NCBI GenBank assembly: GCA_039804105.1
Contig: JBDRZU010000001.1
Location: 1,184,001 to 1,248,000 of the forward strand
Source of the DNA: a candidate division WOR-3 bacterium
GTDB lineage: Bacteria > Hydrothermota > 32-111
Length of the DNA stretch: 64,000 nt
Direction of reading: 5' to 3'
Shown: positions 1 through 64,000 of the stretch, piece by piece
How positions within the stretch are numbered: the stretch's first letter is position 1
Layout of the letters: every line of letters begins with the position of its first letter
Position numbers and translations under genes: made by a program
The notes under the pieces: generated by a model
Database searches by the model: none
Told to the model about the DNA's origin: nothing
The model's input: the letters and a program-made list of their open reading frames with translations, nothing else

Positions 1-510
1 CAAAAAAATAGAAATTTTATCATCATCAATCTTTTCAGTATATTTAACATTTTCGGGATAAACTTTAAAAAATATTTTTTCGATATTCTCTGAAAAATAG
101 AGTGTTATAACACTATCCAGGGAAGAACTTCTTGTAATTTCAGGAGGAATGTTATCTTTTATTTTTTGACCTTTTACCTTTAGATTCAAAAAGTCCTTTT
201 TGTTATTGTTCAAATCTGTTAGAGAAAAGATGTAAACTCCCGAAATTTTTCTGTTAAAATCGTAATCAACAAGAATCGAATTTTTGTTTAAATAAAATTT
301 TTGTTTTAAAATTGTATCTTCATATTTTATCTGAATTGAATCAACTTTTGAAACCTCTTCTGAAAGATCTATTCTGATTTTACCACCTTCAAAAAAGTAG
401 ATGTTTTTAACCTCAGGTTTAATTCTATCAGGTGAAGGTGGTGGAAGCTTTTTTCCACATGAAACGAAAACAAAAAAAATTGTGAAAAAAAGAAAAAAAA
501 TTTTTTTCAC
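1..510 (-). CDS. Lipoprotein, probably with an Ig-like domain (partial, runs off window start)
   Basis: GTG at 510 reads MKKIFFLFFTIFFVFVSC-GKKLPPPSPD: signal peptide with lipobox Cys. Not in the ORF track because it is truncated. Confidence 0.6.
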   Translation of the reverse strand, partial: MKKIFFLFFTIFFVFVSCGKKLPPPSPDRIKPEVKNIYFFEGGKIRIDLSEEVSKVDSIQIKYEDTILKQKFYLNKNSILVDYDFNRKISGVYIFSLTDLNNNKKDFLNLKVKGQKIKDNIPPEITRSSSLDSVITLYFSENIEKIFFKVYPENVKYTEKIDDDKISIFL

Positions 511-516
511 TTAAAA

Positions 517-888
517 TTATTCTGTTTTTCCCTTTGCGTTTTTATCAAAAAGTTCCTGTTTTGACATTGAACAGGTTCCATCAAATATCACACCTTCTTC
601 AACTATAAGATATTTACAAACAAGATCTATTTTGACCCTTGCTGTTTTCTGAAGTTCAACTCGATTTTTAACGATTAGTTTTCCTTCAACTATACCACCT
701 ATAACAGCATCCTTTGTGTTTATCGTTCCATTCAAATTACCTGTTTTTCCAACTGTCAACATCTCAGAAACTGTTATCTCTCCATCAATATGTCCATCAA
801 CCCTGACAGAGCCCGGAACAAAAACTTTTCCTGAAATGTGTGTTCCCTCTCCTATAATGTTGTTTATTCCTGCACTGTTTTTCTCCAT
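517..888 (-). CDS. Bactofilin / polymer-forming cytoskeletal protein
   Basis: IIGEGTHISG..VRVDGHIDGEI..VGKTG..GVIFDGTC repeats; typical M23-bactofilin pairing. Confidence 0.85.
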   Translation of the reverse strand: MEKNSAGINNIIGEGTHISGKVFVPGSVRVDGHIDGEITVSEMLTVGKTGNLNGTINTKDAVIGGIVEGKLIVKNRVELQKTARVKIDLVCKYLIVEEGVIFDGTCSMSKQELFDKNAKGKTE

Positions 889-902
889 AAAAACTCCTTT
901 AT

Positions 903-1661
903 TTAGTTATTTAGATTTACAAATTGAATCGGATCATAGTAAACAGAATCCATCAAGATCTCATAATGCAGATGTGGTGCTGAAGATTTTCCAGTGTTTC
1001 CAACGGTTCCAACGATTTCACCTTTTTTTATCGTTTGTCCTTTTTTTACAAGTACCTTCTGAAGGTGTCCATAAAAGATTGAAAATTTATTGTTTTTTAT
1101 CTGAACAAAATTTCCAAAAACATCATCCCATCCTGTTCTTTCAACTGTTCCATTTATCGTTGAAACAACCATCGTTCCAAGATTGCATGCGATATCTATC
1201 GCAGGGTGATCCTTTGTAAAACTCCTTGAAACAACTCCTTCAACAGGATTTATATCAGGTTTCAACTCATCATATTCTCTCAATGAATCAACATTCACTA
1301 TTGTACTTTCAACTTTTGCTACAGAAATTTCTTTTGTGTGTGATTTTAAAATTTTGTTTTGAATATCTATACCTAAAAGTTCTCTGATCTTTTCATTCTT
1401 TTCATATAACTCTTTTATGTCAGATTTTAACTCCTCTACTTTTTTCATTTCATTTTCCATATATCTCATCTTCTTCTCAAAATTCCTTTTCTGCATAGCA
1501 TCATAGTATACTGTTGAAATAAAAGCAAATCCTGCAATTATACAAATTACAATGAATATCAAGACACCGGTTAAAATCTTGAACAGAGTTGTTGAAATCA
1601 AAAATTCTTTTTTGTCTTTTCCATCAGGACTTATGTAGATTAAGGTTATCTTTCTTTTCAA
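903..1661 (-). CDS. M23 family metallopeptidase with N-terminal TM and coiled coil
   Basis: HPAID, YGHL and GNTGKSSAPHLHYE motifs. Confidence 0.9.
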   Translation of the reverse strand: MKRKITLIYISPDGKDKKEFLISTTLFKILTGVLIFIVICIIAGFAFISTVYYDAMQKRNFEKKMRYMENEMKKVEELKSDIKELYEKNEKIRELLGIDIQNKILKSHTKEISVAKVESTIVNVDSLREYDELKPDINPVEGVVSRSFTKDHPAIDIACNLGTMVVSTINGTVERTGWDDVFGNFVQIKNNKFSIFYGHLQKVLVKKGQTIKKGEIVGTVGNTGKSSAPHLHYEILMDSVYYDPIQFVNLNN

Positions 1662-1664
1662 TTT

Positions 1665-2672
1665 CTAAAAGCCCCTTTTTGATAAATCTGTTTTCAAAAT
1701 CTCTCTTATAAGTTTTACACTGTTTTCAACATCATCCATATCACACATTTCCGCTTGAGAGTGAATATATCTTGTTGGCACAGAGACAATTCCTGTTAAT
1801 ACACCCTCTTTGTTCGTCTGGATCATCATTCCATCTGTTGTTCCACCTTTCAAAATTTCAAGTTGATATGGAATCTTATTTTTCTTTGCAACATCAACCA
1901 TAAAATCGATAACAAGTTTTCTAACAACCATTCCACTATCAAGAACTTTTATCGCAGGGCCCTCTCCAAGTTTAACATCCATAATGTATGATTCAGGGGT
2001 ATCACCTGTGCCCGTGACATCAACTGCTATAGCAAAATCTGGTGAAACAGAGAACGCTGATGTTTTAGCACCTCTTAAACCAACCTCTTCCTGTGTTGTG
2101 AAAACATAATAAATATCGTTATCGGTTTCAAAATCATCGAGTGCAAGTTGGAGTAAAATTGCACATCCAATTCTATCATCGAGTGCCTTTGTTGAAACTC
2201 GTTTCCCAAGATCAACAAATGTTGGTTTCATTGCACCAAGAAGTCCAACCTGAACTTTCTTTTCTGCATCCTTTTTATCCTTTGCACCTATATCTATATA
2301 CATTTCATCGATCTTTGGAATATTCTGCCAGTTGAAGTTTTTGTTTTCATATCCGATAACACCTTCAACTCCGTTCACAAAAACAACATGGTTTTCAATT
2401 ATATTGTGAGGAAAAAGTCCACCAACAACAGCAAATCTCAAGAATCCATTTTTGTCTATATGTTTCACTATAAAACCGATTTCATCCATATGTGCAGCAA
2501 GCATTATTTTTTTACCTTTTCCTTTTTTTCTGACGATCAGGTTTCCTAAAGCATCCTTCTTTATCTCAAGATTCTTTTTTCCTTTTAAACTTTTTTCAAT
2601 GTAATCAACAACCGGTTCCTCATACGAGGATGGACCAATAATGCTTGTTAATTCTTTCACCAAATTTTTCAT
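1665..2672 (-). CDS. M42 family aminopeptidase
   Basis: AAHMDEIG, KALDDRIG, QEEVGLRGA, RYIHS. Confidence 0.92.
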   Translation of the reverse strand: MKNLVKELTSIIGPSSYEEPVVDYIEKSLKGKKNLEIKKDALGNLIVRKKGKGKKIMLAAHMDEIGFIVKHIDKNGFLRFAVVGGLFPHNIIENHVVFVNGVEGVIGYENKNFNWQNIPKIDEMYIDIGAKDKKDAEKKVQVGLLGAMKPTFVDLGKRVSTKALDDRIGCAILLQLALDDFETDNDIYYVFTTQEEVGLRGAKTSAFSVSPDFAIAVDVTGTGDTPESYIMDVKLGEGPAIKVLDSGMVVRKLVIDFMVDVAKKNKIPYQLEILKGGTTDGMMIQTNKEGVLTGIVSVPTRYIHSQAEMCDMDDVENSVKLIREILKTDLSKRGF

Positions 2673-2680
2673 TTTTACCC

Positions 2681-3685
2681 CTATTTTAATTTGTTTAAAA
2701 GTATTTTTGTTAAATCTATCATCGATTGATAATCCCTTAAATCAGCAAAAGAAACTGGAGAATGTATGTATCTTGAGGGAACAGCAAAAACTATCGTTCT
2801 CACTCCTTCTTTTGATCTGTGTATTTCTCCTCCGTCTGTCTTGCCGATCATTGGTTGTTTGAATTGATATTTGATCTTGTTCTCTTTTGCATACTCAACA
2901 CTCTTTTTTAAAAGATCTTTATCAACAAAAAGAGATCTATCAGAAATCGTTATAACAACACCATCTCCCATTTTTGGAAAATCAGGTTCATCCTTTGAGT
3001 GCGGCATATCAGCAGCGGATGTTCCTTCAAGCACTATCGCATAATCAGAAGGAATGTTGTATGCTGCAACTTTTGATCCTCTCAATCCAACCTCTTCTTG
3101 AACAAAGAAACATCCATAAAGATCGTTTTCATATCTATCTTTTAAAATTTCAATGAGTGCTCCACAGCCCAATCTATCATCAAAAGATTTTCCTTTGATA
3201 ATATTTCCTCTTTTTTCAAATTTTGTGTCAAAAACAGCATAATCACCAACAGAAACATATTTTTCTGCATCCTTTTTATCAAGCGCTCCAATATCAATAA
3301 AAAGAGAATCAACATCGGGTATGTTGTTGTAATCTTTCCTTTGAAGATGTATTGGTTTATAACAAATTATGCCTTTTATTTTGTCCTTTCCAATCAAAAA
3401 ATTTTTTCCTATCAAAACTCTTTTATCTATACTTCCAGCAGGTAAAAATCTTAACATTCCATTTTCCTCTATCGATTTTATCATAAAACCGACTTCATCC
3501 ATATGTGCACCGATCAGAATCTTTTTGCCATTATTATTTTTACCTTTTTTATAAGCAACGATGTTTCCCATCTTATCGATCTTCAAAGAATCAACATAAT
3601 CTTTTATAGTTTCAACTATAAAATCTCTAATCTCATTTTCGTTTCCAGAGGGTCCAAAACCTTCACTTAAATTTTTTAAAATCAT
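2681..3685 (-). CDS. M42 family aminopeptidase
   Basis: GAHMDEVG, KSFDDRLG, QEEVGLRG, RYIHS. Confidence 0.92.
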   Translation of the reverse strand: MILKNLSEGFGPSGNENEIRDFIVETIKDYVDSLKIDKMGNIVAYKKGKNNNGKKILIGAHMDEVGFMIKSIEENGMLRFLPAGSIDKRVLIGKNFLIGKDKIKGIICYKPIHLQRKDYNNIPDVDSLFIDIGALDKKDAEKYVSVGDYAVFDTKFEKRGNIIKGKSFDDRLGCGALIEILKDRYENDLYGCFFVQEEVGLRGSKVAAYNIPSDYAIVLEGTSAADMPHSKDEPDFPKMGDGVVITISDRSLFVDKDLLKKSVEYAKENKIKYQFKQPMIGKTDGGEIHRSKEGVRTIVFAVPSRYIHSPVSFADLRDYQSMIDLTKILLNKLK

Positions 3686-3695
3686 AATATCTCCC

Positions 3696-4736
3696 TCATT
3701 TAATTATTTTTTCACCATACTTTTCAAAATCAACTTCAGAAACAAATATTGAAAGCAGTTTTGAAATTTTATCTATGGTTTTTAGGTTAACAATTTCCCT
3801 TGGAGAATGCATATTTTTAATAGGCAGAGAAAGCAGTATCGTTTTTATGCCACCTCTTGCTGTTTGAACCATATAAGCATCAGTTCCAGAATGTTGTGGA
3901 ACTGGTTCGATTTCATATTTAATATTTTCACGCTTTACAAGTTCTATAATATAATCACAAAGTTGAGAACATATATGAGCACCTCTGGCAATTCCTATCG
4001 CATCATAAGATGCTCCAGTTTCAACTCCTGGCTGCTTTGCAAAAGTCACATCAACAACAACAGCAATATCTGGCTGGATCGAATAAGCAGCAGTCAAGCT
4101 TCCAGCCATAGTTGTCTCTTCTTGGGCATTCAACACAAAATATAGGTCGGGAATATTTTTTAAATTTTTAATGTGGTTTAAAAGGTTAATAATTGCTGCA
4201 GCAGAACCCCTGTTATCTATAGATTTACAACAAACAAAATCATTCTTCAATTCTGTGAATTCACTTTTAATCAAAACTCTATCCCCAATCTTAAAATATT
4301 TTTTTAGTTCTGCATTTTTCATCGCAAGATCGACATATAAGTCATCATATTTCAACAACTTATCACTTTCACCACTTTTTTGAAGATGTGGTGGAGTTGC
4401 TCCGATAATACCAGATACAACTTTTTCTCCAAAAACTGTTACCTCCTGTCCCAACAAAACTTTCTCATCATATCCACCAACAGAGGTAAATCTTAAATAA
4501 TCTCCATCAATTTTTGTAACTATAAGACCTATTTCGTCGTTATGTGTAAAAAATCCAATTTTTCCAGTTCGATCACCTTTTCTGAAAATTATTATGTTTC
4601 CCATCTTATCAAGTGAAATTGAAAGATTTTTTTCATCTTCAAAAATCTTTTTCACATTTTCAAAACTTTTCTCTTCCATTCCAGAAGGTCCAAATGATTC
4701 TGTTAAAATTTTCAAAACTTCTTTTAAATCTTTCAT
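3696..4736 (-). CDS. M42 family aminopeptidase (divergent)
   Basis: THNDEIG, KSIDNRG, QEET, NMHS. Confidence 0.85.
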   Translation of the reverse strand: MKDLKEVLKILTESFGPSGMEEKSFENVKKIFEDEKNLSISLDKMGNIIIFRKGDRTGKIGFFTHNDEIGLIVTKIDGDYLRFTSVGGYDEKVLLGQEVTVFGEKVVSGIIGATPPHLQKSGESDKLLKYDDLYVDLAMKNAELKKYFKIGDRVLIKSEFTELKNDFVCCKSIDNRGSAAAIINLLNHIKNLKNIPDLYFVLNAQEETTMAGSLTAAYSIQPDIAVVVDVTFAKQPGVETGASYDAIGIARGAHICSQLCDYIIELVKRENIKYEIEPVPQHSGTDAYMVQTARGGIKTILLSLPIKNMHSPREIVNLKTIDKISKLLSIFVSEVDFEKYGEKIIK

Positions 4737-4744
4737 TATTTCTC

Positions 4745-5581
4745 CTAATCAAAATTTTTCAAACCCAATAAATTTAGAAGTTTTCTGAAATCCTCATCGT
4801 TGTAAAATTCTAAATTTATACTACCTTTGCCCTTTCTATATTTAACAATAACCTTTCTTGATAATTTTTCCGAAAGTTTATTTTCAAGATCCTTTAGATG
4901 AACAGATTTCTTCTTTTCATGTGTTTTTATATGTTTCTCTTCACCAGAAGATAAAAGTTTTTCAAGATCTCGAACCGAAAGATCCTCTCTATAAACTCTT
5001 TCAGCAAGATGTTTTCTTCTTAATGGTTCCTTTATTGACAACAAAACTTTTGCATGTCCAAAACTTATTTTGTTTTCTTTTAAAAGTTCCTTTATACTAT
5101 CCTCAAGTTCAAGAACTCTCAAAATATTTGTGATATGTGCTCTCGACTTACCAACTTTTTTTGAGATCTCTTCGTGTGTAAGGTTAAACTTTTCAGCAAG
5201 TTCCTTGTATGCCTCTGCTTCTTCAACGACATTCAAATCTTCTCTCTGAACATTTTCGATCAAAGCCCATTCAACCATTTTGTCATTTGATAATTCTTTT
5301 ACTATGGCGGGTATATCCTTCATCCCCAAAAGTTTACATGCTCTAAACCTTCTTTCTCCAGTAACTATTTCATAATGATCACCAACCCTTCTGACAGTGA
5401 TCGGTTGCAGAACTCCATTTTCCTTTATAGATTCTGCAAGTTCTTTTAATTCTTCATCTTTAAAAACTTTTCTTGGTTGAAACGGGTTTGGTTTAATATT
5501 TACTATCGGTATGTTTCGAACTTCCCTCTGTTCTGTTCCCGCAATTATCGATTCAAGACCTCGACCTAACGCTTTTTTCAT
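4745..5581 (-). CDS. parB: Chromosome partitioning protein ParB/Spo0J
   Basis: LGRGL N-terminus, [27 protein letters not shown]. Confidence 0.96.
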
Positions 5582-6341
5582 CTTTCTCTATTATCTCCTT
5601 TGCAAGTTCAAGATATGCTTTTGAACCAGTTGAAACCGGATCAAATAGGATTATTGGTTTTCCAAAAGATGGTGCCTCTGCAAGTTTAACATTTCTTGGA
5701 ATATATGTTTTATATACAGCACTTTTAAAATAGTTCAAAACTTCATCCGCAACCTGACGAGCAAGAGTTAATCTATTGTCATACATCGTTATCAGAACCC
5801 CCTCGATTTCAAGAGCAGGGTTTAAAGATTGTCTGATGCTGTTTATGGTGTTAAGGAGTTTCGCAAGACCTTCAACAGCATAAAATTCCGCCTGAACCGG
5901 AATCAAAATAGATTTTGAGGCAACAAGAGCGTTTACAGTCAACATCTGTAAAGATGGAGGACAATCGATAAGAATATATTCATATCTGTTTTTTATCTTT
6001 TCAAGAACCTTCTTCAACATACTCTCTCTTTCCTCTATATCAACAAACTCAACATCTGTTGCTGCAAGAGATATATCTGAAGGAATGAGATCTAAAAACT
6101 CAAGATCCGTTTTTACTATTATATCTTCAACTGGAACTTTGTTTAAAAGCGAATCATAAATACTTTTTCCTAAAAAATTTTTATCATAATAACCTAAAGA
6201 CGATGTTGCGTTTGCCTGAGGATCTATATCAACAAGCAAAGTTTTTTTCTCAGCAACAGCAAGTGCTGCTCCTAAATTCACAGCAGTTGTCGTCTTTCCA
6301 ACACCACCTTTTTGATTCGCTATAGAAATAATCTTTGTCAT
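5553..6341 (-). CDS. parA: Chromosome partitioning ATPase ParA/Soj
   Basis: [10 protein letters not shown] deviant Walker A, DIDPQAN, DCPPSL, EAPSFG. Confidence 0.96.
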
Positions 6342-6395
6342 AGTTTGAAACTATAACACAATTTTTAAATTTTTCAATAGGTTTTTACAACAAAA

Positions 6396-6411
6396 TGTTC
6401 CACGTGGAACA
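6396..6411. promoter_or_regulatory. parS centromere-like site
   Basis: Perfect palindrome TGTTCCACGTGGAACA just upstream of parA, ~5.5 kb from oriC. Confidence 0.95.
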
Positions 6412-6414
6412 TTT

Positions 6415-6948
6415 TTAAAGTTTTATAAGAACTGGTTTATTTATTTTTTTCCAGTAAACGATATCGCCTTTAAAATTTTTATCTTTCATAAAAGTTTTAA
6501 GTTCTTCCTCTTTTAAAAACGCTCTTGATAAAACAAGATCAAAATCAGAAAAATTTATACTGTTAACATCGTCATTTTTTATCATAACATTTTTTAAACC
6601 AAGGGATTCTTTCACCTCTTTTAAAAAATAGCATTTTTTTTCTTTTATCTCAATAAGTGTAAAATTTTTTTCTTTAAAAACAATTGCAAGCGGTATTGCT
6701 GGAAATCCGTTTCCACTACCAATATCAACAATATTTTTATATTTGGGTTCACAAACAAAATTCAACGCTAAAAGAGAGTCCCTGAAATGTCTTTCAACGA
6801 TAATATCTATATCATTTTTTGAAATCAGGTTAACAGATTCGTTCCATTTCAACAGAAGGTCTAAATAAATGGCCATCTCTTGAAAATTTTTTTCAACTTT
6901 TAGTTCTCTTAAAAGTTTTTCTAACTGATTTAAAATAATAACTTGCAT
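6415..6948 (-). CDS. rsmG: 16S rRNA m7G527 methyltransferase (short form)
   Basis: KWNESVNL, RHFRDSL, DIGSGNGFP, SRAF; next to parA. Confidence 0.9.
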   Translation of the reverse strand: MQVIILNQLEKLLRELKVEKNFQEMAIYLDLLLKWNESVNLISKNDIDIIVERHFRDSLLALNFVCEPKYKNIVDIGSGNGFPAIPLAIVFKEKNFTLIEIKEKKCYFLKEVKESLGLKNVMIKNDDVNSINFSDFDLVLSRAFLKEEELKTFMKDKNFKGDIVYWKKINKPVLIKL

Positions 6949-6949
6949 A

Positions 6950-6978
6950 AAAATGTCAAAAAGTCAAGCACCGTCCCC
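6950..6978 (-). repeat. Dispersed 29-bp element, copy 1 (GGGGACGGTGCTTGACTTTTTGACATTTT)
   Basis: Identical to copies at 52875-52903 and 58772-58800; supplies the GDGA-stop of ORF 6964..7890. Confidence 0.95.
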
Positions 6979-7890
6979 GACATTAATTTCCTTTATCAGA
7001 TTGAGGGAGGTTTCGGTTCGTTTGGAGTAGAAAACCATCTTTTTTAAAAATTCTTGAAAATCTCTTTCATCATCTCCGAGAAATATTCCAACTGGTCCTT
7101 TTTTATCCTCTATCTGATAAATTCTTTCTTTCTTTGAAAGTTCTAAAAGTTTTTTGTTATCCTCTTTATCTCTTCCGATAAATCCAAGAGATTTTTCAAA
7201 TTTTATCAACCTGCAATGTTTTACCATTTTAAAATATCTTTCTTCCTTTACATCAAACTCTAATAGAATTTTTATCTTTTGAGAATATTCTTTATAAGTC
7301 AAAAGACATCCTCCAGAAGGAGATGAAAAATATTTTATGTTGTATTTCTTTGCAAGATCGAGTTGTATATCTCTTTTTCTTCCTTCAATTGAAAAAAATT
7401 TTTTATCTTTAAAAAATTCGTTCGTTTCAAATTTATCTTTTAAAATCTCTTCTGAAAGGGGTCTTACTAGAAGATCTTTTCTTTTCAAAAGTTTTTCTAT
7501 CTTTTTCAACCCTTGAAATGTTTGTGACATTGGCCTCTGATTTAAAACTTCTCCTGTTGAAACATATTTAAAATCATTTTCAATAGCAATATCTGTTGCT
7601 TTGTTTATCATAAACGCCTTACAATCTATGCATGGGTTCAAATTTTTTCCATAACCATAAATTGGTCTTTTCAAAATTTTTAAATACTCATCGAAAACAT
7701 TTTCGATAACAAGTTCTATATTGTTTTTATCTGCAATCTCTTTTGCTTTCTCAGATGAAAAAAATGGTGTTTCAAAATAAATAGTGAGAGGGTTGTGTCC
7801 CAATTCTTTTAAAATAAAATATGATATTATTGAATCAAGACCACCAGAAAAAAGGTGTACTCCATCGAAATTTTTATTGAGTTTCTTCAA
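6964..7890 (-). CDS. PP-loop tRNA thiolation-like protein (ThiI/MnmA-related)
   Basis: SGGLDS PP-loop, NPCIDC, TGEVLNQRPMSQ, GGCLLT. Confidence 0.8.
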   Translation of the reverse strand: MKKLNKNFDGVHLFSGGLDSIISYFILKELGHNPLTIYFETPFFSSEKAKEIADKNNIELVIENVFDEYLKILKRPIYGYGKNLNPCIDCKAFMINKATDIAIENDFKYVSTGEVLNQRPMSQTFQGLKKIEKLLKRKDLLVRPLSEEILKDKFETNEFFKDKKFFSIEGRKRDIQLDLAKKYNIKYFSSPSGGCLLTYKEYSQKIKILLEFDVKEERYFKMVKHCRLIKFEKSLGFIGRDKEDNKKLLELSKKERIYQIEDKKGPVGIFLGDDERDFQEFLKKMVFYSKRTETSLNLIKEINVGDGA

Positions 7891-8506
7891 TATCTATCGT
7901 TTTTTTTATAACAAGTTCAATTCTTCTGTTCTGCTTTTTTCCCTCTGCAGTTGAATTATCCGCAACAGGTCTTGAAGACCCATAAGCAACAGCGGAAAGT
8001 TTTTCATCTTTAACATTCAACGAATCTCGTAAAAATTTCAAAACATTTATCGCTCTGAAAGCAGAAAGTTCCCAATTTGTTGGAATAAGATTTTTCATTT
8101 TTGAACCTATTTTATCGTTATCAGTATGACCCTCAACTATAATTTCAACATCACCATCTTTCAAAAGAACTTCGGAAAATTTTTTCAAAAGTCCTCTTCC
8201 ATTTTTAGTCAATTCAAAACCACCAGGATTGAAAAGGTCATCCGAAAGGATTGGAATTCTTGTTTCTGTTTCTTTTTGTTCAGTGGATTTATTTTCAGCT
8301 TTTGGAGTGTTTATTGCAAGGATTAAACTATCCTTCTTAATATTTTCTTCTCTCAATTTGTTTAAATATTCTGTTAAGGTTTTATTTTCTTTTACAATTT
8401 CATCATATCTATCAACCGCAGGTTTAAACTTCTGGTTATAATAATAAAAAAATGAGAAAGAGAGAAAAATAATCACAAGTATAAGTAAAAAAACTAAAAA
8501 CCTCAT
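7874..8506 (-). CDS. OmpA/MotB-family peptidoglycan-binding membrane protein
   Basis: N-terminal TM; EGHTD, NWELSAFRA, YGSSRP, NRRIE. Confidence 0.88.
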   Translation of the reverse strand: MRFLVFLLILVIIFLSFSFFYYYNQKFKPAVDRYDEIVKENKTLTEYLNKLREENIKKDSLILAINTPKAENKSTEQKETETRIPILSDDLFNPGGFELTKNGRGLLKKFSEVLLKDGDVEIIVEGHTDNDKIGSKMKNLIPTNWELSAFRAINVLKFLRDSLNVKDEKLSAVAYGSSRPVADNSTAEGKKQNRRIELVIKKTIDIEETQ

Positions 8507-8514
8507 CTTTCCTC

Positions 8515-10638
8515 CTAAAATTCTGTTTGTTCCAGATCTTTGTAAACATCAAAGTCCTGTAATGGTTTGTATTCTGTAGAATGTTTTTCACAATATTTTG
8601 TTGGTTCTTTTCCCTTTTTATATATTTCCATTCGTGTATACTTACAATATTTTGCAGCTCTCATTCCCGTTTCTTTACAAACATTAACATATACAATATT
8701 TTTTGGTATATCAAATGCAGTCGAATCTTTATAAGAAACAAAAGGTTTCATAATTTCAGCCCAGATCGGTAAAGCAACAACTGCACCCGTAACCTTATTC
8801 GCTATAGTTTTCGGTTTGTCATATCCAACATAAACTCCTGCAGTATAGTCCTTTGTAAAACCTATAAACCATGCATTTGAATAATCATCCGTTGTTCCAG
8901 TTTTTCCTCCAACATGAACATTCATTTTGTAATATTTCAATCCAGCAGCGGTTCCCTCTCTAACAACACTTTCTAGCATATCCGTTATTATATAAGCATC
9001 ATCCTCTTCCATAACTTTTTTTTCAGGATGATCGTTTGTATAAATTATATTACCCTGTGCATCTTCAATATACCTAATAAGCGAAACTTCTCTATATATC
9101 CCTTTGTTTGGAAAAACAGAAAATGCTCGAACCATTTCAAGAAGTGTTACATCGTTACTTCCAAGAGCGATAGAAAGAACTGGTATCAAAGGAGATGTTA
9201 CTCCAAGTTTTCTTGCATGTTTTATAACTGTTTCAGGGCCAATATTCTTTATCAACCTTATTGCAGTAACATTTCTTGACAATGCAAGCGCTGTTCTTAA
9301 AGGAATGGGTCCCAAAAAATTTCCATCATAATTTCTTGGTTTATATTTTTGATCCGAACCATCATCAAGAACAACCGGAGTATCCATTATAATATCTCCA
9401 GGAAACATCCCATTTTCAACAGCAGCAGAGAACAGAAAGATTTTGAATATCGATCCCGGCTGTCTTCTTGCTTGATAAGCCCTGTTGAACTGAGAATGGT
9501 AAAAATCTCTTCCACCTATTAAAACTTTTACTTCTCCAGTTTTATTGTCCAACAACAAAAATCCACCCTGAAGATAATCTGTTTCTCGGTTTGCTGATGT
9601 ATCTTTTATTTGTGAAAGATTTTTTTCATACTTTTCTTTTGTATTTCTTAAATAATACATTTTTTCATAAGATTTCATCTTACTTTCAAAAACTTCTTCT
9701 GCATGCCTTTGCATATCACTGTTCAAAGAGGTATATATCTTTAAACCACCTTTATAAAGAGTGTTCATTCCAAACCTCTTGATAACCTCTTTTCTGACCT
9801 CTTCAATAAAATATCTTGCAAATTTACTTTTGTTGTTATTTGTGACTACAACGATCGATTCTGCAATTGCCTCTTCATACTCTTCTTTTGAGATCATCTT
9901 CTCTTTTAACATATTTTTTAAACATACAAGTTGCCTTACTTTTGCTCTATTATAATTATCCTTTGGATTATTAGCTTCAGGTCTCTGAGGAATTCCCGCA
10001 AGAAGAGCAGATTCAGCAAGAGTCAATTCTCTTGATGATTTCCCAAAATAATAATTTGAAGCAGCTTCGATACCATAATTTCCATTTCCATAGTTTATCT
10101 GATTGAAATACATTTCTAAAATTTCATCTTTTGAAAAATTCTTTTCAATCTTCAAAGTGATCAGAGCTTCCTTTATCTTCCTTGACCATGTTTTTTCCAT
10201 TCCAAGAAACATGTTTCTTGCAAGTTGTTGGGTTATGGTTGAAGCACCTGCAGCCTTCTTCATCATAAATAAATCTTTCAATAAAACAACCAATGTTCTT
10301 CCAACATTTATTCCCCAGTGTTTTCTAAACTGTTGATCTTCTAATGCAATAACTGCGTTAATCGTATATGGGTGTAACTCTCTTAACTTTATTGGAATTC
10401 TTCTCTCTATAAAAAATTCATCTACTATATTATTATTGTCATCATACACAATTGTAGCACTCGGAACATTGTAAAGCATCAAGTCAGTCATTGACGGCAA
10501 CTCTTTTTGAAGGTTTATAAAAATTGAGATTATCACACCAGTGAGTATAAATGTGAATGAAAAAACAATAAGACCTATAATAAAAATAATTCTGTTTATA
10601 TGTTTCTTTTTACTATTTTTACGATACAGTTCATTCAT
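8515..10638 (-). CDS. Class A penicillin-binding protein (PBP1A family)
   Basis: EDQQF, GASTITQQL, RKIKE glycosyltransferase motifs; SIFK, SRN, KTG transpeptidase motifs. Confidence 0.93.
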   Translation of the reverse strand: MNELYRKNSKKKHINRIIFIIGLIVFSFTFILTGVIISIFINLQKELPSMTDLMLYNVPSATIVYDDNNNIVDEFFIERRIPIKLRELHPYTINAVIALEDQQFRKHWGINVGRTLVVLLKDLFMMKKAAGASTITQQLARNMFLGMEKTWSRKIKEALITLKIEKNFSKDEILEMYFNQINYGNGNYGIEAASNYYFGKSSRELTLAESALLAGIPQRPEANNPKDNYNRAKVRQLVCLKNMLKEKMISKEEYEEAIAESIVVVTNNNKSKFARYFIEEVRKEVIKRFGMNTLYKGGLKIYTSLNSDMQRHAEEVFESKMKSYEKMYYLRNTKEKYEKNLSQIKDTSANRETDYLQGGFLLLDNKTGEVKVLIGGRDFYHSQFNRAYQARRQPGSIFKIFLFSAAVENGMFPGDIIMDTPVVLDDGSDQKYKPRNYDGNFLGPIPLRTALALSRNVTAIRLIKNIGPETVIKHARKLGVTSPLIPVLSIALGSNDVTLLEMVRAFSVFPNKGIYREVSLIRYIEDAQGNIIYTNDHPEKKVMEEDDAYIITDMLESVVREGTAAGLKYYKMNVHVGGKTGTTDDYSNAWFIGFTKDYTAGVYVGYDKPKTIANKVTGAVVALPIWAEIMKPFVSYKDSTAFDIPKNIVYVNVCKETGMRAAKYCKYTRMEIYKKGKEPTKYCEKHSTEYKPLQDFDVYKDLEQTEF

Positions 10639-10666
10639 CTGGAATTCTTCTTAAAAATTTGTTAAT

Positions 10667-11776
10667 CTATTTTAACCTTAATGGCATTATTATATAGAAA
10701 GATTCTTCTCCTATTTTACTTTCCTCATTTTCTATCAAAACAGCAAACATTTCTCCTTTCATTTTAAATTTCACATTTTCACTTTCAACTCTTTTCAAAA
10801 TTTCTATCAGATAGTTGATATTAAAGCCTATATTGATCACTTCTTCATCATTATACTTAACTTCCAACTCTTCTTTTCCTTCACCCTGTTGATTCTGGTA
10901 TGCTAAAATGACCAACCTATTTTTCGAAATTTCAAATTTCACAAGTTTTGTATTAACATTCACAAAAACATTTACAGCATTTAAAGCTGTTAGAAGTTCA
11001 TTTTTATTAACGATCATGATTTTGTTGTTGTCGTAAGGAATTACCCTTTTGTAATCAGGATATGTGCCGTCTATCAATTTTGCCCACATTTCGATCTTAC
11101 CTATCTTAAACATTATCTTTTTATCATCAAACCCCATATATAACTGTTCTTTATCATCTAAAAGATCTCTGATTATTTGCAAGACTTTAGGTGGAACGAT
11201 AATATTTCCCGAAACATTGTCTTCAAAAAATTCACCTATAGTATTCAATGCTAATCTATGACTATCAGTTGCTACCATAGTTAAAGATTTTTTGTTCATC
11301 TCAAAAAGAACACCTGTAATTGCAACCTTTACAGTATCCTTTGATGTTGCAAAAATAGTGTTATCTATAGCAGATTTTAAAGGAAGAGAATCAACGGGAA
11401 ACAATCTTTCTTTTTCTATTCGTATGATTTCAACATATTCTTCCTTTTTTAAAGTTGGAATTCTATATTCTCCTGTTTTTGTCTTAATAGTGACATTATC
11501 GTTTTGATAGTTAAAATTGATTTCTCCATCAGGTAACCTTCTAATAAGATCTACCAATGTTTTTGCATTCAAAACAAAAATTCCTTCTCCAGATGAAGAA
11601 CATTCAACTTCAGAAAATAAAGATATTTCAAAATCTGTAGAGAATAACATGAGTTTATCTTTTTTAACATCTATCATTATATTTGAAATTATTGTCAGAA
11701 CAGGTTTGACAGGAACAATGGAAGACACGATTTCAAGATTTTTTAAAAATTCATTTCTATCAACTTTAAATTTCAT
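10667..11776 (-). CDS. dnaN: DNA polymerase III beta sliding clamp
   Basis: ATDSHRLA, YPDYKRVIP, IGFNINYL, IMPLRL; follows dnaA. Confidence 0.96.
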   Translation of the reverse strand: MKFKVDRNEFLKNLEIVSSIVPVKPVLTIISNIMIDVKKDKLMLFSTDFEISLFSEVECSSSGEGIFVLNAKTLVDLIRRLPDGEINFNYQNDNVTIKTKTGEYRIPTLKKEEYVEIIRIEKERLFPVDSLPLKSAIDNTIFATSKDTVKVAITGVLFEMNKKSLTMVATDSHRLALNTIGEFFEDNVSGNIIVPPKVLQIIRDLLDDKEQLYMGFDDKKIMFKIGKIEMWAKLIDGTYPDYKRVIPYDNNKIMIVNKNELLTALNAVNVFVNVNTKLVKFEISKNRLVILAYQNQQGEGKEELEVKYNDEEVINIGFNINYLIEILKRVESENVKFKMKGEMFAVLIENEESKIGEESFYIIMPLRLK

Positions 11777-11968
11777 TCATCCTCCTGATTTAGATAATTT
11801 TCTTATACTAACACTATTATCAAGGACAACCAATATTGTTGATAACATTTTTAAATTATACAAAAAAAATAAGTTAAAATCAACATTTTTGTTTATATCT
11901 TGTTGAAATTTTTTTCACACTCTTAAAAAAATGTTTATATAAAAAAAATGTTGATAAGTTATCCACAA
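11777..11968. other. Probable oriC (dnaA-dnaN intergenic)
   Basis: Consensus DnaA box TTATCCACA at 11959-11967; near-consensus TGTTGATAA at 11949 and 11837; AT-rich; possible DnaA-trio run near 11805-11822; predominant gene orientation flips around this region. Confidence 0.8.
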
Positions 11969-13312
11969 TTAATCAATATTTAATAAACTGATTATACTAT
12001 CAATATCTTCTTTAATTTTAGAATCCTTTTTTTCAAGTTCAGATTCTATTTTTTTTATTGCGTGGATGATTGTAGAATGATCTTTTTTTCCTAATTCGTA
12101 AGCGGTCTCTTTTAAAGATAGATTACCATATTTTTTTAATATATATGCAGCGACCTGACGAGGAATGACAAGAGAAGATGTTCTTCTTTTTCCTGCAAGT
12201 TGTGATTCAGAAATTTTATAGTAGTCAGCAACAATTTTCTTTATCTCTTTTGGACTGAATTTTTTATTAAATGAAACGAACTGGTTTTCTGGTTTTACCA
12301 GATTAGAAACTACAAGTTTTGCAAGATTAATATCTATTTTAGATTTATTCAATGATGCTCTCGCAAGAATTCCCAAAATTGCGCTGTTGAGTTCTCTAAC
12401 TGAATGTTTTATATTTAAAGCTATGTAATTTAAAATTTCATCTGGTATTTCTATTTCATCTTTTTCCAATTTTCTTCTCAATATTGCAAGACGTGTTTCA
12501 AAATCTGGTGGTTGGATATCTACTACAAGGCCGGATTGAAATCTTGTTACCAACCTTTGTTCTAGGTTGGGTATTTCGTGTGGAGGTCTATCAGATGTTA
12601 AAACTATCTGGTTGTTTGATTCATACAAAGCGTTAAAAGTATGGAAAATCTCCTCTTGAGTCCCTTCCCTTTTGTTGAGAAATTGCACATCATCGATTAA
12701 AAGAACATCTGCATCCCTGTATTTATTTCTGAATTCAAGTACCTTTTTTTCTTGTATAGCAAAAATATATTCATTCAAAAACCTTTCTGTGGAAAGATAA
12801 CATACCCTTTTTTTAAAATCATTTTTTTTAATATAGTTTCCGATCGCATTTAAAAGATGTGTTTTTCCAAGACCGCTTTTACCATAAATAAAGAGGGGAT
12901 TGTATTGGTTTCCTGGATTTTTTGCAACAGAAAGAGATGCTGTATAGGAAAGTTCGTTCGATTTTCCCACAACGAATTCTTCGAATGTGTATCTTGGGTT
13001 TAAAGATGAATTATCATATGTATCAATATTCTCAATTTTGAAAGGATTCAACTCTTTAGGAATAGTTTCGACTCGTTTTTCAGGGATCAACATTATCTGG
13101 AGATCCTTTCCAAAAAGGTTTCTTGTGACCTCAACTATATCATAGAAAAATTTATCCTCTATATAATCTCTTGCAACATCTGTTGGGACTGAAAAAGTCA
13201 CAGATTTTTCATCAAGTTTTATGATTTTTATGTTTGAAATCCAGAGTTCATAGTCCTGAGGAGAAACTTTTTCAGCAATCAGTTTGTGAAAATTTTCATT
13301 AATACTCTTCAT
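11969..13312 (-). CDS. dnaA: Chromosomal replication initiator DnaA
   Basis: YNPLFIYGKSGLGKTHL, LLIDDVQF, DRPP, KDHSTIIHA. Confidence 0.98.
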   Translation of the reverse strand: MKSINENFHKLIAEKVSPQDYELWISNIKIIKLDEKSVTFSVPTDVARDYIEDKFFYDIVEVTRNLFGKDLQIMLIPEKRVETIPKELNPFKIENIDTYDNSSLNPRYTFEEFVVGKSNELSYTASLSVAKNPGNQYNPLFIYGKSGLGKTHLLNAIGNYIKKNDFKKRVCYLSTERFLNEYIFAIQEKKVLEFRNKYRDADVLLIDDVQFLNKREGTQEEIFHTFNALYESNNQIVLTSDRPPHEIPNLEQRLVTRFQSGLVVDIQPPDFETRLAILRRKLEKDEIEIPDEILNYIALNIKHSVRELNSAILGILARASLNKSKIDINLAKLVVSNLVKPENQFVSFNKKFSPKEIKKIVADYYKISESQLAGKRRTSSLVIPRQVAAYILKKYGNLSLKETAYELGKKDHSTIIHAIKKIESELEKKDSKIKEDIDSIISLLNID

Positions 13313-13395
13313 ATTCCAATTCTTGGATTTTTTAAGAATTTATTGTATACTTTTATAAATCGATGTCAAGAAAATTTTATGAGGAGGAACAGATT

Positions 13396-13908
13396 ATGGA
13401 AAGATTGATAAATTTTTTAAGAACAAGGAGAAGTATCAGAGAATATAAGGACAAAAAGATTCCAAAAGAGATCATTATCGAAATTTTAAAAACAGCGATG
13501 TATTCTCCATCTGCTCATGACAAACAGCCATGGGAGTTTTTTGTTGTGGATGAAAGAGAAATTTTAAATGAAATTTCTAACAATCATCCTTATGCTAAAA
13601 TGCTAAAAAAATCTCCCACTGCAATTGTTGTTCTCGCTGATACAAAAAAACAACCAGATAAAGGATATTTTTCCCAGGATTGTTCTGCTGCTACAATGAA
13701 TATTCTCCTTTCTGCATGGGCTTATGGTATAGGTAGTTGCTGGATCGGAGTGTTTCCAAAAGAAGAACGGATCGAGTTGATGAAAAAGATTTTAAAAATT
13801 CCCGAAAGGTATGTTCCTTTTTCTATAGTTTCTCTCGGTTATCCGGTAAAGCCACCAGAAGAGATTGAAAGGTTTGATGAAAAAAGAATACATATCAATG
13901 TTTGGTGA
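13396..13908 (+). CDS. Nitroreductase family protein
   Basis: RRSIREY, SPSAHDKQPW, GIGSCWIG; start moved to ATG 13396 after GAGGAGG. Confidence 0.88.
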   Translation: MERLINFLRTRRSIREYKDKKIPKEIIIEILKTAMYSPSAHDKQPWEFFVVDEREILNEISNNHPYAKMLKKSPTAIVVLADTKKQPDKGYFSQDCSAATMNILLSAWAYGIGSCWIGVFPKEERIELMKKILKIPERYVPFSIVSLGYPVKPPEEIERFDEKRIHINVW

Positions 13909-13952
13909 TATTTTATTGACTTAAAGGATTTCAGATAATATAATAAAAATCT

Positions 13953-14984
13953 ATGTTTTTATATTTTTTTGTTTTTTTGTTTTCTTTTATTATCTCTCTT
14001 ATTTTGACAAATGGCATTAAAAGGTTTTCTTTGAATTATGGTTTTCATGATGTTCCAGATAATGAAAGAAAAATACATGTTGAAAAGATTCCAACACTTG
14101 GTGGACTTGCTTTTTTTGCAAGTGTTTGGGGAACTTTTATCCTTTTGGATGCAACAGGAATTACCCCTCTTGAAAAGATTGTTCTTAGGATGATTTCTAT
14201 ATCTTTATTTTTTATTTTTGTTGGAATACTTGATGATATAAAAGGTGTTTCAGCAAAGTTAAAACTTTTTATACAGGTTTTTGCTGGATCTTTGTTCTTT
14301 TTGTGGAACAAAAACGATCTTGCAATAATATACGGAAATCTGTTGTTGACAAATACGGTTCTGACTTTTGTTTCAGCATTCTTTTTTGCATTGCTTACGA
14401 ACAGTATAAATTTTGTGGATGGACTTGATGGACTTTGTGCAGGTGTATCAATAATTTTATCTATTCCGCTTTTGATCTTTTCAATCGTGATCGGGAAAAC
14501 CTATATCTCTTATATAATCCTTTCATGTATTGGAGCATTATTTGCCTTTCTTTTTTTTAATTTTTATCCTGCAAAAATTTTTATGGGTGATACTGGAAGT
14601 CTATTTCTCGGATCACTTTTTTCAATGATTGTAATGCTTTTAATGTATCATATTCCAGAGAACTGGACTCCATTCATAATACTTTTTACCTACCCATTTT
14701 TGGATCTTTTTCTTTCAGTTATAAGAAGATTTTTTGGTAAAAGAAACATTTTTGCACCGGATAGATTACATATACATCATATCATAAAAGGAGATGATGG
14801 AAACCATACTAAAAGTGTAATCGTAATTTATTCCATAAACCTATTTTTTGCAATTTTATCTGTATTACTCTTTTTCTTAAAGTTGAAAAGTTTGTACATT
14901 TTGTATTTTGTTTCAATCATCGTCGTTTCCTATTATTTTTTAAAACGAATGTTGAAAAGAATGAAAGAAAAAAGTGTGGAGTAA
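13953..14984 (+). CDS. WecA/TagO-like undecaprenyl-P GlcNAc-1-P transferase (MraY family)
   Basis: PTLGGL, GILDD, NFVDGLDG, FMGDTGS, DRLHIHH. Confidence 0.9.
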   Translation: MFLYFFVFLFSFIISLILTNGIKRFSLNYGFHDVPDNERKIHVEKIPTLGGLAFFASVWGTFILLDATGITPLEKIVLRMISISLFFIFVGILDDIKGVSAKLKLFIQVFAGSLFFLWNKNDLAIIYGNLLLTNTVLTFVSAFFFALLTNSINFVDGLDGLCAGVSIILSIPLLIFSIVIGKTYISYIILSCIGALFAFLFFNFYPAKIFMGDTGSLFLGSLFSMIVMLLMYHIPENWTPFIILFTYPFLDLFLSVIRRFFGKRNIFAPDRLHIHHIIKGDDGNHTKSVIVIYSINLFFAILSVLLFFLKLKSLYILYFVSIIVVSYYFLKRMLKRMKEKSVE

Positions 14985-14987
14985 AAT

Positions 14988-16370
14988 TTGTTTTATAAGA
15001 AAAATCTTGGTTCAGAAAGAATCTATAAAATTTTGTTCGATCTTATAGTAACAATTATAGCTTTCTGGATCTCTTTTTATTTGAGAAGTTTGATCATCTG
15101 GAAGGGAGAAGAGTTTCATTATAACACACAATATTACAATATTCTTTTTGCATTTGTGGTTTTTGTCTGGTTTTTCCTGTTTTCAAAATCAAACGAAGAA
15201 GAGATTTTCAAAGATATCTATTTTAGATATGAGTTTTTTGAAATCATTGTAAACATTTTTTACGGAACACTTCTTACTTTTGCTTTCATCTTTTTGATAA
15301 AAGGTTTTATAATCTCAAGGGTCTTTATAGTTATCTTTATTTTTTTGAATACAGTTTTACTTATAATTGAAAGAAGGATTTTTTACAACCTTAGATTAAA
15401 AAATATAAGAAAAGGAAAAAATCTTTTCAAGGTTGTTATTATAGGAGATGGTAAATATTATGAAAAAATGAAAGATTTGATAGAAAAAAATATTGATTGG
15501 GGTATTAAGATTGTGGAATCATTCAAACTAGAAGATTTAAAAAAAGATATAATCAAAGAATTAAAAAATATTCATATCGATGGAATTTTGATTTCAACTG
15601 AAAAAAATAGAATAGAAAATTATAATGAAGAACTAACCAATATCGTAGAAAGTGGAATAAAGGTCTTTTTAAATCTTGATCCATTTTTTAACCTTGGGAA
15701 ATTTTTTATTTATCTTGAAAAATATAAAGATTTCAAATTCATTGAGATGACAACAATAAAAAATGAGATCAGTAAAAAATTACAGTTAAAATATTTTTTA
15801 GACAAAGTTTTTGCGATTCTCTTTTTAATAATTTTATCTCCACTGTTTTTGATAGTTTCAATTCTTATATTCATGTTGAATGGAAGACCTATCTTTTTTG
15901 TTCAGGAAAGAGTTGGAATGAATGGAGAGATTTTCAAAATGATAAAATTCAGAACGATGGAAAAAGATGCAGAGGAAAAAAAGATACTACTTATACAGAA
16001 AAATCAGATGAATGGCCCTGTTTTTAAAATCGAAAATGATCCAAGGATTACAACTTTTGGAAAATTTTTAAGAAAATACAGTATCGATGAACTCCCTCAA
16101 CTGATAAACATTCTGAAGGGGGAAATGAGTTTTGTGGGTCCAAGACCTCCACTTCCATCAGAAGTTAAAGAATATGATTTCTGGCATAGAAGAAGATTAT
16201 CTTTTAAACCAGGTTTAACATGTTTATGGCAGATTTCCGGAAGGAACAATGTAGATTTTACAGAATGGATGAAAAAAGATCTTGAGTATATCGACAACTG
16301 GTCTTTACTTTACGATTTTATAATAATAATAAGGACAATACCAGAGGTTTTAAAAGGAAATGGTTGGTAA
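14988..16370 (+). CDS. Polyprenyl glycosylphosphotransferase (WcaJ/WbaP-like)
   Basis: KFRTM, DPRIT, SIDELPQL, MSFVGPRP, KPGLT. Confidence 0.92.
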   Translation: MFYKKNLGSERIYKILFDLIVTIIAFWISFYLRSLIIWKGEEFHYNTQYYNILFAFVVFVWFFLFSKSNEEEIFKDIYFRYEFFEIIVNIFYGTLLTFAFIFLIKGFIISRVFIVIFIFLNTVLLIIERRIFYNLRLKNIRKGKNLFKVVIIGDGKYYEKMKDLIEKNIDWGIKIVESFKLEDLKKDIIKELKNIHIDGILISTEKNRIENYNEELTNIVESGIKVFLNLDPFFNLGKFFIYLEKYKDFKFIEMTTIKNEISKKLQLKYFLDKVFAILFLIILSPLFLIVSILIFMLNGRPIFFVQERVGMNGEIFKMIKFRTMEKDAEEKKILLIQKNQMNGPVFKIENDPRITTFGKFLRKYSIDELPQLINILKGEMSFVGPRPPLPSEVKEYDFWHRRRLSFKPGLTCLWQISGRNNVDFTEWMKKDLEYIDNWSLLYDFIIIIRTIPEVLKGNGW

Positions 16371-17826
16371 AAAATTTTTTTTGTTTTTATGTTTAAGTTG
16401 TTCCTTTTTATTTATCTTTAATTTTGAGTTGATATTCGATAATGAATATGAAAGTAGAATAATTGAAGAATTGTACCAGAGAAAAATCATAAGTGTTGAA
16501 GCGAGAACATATCCAATTAGAACAGAAAACCTGTTAAGAGAACTGAAAGAATCGAGAAAAAGAAAAAATCTTTCAAAAGAGGAAATCTTTTTGATCGAAA
16601 AATTGATTTCAAGATTTGAGAAGAAAAAAGAAATTTTTAAATACCATTTTGATTTCAACAACATATTTGATACAAAAAATTTTTCAGATTCAAGTGTAAT
16701 AAAAGATTCTGTTATAACTTATAACAATCTCTTGATAAAAAATAGTAAAAGCAATCTATTTTATCATATATCTTTTGACCTCTTCTTTCCTTTTGTTGAA
16801 AGGGACTCTTTTTATTATAGGATGAAAGATTGGAAAAAAACGGGCTCAGATTTTAACAATACTTTTTTTGGTGTCTATTCAAGAGATTATTTTTTAATCT
16901 TTGGAAGGATAAAGCCATCATGGGGTGGTGGCTTTTATGACAATATCTATTTTTCAAAAAACCTTCTACCACTGGATGGAATACTTTTAGAGTACGATTT
17001 TAAAAAAATGAAATTTTTTTATTTCACAGCATATATGACACCTTATTACTTGAAAGATAAAAAAAGAACTGATAATACATATATGTCAACACATAGATTG
17101 CAATTCTTTCCCAATAGAAATATAAATTTTTCCTTTAAAGAGATGATCATATATCAATCAAATCTTCCACAACCACCATATTTGAATCCTTTGATTTTTT
17201 ATTACATCATCCAGAACAATTCTTTTTCTGATGATAACATAATATGGAGTTTTGATCTTTCTTTTGAAAATCTTTATGGATTTAAAATCTACAATGAACT
17301 TTTTATAGATGATTATCAGTATGATCCAGAATTTATCTATGTTCCAAACAAACTCGGATATCTTTTTTCTACCACTTATTCTCGAAGCAAATTTGTTACC
17401 GGTATAGAATATTGTAGAATCAACACATATACTGGAACACATGAGTTTGATAGATTGAACTATTCGTATTACAGAAGACCGATATCATACTTTTTTGGAA
17501 CTGATGGGGATTTTTTTATTTTTAAATTTGATTACAGGATAAATGAAATAATGAAATGGGGTTACAATCTTTCTCTTTTAAGAAAAGGTTCAAGGGATCT
17601 TTTTGATTCTTGGGAAGAGGAAATGCCTCTAACTCAACCACCTTTTCCATCAGGTAAAGTTGAAATGACTTTTCAAAATGGAATAAGTTTTTATGGAGAA
17701 TTTTTTAAAGAAAAAATGTTTTTGAATTTTGATATAAGTCATCTTTATATAAAAAATTATAAAAACATTCTTGATGTTAACATGAACAGTTTTGAGATCA
17801 AATTTAAACTCGGAGCAAATCTATGA
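16360..17826 (+). CDS. Capsule assembly Wzi-like outer membrane protein
   Basis: Signal peptide, HRLQF/YLNP/YNELFIDD pattern, aromatic-rich strands, polysaccharide context. Confidence 0.6.
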   Translation: MVGKKFFLFLCLSCSFLFIFNFELIFDNEYESRIIEELYQRKIISVEARTYPIRTENLLRELKESRKRKNLSKEEIFLIEKLISRFEKKKEIFKYHFDFNNIFDTKNFSDSSVIKDSVITYNNLLIKNSKSNLFYHISFDLFFPFVERDSFYYRMKDWKKTGSDFNNTFFGVYSRDYFLIFGRIKPSWGGGFYDNIYFSKNLLPLDGILLEYDFKKMKFFYFTAYMTPYYLKDKKRTDNTYMSTHRLQFFPNRNINFSFKEMIIYQSNLPQPPYLNPLIFYYIIQNNSFSDDNIIWSFDLSFENLYGFKIYNELFIDDYQYDPEFIYVPNKLGYLFSTTYSRSKFVTGIEYCRINTYTGTHEFDRLNYSYYRRPISYFFGTDGDFFIFKFDYRINEIMKWGYNLSLLRKGSRDLFDSWEEEMPLTQPPFPSGKVEMTFQNGISFYGEFFKEKMFLNFDISHLYIKNYKNILDVNMNSFEIKFKLGANL

Positions 17827-18752
17827 AAATCCTTGTTACAGGTGGAGCAGGTTTTATAGGGTCAAATCTTGTAGATAGCTTGGTTGAGAAGGGAGAAGAA
17901 GTTTTTATAGTTGATGATCTATCGAGTGGTGAAGAAATAAATATTAACAAAGAAGCAAAATTCTTTAAATGTGATATCTCCAACAAAGATGATCTAAAAA
18001 AAGTGTTTAAAGAAACTCGACCGGAAATTGTTTTTCATCTTGCAGCACAAATAGATGTGAGAATATCAACAGAGGAACCAGAAAGGGATGCAAAAATTAA
18101 CATTATTGGAACGATAAATATCCTTGATCTTATGAAAAATTTTAACACACGAAAAATAATTTTCTCTTCTTCAGGTGGTGCGATCTATGGAGAGGTTGAT
18201 AAACCTGCGACCGAGGAATATGAGAAAAATCCAGAATCTTGTTATGGAATCTCAAAATATGCTGGAGAGTTCTATATAAAATTTTTCAGTAAAAATTATG
18301 GTTTTGAATATACAATTTTAAGATACGGAAACGTTTATGGTGAAAGACAATCTGTAAAAGGTGAGGCAGGTGTTGTTGCTATATTTATAAACAAGATGTT
18401 GAATAATCAAGAATGCACACTTTATGGATATGGAAAAATGTATAGAGATTATGTTTATGTAAAGGATATAGTGAAATCAAATGTTCTATCTATAGAAAAT
18501 GGTAAAAATAAAATTTATAATGTTGGAACGGGAAAGAGTAAATCTGTTTTGGATGTTTTTGAATCGATTAAAAAACATTTTCCAGACTATAAATTTCAAC
18601 CAAGATTTGAGGAAAAGAGGAGGGGAGAGATAGTAAAAAGTATTTTAGATAATTCTTTGATTAAAAAGGATTATGGTATTAACTTTACAGATTTTGATGT
18701 TGGTATAGAAAATACTGTAAAATATTTTAAGGAGACATTAAAAAATGGATGA
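17823..18752 (+). CDS. NAD-dependent epimerase (GalE-like)
   Basis: GGAGFIG, SSGGAIYG, YGISK, RYGNVYG. Confidence 0.9.
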   Translation: MKILVTGGAGFIGSNLVDSLVEKGEEVFIVDDLSSGEEININKEAKFFKCDISNKDDLKKVFKETRPEIVFHLAAQIDVRISTEEPERDAKINIIGTINILDLMKNFNTRKIIFSSSGGAIYGEVDKPATEEYEKNPESCYGISKYAGEFYIKFFSKNYGFEYTILRYGNVYGERQSVKGEAGVVAIFINKMLNNQECTLYGYGKMYRDYVYVKDIVKSNVLSIENGKNKIYNVGTGKSKSVLDVFESIKKHFPDYKFQPRFEEKRRGEIVKSILDNSLIKKDYGINFTDFDVGIENTVKYFKETLKNG

Positions 18753-19344
18753 AAAAAAATATTTTGTTCATGAATCGTCTTATGTTGACGAAGGGGCTCA
18801 GATTGGAGAAGGAACAAAAATTTGGCACTTTTCCCATATAATGTCTGGAGCAAAAATTGGAAAAGATTGTACGATTGGTCAATCTGTTACAGTGGAAAAT
18901 AGAGCGATTGTCGGAAACAGGGTAAAGATACAGAACAATGTTTCAGTTTATGGAATGGTCGAAATCGAAGATGATGTTTTTCTTGGACCATCTATGGTTT
19001 TCACGAACGATCTTAATCCAAGAGCACCATACCCAAAACATGGAAACTGGATTCCTACTAAAGTTAAAAGGGGTGCATCAATCGGTGCAAATGCTACTAT
19101 AGTTTGTGGTGTTACAATAGGAAGATGGGCTTTTGTTGGAGCTGGAGCGGTTGTAACAAGAGATGTGCCTGACTATGCTATAGTTGTTGGAAATCCTGCA
19201 AAAATAATTGGCTATATGTGTGAATGTGGTTTTAAGATGAGAGGTGTTAAATATCCGATAGAAAAAGAAAGTGAATATGTTTGCTCAAACTGTGGAAAAA
19301 AATATGTAATAAAAAAAGAAGGAGTTTTTCTGAATGAAAGTTAA
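18745..19344 (+). CDS. Sugar N-acetyltransferase (WbpD-like hexapeptide repeat)
   Basis: KIWHFSH, KIQNNVSVY, FTNDLNPR, GANATIVCG; C-terminal Cys knuckle. Confidence 0.88.
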   Translation: MDEKKYFVHESSYVDEGAQIGEGTKIWHFSHIMSGAKIGKDCTIGQSVTVENRAIVGNRVKIQNNVSVYGMVEIEDDVFLGPSMVFTNDLNPRAPYPKHGNWIPTKVKRGASIGANATIVCGVTIGRWAFVGAGAVVTRDVPDYAIVVGNPAKIIGYMCECGFKMRGVKYPIEKESEYVCSNCGKKYVIKKEGVFLNES

Positions 19345-20437
19345 AATGCTTGATCTTACAAGGGAATACAAAAAATACAGAAAAGAATATATTGATGCTA
19401 TAAATATAATTTTTGACAAAGGAAATTTTATTCTTGGAGAAGAGGTCTCGCTTCTTGAAAAAAATGTTGCAGAATATATTGGTGTGAAATATGGTGTTGG
19501 TGTTGCAAATGGAACTGATGCCCTTTTACTTTCTTTAAAAGCAGCAGGAATAAAGGAAGATGATGAAATTATAACAACACCATTCACTTTTTTTGCTACA
19601 GTTGAAACAGTTCTTCAATTGAAAGCGACACCTGTTTTTGTTGATATAAATTATGATGATTTCACGATAGATGTTTCTCAGATCGAGAAAAAGATAACAA
19701 AAAAAACAAAAGCTATTTTACCTGTCCATATCTTTGGTCATCCTGCTGATATGGTGGAGATAGAGAAAATTGCAAAAAAATATGGACTTATGATCATTGA
19801 AGATTGTGCACAAGCAATAGGGTCAAAAATAGGTGAGAAAAAATGTGGAAGTTTTGGAATAGCAGGAACGATTAGTTTTTTTCCGACAAAAAATATTGGA
19901 TGTGCTGGTGATGGAGGACTTGTTGTGACCGATTCTGAAGATGTTTATAAAAAAATAAAAACATTAAGAGTTCATGGATCGAGTGAAAAATATATCCACG
20001 AAGAACTTGGATACAATTCAAGATTGGATACTTTACAGGCATCTTTACTTCTTTTGAAGATGAAAAGAATAGAAGATATAAATTATAGAAGGAGAGAAAT
20101 AGCAAAAAATTATAATCTAAAACTTACCGAAAAAATAAAAAAACCATTTGAAAAAAAGAGCTGTTATCACATATACCATCAATATTCAATCCTTGTTGAA
20201 AAAAGAGAGAATTTAAAAAAATATCTTAAAGAGAATGGTATAGATACAACAATATACTACCCTCTTCCCCTTCATAAACAAAAAGCGGTTTTGAATTTGA
20301 TAAAAAAAGAATATTCTCTTCCTGTTGCTGAAGATGTTTCAAACAAAATTATTTCTTTACCGATATATCCTGAACTTGAGGATCGGGAAGTTGAATATGT
20401 TATAGAAAAGATTAACCGTTTCTATGATAGATTATAA
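19334..20437 (+). CDS. DegT/DnrJ/EryC1/StrS aminotransferase (WbpE-like)
   Basis: NGTDAL, EDCAQA, SFFPTKNIG, GYNSRLD. Confidence 0.92.
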   Translation: MKVKMLDLTREYKKYRKEYIDAINIIFDKGNFILGEEVSLLEKNVAEYIGVKYGVGVANGTDALLLSLKAAGIKEDDEIITTPFTFFATVETVLQLKATPVFVDINYDDFTIDVSQIEKKITKKTKAILPVHIFGHPADMVEIEKIAKKYGLMIIEDCAQAIGSKIGEKKCGSFGIAGTISFFPTKNIGCAGDGGLVVTDSEDVYKKIKTLRVHGSSEKYIHEELGYNSRLDTLQASLLLLKMKRIEDINYRRREIAKNYNLKLTEKIKKPFEKKSCYHIYHQYSILVEKRENLKKYLKENGIDTTIYYPLPLHKQKAVLNLIKKEYSLPVAEDVSNKIISLPIYPELEDREVEYVIEKINRFYDRL

Positions 20438-22013
20438 AAATCTCCCGGACGAAACAGGTGTTTATATTTTCAAAGATAAAAATGGAAACATTTTATATAT
20501 AGGAAAAGCTTCCTCAATAAAAAATCGAGTTAAACAGTATCTTTTAGAGCAAGATAAGAGAGTTCAGGTTCCGTTCATACTTTCTGAAGCAGAGAAGGTT
20601 GAATACATTCTTACAAAAGATCAGAAAAATGCTTTGTTTCTTGAATTTAAACTCATAAACAAGTTTAAACCAAAATATAATGTAAAACTCAAGGATTCAA
20701 ATTCATATCCATATATAAAAATTTCTGGTGATAAATATCCTGTTTTATCTTTAACCTATAAAATAGATGATGGAACCTTTTTTGGTCCATTTTCAAAAGT
20801 TTCGTATGTAAAAACAATAATTGAGACTTTGAATAAAATCTTTTTGCTAAAAAGATGTAATCAAAAAAATCCCAAAAAAATTTGTATTGAGTATCAGATT
20901 GGAAATTGTGGAGGGGTATGTCAATTCGAAGAGGAAAAAAATATTTACAAACAAAAGATAAAAAAGGTTGAAGAAATTTTAAATGGTGGAACAAAAGAAT
21001 TGATAAAATTTTTAAAAAGTTACATGGAAGAACTTGTACAGAAAGAAGAATTTGAAAAAGCAGCTTTTGTTAGAGATAGCATAGAATTTATTAAGAAAGA
21101 GATCAAAAAAGGGAAAAGATTAACTTTTAAATATCAAAACAGAGATATCGTCTCTTTTTCGTTTGATAAAAGAAATGGAAGTTTTTCTGTATTAAAAATA
21201 AGGGAAAATTATATATCCGACATAATTACAAAAACATTTGTTTTTAATGAAAAGATGCCAAAAGATGAGATATGTAAAGAAATTTTATTAAAGTATTATA
21301 TTTCAACATCTGACTTCGATTTTTCTACCCTTGTTATAGATTTTAATTTTTTAGATGAAAGTTTTATAGAATTTTTTAAAGAAAAGGGAATCAATGTTGT
21401 AAAACTGGAAAAGAGTTTGATAGATCAGGAACCTTATAGAATTGCCAGAGAAAATTCTGATAACGAACTCTATAAATTTATAAAAAAAGAGTTTGTTCCT
21501 TCATCTATAATTGAATTAAAGAAGAATTTAAATCTGAAAGAGATTCCAAAAAACATTGTTGGAGTCGATATATCACATTTTTCTGGTGATTGGAATAGTG
21601 GCTCGGTTGTATTTTTTGAATATGGGAAACCAAAAAAATCTTTTTATAGGTATTATAACCTTGACGAAATAGGTAATGATGATTATCTTTCAATAAAAGA
21701 GATTTTTAAAAGATATCTTGAAAAATATGATGTAAACCTTGCAATAATAGATGGTGGTATAGGGCAGTTGATGATAGCAAAACAGGTGTTGAATGAATTG
21801 AATAAGGATATAGATTTGATTTCTGTTGCAAAAAAAACAAATACGATTTTTTTTCCAGAAGGAAAAAATGTTCAACTTGATATCAGATCGGGATCTTTTT
21901 ATATCATAAAAAAAGTTATAGATGAAGCGCACAGATTTGCTAACAAGTTGCGAAAGATAAAGATGAAAAATAAGATTGGAGTAAAAAAGAATGCAAAAAG
22001 AAATAACTCTTGA
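20424..22013 (+). CDS. uvrC: Excinuclease ABC subunit C (no C-terminal HhH pair)
   Basis: GVYIF..YIGKA GIY-YIG, EEFEKAA UVR, DISH, IDGG, DEAHRFA. Confidence 0.88.
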   Translation: MIDYKNLPDETGVYIFKDKNGNILYIGKASSIKNRVKQYLLEQDKRVQVPFILSEAEKVEYILTKDQKNALFLEFKLINKFKPKYNVKLKDSNSYPYIKISGDKYPVLSLTYKIDDGTFFGPFSKVSYVKTIIETLNKIFLLKRCNQKNPKKICIEYQIGNCGGVCQFEEEKNIYKQKIKKVEEILNGGTKELIKFLKSYMEELVQKEEFEKAAFVRDSIEFIKKEIKKGKRLTFKYQNRDIVSFSFDKRNGSFSVLKIRENYISDIITKTFVFNEKMPKDEICKEILLKYYISTSDFDFSTLVIDFNFLDESFIEFFKEKGINVVKLEKSLIDQEPYRIARENSDNELYKFIKKEFVPSSIIELKKNLNLKEIPKNIVGVDISHFSGDWNSGSVVFFEYGKPKKSFYRYYNLDEIGNDDYLSIKEIFKRYLEKYDVNLAIIDGGIGQLMIAKQVLNELNKDIDLISVAKKTNTIFFPEGKNVQLDIRSGSFYIIKKVIDEAHRFANKLRKIKMKNKIGVKKNAKRNNS

Positions 22014-22728
22014 AGTTAAAAATTTGACTAAAAAGTATGGAAGAAAAATAGCGGTTAATGATATAAGTTTTAAACTCAAAGGTGGAGATATTTTTGGTTT
22101 TATCGGCCCGAACGGTGCTGGAAAAACAACAACAATAAAGTGTATTGGAGGTCTTCTTGAATATGAAAACGGTGATATTTTAATAAATGGAACAAGCAAT
22201 AAGATTTTTGATCAAAATTTAAAAAGAAGTTTGGGTTATGTTCCTGATACTCCTTTTTTATATGACAAGTTAACAGGCCGAGAGTTTTTATATTTTGTTG
22301 GAAGGTTGTATGGAATGGAAAGGAAAAAGATAGAAGAAAAGATAGATGAATATTCAAAAAAACTTGAATTTTATGATTATATGGATTTAAGAACGGAAGA
22401 ATATTCGCATGGAATGAAACAGAGAATAATAATTGCAAGTAGTTTTATTCATTCTCCAGATATTTTTTTGATCGATGAACCGATGGTTGGACTTGATCCA
22501 AAGAGTTCGAAAATAGTGAAAGATCTTTTTAAAGAGTTTTCTTATTCAAACAGGATCCTTTTTATTTCAACCCACACGCTTTCACTTGCAGAAGAGATCT
22601 GTAATAAAATCGGGATAATGGATAAAGGTAATCTTGTATATTTTGGTTCGATAGAAAATTTGAAGGAAAGTTTGAAAAAGTCAAACCTTGAAGAACTATT
22701 TTTGGAAATTACAAAAGATGATAACTGA
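21991..22728 (+). CDS. ABC transporter ATP-binding protein
   Basis: GPNGAGKTT, YSHGMKQR, LIDEP. Confidence 0.93.
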   Translation: MQKEITLEVKNLTKKYGRKIAVNDISFKLKGGDIFGFIGPNGAGKTTTIKCIGGLLEYENGDILINGTSNKIFDQNLKRSLGYVPDTPFLYDKLTGREFLYFVGRLYGMERKKIEEKIDEYSKKLEFYDYMDLRTEEYSHGMKQRIIIASSFIHSPDIFLIDEPMVGLDPKSSKIVKDLFKEFSYSNRILFISTHTLSLAEEICNKIGIMDKGNLVYFGSIENLKESLKKSNLEELFLEITKDDN

Positions 22729-24373
22729 AATATTTACTTTAAAAAGTAAAATTGTTTTGAGATCTCTGATGATAAAAGATTTTAAATCATTTGTAAAATT
22801 TTTGACTTTTTTATTTGTTATAACAACATTTCTTTCTGGAACATATTTTGTTTTCTTTAAAGTGTTTAACTATCTTTTGAATCTTGAAGATATAGGACGT
22901 GGATTTATTTATAGAATAAGTTCTTTACTTTTTACAATAATATTTTTTCTTCTTTTTACAAGTTCAATCATAACCTCGCTTTCAACATTTTTCAGAACAC
23001 CTGAACTTGAATTTCTTTTTTCAACGCCATTGAAAACAGAACACATATTCTTTTCAAAGATTGTTGAAAATGGTTTTTATGCTTCATGGGCTTCTTTGGT
23101 AATATCTCTTCCTTTGATCTTTTCGATAGCAAAAGTTTTTAATATTGAATCAATCTATCTTGTAAAATGGTTGATTTTGTTTATTGGGATGCTTTTTGTG
23201 TCAACATCTTTTGGGATTTTTATTGTTTTTTTGATTTCAGATCTTTTTAAAAGATTTTCTTTAAATTTTTTAATCTCTCTGATTTTTATAATATTGATTT
23301 CTTTTTTTGTGTTTTTCTTTATTTTTGTGAAACCTGATATATTCAATCTTCCAAAAAATGCAACTCTTGAAGAGGTTACAAAATATCTAAATTCTCTTGA
23401 AGTTGAACAGTTTAAATATTTACCAAGTGGTCTTGTTCTTCAAATAATATTCAATGATATAAATGCGAAAAGTTCTTCTGTTCAATATTTTTATCTCTCG
23501 GTCTATATTGTGTTCACGGTAATTTTTCTTCTGTTTATTATAAAAATTTATAGAAAAAAATATCTCGGGTTTTCCCTTTTAAATCTTTCAATTAAAAAGA
23601 AAAGGAGCAAAGTTCTTGAAAATAAGATCTTTTCTAAAAATCTTGAAATTTTTTTAATTGTAAAAGATATGGTGATTTTTTTCAGAGATCCTTCACAATG
23701 GGGTCAATCTTTGATATTTATGATTTTGCTTTTCATCTATTCGTTTAGTATAATAAGAAGTCCAATTTATTTTAAAACACCATTTTATACTTACATTTTG
23801 TCCTTTGCAAACCTTGGTTTTTCATCTTATATTATGGCAACACTCTCAGTTAGATTTATATACCCTTTGATTTCTCTTGAAGGTAAAACTTTTTCCATCA
23901 TAAAAAGCTCGATCAAAATCGAAAGATACTTTAACTCTAAACTGATTTTCAATTTTTTGATAATTTTTTTTCTTGGAGAATTTCTTATTGTTATGACAAA
24001 TATTTTTTTGAAGATGGATCTTTTAATAATTGTGTTATCAACGATAATAACTTTTATATTCTCTTTTGGAATAACTATAATCAACACAGGTCTTGGAGCG
24101 ATTTTACCTGATTTTAGCGAAAAAAATCCTTCCAAAATTGCAAGTGGTTTTGGAGGAATAGTTTCCGCTGTAATTTCTCTTTTTTATGTTGGATTATCCC
24201 TTTCTATTCTTTCGAATCCTGTAAAAAATTATTTTGAAAGTAGTTTCAGAAATCTTCCTTTTGATATAAAAGAATTTTATTTTTCAGTATTTTTTATAAT
24301 TGTATTTACTTTGTTAATGTTTATAATAATTTACATTTTTGCTTTGAAAAGATTGAAAAATTTTAACTTTTAA
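22718..24373 (+). CDS. ABC-2-type exporter permease
   Basis: Polytopic membrane protein overlapping the ATPase; RDPSQW and SLEG motifs. Confidence 0.8.
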   Translation: MITEIFTLKSKIVLRSLMIKDFKSFVKFLTFLFVITTFLSGTYFVFFKVFNYLLNLEDIGRGFIYRISSLLFTIIFFLLFTSSIITSLSTFFRTPELEFLFSTPLKTEHIFFSKIVENGFYASWASLVISLPLIFSIAKVFNIESIYLVKWLILFIGMLFVSTSFGIFIVFLISDLFKRFSLNFLISLIFIILISFFVFFFIFVKPDIFNLPKNATLEEVTKYLNSLEVEQFKYLPSGLVLQIIFNDINAKSSSVQYFYLSVYIVFTVIFLLFIIKIYRKKYLGFSLLNLSIKKKRSKVLENKIFSKNLEIFLIVKDMVIFFRDPSQWGQSLIFMILLFIYSFSIIRSPIYFKTPFYTYILSFANLGFSSYIMATLSVRFIYPLISLEGKTFSIIKSSIKIERYFNSKLIFNFLIIFFLGEFLIVMTNIFLKMDLLIIVLSTIITFIFSFGITIINTGLGAILPDFSEKNPSKIASGFGGIVSAVISLFYVGLSLSILSNPVKNYFESSFRNLPFDIKEFYFSVFFIIVFTLLMFIIIYIFALKRLKNFNF

Positions 24374-24391
24374 ATATAAAAGGAGTAAAAA

Positions 24392-27163
24392 ATGAAAAAA
24401 TTATTTTTCTTTCTTTTAACACTTCTATTTTTTCTTTTCTCTTTTTCTGAATATCTTGTTGTAAGTGATAAAATGATATCTAAAGTTGATATCTATTACA
24501 ATTTTGATGGGCTTTATATTGGAAAAACAGAAAAATTTTTGAATGGAGAAGGTGAACTTTTTATAAAAGAGTTTAGAAAAGATAAAAACTATTTTGTTCT
24601 TTCTGGAAGAGATCTTAAAAATATTCCAAAAAATGTTATCTATTTTAATTTTGAAAAAAGTATTTTTCTTATAGAAAGTGAAAGTGAAATTTATGAAAAA
24701 GAAACAAACTTTGAAATGGTAAAACTGAATTTTAGAAAAAAAATGGATTTTGATCCTTTTGAAAATTATCTTTCCTTTCCTCATATAAACCTGAAAAATT
24801 TAAGAAGAAAAGATCAACTTTCTGGTATACTATCAAACATCTCTTCCGATTCTTTGTATAATACTGTGGCAACACTTTCAGGTGCATATCCCTATCCACA
24901 GGGAACGTATAGTAAATCAAGAGTCATGGTTACAACATGGCTTGATACTGCTTCTGTTTATCTTTTCAATAGGATGAATTCTTGTAGTCTTGACACAGTT
25001 TATTATCAGGATTTTTATGTTGGTTCTTACCATGTAAAAAATGTTGTAGGACTTAAAAAAGGTATTTTATCTTCAGATACATGTATAGTTGTTGGTGCCC
25101 ATTATGATGACTATTCAAACAATTTTAATATAGCGCCTGGTGCTGATGATAATGCTTCTGGGTCTGCTGCTGTTTTGGAACTTGCAAGAAACTTTTCTTC
25201 GACAACTTCTGATTATGATATATATTTTGTTCTTTTTACAGCAGAAGAATATGGACTTTATGGTTCAGAATATTTTGTTTATAACTATATTTTACCCGAA
25301 AGTATGTTTGTTCTTGGAATGTTAAATTTTGATATGATAGGATACAATCCGAGTTTAAATTATCAATTAACTTTATATGGACTATCACATTCCGATCCTT
25401 TAAAAAATCTCTATAAACAGATGTGTGATAGTTTTACAACAGTAAATTGTGTTATTGGAGGAGGAAGTTCTGGAAGCGACCATTATTTCTTTGATATCGA
25501 AGGATTTAAAGTCACATTTGCTATAGAGTATACTTTTTCACCTGTTTACCACTCAACAAAAGATTCAATATCTTATCTGAATTTTGACTACATGAAAGAG
25601 GTTGTAAAAGGTGGTGCTGCAACTTTATATATACTTAGTAAAATTCCTGCATCAATTAATTCACTAACACTGAATGATAAGGGTGATTCAACGGTTCTTG
25701 TCAATTGGAGTAAATCGATAAGTCCAGATGTTTCAGGTTATAAAATTTATTATAGAAAAGAAGGAGATTTGAATGAAAATTTTATTATGACGCCTGATAC
25801 GAATTCATATACCACACCATCTTTGATTCCAGGTTCTCTTTATTATTTCAGAGTTGTTCCTGTTGATAATGATGGTATTGAAGGTTTTTCAGAGATTATT
25901 GATACGATAACTCCATCTTTCGTTCCAAACAGGATCAGTTTGAACAAGATATATTCTGATAAAGAAAACGTTTACATATACATTCAAAAAAATAACGCAC
26001 TCGATTTTTCACATTACAATGTTTACAGAAAGAGAAAAGGTGATTTAAGTTTTTCTTTAATAAAAAGTATAACAGATACATTTTTTATTGATTCAACATT
26101 AAATGATAGTTCAATATATATATACTGTTTTACAACAGTTGATAAATCTTTATATGAAAGTGAACCTTCCAACACTGACAGTGTTCGTCTGTTTAAAATG
26201 GAAAAAGAATTTTTGGTAATAGATGAGACAAACAACAGTACAACTGTTACAGATTTAAAAACAGATTCCTATTATGATTCTATCTTTGGTAAATTTATAT
26301 ATGATAAAGTGGATATGGATTCAATAACGAAAGGAAACAATATAATTTTTGGTAATTACAAAAAAATTTTCTATATAGATGATGATCTTTCAACCAACAA
26401 ACTTGATTATGAAGATCTAGTAAGATATGTAGAAAATGGGGGAAAAGTTATTCTGGCGGGATGGAATATCGGACGATCGATAACAGGCTACCCTTCAACA
26501 TACCCTGTTTATCCTGAAACGAGTTCTGTTGCGTATAAAGTTTTTAATATTTCAAAGTATAATAGAAAACAATCAGCAGATCTTGTAAAAATTGATTATA
26601 ACATAGTTGGTAGAAATGATAGTGTTAAGTTTGTTGAATCAAAACTTCCTGTTGGTTCAAACGGTAATCTAATCTATGGTGGAATATTTGAACTTGTTGG
26701 ATTAAACCAGATTTTTGGACATTTTGTTTCAGCATCAATGGATACAGTTTTTAATGAAAAAACTATTCTCTACTCAAAGAAGGATACTTCTATTATAGTT
26801 CTTGGTGCACCACTTTATTATATGGAAACACAGAGTGCAAAACGACTCATTAACGATATCTTATCGTTGTGGGATATTCAGATGGGTATTGAAGAAAAAG
26901 ATCTTTTCATAAAAGGTAACGATTACATAAATCTCAAATACTCTAAAGGAAAAATCTTATTACATTATGAAAACATACCTTTTGAAAGTTATAGTTTAAA
27001 AATTATAGATGTTTCGGGAAGAATTATAAGGAATATCAATTTTGATATAAAAGAATCAAAGGGTGTTTTCAGTTTTGATGAAAAACTTAAAAAAGGAATT
27101 TATTTTATAAATCTTACTTCAGAAAATTTAAGATTTAACAAAAAGATGTTTATTGTTGAATAA
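24392..27163 (+). CDS. Secreted M28 peptidase with FN3 domains and T9SS-like C-terminal domain
   Basis: GAHYD, GADDNASG, AEEYGL, SDH, YHS; FN3-like segments; IIDVSGR..GIYF..KKMFIVE. Confidence 0.87.
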   Translation: MKKLFFFLLTLLFFLFSFSEYLVVSDKMISKVDIYYNFDGLYIGKTEKFLNGEGELFIKEFRKDKNYFVLSGRDLKNIPKNVIYFNFEKSIFLIESESEIYEKETNFEMVKLNFRKKMDFDPFENYLSFPHINLKNLRRKDQLSGILSNISSDSLYNTVATLSGAYPYPQGTYSKSRVMVTTWLDTASVYLFNRMNSCSLDTVYYQDFYVGSYHVKNVVGLKKGILSSDTCIVVGAHYDDYSNNFNIAPGADDNASGSAAVLELARNFSSTTSDYDIYFVLFTAEEYGLYGSEYFVYNYILPESMFVLGMLNFDMIGYNPSLNYQLTLYGLSHSDPLKNLYKQMCDSFTTVNCVIGGGSSGSDHYFFDIEGFKVTFAIEYTFSPVYHSTKDSISYLNFDYMKEVVKGGAATLYILSKIPASINSLTLNDKGDSTVLVNWSKSISPDVSGYKIYYRKEGDLNENFIMTPDTNSYTTPSLIPGSLYYFRVVPVDNDGIEGFSEIIDTITPSFVPNRISLNKIYSDKENVYIYIQKNNALDFSHYNVYRKRKGDLSFSLIKSITDTFFIDSTLNDSSIYIYCFTTVDKSLYESEPSNTDSVRLFKMEKEFLVIDETNNSTTVTDLKTDSYYDSIFGKFIYDKVDMDSITKGNNIIFGNYKKIFYIDDDLSTNKLDYEDLVRYVENGGKVILAGWNIGRSITGYPSTYPVYPETSSVAYKVFNISKYNRKQSADLVKIDYNIVGRNDSVKFVESKLPVGSNGNLIYGGIFELVGLNQIFGHFVSASMDTVFNEKTILYSKKDTSIIVLGAPLYYMETQSAKRLINDILSLWDIQMGIEEKDLFIKGNDYINLKYSKGKILLHYENIPFESYSLKIIDVSGRIIRNINFDIKESKGVFSFDEKLKKGIYFINLTSENLRFNKKMFIVE

Positions 27164-27193
27164 AAAAGGGGCTTTAAAAAAGCCCCTTTTTTT
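27162..27193. terminator. Bidirectional intrinsic terminator
   Basis: AAAAAAGGGGCTTT..AAAGCCCCTTTTTTT between convergent genes. Confidence 0.88.
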
Positions 27194-27208
27194 AAAACCA
27201 AAAGTTTG

Positions 27209-28501
27209 TTACCAAACTCTCTTATAATAATCATCAGAATCAGTATAATCATCCCACATAGTTTGTCTTGTTGGATCATATACTTCACCACCAATTCCGT
27301 TTGCATTTGTATCCAATCTCCATTTTTTGTCTGAATTATCCGTGACTTCTTTTGAAACATAGAGGTAAACAGCAGAAGTGTTATTCCAATCAAGATTTAT
27401 CAGTGAATATTCTACCTGTGTTGTATCAGGTGAAATTGATAAAGCACCAGGTATATAGGTATAACTTCCATTAACTGATGCAAAAACTTTTATGTTGTTG
27501 TTTGTTAATTTTGTTATATCCATGTTGTCATTGAAATGTATTGTTAATATTGGTGAACCATAACCGATGTTGACCCAGTTTACTCTTGGTGGTGTGTCGT
27601 CATCTCCACCTGAACCTTGTGTTAAAAATCTTGTTTTGTAATTTTTGATTGAAGAAGTGTAAGTATCATCAAAATATGGTAGGGACTTATTTCCAGCAGA
27701 GTCAGTTATTGTTGAACAGACAACTTCAATTTCATAGAGTTTTCTTTCTGCCAATGGATCTCCATTTTTTACCTGGAATTCCGCTTCCCATATTCCCCAC
27801 CACCATAAGTAAGAATAATCTACAAGTTCAATGTTTATTTCACTTCTTGAACCATCATCATTAATTTTATAAAGTTTTGTACTGTTTACAACTTTTGATG
27901 ATTCAACAAGTTCATCAAATTCAACAAAGAAATGTGCATTAACATTCACATTTCCAGTATTTGGGAAAATTCCTAAAATTACTGGATTTTCATAATCAAC
28001 AAAGTCAGTTCCAGCACCAGTTCTGAACTGGTAGATCACATCATCATAAGGTGATCCATCATCTTTTTCGTTACCATTTCCATCAAGGAAACTGTTTGAG
28101 GTTGATTTAACACCATTTTTTATTCTCAAAGTATATGTTGCATTATCGGCAAAAGTTGCTGTAATTTTTACTCGTTTAAATTCTGGTTCATAAACTATTG
28201 TTATATTTGAAATATCGCCTGATGGACCATTTTCCGATAAAGCAAAATTTGTTGCATTAACTGTTGAGTTCAAAAGATAATCATTAAAATACACATATAT
28301 AACACCTTCTACATCACCTGTTGATGGATCAACATCCTGAATGTTCCCCATATTACCTGGGTTTGTATTAATGATGTTCAAAATGTTTTTTCCAGAAGTT
28401 GCCAGTTCCAGATCGTTTTTTATATCAGCAGATTCGTAAGGTTTAAATGTACAACCTGCCAGAATCAGAATAAATATAATTAAAGGAATAAACTTTTTCA
28501 T
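27209..28501 (-). CDS. Lipoprotein with Ig-like (Big_5-type) domains
   Basis: LAGC lipobox; repeated P.V....P / F....D Ig-like patterns; DGNGN motif. Confidence 0.7.
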   Translation of the reverse strand: MKKFIPLIIFILILAGCTFKPYESADIKNDLELATSGKNILNIINTNPGNMGNIQDVDPSTGDVEGVIYVYFNDYLLNSTVNATNFALSENGPSGDISNITIVYEPEFKRVKITATFADNATYTLRIKNGVKSTSNSFLDGNGNEKDDGSPYDDVIYQFRTGAGTDFVDYENPVILGIFPNTGNVNVNAHFFVEFDELVESSKVVNSTKLYKINDDGSRSEINIELVDYSYLWWWGIWEAEFQVKNGDPLAERKLYEIEVVCSTITDSAGNKSLPYFDDTYTSSIKNYKTRFLTQGSGGDDDTPPRVNWVNIGYGSPILTIHFNDNMDITKLTNNNIKVFASVNGSYTYIPGALSISPDTTQVEYSLINLDWNNTSAVYLYVSKEVTDNSDKKWRLDTNANGIGGEVYDPTRQTMWDDYTDSDDYYKRVW

Positions 28502-28516
28502 TTTATCCTCCTATCC

Positions 28517-30136
28517 TTAAAACTTCACATTGACTGAAACTGACCATGTTGAAAGATCTGTTAAATTTGAAAAGCCCATAAAGTCAATTTTAACATTCTT
28601 TGAAATTTCCCAACCAAGTCCATAGTAGTAATATGTTGATATTGAACTACCCTTTCCTGTTGCTTCGTAATCGTATCTATATGATGGATTTTCAACTATG
28701 AACTGGTATGTTGAACCATCACCATAAAGATATTCTCCAATAACTGGTGAGTATGAAAGATATTTTGAACTCTGATAACTGTTATTCCATGAGAAATATG
28801 TTCTTGCACCCAATCTTCCAAACAGATTTGTTAAGAAATTGTATTCTATTCCAACAGGAATTGCTAATGTTGAAGTTAGATAATTTTGCACAAATTCCTG
28901 TGTAAAACTACCTGTTTCTGTGTATGTATAATCATTAACATCATTGATTCCGTTTCCATCATCGTATGTTTCTCTGTAATACTCAATGTAATTTAATGTA
29001 TCTATTTCTGAATTTTTATACTGTGAGAACTCTATCCCAATTCCAAACAATGCCTTATCAAGTTTTTTCACATACTTTCCACCTATTGCCCAGTTTATAT
29101 TTGCCATATGTATAACTGTTTGAGAATCAAGAAGTGATAGTGAATCAAGATATGTGTAAATTTCATCTGTTGCAATACCTGGATAGACATCTTCTTCATA
29201 TGTGTATTCGTCGTAGAAATAATAAACAGGTTTGTATGAATTGTTTTGTAGACCTGTGAAAAATTCGATTGAATCTTCGTTCAATCTGTAATAACCCTTT
29301 AAGTTGAAGCCAATGTTTGTACCAGGTGCATTGTAATAGTTGTTGTAGTAATCATCGTATTTATAATAGTTGTTGATTGTTTGATCCTGTGGAGCATAAT
29401 CTTCATAAAGTGTGTCCCTGTAAAAATCTGAATAATCATTTTTCAAAAATCCAAAATTGATTGCTCCAACAAACTCCATATTTATCGTTGCAAAACCACC
29501 AGCAATGTTGATCAGATCAACCTGGTATTTGTTATCATAGTTTGCTTTATAATCTTCATAACCGGTGAACAGTATGTCGTTGGAAACTATGTTTGAATCA
29601 ATTGTTTCAAAAATAGCGTTTGTGTTTGAATTGTAGTTGTTAACATATTTTGTATACGAAAAACCAACTTTCACCCCTTCCTTTTTGCCAAAAAGAAAAC
29701 CAAAGTAATTTGCAGAATTTTCATCTAAAATACTCTGTGTTTGATTAATTGATAATTTACTCATATAATCATAGATCTGGTCACCATTTGTATCCATAAA
29801 GTTTCTTTCTTCACTTATTCCTGAATCATTGTATGAATATTTTGTAGAAGCAGAAAGAATTCCAAGATGGAGCATTTCCATCATTGAACCTTTTAGTCCG
29901 ATAAGATAGTTTGGTGAAGAACCATCAATAAGTTGTTCACTTAATGTGAAGTTTGAAAGGTTTGTGTAAAGGTTAAAGCCCTCGATGTTTGTCATTTCTG
30001 TTAAACCTAAAATCGCTTCAATCTCATCATCAATTATTCTGCCTGTTGAAATTGTTCTAAAAGATGAGAATTGAGCGGAAATTGTTAGAGAGAGAATCAG
30101 AATGAGAAAAAGAGAAAATAGCGTTTTGACCTTCAT
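28517..30136 (-). CDS. Putative outer-membrane beta-barrel protein
   Basis: Signal peptide, Tyr-rich alternating strands, C-terminal WSVSVNVKF. Confidence 0.6.
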   Translation of the reverse strand: MKVKTLFSLFLILILSLTISAQFSSFRTISTGRIIDDEIEAILGLTEMTNIEGFNLYTNLSNFTLSEQLIDGSSPNYLIGLKGSMMEMLHLGILSASTKYSYNDSGISEERNFMDTNGDQIYDYMSKLSINQTQSILDENSANYFGFLFGKKEGVKVGFSYTKYVNNYNSNTNAIFETIDSNIVSNDILFTGYEDYKANYDNKYQVDLINIAGGFATINMEFVGAINFGFLKNDYSDFYRDTLYEDYAPQDQTINNYYKYDDYYNNYYNAPGTNIGFNLKGYYRLNEDSIEFFTGLQNNSYKPVYYFYDEYTYEEDVYPGIATDEIYTYLDSLSLLDSQTVIHMANINWAIGGKYVKKLDKALFGIGIEFSQYKNSEIDTLNYIEYYRETYDDGNGINDVNDYTYTETGSFTQEFVQNYLTSTLAIPVGIEYNFLTNLFGRLGARTYFSWNNSYQSSKYLSYSPVIGEYLYGDGSTYQFIVENPSYRYDYEATGKGSSISTYYYYGLGWEISKNVKIDFMGFSNLTDLSTWSVSVNVKF

Positions 30137-30235
30137 CTTTCCTCCTTTTTGAAAGATTTATATAAAGTGAAATTTTATTCCCATAATACGATTTTAAACT
30201 TTCTTTTTTATAAAGTCAAGAGATTTTATTTTAAG

Positions 30236-30262
30236 AAAAACAGAGGGAATTAAATCCCTCTG
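30236..30262 (-). terminator. Intrinsic terminator after tldD
   Basis: CAGAGGGA..TCCCTCTG hairpin followed by a T-run on the minus strand. Confidence 0.75.
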
Positions 30263-31708
30263 TTATTTATTCCCTATTCCAACATGAACTTTTCTAAATC
30301 TTGTCGGTGCAGCACCATGTGACATTTCAGCCCTCTGCCCTGGTTGTCCTTTTCCACAGTTTATAACTCCCCAAAGATCCCAGTAATTTTCATTACAGAT
30401 TGCATCACATTTATTCCAGAATTCGGGAGTTATATCCTGATATGAACAATTTTTCAGCATTCTTCCAAGTTTTCCATCCTTTATCTCATATCCTATTTCA
30501 CAACCGAACTGAAAATTCAACCTTCTTTGATCAATTGACCATGATTTGTTAACATCCATATATATTCCATCTTTAGTATCTTTTATCAAATCCTCAAGTT
30601 CCCATTCTCCAGGAGCAAGAGAAAGATTTGATATTCTTATAATTGGTATTGAATAGAAACCCTGGGATCTATTACATCCTTTTGATCTTGTATCACCTAT
30701 TTTATGGGCTAATTCTCTATTTGTCATATATCCAACGAGTATTCCTTCCTTCACAATATCCCATCTTTGACTTCTTACACCATCATCATCATAGCCCTGG
30801 GTTGCAAGTCCCATTGGAATTGTGGCGTCGGCAAAAAGGTTAACTATTTTTGAACCATATCTAAATTTTTTGTATTTTTCGAGTGTAGCAAAGGAACTTC
30901 CAGCATAGTTTTCTTCATACCCTAACACTCTGTCAAGTTCTGTTGCATGTCCAACCGATTCGTGAATTTGTAAAACCATTTGTGCACCACCAATAATAAT
31001 ATCTTTCACTGCATCAGGACATTGTGGTGCTGTTAAGAGTGCAATCGCTTCGTCTCTGATTCTTTCAGCATTCTGTAATAGTTCCATCTGTTCGATTATT
31101 TCATAACCACCAGAGTAATATTGACCTCCAAAAGATGCAGGGTACGATCTTGTTTGCATATCCTCATTACCAACAGCAGTTGCCGAATATCCAGCACCAC
31201 TTCTTAAAAGATCTTGTAGAATTTCACTTCCCTCGCTGTTTACAAACCATTTTCTTATATTCTGGAAAGACATTTCACTTGTGGCTACTTTTATTTCACT
31301 TTTTTTTCTTAAAATCTCATCTATTTTAAACAATAAATCTGCCTTTTTTTCAAGTGGTATTCTAAAAGGATTTTTTAAAACTGGTGTAAACCAGTGATCC
31401 TTGTACACATCCTCTTTTGCAAGTCGAACCTTTTCTTTCTGTAAAGAACTACTCGCTTTTGCTATCAAGACAGCTTCTTTCGCAACCCTTTTGATTTCAC
31501 CTGTTGAAAGGTTATCACTTGAAGAAAAACCCCATGAACCTTTATATAAAACTCTTATTCCAAAACCAAGAGTGTTTGTGTAATCAACATTCAATTTCCC
31601 ATTTTTTACAACGATCTCCTCATTCTTTGTATCTATTATCCTTATGTCAGCATAATCTGCACCATAATGTTTTGCAACTTCGATAGCCAATTTTCCAAGT
31701 TTAAACAT
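30263..31708 (-). CDS. tldD: TldD family metalloprotease
   Basis: HESVGHATELD, DDDGV, RISNL, CGKGQP. Confidence 0.9.
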   Translation of the reverse strand: MFKLGKLAIEVAKHYGADYADIRIIDTKNEEIVVKNGKLNVDYTNTLGFGIRVLYKGSWGFSSSDNLSTGEIKRVAKEAVLIAKASSSLQKEKVRLAKEDVYKDHWFTPVLKNPFRIPLEKKADLLFKIDEILRKKSEIKVATSEMSFQNIRKWFVNSEGSEILQDLLRSGAGYSATAVGNEDMQTRSYPASFGGQYYSGGYEIIEQMELLQNAERIRDEAIALLTAPQCPDAVKDIIIGGAQMVLQIHESVGHATELDRVLGYEENYAGSSFATLEKYKKFRYGSKIVNLFADATIPMGLATQGYDDDGVRSQRWDIVKEGILVGYMTNRELAHKIGDTRSKGCNRSQGFYSIPIIRISNLSLAPGEWELEDLIKDTKDGIYMDVNKSWSIDQRRLNFQFGCEIGYEIKDGKLGRMLKNCSYQDITPEFWNKCDAICNENYWDLWGVINCGKGQPGQRAEMSHGAAPTRFRKVHVGIGNK

Positions 31709-31721
31709 TTTTCCTCCTATA

Positions 31722-33062
31722 TTAAAATTCAGTTTTACTTGTGAATGTAAAATCTTTGATTTTCATCGCTGGAACAGCAAAACCACCACCAAATCCTCCA
31801 CTCTGAACAATACATTTATCACCAATCATCACGACATTTGACAGCGCTTCCATGATCGATTGTGTGAATCTCATATTTTTTAAACCATCTTTAACTTTTC
31901 CATCCTCAACGAGGAATATACCGTTTCTTGTCATTCCGGTTATCGTTGTTGTCATTGGATTTAACATGTTGACATAATGGAATTGTGTAACAAGTATTCC
32001 AGTTTTTGTTGTTTTTATCATTTCATCAACATTCGAACTACCCTCTTTAAGATACAGGTTTAAAGGTAATGGTCCATATTCATCGTCTGCTCCAAGAGAA
32101 TGTCCATTATTTTCAAGGTTCAACATTTTCGCAACCTTTCTATCTGTTGGAACATCTTTGAATACTCCGTTTTCAAGTAATGTTAGCTTCTGTCTCGGGA
32201 AACCTTCAAAGTCAAAAGGTATTCCACCGATACCTTCAAAGTATGGATCATCGTAAAGTGTAACCATATCCCCTGCAACCTTTTGTCCAATTTTACCTGA
32301 AAGAAAACTTCTTCCTTCTGCTATCATAAGACCATTGAATGTTGTGTATGATAAGAAAGAAATAAGATCAGCAACTGCTGCTGGTTCGAGAATGACAGTG
32401 TATTTCCCTGGTTTTATATCTTTAGGATTTTTCGATTTTTTTGCTTTTTCAACTGCGATTTTTGTATTTTTTATTACATCAATGTTTTTTACACTCAACT
32501 CGTTCTGTTCTGCCCAGCCTGAAGAATTTTTTCCCTGTGCTGTTATTGAGAAAGTAACATTAGAATTTTCGAAATGCGCTTCAAGACCGTTAGAGTTTAC
32601 AATGACAAAACTACTTGCTCCGTTTGAAAATATTCCAGCTCCGTTAAGTTTTTCTTTGATGCAGATTTTCACTGCCTCTTTAACATATTTTGCTCTTTCC
32701 TCTGGTGAAAGTTCCTCTGTTTTTTTATCAAAAGATTTTTTTAAAGTGTAATCCATTTTTGCTGGTAATGGTAAAATCTCTTTTTTGTGTGTCTGATTTT
32801 TTGAAATCTCTTTTGCTTTTTCAAGAAATTTTTTTATGTTTTTTCCGTCAATAGATGTCCCGCTAACAATGCCCACCTTTCCATCATAAACCGTTCTGAT
32901 CGTGAAAGAGTATTTTGTAGAATCAACATTCTGGGTAATCTCGTTGTTCGAAAATCTTGTCAAAGATTCTTTGTTTCCAACAACTGACACTGTTGTCATA
33001 TCAGCATCAGACATTTTTACTATTGTTGATGCAAAATCGAGAAGTTTCTCTTTTTTTAGCAT
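31722..33062 (-). CDS. PmbA/TldE family protein
   Basis: TRFSNNEI, PGKYTVILEP, PFDFEG; lacks HExxGH; next to tldD. Confidence 0.85.
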   Translation of the reverse strand: MLKKEKLLDFASTIVKMSDADMTTVSVVGNKESLTRFSNNEITQNVDSTKYSFTIRTVYDGKVGIVSGTSIDGKNIKKFLEKAKEISKNQTHKKEILPLPAKMDYTLKKSFDKKTEELSPEERAKYVKEAVKICIKEKLNGAGIFSNGASSFVIVNSNGLEAHFENSNVTFSITAQGKNSSGWAEQNELSVKNIDVIKNTKIAVEKAKKSKNPKDIKPGKYTVILEPAAVADLISFLSYTTFNGLMIAEGRSFLSGKIGQKVAGDMVTLYDDPYFEGIGGIPFDFEGFPRQKLTLLENGVFKDVPTDRKVAKMLNLENNGHSLGADDEYGPLPLNLYLKEGSSNVDEMIKTTKTGILVTQFHYVNMLNPMTTTITGMTRNGIFLVEDGKVKDGLKNMRFTQSIMEALSNVVMIGDKCIVQSGGFGGGFAVPAMKIKDFTFTSKTEF

Positions 33063-33655
33063 AAACTCTCCTTGTTTATAAATTTTAAAATTTTTTCTTT
33101 TTTAATTTTTCCTTCCCTTAAAAATTCAATTTTGTTTTTTTCAATTTTTATTACGGTTGAAGGAATTTTTTCTTTTTTTAATTCACCAAAAAGATAAACA
33201 TCTTTAAAATGTCTGTAAAACTCATCTTTTTCTGTTATGACTTCCTGTCCGGAAATGTTTAAACTTGTAACCGCTAATGGTTTATTGTAAATTTCCAGCA
33301 GTTTTAAAATGTTTTTCTCTTTTGGAATTCTTAAAGAGGAAAAACGATCCTTTACAAGTATTTCGGGAATTATTTTTTTTGCCCTTAATATAATCGTTAG
33401 AGCACCAGGAAGAAAATTTTCCCTGATTTTATAAAAAAGTTTTGAAGTGTAAAAGAATCTTTCGATGTTCATGTTTTCAGAAAAAAATAGAGCAAAAGGT
33501 TTTGTTTTTTCTCTTTTTTTCAATTCAAAGATTTTTTTTATTCCGTCCAGGTTATCAAAAGATGTTCCAATGCCATTTATCGTATCTGTCGAAAATGCAA
33601 TGAGTCCACCATTTTTTAGTATTTTTATTGCCTCTTCATATTCAATCTTTTTCAT
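33056..33655 (-). CDS. tsaC: Threonylcarbamoyl-AMP synthase (TsaC/Sua5/YrdC)
   Basis: STDTINGI, KKREKTKP, PGALT, TSLNISG, PSTVI. Confidence 0.8.
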   Translation of the reverse strand: MKKIEYEEAIKILKNGGLIAFSTDTINGIGTSFDNLDGIKKIFELKKREKTKPFALFFSENMNIERFFYTSKLFYKIRENFLPGALTIILRAKKIIPEILVKDRFSSLRIPKEKNILKLLEIYNKPLAVTSLNISGQEVITEKDEFYRHFKDVYLFGELKKEKIPSTVIKIEKNKIEFLREGKIKKEKILKFINKESLC

Positions 33656-34110
33656 CTGTTAAAACTTTCTCTATATTTATCAAGTTTTTCTTTAAGGTGG
33701 CTGTCCGTTATAGAAAGCATCTCAACAGCAAAAATCGCGGCATTTTTTGCTCCTGCACTTCCTATTGTGAAGGTTGCGACGGGAATTCCAGAAGGCATCA
33801 TCACCATCGAATACAAAGAGTCAACTCCCTTCAAAGGGGATGAATCGAGTGGAACAGCAAGAACCGGTAAAGTTGTATAAGAAGCAACAACTCCGGCAAG
33901 ATGTGCAGCATAACCGGCACCACATATTATGGCTGAAAATCCGTTTTCTCTCGCTTTTTGAGCAAACTCCTGTACTTTTAATGGATTTCTATGAGCAGAT
34001 ATTATATGGGTTTCATACTCAACACCAAAATCTTCGAGCACCTTTTCTGATGAAGACATGATGTTTCTATCGTTTTCTGAACCCATCAAAATTGCTATTT
34101 TTGTCATCAC
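33652..34110 (-). CDS. purE: N5-CAIR mutase
   Basis: MGSENDR, SAHRNP, GAGYAAHLAG, MPSGIPVAT. Confidence 0.96.
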   Translation of the reverse strand: MMTKIAILMGSENDRNIMSSSEKVLEDFGVEYETHIISAHRNPLKVQEFAQKARENGFSAIICGAGYAAHLAGVVASYTTLPVLAVPLDSSPLKGVDSLYSMVMMPSGIPVATFTIGSAGAKNAAIFAVEMLSITDSHLKEKLDKYRESFNR

Positions 34111-34688
34111 TCCTCCAGTTTGTTTATATAATCAAATATTTTCATTCTATCCTCATCTTTGGTTATATCAAGAGAATCTGAAATGTTTGTAATCGTTTTT
34201 AAAACATCGTAAACGAACTGATAGTTTTTGGTTAAAAACTCAGAAGAGAGTCCTATTTTATGGAAAGAGTTGGATTTTATCACAGTTGAAATTATATAAG
34301 GATCATAATTTGGAGAATTCTTTCCAACATACTGTTCATAATAAAAGTTGCAGGAATCATAATTTTTTTCTCTATAATAGAGGGAACCTGTAAACAGGTT
34401 CTTATCATCATTTTCTGAAATTTTAAAGGATTCAGTCAGGTATTTTTTTGCAGAGTCGTTCTGTCCATACAAAAAATGGACATAGAACATTCCAACAACT
34501 ATATCAAGTGAATCCTGAAATCTATCATAATCAAGACGAAACTTTTTTAACGCTGTTGCATAATCTTTTTCTTTTATATAGACCCATCCATCGGAAAGAT
34601 TTTCATCCTGATTGAAAAGAGTACAGGAATAAAATAAAAGTATAAACACGATAGAAAAAATAACTATAAAATTTTTACGATTTTCCAT
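34107..34688 (-). CDS. Putative helical-repeat lipoprotein
   Basis: FYSC lipobox-like motif; TPR-like helices. Confidence 0.5.
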   Translation of the reverse strand: MENRKNFIVIFSIVFILLFYSCTLFNQDENLSDGWVYIKEKDYATALKKFRLDYDRFQDSLDIVVGMFYVHFLYGQNDSAKKYLTESFKISENDDKNLFTGSLYYREKNYDSCNFYYEQYVGKNSPNYDPYIISTVIKSNSFHKIGLSSEFLTKNYQFVYDVLKTITNISDSLDITKDEDRMKIFDYINKLEE

Positions 34689-36613
34689 AAAATATCTTTA
34701 CCTTTTAAAAAGTATATTCCATTGGAAAGATTCTCAAAAGAAACTTTTTTTGAAACACCTTTTTTAACAACTCTTCCACTCTTATCAAAAATATAGAACT
34801 CTTCACCTGTCCAATTCAACTCTTTTTCTTTTAAAATCAGAGTTCTTTCCTTTTTAAATACATCGAATTTTTCTTCAGAAATCAAAAATCTCAGATATGA
34901 ATCCTTTTCAACGACAAACTCGATCCTGTTGTCATATCTTATAACGGGTATTTCGATATCGTTCGAGAAAACTCTTATCCTTTCGCTTTGATCAGTGTAT
35001 TTTGTTATCTTTACTGCAGAATCGGTTTTTACTTTTATGCTTTTTGAATCGTCAAACACTAAAAACCTATCCTTACTCAAAAAAGCCATATCTCCATTGA
35101 ATATGAAAGGTGAATCATCAAGAACATTTTTTAATCCAAAACTTTTAATCTGTTCAAAAGGTATTCCATTCTTTTTTCCATAAGTGATAATGTTGTATAT
35201 GCCACTTCTGTCAGTCGATATATCGATTGTAAAAATTTTTCCATCTGTTGTAAAATTCAGTTTTTCATCTTTAAGTAAACTTTTTAATTTGAAAGAATCT
35301 ATGGTAACAGAATCGTTAACAATAAAGAAAGAAAATGTGATCAGATTCGAGAGAACAGAATAGTTTATACTCTTTGTTAAAATGTCCTGTTTGAAAATGT
35401 AATCAGGTTTAACATAACCATATCCATATTCAAGATCATATCCAGGTGATCCAAGATCTACTGAAGTTGAAATGAAAATATCGATGATCTCTTCAAGATT
35501 GTATCCAAGAGAAAACATCAAAGCGAAAAGTGATGAGAGATGTGGTGTAGAAAACGATGTGCCCTCAAGGAAATAGAGATAAAAACTTGAAACAACGGGA
35601 ATTGAATCTGTCTGTTCGATCATGGGTGCAAGAATACCTCCATCGTAATCTCCATCTCCATTGTTGTCCTGATAAACAACACCACCAGGTGCAACGAAAT
35701 CAAGATTCGTTCCATACTGTGAGTAATAAGTTCTTACAAAATTGTAATCAACTGCACCACAAGATATCGCTTCCTCAAAACCAGCAGGATAGGACAGCTG
35801 GGATACACCTTCATTTCCAGAAGCACAAACAACAGCAACTCCATTGTTTCTTGCGTTTATTATTGCCTGATGGAGAGGTGTCCATCCTGTTGAATCACCA
35901 GCTGGACCTCCAAGGGAAAGATTCAAGACCTTACAACCGTTGTTTACCCCATAATCTATAGCATCAACTATATCTGTTAAGTTACCCTGTCCATTATGAT
36001 CTAGAACCCTTAAAACAAGCACTGTGGGAGATTGGACGATCCCGGCAGTTGCAAAATTGTTATCTATATGACTTCCTATAACAGATGTAACCGCGGTTCC
36101 ATGACCGTTCATATCGTTTGGGTGCGCTTCGTCATTAACAAAATCGTATGGAAGGATAAAATTGATGTTGTCGAAATCTGAAAATTTATGGTATTTCCCA
36201 TCACTTGAAGTCACATAAACCGCTTCGTTAGATGGTATCGTAAAATCTTCAAAAGCACAACCAGAATCGAGTATTCCGATTCTTACCCCACTTCCATCGA
36301 CTTTTGAATCAAGAATATACGAAAGGTTGTAATGGTCGGGATTCAAAGACCACTGGTAAGAAAAATATGTATCGTTTGGATTATAGAACGCTTTAACTTT
36401 TGGCTCTTTACAAACACTTATAGCATCTGGAAAAAGTTTTCTGGCTTCATCTATGTCTCCATCAAAAACAATGAATTTATACTTTTCGTTTACTTTGATT
36501 AAATTTTTAATTTCAAAACTTTTTGGAAGATTTTCAAATCTAACAAGTATTCTCTCTCCACTTAAAAATATAAAGAAAAAATAAATCAAAATGAAAATTT
36601 TAAAATTTTTCAT
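34664..36613 (-). CDS. Secreted S8 subtilisin-like protease with T9SS-like C-terminal domain
   Basis: ILDSG, HGTAV, ASGN, GTSFSTP; IFDKSGRVV..GIYFLK. Confidence 0.9.
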   Translation of the reverse strand: MKNFKIFILIYFFFIFLSGERILVRFENLPKSFEIKNLIKVNEKYKFIVFDGDIDEARKLFPDAISVCKEPKVKAFYNPNDTYFSYQWSLNPDHYNLSYILDSKVDGSGVRIGILDSGCAFEDFTIPSNEAVYVTSSDGKYHKFSDFDNINFILPYDFVNDEAHPNDMNGHGTAVTSVIGSHIDNNFATAGIVQSPTVLVLRVLDHNGQGNLTDIVDAIDYGVNNGCKVLNLSLGGPAGDSTGWTPLHQAIINARNNGVAVVCASGNEGVSQLSYPAGFEEAISCGAVDYNFVRTYYSQYGTNLDFVAPGGVVYQDNNGDGDYDGGILAPMIEQTDSIPVVSSFYLYFLEGTSFSTPHLSSLFALMFSLGYNLEEIIDIFISTSVDLGSPGYDLEYGYGYVKPDYIFKQDILTKSINYSVLSNLITFSFFIVNDSVTIDSFKLKSLLKDEKLNFTTDGKIFTIDISTDRSGIYNIITYGKKNGIPFEQIKSFGLKNVLDDSPFIFNGDMAFLSKDRFLVFDDSKSIKVKTDSAVKITKYTDQSERIRVFSNDIEIPVIRYDNRIEFVVEKDSYLRFLISEEKFDVFKKERTLILKEKELNWTGEEFYIFDKSGRVVKKGVSKKVSFENLSNGIYFLKGKDILWKIVKIL

Positions 36614-36658
36614 TGAGTGAGATTATAACATTTTAAAGTTAAAAATTCAACTTCTATT

Positions 36659-36862
36659 TTATTTTAAACAATTTTCACACTTTAAAAAACCTTCCTTTTC
36701 CGCCTGTTGTTGATTATCCGGCTCAAATCTCACTCCATTTCCTGAACTTATTATCTGATTAACCTTACAATCATGTTTTTCATTGTATAGATCATGGTAG
36801 ATTTTATTTTTCAAATCACCGAGAAATCTGAATCCAAAACGAGAATTTACACTTATAGCCAC
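36659..36862 (-). CDS. Small putative metal-binding protein
   Basis: GTG start with GGAGGG RBS; YH..C..F..A...G...CENC pattern resembling Ada-type Zn-binding domains. Confidence 0.55.
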   Translation of the reverse strand: MAISVNSRFGFRFLGDLKNKIYHDLYNEKHDCKVNQIISSGNGVRFEPDNQQQAEKEGFLKCENCLK

Positions 36863-36945
36863 TTTCCCTCCTTTTTAATTAATTTACAATAAAATAAAAG
36901 AAAAATCAATAGGTGTTGACTTTTTGATGATTTGGATTAAAATAA

Positions 36946-36961
36946 GTTAGTAATAACTAAC
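36946..36961. promoter_or_regulatory. Putative DtxR/MntR-family operator
   Basis: GTTAG-taataa-CTAAC inverted repeat just after TTGACT(36916)/TAAAAT(36938). Confidence 0.65.
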
Positions 36962-36974
36962 ATTGTGAGTTTAT

Positions 36975-37409
36975 ATGAACAAATTAACAAAAAGTCTGGA
37001 AGATTACATTGAAGCGATCTATGTTGTCAGCAGAGAAAAACATTTTTGTAGGGTAAAAGATATACAAAAGATTTTAAAAGTTTCGAAACCATCCATAGTG
37101 AATGCGTTGAATGTGCTTAAAGAGAAAGAACTTATAGTTCAGGAAAAATATGGATACATAAATCTTACAAAGGAAGGAATGAAAAAGGCGAAAGATGTCT
37201 ATAAAAAACACAGGATAATCACAGAATTTGTTGAAAAAATATTTGAACTTGAAAACGATTCAGCACAGAAAATTGCATGTGAAATCGAGCACATCGTTGA
37301 CAGGAACATCTATGAAAGGATGGAAAAGATTTCAAAAAATTTTAACGAAAGAACAAAAAGAATTCTTTATGGAGAGAAAAATGAAACTGACAGATTTAAA
37401 GGAAGGTGA
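36975..37409 (+). CDS. DtxR/MntR family metal-dependent regulator
   Basis: SLEDYIEAIY, VSKPS, ACEIEH. Confidence 0.92.
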   Translation: MNKLTKSLEDYIEAIYVVSREKHFCRVKDIQKILKVSKPSIVNALNVLKEKELIVQEKYGYINLTKEGMKKAKDVYKKHRIITEFVEKIFELENDSAQKIACEIEHIVDRNIYERMEKISKNFNERTKRILYGEKNETDRFKGR

Positions 37410-37602
37410 AAAAGCAAAAGTGTTATCACTTTATGGGGGATCAAATTTTGTATGTAAAATAAAAAACATGGGAATAACCGATCATTGTTTTGTTGAGGTT
37501 TTAAAAAATGATGGAAAGGGACCTCTGATCATAAAACAGGATGGTTCGAAGATAATCATTGGAAGAATGATGGCATCAAAAATCGAAGTTGAAAAATTAT
37601 GA
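37381..37602 (+). CDS. feoA: Ferrous iron transport protein A
   Basis: MKLTDLKEGE..MGI..GP..IGRMMA; start moved to 37381. Confidence 0.85.
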   Translation: MKLTDLKEGEKAKVLSLYGGSNFVCKIKNMGITDHCFVEVLKNDGKGPLIIKQDGSKIIIGRMMASKIEVEKL

Positions 37603-39566
37603 ACGAAAAAATAGTTGTTGTAGGACAACCAAATAGTGGAAAATCTTCCCTGTTTAATGCTCTAACCGGTCTTGATCAAACGGTTGGTAATTGGCCTGGA
37701 GTTACTGTAGAAAAAAAGGAAGGATTTTTATTTATAGATGGAGAGAGATATGAAGTTGTTGATCTACCTGGGCTTTATGGTTTAACGCCCACAAGTTTAG
37801 ATGAAAAGATCTCTCTTGATTTTTTACTGGAATCTTCACCTTCACTCATTGTAAACATTCTTGATGGATCAAATCTTGAAAGATCTTTGTTTTTATCTTT
37901 ACAACTCTTTTTTCTCGACATCCCGATAATATTTTTTGTAAACAAGATAGATGTTGCAAAAAGTAAAGGTATAAAAATTGATGAAGAAAAGTTAAAAGAG
38001 ATATTTTCATGTGATATAGTTTTTGGTTCAGTTAAAAATGGTGAGGGGATAGATGAGTTAAAAAGGGTTATAAAAAATAACATTCATAAAAAGATATGTG
38101 AAACAAAATATTTTAAAGTCAGTGATAAAATATATTCGTATATAGAAAAAATATCGGAAATCCTTATAAAATATAAAGAATTTGAACATCATCCCAAATT
38201 CTTTTCATTAAAAGTTATTGAGGATGATAAAAATTTTTCTCCATTTATTTGTAAAATACTTGATTCTGAGGATCTTTCAAAAATAAAGAAAAATGTTGAG
38301 GAACTCTATAAAGATTTTAAAAAAAAGGATTTTTTGACTCTTGACTGGTTTTATTCTTTAAGTAGAGGTATTACAGGAGAGGTTACAAAAAGAGAATTTT
38401 ATGATAAAAAAAGTTTAACAGAAGAAATAGATAATACGCTTTTAAACAGATTTTTTTCTATTCCGATTTTTTTGATTATCTTTCTTTTTATATTCTTTTT
38501 AACATTCTTTTTCGGGGATATCTTTTCAAAGATTATCTCTTTTCTTTTTGAGACAATTTCAACATATCTATCGAAAGTTTTAGAAAAAGGTTTTATTCTA
38601 TCGTTTTTAACTGAAGGCATAATCGGTGGTCTGGGTTCTGTGATTACCCTGATCCCGTATATTTTTTTTATGTATTTTTTTCTTGGTTTTCTTGAGGATA
38701 CCGGTTATCTTGCAAGAGTTGTTTTCATTATGGATAGATTTATGCATAAGATAGGACTTCATGGAAAATCTTTTATATCCCTGATACTTGGTTTTGGATG
38801 TTCTGTTCCCGCAGTTCTTTCAACAAGAGTTCTTGATACTCCAAAAGACAGAATAAAAACTATACTCATTATACCTTTTATACCCTGTTCATCAAGGTTA
38901 ACTGTTCTGATATTCCTTGGAGCCATACTTTTTGGGAAATTTGATTTTCTAATAATTTTTATTCTGTTTTTGCTTTCAATAGTTTTTGCAATTTTTTCAG
39001 GTTTTATTTTTGATAGGTTCCTTTTGAAAGAAACGAGTGAAGGTCTTATAATGGAACTACCTGATTACCACCTTCCAACAATAAAAAATCTTTTGTTGAA
39101 CTCTTATTTCAAGGTAAAAGATTTTATTAAGAGAGCTGGAACATTGATTTTTTTGATAACTCTTATTATTTTTCTTCTCTCATATTTCCCTCAAAATGTT
39201 GATGGAGGTTTTATAAAAATTGGAGGAGAAAAGATAACATTTTTATTTAGACCTCTTGGTTTTGATATGGAAAGAACTGTATCCCTCCTGACCGGATTTT
39301 TTGCAAAGGAATCTGTTGTTTCAACTCTTGGTGTTCTGTATAAAGGAGAACAATTGGAAAACATAATAAGCGCAAGATGGGGAAAGATAGATGGGTTTGT
39401 TTTCCTTTTATTTTTGATGATATATCTTCCCTGTATTGCAACAGCGATAGTTATAAAACAGGAAACAGGATCATACCTTTACCTTTCAGGTATCATTGTT
39501 TACTCAGTTTTTTTTGCTTATATAATATCTTTTATAGCAAGATATCTTTTGATCGCGATATTTTGA
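37599..39566 (+). CDS. feoB: Ferrous iron transport protein B
   Basis: GQPNSGKS, GNWPGVTVE, DLPG, NKID, GFGCSVPA. Confidence 0.96.
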   Translation: MNEKIVVVGQPNSGKSSLFNALTGLDQTVGNWPGVTVEKKEGFLFIDGERYEVVDLPGLYGLTPTSLDEKISLDFLLESSPSLIVNILDGSNLERSLFLSLQLFFLDIPIIFFVNKIDVAKSKGIKIDEEKLKEIFSCDIVFGSVKNGEGIDELKRVIKNNIHKKICETKYFKVSDKIYSYIEKISEILIKYKEFEHHPKFFSLKVIEDDKNFSPFICKILDSEDLSKIKKNVEELYKDFKKKDFLTLDWFYSLSRGITGEVTKREFYDKKSLTEEIDNTLLNRFFSIPIFLIIFLFIFFLTFFFGDIFSKIISFLFETISTYLSKVLEKGFILSFLTEGIIGGLGSVITLIPYIFFMYFFLGFLEDTGYLARVVFIMDRFMHKIGLHGKSFISLILGFGCSVPAVLSTRVLDTPKDRIKTILIIPFIPCSSRLTVLIFLGAILFGKFDFLIIFILFLLSIVFAIFSGFIFDRFLLKETSEGLIMELPDYHLPTIKNLLLNSYFKVKDFIKRAGTLIFLITLIIFLLSYFPQNVDGGFIKIGGEKITFLFRPLGFDMERTVSLLTGFFAKESVVSTLGVLYKGEQLENIISARWGKIDGFVFLLFLMIYLPCIATAIVIKQETGSYLYLSGIIVYSVFFAYIISFIARYLLIAIF

Positions 39567-39570
39567 ATTT

Positions 39571-39765
39571 ATGATAGAGGAAATAATAAATTTCATTTTG
39601 AACAATAGAGTTGTAACAAAAAAGGAGATAACAAAAAAATTTGACATAGATGAACATTTTCTGGATTATATTATAAGTTATGCAAATAAAAGGGGTTACA
39701 AAATAAAAAAAGAAAAAAATAAGATTTTTAAATGTTCATCCTGTCCATATAAAAAATTTTTTTAG
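39571..39765 (+). CDS. FeoC-like small winged-helix protein
   Basis: Follows feoB; wHTH-like; CSSCPY. Confidence 0.55.
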   Translation: MIEEIINFILNNRVVTKKEITKKFDIDEHFLDYIISYANKRGYKIKKEKNKIFKCSSCPYKKFF

Positions 39766-39854
39766 GACTTGACAATCCCTTTTTTAAAATTAAATTTATC
39801 TTGTCATATTTAGAGATATTTTCATTTTTAAATAAAATAAAAGGAGGTATATTT

Positions 39855-40142
39855 ATGGCAAAGGAGAGTAAAATCCAACCTATCAACGGAAAAGTCCTTA
39901 TTAAAAGGATTGAAGAAAAAGAGGTAAAAAAAGGTTCCATTATAATCCCCGACACAGCGAAAGAGAAACCACAACAGGGAGAGGTTATTGCTGCTTCTAA
40001 AAAACTTGATGGAAAAGATCCTGATGTTAAACCAGGAGATATCGTTCTTTTTGGAAAATATGCTGGAACAGATATTGAGGTTGATGGTGTTGAGTATGTT
40101 ATAATGGACTCAACAGATATTCTTGCAATCATAAACAAATAA
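39855..40142 (+). CDS. groES: Co-chaperonin GroES
   Basis: IIPDTAKEKPQQG, KYAGT; AGGAGG RBS before ATG 39855. Confidence 0.96.
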   Translation: MAKESKIQPINGKVLIKRIEEKEVKKGSIIIPDTAKEKPQQGEVIAASKKLDGKDPDVKPGDIVLFGKYAGTDIEVDGVEYVIMDSTDILAIINK

Positions 40143-41789
<1,647 letters not shown>

Positions 41790-41800
41790 TATGAAAAATT

Positions 41801-41824
41801 GATGGCGGGTTTTTACCCGCCATC
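41801..41824. terminator. GC-rich hairpin after groEL
   Basis: GATGGCGGGT-tttt-ACCCGCCATC; no clear T-tail on the plus strand. Confidence 0.6.
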
Positions 41825-41841
41825 GAAAAATGGAGTGAAAA

Positions 41842-42114
41842 ATGCCAAACTACGATTATAAATGCAAAAAGTGTGGACTTGTGTTCAACGTTTTTCACAA
41901 AATGTCAGACAGACCTTCTGTTAAATGTCCTGAATGTGATTCGGTTTCAGAGAAAATTTTAAGTTATAATTCGAACATTATTTTTAAAGGTTCAGGGTTT
42001 TATGTGAACGATTACAAAAAGAATAACTCAACAGGGAGTGGACAGAAAGAAGATAAAGAAAAATCGAAATGTTCTGGTGGAAACTGTTCTGGTTCCTGTT
42101 CTTCATGTAGTTGA
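41842..42114 (+). CDS. FmdB family zinc-ribbon protein
   Basis: MPNYDYKC..C..CPEC..FKGSGFYVNDY. Confidence 0.88.
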   Translation: MPNYDYKCKKCGLVFNVFHKMSDRPSVKCPECDSVSEKILSYNSNIIFKGSGFYVNDYKKNNSTGSGQKEDKEKSKCSGGNCSGSCSSCS

Positions 42115-43896
42115 TTAAATTTTTTTCAAAACAACTATAATATTTTCAATATCTGAAGGATCTATAAGTCCATATAGATCTTTTATCTTTTCAACTTCAT
42201 ACTTTGAAAGGATCTCTTTTGCCTCTTTTGAGATTATCGGGGATGTCAACAATCTGTTTTTATCTTTTATCAACTTTTCACCATTCTCAAGGATTATTTT
42301 TGTTATCCTTTTATATTTTTCTATATATCCTCTGTACTTATTTTCTGAATATATGAAAATTAATGCTCTTTCAGAAAATTCGGGTAATAATTTTTTAAAA
42401 TCTTCATAAGGGAATGATGGATCCTTTAAAAACTCAAACTTTTTCTTTAAAATAAAATTCTCTTTATCATGATAAAGAAAATTTTTTAACTCTTCTGCTT
42501 CTTCAAAAAGTTTTTTGTATAGTTCAGATCTTCTGCCGTTAAACTTTATCTTTTCGACTATATCTTTCAATCTTACAAATGAGTTATCCTGTCTTAAAAA
42601 CAATCTATTTTCAGATCTTGAAGTGAACAACCTGTATGGCTCCGTTAGATCCTTTTTGATTATATCGTCTATCAAAACTCCAATGTATGAGTTAAACCTA
42701 TCAAAAACTATATTATCTTTTCCAAGAAAAGATAATGCAGCGTTTAAACCCGCTACATAACCCTGTGCTGCTGCTTCTTCATATCCACTTGTTCCGTTAA
42801 TCTGTCCAGCAAAAAAAAGACCTTTTATACCTTTATGTTCAAGAGTTGGTTTTATCTGTTTACTTTTCAATGCATCATATTCAATAGCATATCCTGGTTG
42901 AGTAAAAACACTTTTTTCAAGACCTTTTATACTCTGGATGTATTCATATTGAACATCAACAGGTAATGAAGAAGATGCACCGTTTACATAAACCAGTTCA
43001 CTTTCAACACCCATTGGTTCGATGAAGATCGTGTGTGAACTTCTATCTGAAAATTTTACAACTTTATCTTCCAGAGATGGACAATATCTTGGCCCTTTCC
43101 CTTCTATATTTCCAGAATAGAGTGCGGAAAGATGAAGATTTTCTTTAATCGTTTTGTGTGTATTCTCATTTGTTCTTGTGATATAACAGGAAATTTTGTT
43201 TTCTACTTTTTGGGTTAATATTGAAAAAGATCCTGTATTATCCTCTCCCTTCTGTTCCTCCATTTTTGAAAAGTCAACACTGTTTTTCTTCAATCTTGGA
43301 CTTGTTCCCGTTTTTAACCTTATCAGTTTTATTCCTGTATTTTTTAAAGATTCTGATAATTTTAAAGAACTTTTTTCAGAAAATCTTCCTCCGTTTATCT
43401 GTTCTTTTCCAATAAAAATTTTTCCACCAAGGAATGTTCCCGAACATATAATAACATAACCAGTTTTTATCATACCAGTTTTTTCAAGTTTAATCCCGGC
43501 AACTTTATTTTCTTGAACAACTATCTCAACAACTTCATCCTCAACGATTGAAAGGTTTTTAAAATTTTCTAATATTTTTAACGCGTTTTTAGGATAGGTA
43601 TCAGAATCTATCTGTGCTCTTAACGACCAAACAGCGGGTCCCTTACTTGAGTTTAAAAGTTTAAAATGTATTCCCGATAGATCTGCAAGAAGAGGCATAG
43701 AACCTGAAAGCACATCGAGTTCAAATACAAGATGGCTTTTTCCGATTCCACCGATTGATGGATTGCATGAAGGGAACCCGATTTTGTTTCTATCGAAAGT
43801 AACCAGAAGTGTTTTAAGATTGAAATTACTTATTATTGTGGCTGCCTCTATACCGGCATGTCCACCACCAACAACAACGATATCGTATTGGGACAT
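42115..43896 (-). CDS. mnmG: tRNA U34 modification enzyme MnmG/GidA
   Basis: GGGHAGIEAA, SCNPSIGG, GPRYCPS, GQINGTSGYEEAAAQG. Confidence 0.96.
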   Translation of the reverse strand: MSQYDIVVVGGGHAGIEAATIISNFNLKTLLVTFDRNKIGFPSCNPSIGGIGKSHLVFELDVLSGSMPLLADLSGIHFKLLNSSKGPAVWSLRAQIDSDTYPKNALKILENFKNLSIVEDEVVEIVVQENKVAGIKLEKTGMIKTGYVIICSGTFLGGKIFIGKEQINGGRFSEKSSLKLSESLKNTGIKLIRLKTGTSPRLKKNSVDFSKMEEQKGEDNTGSFSILTQKVENKISCYITRTNENTHKTIKENLHLSALYSGNIEGKGPRYCPSLEDKVVKFSDRSSHTIFIEPMGVESELVYVNGASSSLPVDVQYEYIQSIKGLEKSVFTQPGYAIEYDALKSKQIKPTLEHKGIKGLFFAGQINGTSGYEEAAAQGYVAGLNAALSFLGKDNIVFDRFNSYIGVLIDDIIKKDLTEPYRLFTSRSENRLFLRQDNSFVRLKDIVEKIKFNGRRSELYKKLFEEAEELKNFLYHDKENFILKKKFEFLKDPSFPYEDFKKLLPEFSERALIFIYSENKYRGYIEKYKRITKIILENGEKLIKDKNRLLTSPIISKEAKEILSKYEVEKIKDLYGLIDPSDIENIIVVLKKI

Positions 43897-43899
43897 TAT

Positions 43900-44364
43900 T
43901 TAAACTGTTTCTTCCTCTTTGAAAATTCGGATAATATCTTTTGCTGTTTCAGCTTTAAGAATTTTTTCTCTGAAACTTTCCTTTCTGCATATTCTCGAAA
44001 TTCTTGCAAGGAGTTGAATGTATTTATTTTTATTCTCTTCATTCGATGCTATAAGAAAGAATATGTGTACCGGCTTTGAATCGAAAGATTTAAAATCGAT
44101 CCCATCCCTTGATATACCAAACGCAAGAGCGAGTCCTGCCACTGTTTCAGTTCTTGCATGTGGTATCGCAATGTTGTGTCCAATACCTGTTGTTTCGATC
44201 GCTTCCCTTTCTTTCAGTTTTTCAACAAGCAGATTTTTATCCTCAACAAGGTTGTTGTCAACAAGTATCTGTGCAAGTTCAACCAAAACATCGTCTTTGG
44301 TTTTTGATTTCAAATCTGGTTTTATAAGTTTTTCATTTAAAAGGTTATATAAAAATTCCATCAA
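43900..44364 (-). CDS. PTS IIA domain protein (PtsN-like)
   Basis: ERE..TTGIG..IAIPHAR. Confidence 0.88.
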   Translation of the reverse strand: MMEFLYNLLNEKLIKPDLKSKTKDDVLVELAQILVDNNLVEDKNLLVEKLKEREAIETTGIGHNIAIPHARTETVAGLALAFGISRDGIDFKSFDSKPVHIFFLIASNEENKNKYIQLLARISRICRKESFREKILKAETAKDIIRIFKEEETV

Positions 44365-45143
44365 TCTTCCTCTTCTTTTTTAAAAATATTTTTTATTCTA
44401 TCAAAAAAACTGAAATTATTCAAGACCCTATTTTCTAAAAATTCTCCTACAACCACTTTTGAAGGATTTTCATAAAAAATTTTAATTGCGACATTTTTTC
44501 CAAAATTTTTTTCAATTACATTATAAGAGGATGATAGTATCGGTGGTCTTAAATCGATTGAATGTGCATCTGAAGAAATAAAATGAACAAGATTTTTTTT
44601 AAAAACTTTTAAAAACAGAGGAAAAACACTCTTATTTAAAGCATCATCCGTGTTAAACTGGAACAGAACTCCAAGATCTAAAAGTTCTTCAAGAAAAGAG
44701 ATGTTTGAAAAAATTTTTCTGTTCCTGAAAGGATGCACGATTATTGGGGTTATATCCATAGAGGTAAAATATTTTATTATTTCTTTATAATATAAAGGTA
44801 TATCGAGAAAAGGAAATTCAAGAAGTATATATTTTCCCATTTCGTTTATGGTTAAAATATTTATATTTTCTTCATACTTTTTGATCAGGTCCTTATCGAT
44901 TCTAACCTCAAACCCAAGATGTAGTTTTATATTGATATTTTCTTTTTCTGCTTTTTCTTTTAAGGTCTGGAAATTTTGTTTTGCCTGATCTGGTTCGTAT
45001 CTGAATTCTTCTGCGATGTGTGGAGTTAAAACAATCTCTTTTATCCCATCATTTTGGGCAATTTTCAACATTTCCAGAGATGTTTCAAGATCTTTTGGTC
45101 CATCATCTATTCCATAAAGTAAATGGTTATGAATATCGATCAT
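44361..45143 (-). CDS. PHP-family tyrosine phosphatase (CpsB/CapC-like)
   Basis: DIHNHLL.GIDDG, TPH, HP.R, SDAH. Confidence 0.9.
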   Translation of the reverse strand: MIDIHNHLLYGIDDGPKDLETSLEMLKIAQNDGIKEIVLTPHIAEEFRYEPDQAKQNFQTLKEKAEKENINIKLHLGFEVRIDKDLIKKYEENINILTINEMGKYILLEFPFLDIPLYYKEIIKYFTSMDITPIIVHPFRNRKIFSNISFLEELLDLGVLFQFNTDDALNKSVFPLFLKVFKKNLVHFISSDAHSIDLRPPILSSSYNVIEKNFGKNVAIKIFYENPSKVVVGEFLENRVLNNFSFFDRIKNIFKKEEED

Positions 45144-45192
45144 ATAAATTGTATTTTAACAAAAACCGATTTATTTTCAATAAAAATTTTTC

Positions 45193-45221
45193 TTGACAAA
45201 AAATAAAAAATTTTCTAAAAT
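45193..45221 (+). promoter_or_regulatory. Sigma70-type promoter of the secreted-protein locus
   Basis: TTGACA-17-TAAAAT, then AAAGGAGGT RBS and ATG 45244. Confidence 0.75.
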
Positions 45222-45243
45222 TCAAATATAAAAGGAGGTAAAT

Positions 45244-48200
45244 ATGAAGAAGAGAAGAGAAGAGAAGAGAAGAGATCTTTCTCAGTTGTAAAAAGTTTTC
45301 CATTTTATTGATTTTTCTTTTTATGCTCCATTCGTTAAATAACATTATTGCAGAAGAAAAAGCATCTGCTGATTCACTTAATATTTTTACCATTTCAACT
45401 GTTCCAATGTCTTTTGCGGAAGATGTATTTTTGTTGGATAATATATGTTTTGTTACAGATCAAACTGAAGTTTATGCAATTGATGTTTTAAACAAAGAAA
45501 ATCCTTTAATTTTAAACAAATTTATTGACTCAATATATTCCTATGCGGTATGTGGTTATAAAGGGACTTATGGAGAGTATAATGTTTTTGTAGGTTCTGC
45601 CGGGGATACAAAAAGAGGGCTTTTTTACTTACAATTTTTGAACAATGAATTTAATCTTAGATTAGGAGAGAGTTATTCTGCTGTAAGAGATTTGTTTTAT
45701 GATTCTCCATATCTATATGTAGCAGGGGATGATGGTTTTAGAATTTATTATGCTGATAATGGATTTTTTAGTTTAATCTCCTGTATAAATATTACCAATT
45801 TAAAAGGTATACACATAAAAGATACATTAGCATTTATGGTTTCTGATGTAGATTCTTTATTAAGGATTTTTAATATAGCAGACAGACAAAAACCAAAACT
45901 CATTTCTAAATTAATTGTAGGAAAAGCCCCATGGGAGGTAAATGTAACAGGTAACTATGCTTTTGTTTTAGTAGAAGGGCAATTTGTTACAATAGATATA
46001 TCAAATCTTGTTAATCCTATAATTTTAAACAGATTTTCATTTTCTCATGGTCAGTCAGAAGGTAGGATTTTTATTGAAAATAATTATGTTTATATTGGTC
46101 ATGTGAATTATGGTATTGAAATTCTTGATATTACAAACCCAGCCGCCCCGACAATGGTAGGGTATTATTATTATCCATTGAAGTTTGGAATGGGAGCTCT
46201 TGGTGTAGTTGTGAAAAACAAAACTATCTATACAGGTTTTACAACCAATGGATTTAAAATTTTTCAATTTTGTCCCAATGGATTTTTATTTGATATGCAA
46301 TATTCCAGTTGTGTTAATTATGAAATTTTAGATACAATAGAGATTTTATTAACAAAAGAAAACACCTCTTTACCTTTTAGGAATGCTGAGGTCTATCTAA
46401 CTGATTTTAAGGGGAATAAAATTACCGAATCGAAATATCCTGATGAAAATGGAAAAATTTATTTTGAAATGATAAAAAGTGATACTTTTCCTCTTTATAT
46501 TGTAGCCAAAAATCTTATTACGATAGGTCAGATTGAACAGAATAAAGTTTATACAAACTACAAACGTTTTGCATCAATAGAAACTATGAGAGAAATTCCT
46601 GTTTTGAAAGAAGTGGACTATGCAATAAAAGTTTTAGAATATATAACCTATCCTCCAGAAACCTTAAAAACCAATACAAAGCCATCAATAGGGGCAAATG
46701 TAAAATGTTATGATGAAAAGGGAAAAATTTATTTTAATACTTTAACGGATAATAATGGGGATGTATCTTATTTGTTTAATTTAAAATCAAATTTACGTCT
46801 ATTTGTGGAAATTGATAAAACAGGTTTTGTAAAAGAAATCAGAGAGATAATGCCCTATATATGGAGTAAGAGTGGATATGGATTGGGATTAAACAACCAG
46901 AGGAAGGTTGTAAGGGAATTGAACAGTGATAGAATGCATATAGTGTATACGGATGGAGATAGTATTGTGTATGGATACAGTGATAATTTTGGAGGGATCT
47001 GGAATCTTGAGAAGATAGGAAAGGGGAAAAATCCTTCCCTTGTGAAGACGACAGAGGGTTTAATAGCGATGTGGAATAATGGGACGAACATAGAGTATGC
47101 TGTGAAGAGTTCACCATGGGGAGGATACAGTCAATATCCAATGTTATGGAGTTCAGAGCCGGTGTTATTTAGTAGTTGGGAGAGTGACAGGAAGATAGGT
47201 GGATATATAGGATACAGATATGAAGGGTTAAATAGAGGGGACTTGATAGTGGGCGTATGGAAAGATGAGGACATAGGTAACATTGAATTTGATACAGTAT
47301 TTACATATACAGGCACAACAGATAGAGTGGTTCCAATGTTTTCACCTGTTGTGGTTCCTTATTATGATGTTGCAACATTGTCGGAGTCATATATGGCTGC
47401 ATGCATAGATACAGGCTGGCATCTTGTTGGGAGTAGGTGGAATGGTTCAATTTCAAACTGGAGTTATTTTGATTTTATCAGTCCAGTAAATCAGAAGGCA
47501 CAGAATCCATCAGGAGATTATGATAACAGGGTCACGATATTTATATGGGAGGTTGATAATGGAGATGGGACGACGGAGATCTGGAATTCGAAGTATGGTA
47601 GAGTTAGTTTTGGAAGAGGGGTAAACAGATATCCAGTAAGCAGGAATGTGGTGCAGTCATCATATATAAAGGATTATGATAAGATAATAGGATACAGGGC
47701 GGGATATTCAGATACGTTGACACCTGAGAGTTATGTGATATATGATGGAGATGATTCGATATATAGTATGGATGCTGTGTATAAGAAAGGGTTAATAGAG
47801 ACAAAGTTTTATTATTGCTGGTTTGAGGGTAGTAATGGGGAATACAGATTTAAATCGAAGGTGAGGAGTTACAGTCAAAATGTGTTGCCATATTCGAGTG
47901 GAGAACCGACAGATACGATAGATGGTGTGATAATAAGTCCATTGAGGGAGTATGTTAAGGGTAATTTTAAGATAGAGAGGATGGTGTATGAAGTGGGTGG
48001 AATGAATAGAGAGATGAACTATCTGGTGAAGGTAAAGATAGAAGATAAAAATCCACATATACCAGAAGTTGTTCAGATAGATGGAGAGGTGTATGGAGTA
48101 ATTTATGGTGGTCCTGGAGAGAAGGTATTGGAGATAGTTGTTCCAAAAGAGAAATATGAAGGTGACAGAAAAATAGAGATCAGTATAGACAGGAAGAAGG

Positions 48201-48565
48201 GGGATAAAAACAGGGTAGCAAAGATAGAGGTATATGAATATGAAGAGGAAGTGGGAGTTATATCGATGGTGAAAGGAGGGATAAAAGCGGAAGGGAAAGA
48301 GACAGTGGAAGAGAAATATGAAAGTATGATAAACAATATCAGGTATAATGAGGGTAATGGTCGAATAGAATATATGATGAATGGAGCGGGAGATGTGAAG
48401 ATAAGAGTTATGGATATAACAGGGCGAATAGTGGAAAAGAAGGAGATGGGGTATCAAGTTAAGGGAGAATATGGAATGGATATAAAGATAAAGAAAGGGA
48501 TATATTTTGTTGTTATAGATGTTGGAGGTATAGAATATACAAAGAAGATAGTGAGAGTGAGATAG
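45244..48565 (+). CDS. Large secreted protein (LVIVD-like repeats, Ig-like segments, T9SS-like CTD), frameshifted at the SSR
   Basis: Open frame 45308-48565 with LVIVD-type repeats and VMDITGRIV..GIYFV..KKIVRVR; SD-led ATG 45244 is out of frame. Confidence 0.75.
45250..45274 (+). repeat. (AAGAG)5 simple sequence repeat in the signal-peptide coding region
   Basis: Five perfect pentamers right after the SD-led ATG. Confidence 0.95.
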
Positions 48566-48587
48566 GGGTATTATACCCCTGTCTTTT
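48561..48587 (+). terminator. Intrinsic terminator-like hairpin
   Basis: GATAGGGGTA-tta-TACCCCTGTC followed by TTTT. Confidence 0.65.
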
Positions 48588-48601
48588 ATAAGGTGGGAGA
48601 T

Positions 48602-50851
48602 ATGAAGAGTGTAATTGTTCTGGTGATAATGTTATTGATGATGATTGTTGTGTATGGTGATTTTGAGATGTTGACAACATTTCCACATGGCGCAATAATG
48701 CAACAACAAGGTTGGTTTTCGATAGGTAAATTTGATTTTAACAATAATGGAATAGAGGAGTTAATATTACATACGATACATTATAAATTGGGAGATGAAT
48801 TTTACCCCTATCATCCTTTTTTTGAATACAGGAGAGAAGGGGGATACCATTTTGAAGAGGTCTACAGGATTGTTCGTCATGGAGTTCTACCCATTGGTAT
48901 AGGGGATCTTGATAATGATGGTTTATATGAACTGATAGAGATGACAAGTATTTCAATATATATAATGGAACAGAAGAGCAGGGAAGAGTTTCCGGATACA
49001 ACGAAACAGGTCTTATGGTTGGCGGATACGACTTATTCATTTGGTCCATTGTATATAACGAACGAGTTGAAAGGGGATTCAATAGACAGATTGGTGTGGG
49101 TTGGTTTACCGGGTATAACCACAAGGACACGGAGTTATGGATGGGGGTATTTAGAGTATATTGGTGAAAACACACTTGAGTTGACACACACATTTGCTGA
49201 TACAGTGCAGTTAAAAAATCCTATCAGTGTAGGAAATATAAATAATAATGGACTTATTGATATAATAATTGCAACCAACTTTTATGCTAGTAGTAAAATC
49301 TTATGGTATGAAGCAACCGATAAGACATGTGATTCATTTAATTTTAAAGATAGTATAAGGTTTAGTGTTTGGAATGATAATGATCCGCTGTTAAAAAAAA
49401 TGATTTTTACAAACGATATAAACAGGAATGGATATAATGAAATCTTGTTAGCAAATTCTTGGTATATGGATGGATTAACATTGTATCAATACTACAGGTA
49501 TTATCTTATTGAATACAATCCAGAGACGGATAAATTGGAGATAAAATGGACAACAGAATGTAGTTCACCGCCGAATCCAAATATAACGATATGGGCTAAT
49601 GCGGATTTATTAAGTGCAGGTGTTGGATGTGATTGTGGAGATGTTGATGGAGATGGGCTGGAGGATATTTTGATAAATGGGGGAAGACATGTTGAAGTAT
49701 GGAAGAATTATGGTGGTGATATATATGGGAAGATATATGAATGGACAGATAGCACATACCAGACATTGAGCAGCACTGTGAGGGCTTATGATTTTAATGG
49801 TAATGGGATAAAGGAGGTTATATTTTTGGGGCATGATTACTGGTGTCCACCGCCCTATCCGACAGAATATACACCGGATGAATATCAAAGGACATATGTA
49901 TTTGAATACAGGAGATTGCAGGTAGATGTTGACAACAATGCGTTACTTAGGGATGTAGACACACTGATATTGGGTAGCAGTGTAAATGGAGATACATTGT
50001 ATAAGGAGATAAAGTTTTGCAATGTTGGGTATGATACGATAAAACTGGATTCAATCGTGTTTGAGAGTGAGTGTTATGGTGTGAAAGGGAGTTTTCCTGA
50101 ACTGATATGGGTAGGAGAGAGCGCGGGGAAAGAGATCTGGTTTAAGGGGGATAGTGCTGGGAGATATCTTGATAGTGCATGGATATATGGGGATAGTAAT
50201 AGGTATAAGTTAATGTTAAAAGGGGCATACAGATACAAAGTGGAGATAGATTCGATAGTTGCGAGTTATGTGAGTATATATGACAGGAATGTGGTAAGTA
50301 TATATTTTAATGAGAAGACGACGATGCCAGAGATAACGAAGGATAATATAGATGAAGTGTTGAGGTTGAGCAGTGGACATAGCTGGAAAGATAAATTTGG
50401 GGAAATATATAATACGAAGTGGATAAGATATAATGGAAGAGATAAACTGGTGGTGCAATTGAGTGCTGGAGGTAATAGACCAACAGTGAGTATAGGTGAT
50501 AGTGTGTATATTGATAATGGAGAGATAAGAGATGAATGGTTAAAAGAGAGAGTGGTGACATCTGGAGTGATAAGAGGGGAATTATATTTTAGTGGAATAG
50601 ATGAAGAAGAGATAAATAGAGATGGGTTGAATTTGACATACAAAGGAGGTGTTTTGTATTATAGTGTTGAAGAGGGAAAAATTTTTGAGATAGAGGTGTA
50701 TGATGTGATGGGTAGGGTGATAGCAAGAAGAGATGAGGGTAAAGGCAGAAAAGGCATAATAGATATGAATAGATATGGATGTGGAGTATATTTTGTGAGA
50801 ATGAGAAAGGGAGAAGATGTGATAACTAAAAAGATTGTGAAAATAAAATGA
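48602..50851 (+). CDS. Secreted FG-GAP/VCBS-repeat protein with T9SS-like CTD
   Basis: Signal peptide; DFNNNGIEE, GDLDNDGLYE, GDVDGDGLED, DFNGNGIKE; VYDVMGR..GVYFV..KKIVKIK. Confidence 0.8.
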   Translation: MKSVIVLVIMLLMMIVVYGDFEMLTTFPHGAIMQQQGWFSIGKFDFNNNGIEELILHTIHYKLGDEFYPYHPFFEYRREGGYHFEEVYRIVRHGVLPIGIGDLDNDGLYELIEMTSISIYIMEQKSREEFPDTTKQVLWLADTTYSFGPLYITNELKGDSIDRLVWVGLPGITTRTRSYGWGYLEYIGENTLELTHTFADTVQLKNPISVGNINNNGLIDIIIATNFYASSKILWYEATDKTCDSFNFKDSIRFSVWNDNDPLLKKMIFTNDINRNGYNEILLANSWYMDGLTLYQYYRYYLIEYNPETDKLEIKWTTECSSPPNPNITIWANADLLSAGVGCDCGDVDGDGLEDILINGGRHVEVWKNYGGDIYGKIYEWTDSTYQTLSSTVRAYDFNGNGIKEVIFLGHDYWCPPPYPTEYTPDEYQRTYVFEYRRLQVDVDNNALLRDVDTLILGSSVNGDTLYKEIKFCNVGYDTIKLDSIVFESECYGVKGSFPELIWVGESAGKEIWFKGDSAGRYLDSAWIYGDSNRYKLMLKGAYRYKVEIDSIVASYVSIYDRNVVSIYFNEKTTMPEITKDNIDEVLRLSSGHSWKDKFGEIYNTKWIRYNGRDKLVVQLSAGGNRPTVSIGDSVYIDNGEIRDEWLKERVVTSGVIRGELYFSGIDEEEINRDGLNLTYKGGVLYYSVEEGKIFEIEVYDVMGRVIARRDEGKGRKGIIDMNRYGCGVYFVRMRKGEDVITKKIVKIK

Positions 50852-50880
50852 AAAAGTTTTAAATAAAAAAAGGAGAGGGT

Positions 50881-52869
50881 ATGAAAAAAGTTTTGTTGTT
50901 TGCTTCAATACTGGGTTACTTTATGTATCTTTTTCCAGTGTTTGATTGTATTGAGATCAAAGAAAACAATACAGGTTATTATATTTCCAATCGTGGAAAC
51001 AATTTCCTTAACATTTATCCTATTAACAGAACTTTTTACTGGCCAGTCAATTATACTTCTGAAACTTATATGTTCGGTTCTGGGTTTGCTTTTGGAACAA
51101 TATGTTTGAATGATACTCTCTATTCAACTGGAGATGATTTATCTCATCCCGGTATATCAGATTTTGTTCCAGGTGATGGATCTGATAACCCGGCACCTTA
51201 TGACGATCCATTTTTCAGAATATATAAAAGTTATGATATACATTATCCTGTTGATTCAACACTTTCTCTTGTTGATGTTTATTGTGTTTATAATGATCTG
51301 GATAGTTCTTATAGATGGATTTCTTATTCATCACCTGTAAGAATAGTTGTTGAGCAACAATTGTATAATTTCAGAGCACCAAAAGTTGAAAATATGATTT
51401 TTATGAACTTTAAAATAAAAAATAAAAATACCGGTAATTTTGAAAAATCTTATTTCAGTTTTTGGGCTGATCCTGATATAGGAAGTGATTATTACAACGA
51501 ACTTTTAGGATTTGTTGAAGATGAGGATATAGTTTATCAGTTTCAACTTGAAGGTGAATCGGGATGGCATGATACTCCAGGTATCATTTCCTTTAAACTT
51601 TTGCAGGGTCCTATAGCAACAGAAACAGTTGATGTTTATCACGATGGAAGTAAAATCATTTTACCCTTTCAACCAATCTGTTTAACACAGTTCAGAAATG
51701 TTAATTATACAACCTATCCAGCAGATATCGAAAAGAGATATCTCTTATCAGCAGGTTATAAATTCTGGGAATTTGACTCATTGAATCCTGAGAATTCCTA
51801 TGAGCCATTTCCTCTCTGGACACAATCTCTTTCAGGTTACCCTGGCAAAAATCTGGACTCCACGAGTGCTGGAAATAAATCGTTAATTTTTTCTTCAGGT
51901 CCTTTCGATCTGAATGCGAACGATAGCATGAGTGTTTCGATGGTTGTTTATCTAACAAAATCTCCGGATAGCATTATTTCCCTTGGAAATTTAGCAAAAT
52001 GGTGGTGGAAAAACAGAAATACAAAATATTTACAGTTTCTAACACCTTTGAATTTACAAAAAATTTCATCTCAAACTATCTTTTCATGGGTTGGGAATAT
52101 AACTTTTCCAAAATATTCTTTACATTTTTTAAACCTTTCAACAGGAGTATGGTATGATGTTAAAGATTTAACCACAAACTCCTATTTGTTTAACCCAGCA
52201 ACTTTTAACGATGCTGTTTATCTATGTGGTGTTGGAGGATACACTGATACAAGTTTTATTGGAGATAAAAATCATCTTTACATTCTTGTAGACAATGCTG
52301 GTAAAAATGGTCCTCCTTATATTTATTCTTATGAAAAAAGTTTAACTGATGATAGTATAATCACATTAAAATGGAAAACACTTGATCCTGATGACAATCT
52401 ATCGAACAGTTATATCTACTTTGTTTCATCAACGAACGATTCTGTTTACAAAAAGACATTTGAAAAGACGGATACGATCTTTTCTTTAAATCTTGTTCAA
52501 TCTTTACCAGAGGATAACTACAAAATAGTTTTGATTTCAGTTGATGATTCTCTTCTTTCCGATACATCAATTGTTTACCATGAATTCTTCTTGTCAGGAA
52601 TCGATTATGATAGAAAAATTGAAAACAAAAATATTTTCACATTCAAAGTTTTGCAGAAAAAAGATTTGATTGAACTTATCGTTGAAGGTAAAAAAGATGA
52701 TGTTGAAATTTCGTTGTATAACATTGAAGGAAGAAAGATGGAAAACATCTACTCCGGCTCTGTTGATGGAACATTCAGAATCACAAGAAAACTGAATTTG
52801 CCCTGCGGAATATATTTTATAAAAGAAAAAACAACACGCAAGATACAGCATATCTACCTGATAAAATAA
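50881..52869 (+). CDS. Secreted protein with T9SS-like CTD, unknown function
   Basis: AGGAG RBS, signal peptide, WADPDIG and SSGPFDL segments, LYNIEGR..GIYFIK. Confidence 0.7.
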   Translation: MKKVLLFASILGYFMYLFPVFDCIEIKENNTGYYISNRGNNFLNIYPINRTFYWPVNYTSETYMFGSGFAFGTICLNDTLYSTGDDLSHPGISDFVPGDGSDNPAPYDDPFFRIYKSYDIHYPVDSTLSLVDVYCVYNDLDSSYRWISYSSPVRIVVEQQLYNFRAPKVENMIFMNFKIKNKNTGNFEKSYFSFWADPDIGSDYYNELLGFVEDEDIVYQFQLEGESGWHDTPGIISFKLLQGPIATETVDVYHDGSKIILPFQPICLTQFRNVNYTTYPADIEKRYLLSAGYKFWEFDSLNPENSYEPFPLWTQSLSGYPGKNLDSTSAGNKSLIFSSGPFDLNANDSMSVSMVVYLTKSPDSIISLGNLAKWWWKNRNTKYLQFLTPLNLQKISSQTIFSWVGNITFPKYSLHFLNLSTGVWYDVKDLTTNSYLFNPATFNDAVYLCGVGGYTDTSFIGDKNHLYILVDNAGKNGPPYIYSYEKSLTDDSIITLKWKTLDPDDNLSNSYIYFVSSTNDSVYKKTFEKTDTIFSLNLVQSLPEDNYKIVLISVDDSLLSDTSIVYHEFFLSGIDYDRKIENKNIFTFKVLQKKDLIELIVEGKKDDVEISLYNIEGRKMENIYSGSVDGTFRITRKLNLPCGIYFIKEKTTRKIQHIYLIK

Positions 52870-52874
52870 AGATC

Positions 52875-52903
52875 GGGGACGGTGCTTGACTTTTTGACAT
52901 TTT
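52875..52903 (+). repeat. Dispersed 29-bp element, copy 2
   Basis: GGGGACGGTGCTTGACTTTTTGACATTTT, 5 nt after a stop codon and just before the rRNA promoters. Confidence 0.95.
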
Positions 52904-52929
52904 AAGAATAAAAAAAATTTTATTTGCTC

Positions 52930-53042
52930 TTGACAGAAAAAATTTTTTGATTATAATGAAAAACACTGAAGGAACAACGCCCTTCAGGAAATTTCAAAAA
53001 AATAAAAATTGCTCTTGACAAATTTAAAAAGTTTGATATAAT
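52930..53042 (+). promoter_or_regulatory. Tandem rRNA promoters P1/P2
   Basis: TTGACA(52930)-16-TATAAT(52952) and TTGACA(53015)-16-TATAAT(53037), both preceded by TTGCTC; boxA-like GATCTTTGACA at ~53066. Confidence 0.85.
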
Positions 53043-53626
53043 TTTTATCCTTTTAAAATTTGATTGATCTTTGACATTTTGAATTTTGTGGAAAGGCATC
53101 TTATGGATTAAGATACTAAGAGTATGTGGGGAATGCCTTGGCACAGATAGGCGATGAAGGACGTAGCAGGCTGCGATAAGCCTCGGGGAGCCGCCAAGCG
53201 GGCTTAGATCCGAGGATCTCCGAATGGGGAAACCTTATACGGTAAACCCGTATAGTCCATGAATGAATACATAGTTCATGGTCGCCAACTCAGGGAAGTG
53301 AAACATCTCAGTACCTGAAGGAAAAGAAAACAAAAGTGATTCCCTAAGTAGTGGTGAGCGAAAGGGGAAGAGCCCAAACCGAGATGTATGTAAGGCTGCA
53401 ACCGTTGTACATCCGGTGTTGTGGGACCTGATAGACCGAGTGCAGTGAGGTCAAAAGGTTACAAATTGTTTGATTAGCAGAACTTGTCTGGAATGGCAGG
53501 CCATAGAAGGTGAAAGCCCGGTATGCAAAAATCAAACAACCTTTTTCAGGTATCCCAAGTACCACGGGACACGTGAAATCTTGTGGGAATCTGGGAGGAC
53601 CACCTCCTAAGGCTAAATACTCATCT

Positions 53627-53674
<48 letters not shown>

Positions 53675-54284
53675 TGGCGGGGAGTGAAATAGAATCTGAA
53701 ACCACATACTTACAATCAGTTGGAGGGCTACATTTCGGGCAACCGAAATATGCCTGACAGCGTACCTTTTGCATAATGGACCGGCGAGTTACTCTATGTT
53801 GCGAGGTTAAGTGAAAGTAATCACGGAACCGTAGCGAAAGCGAGTCCGAATAGGGCGTTTAGTAGCATGGAGTAGACCCGAAGCTGAACGAGCTATCCAT
53901 GGCCAGAGTGAAGTCGGGGTAACACCCGATGGAGGCTCGAACTAGTAACCCTTTAAAAGGTTTTGGATGAGCTGTGGATGGGAGTGAAAGGCTTAACAAG
54001 TTCAGTGATAGCTGGTTCTCCCCGAAATAGCTTTAGGGCTAGCCTCGGATGGTCAGTATTGGGGGTAGAGCTCTGAAAAGGTTAGGGTGTCACAAGCATA
54101 CCGACCCTTATCAAACTACGAATCCTAATACTCAAAATCCGGGAGTCAGGCAGTGGGGGCTAAGCTTCATTGCCGAGAGGGAAACAACCCAGACCGTCAG
54201 TTAAGGTCCCAAAATATAGGCTAAGTGGTAAAGGATGTGAAATTACCCAGACAGCCAGGATGTTGGCTTAGAAGCAGCCATACA

Positions 54285-54318
<34 letters not shown>

Positions 54319-55098
54319 GTTTTGCGCCTAAAATTTAACGGGGCTTAAGCCTATTACCGAAACTGCGGAACAAGTTTTACTTGTTTGTAGGGGAGCGTTC
54401 TGTTGACGTTGAAGCGGTATCGCAAGGGGCCGTGGAGTTAACAGAAGTGAAAATGCCGGTATGAGTAGTGATAAAGCGGGCGAGAAACCCGCTCACCGAA
54501 AATCCAAGGTTTCCTGGGGAAGGTTAATCCTCCCAGGGTTAGTCGGTGCCTAAGGTGAGGCCGAAAGGCGTAATCGATGGACAACAGGTTAATATTCCTG
54601 TACCACCATTGTTTCGTTTGACTGAAGTGGGGGTGCAGAAGGGTAGACCTACCAGTTAGTGGATATACTGGGCCAAGCAGGTAGGAGGAAAGAGCAGGCA
54701 AATCCACTCTTTCGTTAACTCCGAGATGTGATGGCGAGCTCATTAGAGCGAAGTGGTTAATCCCATGCTGACAAGAAAAGCCACGTAGGGAGAAACGATG
54801 GTGACCGTACCGTAAACCGACACAGGTGGATGAGGAGAGAATCCTAAGGTGCTCGAGTTATCTCTCGTCAAGGAACTCGGCAATTTACCCCCGTAACTTC
54901 GGGAAATGGGGGACCTGACTTGGTGAAGGATTTACTCCGTAAGCTAAGTTGGGTCGCAGAGAAATGGCTCATGCGACTGTTTATCAAAAACACAGGACTC
55001 TGCAAAGTCGTGAAGACGACGTATAGGGTCTGACACCTGCCCGGTGCCGGAAGGTTAAGGGAAGAGGTCAGGTCAAGCAATTGGCCAAAGCTTTGAAC

Positions 55099-55872
<774 letters not shown>

Positions 55873-56115
55873 TATGAGCAGTGTCTCGACGAGAGGCTCG
55901 ACGAACATTGTAGTGGCGGTGAAGATGCCGCCTACCCGCAATCGGACAAAAAGACCCCGTGAACCTTTACTGCACCTTGATATTGGGTTTTGGTGAGGTA
56001 TGTGTAGGATAGGTGGGAGGCTGTGAAGCCGGGGCGTCAGCTTCGGTGGAGCCAACGGTGAAATACCACCCTTATCTTATTGAAATTCTAACTTGCTCCT
56101 GTAAGCCAGGGCAAG

Positions 56116-56150
<35 letters not shown>

Positions 56151-56296
56151 TCCTCCTAAAAGGTAACGGAGGAGCACGAAGGTTCCCTCAATGCGGTTGG
56201 TAATCGCATGTAGAGCGCAAAGGTATAAGGGAGCTTAACTGTGAGATCGACGGATCGAGCAGGAACGAAAGTTGGTCTTAGTGATCCGGTGGTTCC

Positions 56297-56353
<57 letters not shown>

Positions 56354-56366
56354 TCCCCCAAGAGTC

Positions 56367-56439
<73 letters not shown>

Positions 56440-56460
56440 GGTCTGTTCGCCCATTAAAGT

Positions 56461-56503
<43 letters not shown>

Positions 56504-56843
56504 GTATCCATTGTGGGCGTATGAAATCTGAGGGTGTGCTGTCCCTAGTACGAAAGGACCGGGATGGGCAAACCTCCTGTGTACCAGTTGTCACGCCAGT
56601 GGCAGCGCTGGGTAGCAGTGTTTGTTCAGGATAACCGCTGAAAGCATCTAAGCGGGAAACCTACCCCAAGATAAGATTTCACTCCAGGTTTTCCTGGCGA
56701 AGGCTCCTGGGAGACTACCAGGTTGATAGGCTGCAAGTGTAAGTGCGGTAACGCATTCAGCTGAGCAGTACTAATAGGCCGAGAGTCTTAATCCTTAAGT
56801 TGTCTTTCTACAAATTCAAATGTCTTTAAATGTTATATAAATT

Positions 56844-56960
<117 letters not shown>

Positions 56961-57029
56961 TTTTTTATTTTTTATATCCATTTTTATTAAATCAATACCC
57001 AAAATTTTATGTAAATAAGGAGAATATGA

Positions 57030-57503
57030 ATGTCACCATTAAAATATGAAGCATTTTTTATTACTCCAGAAAATTTTCTTGTTCCTGTACAGAGAAATCA
57101 TATAGATGTGATCTGTGACCATCCTGAAATTTTTGGGTTTACTTTTGAGTATGTAAAAAATATTTTTCAAAAATATAATGAACCTTTAAAAAGCGAATTT
57201 CAGGCAAGAAAAGAACTTTTGAAAGAAATATTCGAAAAAGGTTATATCAGATTAAGATTTAAAGTAAAGCAGGATTGTTATTGGGAAATAGAACTTTTGA
57301 GTATAGATTGTGAAAAACAGAAAGAACAGATAGTTGCCTGGGCAAAAAAAATGATCTCTGATAAAAATTTTGGTGCTGATATAAACACTCCTGTTAGGGT
57401 TATTGGGAATGAAAAATGTTGGAATGAGTTTGAAAATCTTACATTGTTTGAACTTTCCAGACAGGAAAGTAGAATGGAATTGAAAATTTTGGATATTTCT
57501 TGA
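57030..57503 (+). CDS. Hypothetical protein
   Basis: AAGGAG upstream; host-like codon usage. Confidence 0.6.
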   Translation: MSPLKYEAFFITPENFLVPVQRNHIDVICDHPEIFGFTFEYVKNIFQKYNEPLKSEFQARKELLKEIFEKGYIRLRFKVKQDCYWEIELLSIDCEKQKEQIVAWAKKMISDKNFGADINTPVRVIGNEKCWNEFENLTLFELSRQESRMELKILDIS

Positions 57504-57539
57504 TCTGGAAAATTTTCTTATACTTTTAAAGTTTTCACA

Positions 57540-58730
57540 TTATCTTTTTGTTTTCATAATAAAAATTATAGAAAATAAACTACCTGAAAGAGATGTTAAA
57601 ATTGTAATTCCTCTGGAATTTATTCTTAAATTTGAAAAGATTACAACTGCGAAAATAAAAAAGGTAAAAAAGACAAAAAATAATAAAATTTTTAAATATC
57701 TAAAATTTAAAAATTTATCTGAAAAATGTAAAGGGATCAGAGAAGAAACAAGAAAAACAAAAAAAACATAATTTACAATAGTCAAAACAAATCTAAATTT
57801 TTCATAAAAGTTTATATTGTTTTCTGTAATTAAATAGAAGGAATGATACCCTGAGAAAGATGCCCAGAATTCAGGAATCAAACTTAATAAATATTGAAAT
57901 TTTTTGTTTAGATTTAATGATTTTGAATCTAAAAGAATATTGCTTCCATAACTCAAAAATTCAATTTTTTTGTTACAACTTAAATCATTCAATAATTGTT
58001 CCATATTTTTGATATCTTCTAATTTTTCAAACTCATAAGAATGAATATTAACTACAATCATTACATTTTTTAATCTCACATTAAAATTTTTTTGAAAAAT
58101 TTCCTTCACTTCTTTTATCGTTGTAGTAAGAGGAAGATATTTAATATCTGAATTGATAGAAAAACCTCTGATTCCCGCAGATATAGTTTTAAAACCTGTC
58201 TTCTCCATAGCAATGATCGTATTTGAATCATATCCATTCCATGGGGGAATAAAAATTTGAATTTTCCTTTCAGTTATAGATTCTAAAAAAATTTTCCCTT
58301 CATTTAACATTTTAATTTGTGTATCAAGAGGCAAATAGTTAAATTCATATTTAAATCTTCTATCAAAAGAATTATTTTTATGTGTATGTCCATGTAAAGC
58401 AAAAGTGAAAAAATCTACATTTTTGTATTCTGAAATCAAACTTATTTTTTTCTGATTGATTGGTTCAATTCTATTATTTTCGTCCATTGTGAAAGGAACT
58501 ACTCCGACTATAAGAGGAATGGAAAGTTTTGAAAAAGTTTCAAATACTTTTTCTTCAACTCTTATATTGGAGTTATCGGAATAGTCATCCATTCTAAACA
58601 CAAGATTTATCTTTTTATTGTTATTGGATGTGTTTATAAGAAATACCTGAATTAGAATCGAAAAAAACAATATTATAATAAAAACTTTTTTTAAAAAGAA
58701 ATTTGACATTTTTTGATCATTTAACCTCAA
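57540..58730 (-). CDS. Membrane-anchored polysaccharide deacetylase-like protein (DUF2334-type)
   Basis: FRMDD, LHGHTH, FIPPWN motifs; TM segments at both ends; start uncertain. Confidence 0.7.
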   Translation of the reverse strand: MRLNDQKMSNFFLKKVFIIILFFSILIQVFLINTSNNNKKINLVFRMDDYSDNSNIRVEEKVFETFSKLSIPLIVGVVPFTMDENNRIEPINQKKISLISEYKNVDFFTFALHGHTHKNNSFDRRFKYEFNYLPLDTQIKMLNEGKIFLESITERKIQIFIPPWNGYDSNTIIAMEKTGFKTISAGIRGFSINSDIKYLPLTTTIKEVKEIFQKNFNVRLKNVMIVVNIHSYEFEKLEDIKNMEQLLNDLSCNKKIEFLSYGSNILLDSKSLNLNKKFQYLLSLIPEFWASFSGYHSFYLITENNINFYEKFRFVLTIVNYVFFVFLVSSLIPLHFSDKFLNFRYLKILLFFVFFTFFIFAVVIFSNLRINSRGITILTSLSGSLFSIIFIMKTKR

Positions 58731-58771
58731 TTTTTATGAACTTAAGTTTTTATAAGATCTACAATTTGACA

Positions 58772-58800
58772 AAAATGTCAAAAAGTCAAGCACCGTCCCC
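58772..58800 (-). repeat. Dispersed 29-bp element, copy 3
   Basis: Identical to copies 1 and 2; supplies the GDGA-stop of ORF 58786..59370. Confidence 0.95.
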
Positions 58801-59370
58801 ATTATTGAATTTTCTGTCGAGGAGGAGGAGGAAGGTGTCGAAGACAGAGTCGTTAAAGTTGTCGTTTGTGATTCTTAATCGTTTACCTGAAAAAATTGTG
58901 ATCTGTGAAAACAGGTACCTGTTTGCTTTTCCCCCAAGTAGAATGTTTACTATCTTTCTATTGATTTTTTCAAATCTGTCTATACCTGTTATTTCACTAT
59001 AAGGGATAAACTCTTCTTTTAAATTTTTACCTCTTTTTAAGAAGATACCTTTATCTGTTAAAAAAACAACTCTTATACCCTTCGTTTCCCAGACGATTTG
59101 ATCGATTATCATATAGATCACAAAAATTATAAAAATTACTGTGAGTGCGTGTTTTGTATACAACAATCTTATTTTCATCAGATTAAAGATGAAAAATCCA
59201 GCAATTATTGTTACAACAACCTTTACAAAAAGTTGCATCGGCAGAGAATCTGATCCCATCGCAAAAAAAGCACCTTCTGGAACATTATCTGTTAATACAG
59301 ATCTTTTTCTACCTGAATAGTTATTTTCGTCTTTCAGTATATAACCGTTATTATCAGTAAAGATTATCAT
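58786..59370 (-). CDS. Hypothetical membrane protein
   Basis: Two TM helices followed by a soluble domain. Confidence 0.6.
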   Translation of the reverse strand: MIIFTDNNGYILKDENNYSGRKRSVLTDNVPEGAFFAMGSDSLPMQLFVKVVVTIIAGFFIFNLMKIRLLYTKHALTVIFIIFVIYMIIDQIVWETKGIRVVFLTDKGIFLKRGKNLKEEFIPYSEITGIDRFEKINRKIVNILLGGKANRYLFSQITIFSGKRLRITNDNFNDSVFDTFLLLLDRKFNNGDGA

Positions 59371-59388
59371 AAATAAATTTGTTTTTCA

Positions 59389-60255
59389 TCATAAAAATTT
59401 ATAAGTCAGGCCTATTCCTAAAATCTCCTTCATTCTTACTTTGCTGTCGATTTCTTTGTCGTAAAGCACCAAAAAGTTAAAGTTTACTGAAATGTATTGA
59501 TATATTTTAACATTCACGATATTATCAAATGAAACATCTACCATTTTCCAGTAATCCTGCTGAGGTGTTCCAACAAGTTCATCCGCTTTTGAATTAAATA
59601 GTGCTTTATAAAGGTTTAATTTGAAAGTGTAATTTGCATACTCCTTTAAAGGAACAAATCCTTCTGTCACGAACTCAAAACCACCATCGACTCTTGTGTC
59701 AATACCTCTTGAAAGAGTTATACTATCTTTTATAGCATTTCGGTTGATACTCTGTTTAAAAGCACCACCAAATCTTGATGAGATTTCCAATTTTTCCTTT
59801 TTGTATAATACTCTTGCAACACCAAGTCCTTCTGTGAATTTTAAGGGATTTATAAAACATGTTTTTAAAGTATCTGATTCATCAATAAATTGGGATTCCA
59901 TCCTCACAGAAACGAATGGATCAACAAGAAAGTTCAACAAGAATCTTTCTACAGATTCAATATCTATTATATCGGATGACTTGAAGAAATCACTCCATAC
60001 AGTATCAATTTTTGTTGAACTCTGTCCAAACGAAAGTTTTACTTTGTTGGTGCTGTTTAAAAAAGTGTAGATATCTTTTGAGAATAAACCATTTCCATTT
60101 GCAGTCCAGTTAAGATTTGATGATTCTTTTCCGTCCCAATTATCGGAGTAATTATTAAAACTTAATATTAAAGAACCATCAAAAGATTTTTGCCATCCCT
60201 GAGAAAACAACATTAACGAAAAGGCTAAGATCAAAATTATAAAAAATTTTTTCAT
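59389..60255 (-). CDS. DUF3078-like outer membrane beta-barrel
   Basis: YSDNWDG, LSFGQ, KSSD; C-terminal LGIGLTYKFL. Confidence 0.7.
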   Translation of the reverse strand: MKKFFIILILAFSLMLFSQGWQKSFDGSLILSFNNYSDNWDGKESSNLNWTANGNGLFSKDIYTFLNSTNKVKLSFGQSSTKIDTVWSDFFKSSDIIDIESVERFLLNFLVDPFVSVRMESQFIDESDTLKTCFINPLKFTEGLGVARVLYKKEKLEISSRFGGAFKQSINRNAIKDSITLSRGIDTRVDGGFEFVTEGFVPLKEYANYTFKLNLYKALFNSKADELVGTPQQDYWKMVDVSFDNIVNVKIYQYISVNFNFLVLYDKEIDSKVRMKEILGIGLTYKFL

Positions 60256-60269
60256 TTTTTCTCCTAATT

Positions 60270-60704
60270 TTATTTTAATTCAGATGTGCAGTTTGGACAT
60301 CTTGTTGCTTTGATGTTGATCTGAGAGAAGCAATACGGACATTCCTTTGTTGATACAGGTTTTGGTTCCTCTTTTTTTCTGTTGAGTTTGTTTATCTGTT
60401 TTATCAAAAGGAACATTACAAGAGAAACTATAACAAAATCTATCAAAACGTTTATGAAAACTCCATAATTTAAGGTTGCTGCACCAGCTGCTTTTGCCTC
60501 CTGTAAAGATTTATATCCTTTTCCGGAAAGGTCTATAAAAAGATTTGAAAAATCAACTTTTCCAAGTAAAAGCCCAAGAGGTGGCATCAGAATATCGTTT
60601 ACAAGGGATGTAATTATTTTTCCAAAAGCGGATCCAAGAATAATACCAACTGCAAGATCGAGCATGTTTCCTTTTAAAGCAAACTCTTTGAACTCTTTGA
60701 ACAT
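60270..60704 (-). CDS. mscL: Large-conductance mechanosensitive channel with C-terminal zinc ribbon
   Basis: [34 protein letters not shown]. Confidence 0.95.
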
Positions 60705-60721
60705 TTTTCCCTCCTTACAAT

Positions 60722-61102
60722 TTAAAAGTAAATGATGATATTGTTATTTTCATCGATTTTATAATTTTTAAAATAGTTCTGGTTTTCCTTCAAAAAACTT
60801 TTTACACTTTCAAAAAGAACAGGTTCTTCAAGAGAATGTTTTCCTTTACCACATATCAGTTTTAGTTTTTTTAAATTTTCTTTTTTTGCTGATTTCAATA
60901 TTATTAAAACCTTTTCCAGAGCTTCATTTTTTGTATATTTATGTAGATCAACAGTTTTTGTTTTTCTATCATAATTATAATTTTCATCTTTATTTTTTAC
61001 AGGATATCTGTTTAAAAGTTCCTCAAACTTTTTATAATTTTTTTCTTCTCCCATGAACTCGATTATACCTGGTTTCACTTTTTTTTCAACAAATTTTGCC
61101 AT
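60722..61102 (-). CDS. Smr domain protein
   Basis: [15 protein letters not shown]. Confidence 0.8.
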
Positions 61103-62148
61103 TCTGCTAACTTTTGTTTGAAGAGTTCTTCATCGGGTGAGAGTTCAACAGCCTTTTTTTCTGCCTCGATCGCTTTTTTGATATTTTTCATCCTGAAATA
61201 TATCTCTCCAAGAGTGTCCCATATATTTGCATCATCATTTTTCAAACCTATCGCTTTTTTTGCGTATTCAAGCGCCTTTTCAAGTTTAAAATTATTTATA
61301 GCCATTTCCCATGCAACAGAGTTGAACATATCAGCACTTTGAGGATATTTTTCCAAAATTTTGGATACCCTTTTAAAACTCTCCTCTGCTTTTTGTTCTT
61401 TTTTCTCTTTCAAAGCATCTATCGTTATTCTTATGTATGAACTCACAAGAAATGTTTCCTCATTTAAGTAGTATAATCTTTCAAGTTCTTCAATTGGTTT
61501 TTCACTGTCATCAACTCTTATATCTATCATTCGATCATCGAATCCAGAGTACCCTCCATTTTTTGAAACAACGAGAAGTGCGGCACTCTGCATGCCTCTG
61601 CTATCACCACCCGCTTTTTGACCCGCCTTCAATGCCTCAATCAGTTTAATGGCAAGTGTGCCAGAACTGTTTTCAAAAGCAAAAGCCATACTTTTTAAAA
61701 CATCTTCTGATGCGAGGATATTCCCCTGAACTGTAAAATTTTTTCCAACTATATGACCGGCATAATATGAACAGTTTTTTCCTGTATAAGCGTAAGCGTT
61801 TCCGTATTTATCGACAACTCCTATCTGTCTATATGCAGAATCAGGATCATCTTTGATCAAAAGTTCTATCACCTCTTTTGCACTATAACCTTCAGAAAAG
61901 AGTTTTATCGCTTTTTCTTTGAAAGTCGTATTTCCCCATGCCTGTGTTGCAATAGCACCGTAATATGCTTTTGCCTGAGGGACAACTGCTCCAACAGCGA
62001 AAAATTTTGACTGAACAGCAACACCCCATTCTTCCATCAAACTATCGTATGCAACGATAGAAAAAGTAGCAATATTTTGTGTTCTATCAAAAGCAAACAG
62101 GAGAAAAAAGATAAAAATAATGATCAAAACAAAAGAAATTTTTCTCAT
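61075..62148 (-). CDS. DUF1028 (Ntn-hydrolase-like) protein with TPRs
   Basis: ATFSIVA, GAIATQA, VQGNIL, GGDSRG.QSAAL; WDTLGEIY TPR. Confidence 0.85.
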   Translation of the reverse strand: MRKISFVLIIIFIFFLLFAFDRTQNIATFSIVAYDSLMEEWGVAVQSKFFAVGAVVPQAKAYYGAIATQAWGNTTFKEKAIKLFSEGYSAKEVIELLIKDDPDSAYRQIGVVDKYGNAYAYTGKNCSYYAGHIVGKNFTVQGNILASEDVLKSMAFAFENSSGTLAIKLIEALKAGQKAGGDSRGMQSAALLVVSKNGGYSGFDDRMIDIRVDDSEKPIEELERLYYLNEETFLVSSYIRITIDALKEKKEQKAEESFKRVSKILEKYPQSADMFNSVAWEMAINNFKLEKALEYAKKAIGLKNDDANIWDTLGEIYFRMKNIKKAIEAEKKAVELSPDEELFKQKLAEWQNLLKKK

Positions 62149-63044
62149 ATCTCCTCCAGAATATTTTTTTTGATCCAGAAAATTATATCATCATAAACTT
62201 CGTATCTGTTGGTTTCATTTAAAAGTTCATGTCTTCTGTTTTCGTAAAATTTTATTGAAACATTTTTCAGTCCAGATTTCTTGTAAAGATTAAAACTTTC
62301 AAGAACCCCTTTTCCAAAATTTCCAACAGGATCATCTTTCCCCGAGATAAAAAGTACTGGAAGGTTTTTATCCGTTTTCTTAATATTTTCGAATTTACTC
62401 AATCTGAAGTACCCCAGAATCATGTCAAGAAAAAATGCTGATGAAACCGGGACTCCACAGTATGGATCATTTTTATAATCTAATACTTTTTCTTTATCTG
62501 AACTTAACCATGAAAACATTTTTTCCTCATCATTAAAACGAAGGTTGTAAGAACCAAATTGCAGATAAAACAAAGTTTTACTTAAATGTTTTTTACCAAA
62601 AAAAGATGTTTCAAAAAGCGATATTACGAGTGCAACGATCTCATTGATAAAAGGTTTACCGTTAGCACCCGATAGAATGAGCCCATCAATACCTTTATAC
62701 TTTTGAACATATCTCCTTGCAAGCATAGATCCCATACTATGACCTAAAAGTACAACCTTTTTTGATCGATTCTCTTTTCGTATTATACCGTTCAAAAGAA
62801 AAATATCATCAACGAGTTTTTCCCATACTTTGAGATTGTCATAGCATCCAGTTACACCGTTTATACTGTTTTCTCCAAAACCATAATGATCGTTGATGTA
62901 AACTGCAAAATTGTTTTTTATAAGATAGTCGATAAATTCATAATATCTTCTTTTGTGCTCAACGAGTCCATGTGATATCTGGATGACAACATCATAACCT
63001 TTTTCAGGGATAAATTTTTCATAAAGTAAATTTTTTATTTTCAT
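62145..63044 (-). CDS. Alpha/beta hydrolase (lysophospholipase-like)
   Basis: HGLVEH..RY, GHSMG, DDPV, RHELLNE. Confidence 0.88.
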   Translation of the reverse strand: MKIKNLLYEKFIPEKGYDVVIQISHGLVEHKRRYYEFIDYLIKNNFAVYINDHYGFGENSINGVTGCYDNLKVWEKLVDDIFLLNGIIRKENRSKKVVLLGHSMGSMLARRYVQKYKGIDGLILSGANGKPFINEIVALVISLFETSFFGKKHLSKTLFYLQFGSYNLRFNDEEKMFSWLSSDKEKVLDYKNDPYCGVPVSSAFFLDMILGYFRLSKFENIKKTDKNLPVLFISGKDDPVGNFGKGVLESFNLYKKSGLKNVSIKFYENRRHELLNETNRYEVYDDIIFWIKKNILEEI

Positions 63045-63090
63045 TTTCTTAATTATAATCTGTGAAATTTTTTTTTCAACAAATCAAAAG

Positions 63091-63129
63091 ATTACAAAAT
63101 TTTAACATCAAATTAACATTTTCTTAACA
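63091..63129 (+). promoter_or_regulatory. Pho-box-like direct repeats
   Basis: ATTACA, TTAACA, TTAACA, TTAACA at 63091, 63102, 63113, 63124 (11-bp period). Confidence 0.6.
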
Positions 63130-63172
63130 TTTTCAAATTACATTAAGATAAATTAGATAAAAAGGAGAAAAA

Positions 63173-63934
63173 ATGAAATTGTGTCATATATCGGATTTCC
63201 ATTTTTCATCGAACTATTTGGTAAAATATGGCGAAAAAGTTCTCTACTATCTGGACAAGATTAGACCCGATTTTGTTGTTATCACTGGAGATCTAACAGA
63301 CAATGGTTACTATGAAGAGTTTCTCGATGCAAAAAAGTATATAGATAAAATAAGCTGTGAAAATGTTTTGACTGTTATGGGAAACCATGATGCAAGAAAT
63401 GGTGGTTATGAAATTTTTGAGGAAATTTTTAAGACAAGATACCCTGTTGTGGAGAGTAGAAATTTGATAATACTTGGAATCGATTCATCTGAACCAGATA
63501 TCGATGAAGGGCATATCGGTAGAGCAAACTATTCTTACATTGAAGAGAAACTAAAAAAAGAGAAAAATTGTAAAATAATCGCTTTACATCATCACCTGAT
63601 ACCGATACCAAAGACCGGAAGGGAGAGACATATCCCTGTTGATAGTGGGGATTTCTTGAAACTTATCGATGATCTTCAAGTCGATATTGTTCTTTCGGGA
63701 CATAAACATAACCAGTGGATCTGGAGGTTAAACAATACGATATTTGTCACATGTGGAACATCAACTTCAAAAAAACTGAAAGGAAAAGGTTATCAGAGTT
63801 TTAATCTAATAGAAGTCGAAAAAGAGTTTATTTCAATAGATGAAATAAATCTTACAAACGATGAGAAAAGATCTATAAGTTACAACAGAAAAAATAAAGT
63901 TGATTACCTTTATATCAAATATAAAGTGTTTTAA
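63173..63934 (+). CDS. Calcineurin-like metallophosphoesterase
   Basis: SDFH, TGDL, GNHD, HHH, GHKH. Confidence 0.92.
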   Translation: MKLCHISDFHFSSNYLVKYGEKVLYYLDKIRPDFVVITGDLTDNGYYEEFLDAKKYIDKISCENVLTVMGNHDARNGGYEIFEEIFKTRYPVVESRNLIILGIDSSEPDIDEGHIGRANYSYIEEKLKKEKNCKIIALHHHLIPIPKTGRERHIPVDSGDFLKLIDDLQVDIVLSGHKHNQWIWRLNNTIFVTCGTSTSKKLKGKGYQSFNLIEVEKEFISIDEINLTNDEKRSISYNRKNKVDYLYIKYKVF

Positions 63935-64000
63935 ATTGACATAGTTTTAAAATCCTCTATCATATCCTTTATATGAAATTGATAGAAGACAAAGTTTTTT

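Follow-up and report, generated by a model that had tools for sequence, protein, structure and literature searches.

A 29-bp repeat with three exact copies in the window, the 64-kb stretch of DNA analysed here, is almost certainly the terminal inverted repeat (TIR) of a TIRtron, scattered about 40 times in the genome of a hot-spring bacterium (G000). The pile-up of C-ending codons next to it, which the initial annotation had placed at each copy, is very probably how a DNA tract of about 90 nt, C-rich and G-poor on one particular strand, shows itself in coding sequence; the tract is situated outside the GGGG end of the element at the five oldest copies only. For the origin of the tract, the single most likely candidate, itself a tentative one, is selection after insertion for a pyrimidine-rich partner of the G-rich TIR tip. 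The account as a whole, with TIRtron TIR, old-copy tract and selected fold-back, is the best explanation we can offer, and we rate it as falling a little short of probable.

The repeat as a TIRtron end

As described in the available parts of earlier papers, TIRtrons, or TIRYT, are RAYT-like genes flanked by TIRs that have GGGGWSAS in common, with dispersed TIR families (Di Nocera et al. 2013, PMC3733652); Quentin et al. (2018, PMC6006769) equate them with Y1 subclass 2.1. The G000 genome has a single Y1_Tnp gene (PF01797, 46.9 bits against a cut-off of 23), coding for a RAYT-like HUH/Y1 transposase of 305 aa, whose reading frame is G000:C1:1070311-1071225. Exact 29-mers at C1:1070314 (+) and C1:1071272 (-) bracket the gene, their GGGG ends pointing outward:

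G000:C1:1070314-1071300, 987 bp: TIRtron unit, 113 kb before the window and outside it

An HUH/Y1 enzyme had been among the guesses of the initial annotation, and this sole Y1_Tnp gene between inverted element copies fits it, the element being the probable cognate site of such an enzyme. The HUH motif (H59, H61) and Y118, the latter within IIYxLLNPV, were invariant across six homologues, all of which matched PF01797, and a C-terminal extension of about 150 aa was conserved among them. A PDB search with the transposase sequence singly gave no match; the closest solved structure was E. coli TnpA-REP 4ER8, a weak match (E=0.22), and ISDra2 chains were likewise weak PDB matches.

G000 has 40 copies of the repeat, 28 of them exact; relatives have 34 (G001), 26 (G002) and 26 (G003), and G004, of the same genus, has 0. 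Against the three exact copies in the window, shuffles gave an expectation of 0. The homologues of the transposase in G002 and G003 (65-66% identity) were bracketed by a TIR variant with an AGTG spacer and those in G019 and G031 (~46% identity) by GGGGACGGGGTTTGAC variants, and a protein search of G004 with the G000 transposase gave no match. Besides the TIRtron pair, G000 contains about 38 mostly solo TIR copies, among them all three copies in the window, presumably dispersed by the TIRtron transposase. The anatomy and the co-occurrence of repeat and transposase are direct observations; from these we infer mobility by the TIRtron enzyme.

Variants in the relatives allowed the anatomy of the TIR to be deduced: conserved boxes GGGGACGGTGCTTGAC and TGACATTTT flank a variable 4-nt spacer. 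The 29-mer is without self-complementarity, folds of 72 copies gave no common hairpin behind it, and separate GTAG-tagged hairpins adjoin a few copies. In other MAGs the repeat occurs as tail-to-tail inverted pairs spaced 15-160 nt apart and also adjoins transposase starts of the type MRRAR..., with the TIR 28/29 identical while the transposases of those MAGs share just 49-52% identity with that of G000.

Several other readings of the repeat were rejected. A phage origin was dropped upon 0 matches in a search of viral contigs. The repeat contains TTGACT and TTGACA, but with a promoter defined as TTGACA plus a -10 hexamer at 16-18 nt, no -10 partner was called for either copy 3 or the copy proximal to the transposase, and none of the promoter sites predicted near the transposase gene was built on the repeat's hexamers. 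Half of the copies (20/38), moreover, face a convergent gene end. An intrinsic terminator was rejected as well, 0 terminator-like sites (GC stem, 3-8 nt loop, T run) being called at copy 3. Of the known RNA families, 23S and 5S rRNA alone matched in the window and in a further 34 kb from neighbouring loci.

Members of the IS200/IS605 family (IS608, ISDra2) act on single-stranded DNA by HUH/Y1 chemistry; they lack TIRs, their hairpins are subterminal, and the whole element is present in multiple copies. The G000 system shares the HUH/Y1 domain, and by analogy one strand would be expected to be cleaved at the boundary of the element; it differs in having TIRs and in the NF033573 (IS200/IS605 TnpA) score of its transposase, 23.2, below the cut-off of 55. 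With REP/RAYT systems and REPINs, as presented in the available parts of Bertels and Rainey (2011, PMC3116915, PMC3337134), it has in common a single-copy Y1 transposase, an inverted flanking repeat dispersed in intergenic DNA, inverted doublets in some genomes, and a repeat and enzyme that are present or absent together within the genus. Unlike REPs, the 29-mer is neither a palindrome nor GTAG-tagged and has no conserved hairpin behind it; REP_Tyr_transpos, the best NCBIfam match of the transposase, scored 59.7 bits, under the equivalog cut-off of 80. We have little doubt that the element itself is of a known kind, a TIRtron TIR. It resembles TIRtrons/TIRYT, insofar as the available parts of PMC3733652 and PMC6006769 describe them, in its RAYT-like HUH/Y1 gene between TIRs with a GGGG tip, in TIRs that form a moderately abundant dispersed family (singles, dimers, clusters), and in a protein longer than classical RAYTs. 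Its fit to TIRYT is incomplete, and it departs from those descriptions in several respects. The tip GGGGACGG matches GGGGWSAS (GGGG[AT][CG]A[CG]) at 7/8 positions, with G for A at position 7. No match to Bac_DnaA_C, HTH_23 or HTH_28 was found in the C-terminal half of any of the six members at E<=1. The host belongs to a hot-spring lineage within the FCB group that is uncultured, and the TIR is 28/29 identical across transposases that are ~50% identical. A strand-specific C-rich outer flank of old copies is not mentioned in the available parts of the two papers.

Copies of the repeat in the window

The three solo TIRs and their neighbours are as follows.

6415..6948, - strand: co-directional gene behind copy 1; start 2 nt past copy 1
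6950..6978, - strand: copy 1, solo TIR; same variant at the site in G001
6964..7890, - strand: 308-aa PP-loop ATPase-like ORF (ThiI / tRNA_Me_trans HUP domain), fused into copy 1 (…EINVGDGA*)
7003..7032, - strand: locus B C-rich tract; 7/10 codons C-ending
50881..52869, + strand: 662-aa ORF with its own TAA, 5 nt ahead of copy 2
52875..52903, + strand: copy 2, solo TIR, with the gene of a secreted protein on one side and the promoter region of 23S rRNA on the other
53106-56795: 23S rRNA gene
57540..58730, - strand: downstream co-directional gene, DUF2334 / polysaccharide-deacetylase-like; start 41 nt past copy 3 (longest-ORF call)
58772..58800, - strand: copy 3, solo TIR, exact match; same site filled in G001 and G002
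58786..59370, - strand: 194-aa ORF, membrane protein without known family; final four codons and stop (GDGA*) inside copy 3
58807..58872, - strand: locus A C-rich, G-poor tract; 17/22 codons C-ending, 0 G-ending

At copies 1 and 3 the ORF does not end ahead of the element; it reads 15 nt into the repeat and stops at an internal TGA, the outer TIR end providing a gene that reads in with GGG GAC GGT GCT TGA. On the opposite strand the TIR offers a possible start, ATG TCA AAA.... For the 194-aa ORF no Pfam family was found; its frame is confirmed by full-length homologues from another genus (39-41% identity), which include the C-terminal ITNDxFND...LL, and two metagenome scans for locus A added one more relative, a distant one (40% identity). 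The locus A tract is conserved in G002, with differences that are mostly synonymous C/T. AAC codons are frequent in it. Orthologues of the 308-aa ORF were found in 13/14 relatives searched. At the copy 1 site, G002 and G003 carry the AGTG-spacer variant, 6 nt nearer the gene; in G004, which is without the element, the upstream gene runs at its end into the start codon of the 6415..6948 orthologue. No true orthologue in G004 was found for the 662-aa ORF or for the neighbour genes of five other copies.

C-ending codons at gene ends

The codon counts of the initial annotation for the three copies were correct, and for copies 1 and 3 they are far beyond chance when the expectation is computed from each tract's amino acids and genome codon usage. 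For copy 3 the expected number is 3.2 of 22 (P=2e-12), and its tract is the sole window reaching 17 among 551,238 22-codon windows in 1,604 ORFs. For copy 1, 0.93 of 10 is expected (P=5e-7), and 55 of 548,201 10-codon windows reach at least 7. The excess at copy 2 is weak: 12/42 codons at 52741-52866 are C-ending, with 4.65 expected (P=8e-4) and an empirical P(>=12) of 0.004 among 1,396 gene ends, and the orthologue of its gene in a sister species has about 7/42, counted by eye. In a ranking of the 1,604 ORFs by how many of their final 22 codons end in C, the copy-3 gene came 1st and the copy-1 gene 2nd. The described switch to C-ending codons is real as an excess; it is not confined to third positions, the bias being that of a DNA tract that reaches beyond them and alters amino acids too. 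That the C-rich segments are dissimilar to one another holds at the BLAST level, at which the 5' flanks of the three loci show no similarity.

Pooled over the genome, the 5' flanks of the copies had 13-17% C, about the genome mean. Fourteen copies were scored as adjoining the end of a co-directional ORF, with C counts in the last 22 codons of 4, 0, 1, 1, 2, 7, 2, 0, 9, 5, 14, 2, 1 and 5 (null mean 2.1); one of these ORFs, ahead of copy C2:421996, was spurious, a CRISPR array. With the three old loci removed, the other 10 co-directional copies were without C excess. An apparent ORF ahead of G003:C7:6022 proved to be an antisense frame of a real gene. The sampled G002 and G003 loci have a higher background than G000, with 2.8 C-ending codons per 22 on average and P(>=5)=0.24, and counts of 4-6 mean little there. 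The flank motif CCTTCCYY had 2 of its 249 genomic occurrences at most 100 nt upstream of a copy, with 0.27 expected, too weak to use.

The tract at old copies

Copies were classed as old when both flanks were shared with G002/G003 and detectable by BLAST, a definition that favours conserved, less AT-rich flanks. There are five: copy 3 at locus A, copy 1 at locus B, the TIRtron's own two outer flanks, and a single non-coding site. With zC controls matched on neighbour type and distance, which corrects the selection bias of old copies in part only, zC was 1.3-4.7 at the five old copies and averaged -0.23 at the 32 others (37 copies scored; Mann-Whitney p=0.0006). The pile-up is therefore not a property of each copy. 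Its orientation tracks the strand of the element, whichever strand the neighbouring gene uses: at the glycosyltransferase flank, where the gene lies on the opposite strand, 10/30 codons are G-ending in G000 vs 3/30 in G004. At the non-coding site, the 90-nt flank has 19-30 C and 2-4 G in four species, vs 5-10 C in G004 intergenic windows; the sequence of this flank varies between species and its C-richness is kept, DnaA-box-like words contributing part of the C.

The comparison with orthologues lacking the element, a check proposed in the initial annotation, came out as foreseen there, the congener G004 lacking the C excess at three flanks. With the G004 state assumed to be ancestral, the proximal 30 codons of the three flanks in G000 gained C at 36 sites and lost it at 14, vs 54 gained and 60 lost at distal sites (Fisher p=0.004). 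The same tests against G004 gave p=9e-5 for G002 and p=4e-4 for G003; G000, G002 and G003 are kin, so that the three tests are not independent. Proximal C was 22-23% in the element-bearing species vs 13% in G004, and distal C 12% vs 13%. At locus B, codons 11-20 from the stop had 37-47% C in four element-bearing species, 20% in G004 and 3-23% in four outgroups.

Origin of the tract

We favour selection and do not think that an enzyme rewrote the flank. In the proposed course of events, the outer flank would evolve after insertion under selection for a pyrimidine-rich stretch, which, in RNA or single-stranded DNA, might pair back onto the G-rich tip GGGGACGG. Such a fold-back could hide the end that the transposase must cut, or could stop read-through, and through this burial or block long-resident copies would become fixed. 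The contrasts in tract composition are observed; the time order and the fold-back function we infer from them. In minimum-energy folds the C tract paired with GGGGACGG in 5/5 gene-end contexts folded, with predicted loops that are long (15-28 nt), and at locus A the 16-nt pairing arm is identical in G000 and G002 while adjacent synonymous sites differ. When the flanks of loci A, B and C were shuffled, 14-20% of the shuffles paired at least as well, and the pairing of all 40 copies as a set was no better than that of random genomic DNA (p=0.64). A mismatch, T opposite C6, recurs in the fold-back, contrary to what one would expect under selection for pairing. Covariation is uninformative because the TIR tip is invariant. 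Support for the fold-back pairing does not go past composition.

The initial annotation had proposed that a loaded enzyme rewrites 30-130 nt on one side of the element with a bias toward C. In a version fitted to the present data, the Y1 enzyme would repeatedly nick resident TIRs on the top strand, at their GGGG boundary, and resection and error-prone resynthesis would leave a C-biased footprint; we regard this as improbable. Equally improbable is the corollary that about 90 nt of outer host DNA meets biased repair, with C (through A>C and T>C) growing with residence time. Such anchored mutagenesis would account for a tract that is one-sided and strand-specific, occurs in non-coding DNA as well as in genes of both orientations, marks only old copies, both outer flanks of the transposase's own unit among them, is missing from the congener at three flanks, and at the non-coding site changes in sequence yet remains C-rich. 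A>C differences between G000 and G004 are also over-represented about 3x near the TIR (proximal 18/119 vs distal 15/315), and synonymous differences are more frequent near the TIR at locus A (20/60 codons vs 22/120) and, between G000 and G001, at locus C (18/45 vs 6/60). Against it, synonymous divergence rose towards the repeat in just 2/5 species-pair comparisons, the other three having no gradient; 32 of the 37 scored copies had no excess; eight ORF-fused copies in other MAGs had none either (mean 6.0 vs 5.9 C-ending per 22); and the C-rich arm of locus A is the same in two species. The predicted local excess of variants was not seen, contigs of three public DNA runs showing no tract variant, a weak test in that contigs break at the repeat and hide rare variants. 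The direction of change, moreover, rests on G004 as the ancestor, and we know of no Y1 transposase that is mutagenic. The tracts might instead have been there beforehand, with insertion beside them or persistence of only such copies, which we consider quite unlikely. The homologous bins of G004 are already the richest in C within their tails (20% at locus B, TTC TTC CCC CAG at locus C), and at locus B the distinct TIR variants of two lineages, 6 nt apart, could be two insertions at a hot spot; G004 is nonetheless clearly poorer in C at the three flanks, the younger copies lack a C-rich flank, and no such tract lies at the outer flanks in other MAGs.

Rho-loading, rut-like tracts, in which C-rich, G-poor RNA would be selected to halt read-through into the transposase or the next gene, are a very unlikely source. 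A hallmark of rut sites is C much above G, as here; the genome has a gene for Rho, and at loci A, B and C a co-directional gene follows 1-46 nt behind the TIR, with no intrinsic terminator found at copy 3. But the transcript of the glycosyltransferase flank would be G-rich with the DNA skew unchanged, the skew is found also at the non-coding site adjoining DnaA boxes, and the tract of locus B is just ~30 nt long. Coincidence, whereby three unrelated genes with an odd choice of amino acids or codons in their tails stand beside a common repeat by chance, is highly unlikely. The hypothesis was framed after these three copies had been seen, copy 2 is weak, and two more apparent cases were artefacts, the CRISPR array and the antisense frame; on the other side stand the two top-ranked gene ends, both abutting the repeat, their P values given the amino acids, and the same behaviour at the TIRtron's independent flanks and the non-coding site. 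The statement in the initial annotation that no system with such a footprint had been described overlooked diversity-generating retroelements, to our knowledge the only described motif-anchored, one-sided rewriters of 3' gene ends. These are adenine-specific and need a reverse transcriptase and a template repeat. The variable 3' gene end would here be anchored by a GC-rich initiation motif, and the one-sided, anchored position at a 3' coding end and the frequency of AAC codons at locus A are in keeping with it. The genome (85% complete) gave no RVT_1 match, however, no second, template-like copy of the tracts was found, and the tract is conserved between species, so that we give this origin next to no weight.

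Implications

Few of the unexplained short repeats in bacterial genomes are as common as those of the RAYT and TIRYT systems, whose effect on their surroundings is poorly known. The present family deserves attention for a TIR that stays nearly letter-perfect while its transposase falls to ~50% identity, for being wedged in tight gene junctions to which it donates stop and start codons, and for oldest copies that have a one-sided, strand-specific C-rich flank, missing in an element-free congener. If the flank is mutational, it would represent a new kind of site-anchored mutagenesis tied to an HUH enzyme, and a transposase acting as a local mutator would reshape adjacent host genes at their starts and ends. 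We know of no transposase-anchored mutational footprint for REP/RAYT, TIRYT or IS200/IS605 elements. Such a footprint, if true, is not described for TIRYT in the available parts of PMC3733652 and PMC6006769. If the flank is instead selected, the origin that we favour, it points to a way in which hosts or elements may immobilise old copies.

Distribution of the repeat

The 29-bp terminal inverted repeat (TIR), GGGGACGGTGCTTGACTTTTTGACATTTT, has three exact copies in the window, with none expected in shuffled sequence:

6950-6978, minus strand, TIR copy 1 (locus B), exact match
52875-52903, plus strand, TIR copy 2, exact match
58772-58800, minus strand, TIR copy 3 (locus A), exact match

When up to five mismatches were allowed, 40 copies, 28 of them exact, were found in the source genome, G000 (1.81 Mb assembled in two contigs, C1 and C2, or 85% of the genome; 30.4% G+C; C at 10.4% of third codon positions). 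With ORFs of at least 80 codons, 15 copies lay behind the end of a co-directional ORF and 25 faced a divergent gene start. Ten copies are clustered within 25 kb at C1:1266567-1290814, 18-43 kb past the window end, and the relative G001 has nine in 6 kb at C3:273465-279129. Both clusters are interspersed with short genes and with paralogous ~100-nt units that end in terminator-like hairpins; such units sit behind the TIR copies at C1:472958, 1271976 and 1286465. Some TIRs adjoin classical GTAG-tagged REP-like hairpins (e.g., GCACCC-TAAA-GGGTGC followed by GGCTAC) at C1:470781, 1267564 and 1289173, and such hairpins also occur beside TIRs in other MAGs (L019, L021, L033, L040), so that a second repeat family seems to be associated with the TIR.

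Just before the window, at C1:1175566-1183308, are three ORFs in which C-ending codons are unusually frequent over the full length and which, judged by reading motifs, resemble type I restriction-modification genes. TIR copies at 1175529 and 1183544 enclose them, and the segment suggests a foreign island. At the end of C2 (L075:2567-4018, ~420.5-422.0 kb) a CRISPR-like array, recognisable by 'ILLEMFLWSSPS' recurring periodically in spurious ORFs, is directly followed by a TIR copy; the 92 nt downstream of that copy are identical to those at C1:1387216, so a repeat is common to both contig ends.

The window also holds two rRNA genes:

53106-56795, plus strand, 23S rRNA gene
56845-56961, plus strand, 5S rRNA gene, behind the 23S gene

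The 23S gene spans 3,690 nt versus a 2,925-position model, and thus contains about 760 extra bases as insertions. A 16S 3' end (…ggatcacctcctt) was seen far off, close to C1:1149.5 kb, and the rRNA genes therefore appear to be unlinked.

A probable TIRtron and its transposase

Among possible enzymes, the initial annotation aptly named an HUH/Y1 nuclease; the gene lies outside the window:

C1:1070311-1071225, 113 kb before the window, transposase gene (305 aa), between two exact inverted TIRs

The GGGG ends of the two TIRs point outward. The protein scored 46.9 bits against Y1_Tnp (PF01797; cut-off 23), and no second Y1_Tnp gene was found in G000. Its top NCBIfam match was REP-associated tyrosine transposase, at 59.7 bits, under the equivalog cut-off of 80. 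The HUH motif (H59, H61) and Y118 are invariant across six homologues; the best solved relative of their profile, E. coli TnpA-REP (4ER8), matched weakly (E=0.22). RAYT-like genes flanked by terminal inverted repeats instead of palindromic REPs are called TIRtrons or TIRYTs in the available text of Di Nocera et al. 2013 (PMC3733652), which also describes dispersed families of the same TIRs and a GGGGWSAS motif common to several of them. In the available text of Quentin et al. 2018 (PMC6006769) they form Y1 subclass 2.1, with a C-terminal helix-turn-helix extension. So far as these texts describe the group, the G000 element resembles it in domain, bracketing TIRs, dispersed family and long C-terminal extension. 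The fit is incomplete in two features: its tip, GGGGACGG, matches 7 of the 8 consensus positions, and no TIRYT-type HTH family was detected in the transposase at E<=1. The element is very probably a member of the TIRtron kind. A classical REP identity was rejected because the TIR has neither palindrome nor GTAG tag, and an IS200/IS605 identity was also rejected.

The TIRtron lies exactly between MarR and glycosyltransferase genes that are adjacent in G004, a congener without the element. Its left repeat provides the MarR stop codon, and the glycosyltransferase gene starts inside its right repeat:

C1:1069086-1070339 (L073:3086-4339), minus strand, glycosyltransferase ORF

The sole in-frame start of this ORF is an ATG on the repeat's reverse strand (MSKSQAPSP...). 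In the relatives G002 and G003 the gene likewise starts within a variant repeat (MSHCQAPSP...), and in G004 it has its own start. At locus B, the repeat sits between two genes that overlap in G004.

Repeat and enzyme co-occur across the relatives. There are 34 TIR copies in G001 and 26 each in G002 and G003; G004, a 99% complete member of the genus, had no copy, and the G000 transposase protein found no match there. The transposase homologues of G002 and G003 (65-66% identity) are enclosed by a TIR variant with spacer AGTG, and those of G019 and G031 (~46%) by GGGGACGGGGTTTGAC... variants. Taken together, the variants show two conserved boxes, GGGGACGGTGCTTGAC and TGACATTTT, separated by four variable bases. 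The TIR is also present in MAGs of other families and other labels, both as inverted pairs, tail to tail and separated by 15-160 nt, resembling miniature transposons, and immediately before MRRAR... transposase starts; these transposases are 49-52% identical to that of G000 and their TIR is identical at 28 of 29 positions. No TIR copy was found in viral contigs. Two contigs from MAGs labelled archaea (L063, L067) have flanks orthologous to G000 loci, and L001 (G003:C14:80136-83164) is 99.7-100% identical to G000 around the copy at C1:496160; mis-binning or very recent transfer is the likely source of all three resemblances, and for the two archaea-labelled contigs mis-binning is probable. An odd assembly pattern was seen in G001, where twelve contigs of 542-1,010 bases (C4-C20; L012-L023) each carry one near-central TIR with flanks orthologous to G000 sites.

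C-ending codons beside the repeat

The codon counts reported for the three window copies were exact on recount. Expected counts were derived from the amino acids of each stretch and genome-wide codon usage. C-ending codons numbered 17 of 22 at copy 3, with none ending in G (expected 3.2, P=2e-12), 7 of 10 at copy 1 (0.93, P=5e-7) and 12 of 42 at copy 2 (4.65, P=8e-4). Among 551,238 22-codon windows in 1,604 ORFs, the copy-3 stretch alone reached 17, and in the last 22 codons the copy-3 and copy-1 genes ranked first and second of the 1,604. Both ORFs enter the repeat by 15 nt and end at its internal TGA (tail ...GDGA*).

The observation is real, but its extension to every copy went too far: C makes up 13-17% of the pooled 5' flanks of the 40 copies, about the genome mean. 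At the 14 co-directional ends lying no more than 35 nt from a TIR, the last 22 codons included 4, 0, 1, 1, 2, 7, 2, 0, 9, 5, 14, 2, 1 and 5 that end in C (null mean 2.1); one of these ORFs is a CRISPR-array artefact. With three shared-site loci removed, the other 10 co-directional copies had no C excess by distance bin. At divergent flanks, C content relative to controls with matching neighbour type and distance (zC) averaged -0.41.

The C-rich flank at old copies

When both flanks of the G000 copies were compared by BLAST with 33 copies sampled from G002 and G003, five G000 copies proved to be at sites common to those genomes. These old copies are locus A (copy 3), locus B (copy 1), the MarR gene end and the glycosyltransferase gene start (the TIRtron's two outer flanks), and a non-coding site by a cluster of DnaA-box-like words. 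Their zC values were 1.3 to 4.7, versus an average of -0.23 for the other 32 scored copies (Mann-Whitney p=0.0006). The C-rich flank is real at old copies.

At three flanks (locus B, MarR, glycosyltransferase) G004 has the genes and lacks the element, and there it has less C. At codons 11-20 from the locus B stop, C made up 37-47% in the four species that carry the element; it was 20% in G004, and the range over four outgroups was 3-23%. The last 45 MarR codons include 10-14 ending in C in element-bearing species versus 4 in G004. The glycosyltransferase gene runs on the opposite strand; there the excess is one of G-ending codons, 10 of 30 in G000 versus 3 of 30 in G004, with only 5 and 4 in G002 and G003. 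Summed over the three flanks, near the repeat 36 sites had C in G000 and not in G004 and 14 the reverse, versus 54 and 60 far from it (Fisher p=0.004). The same test gave p=9e-5 for G002 and p=4e-4 for G003; these species are kin, so the three tests are not independent. The C share was 22-23% near the repeat versus 13% in G004, and 12% versus 13% far from it. The proximal gain was drawn from A and T alike, with A>C differences about three-fold over-represented near the repeat.

DnaA-box-like words mark a candidate replication origin region:

C1:279367-279482 (L150:1367-1482), 116 nt with four such words (TT[AT]TCCACA), flanked by an MBL-fold hydrolase gene and a TIR copy

In G004, two of these words are present and the TIR is absent. 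At the non-coding old site, the 90-nt flank has 19-30 C and 2-4 G in four species, versus 5-10 C in G004 intergenic DNA; its sequence varies by species, and the DnaA-box-like words contribute part of the C. Locus A homologues without the element share the frame and ITNDxFND...LL and are only 39-41% identical, too distant to polarise change; 6-8 of their last 45 codons end in C versus 19-21 in element-bearing species. A one-sided, strand-specific C-rich flank at old copies is not mentioned in the available text of PMC3733652 or PMC6006769.

Possible causes of the tract

The tract follows the element's strand in coding DNA of either orientation and in non-coding DNA, so whatever produces it works on DNA or any transcript rather than on codons. 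Anchored, C-biased rewriting, as initially proposed, was not supported as stated. Synonymous differences increased towards the repeat in two of five comparisons, locus A between G000 and G002 and the MarR tail between G000 and G001, but not in the other three. Sixteen nt at the core of the locus A tract are unchanged between G000 and G002. At eight ORF-fused copies in other MAGs (putative ORFs), C-ending codons per 22 averaged 6.0 close to the repeat versus 5.9 farther off, and no tract variants were found in contigs from three DNA runs; among the listed runs that contain this sequence, none was of RNA. That transposase-anchored, strand-specific mutagenesis made the tract is unlikely. A diversity-generating retroelement was ruled out within the assembled portion, 85% of the genome, where neither an RVT_1 gene nor a template copy was found.

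It is somewhat more doubtful still that C-rich targets were present beforehand, or that the tracts reflect survivorship. Rho-loading tracts are improbable: the genome encodes Rho, but the antisense and non-coding flanks speak against this role. 

In minimum-energy folds the tract was paired with GGGGACGG in all five cases; this pairing was not above that of shuffled flanks, 14-20% of which equalled it. Fold-back selection is a tentative explanation, less likely than not but the likeliest of the four: selection would favour a pyrimidine-rich partner of the G-rich TIR tip, which would fold back and hide the end of the element.
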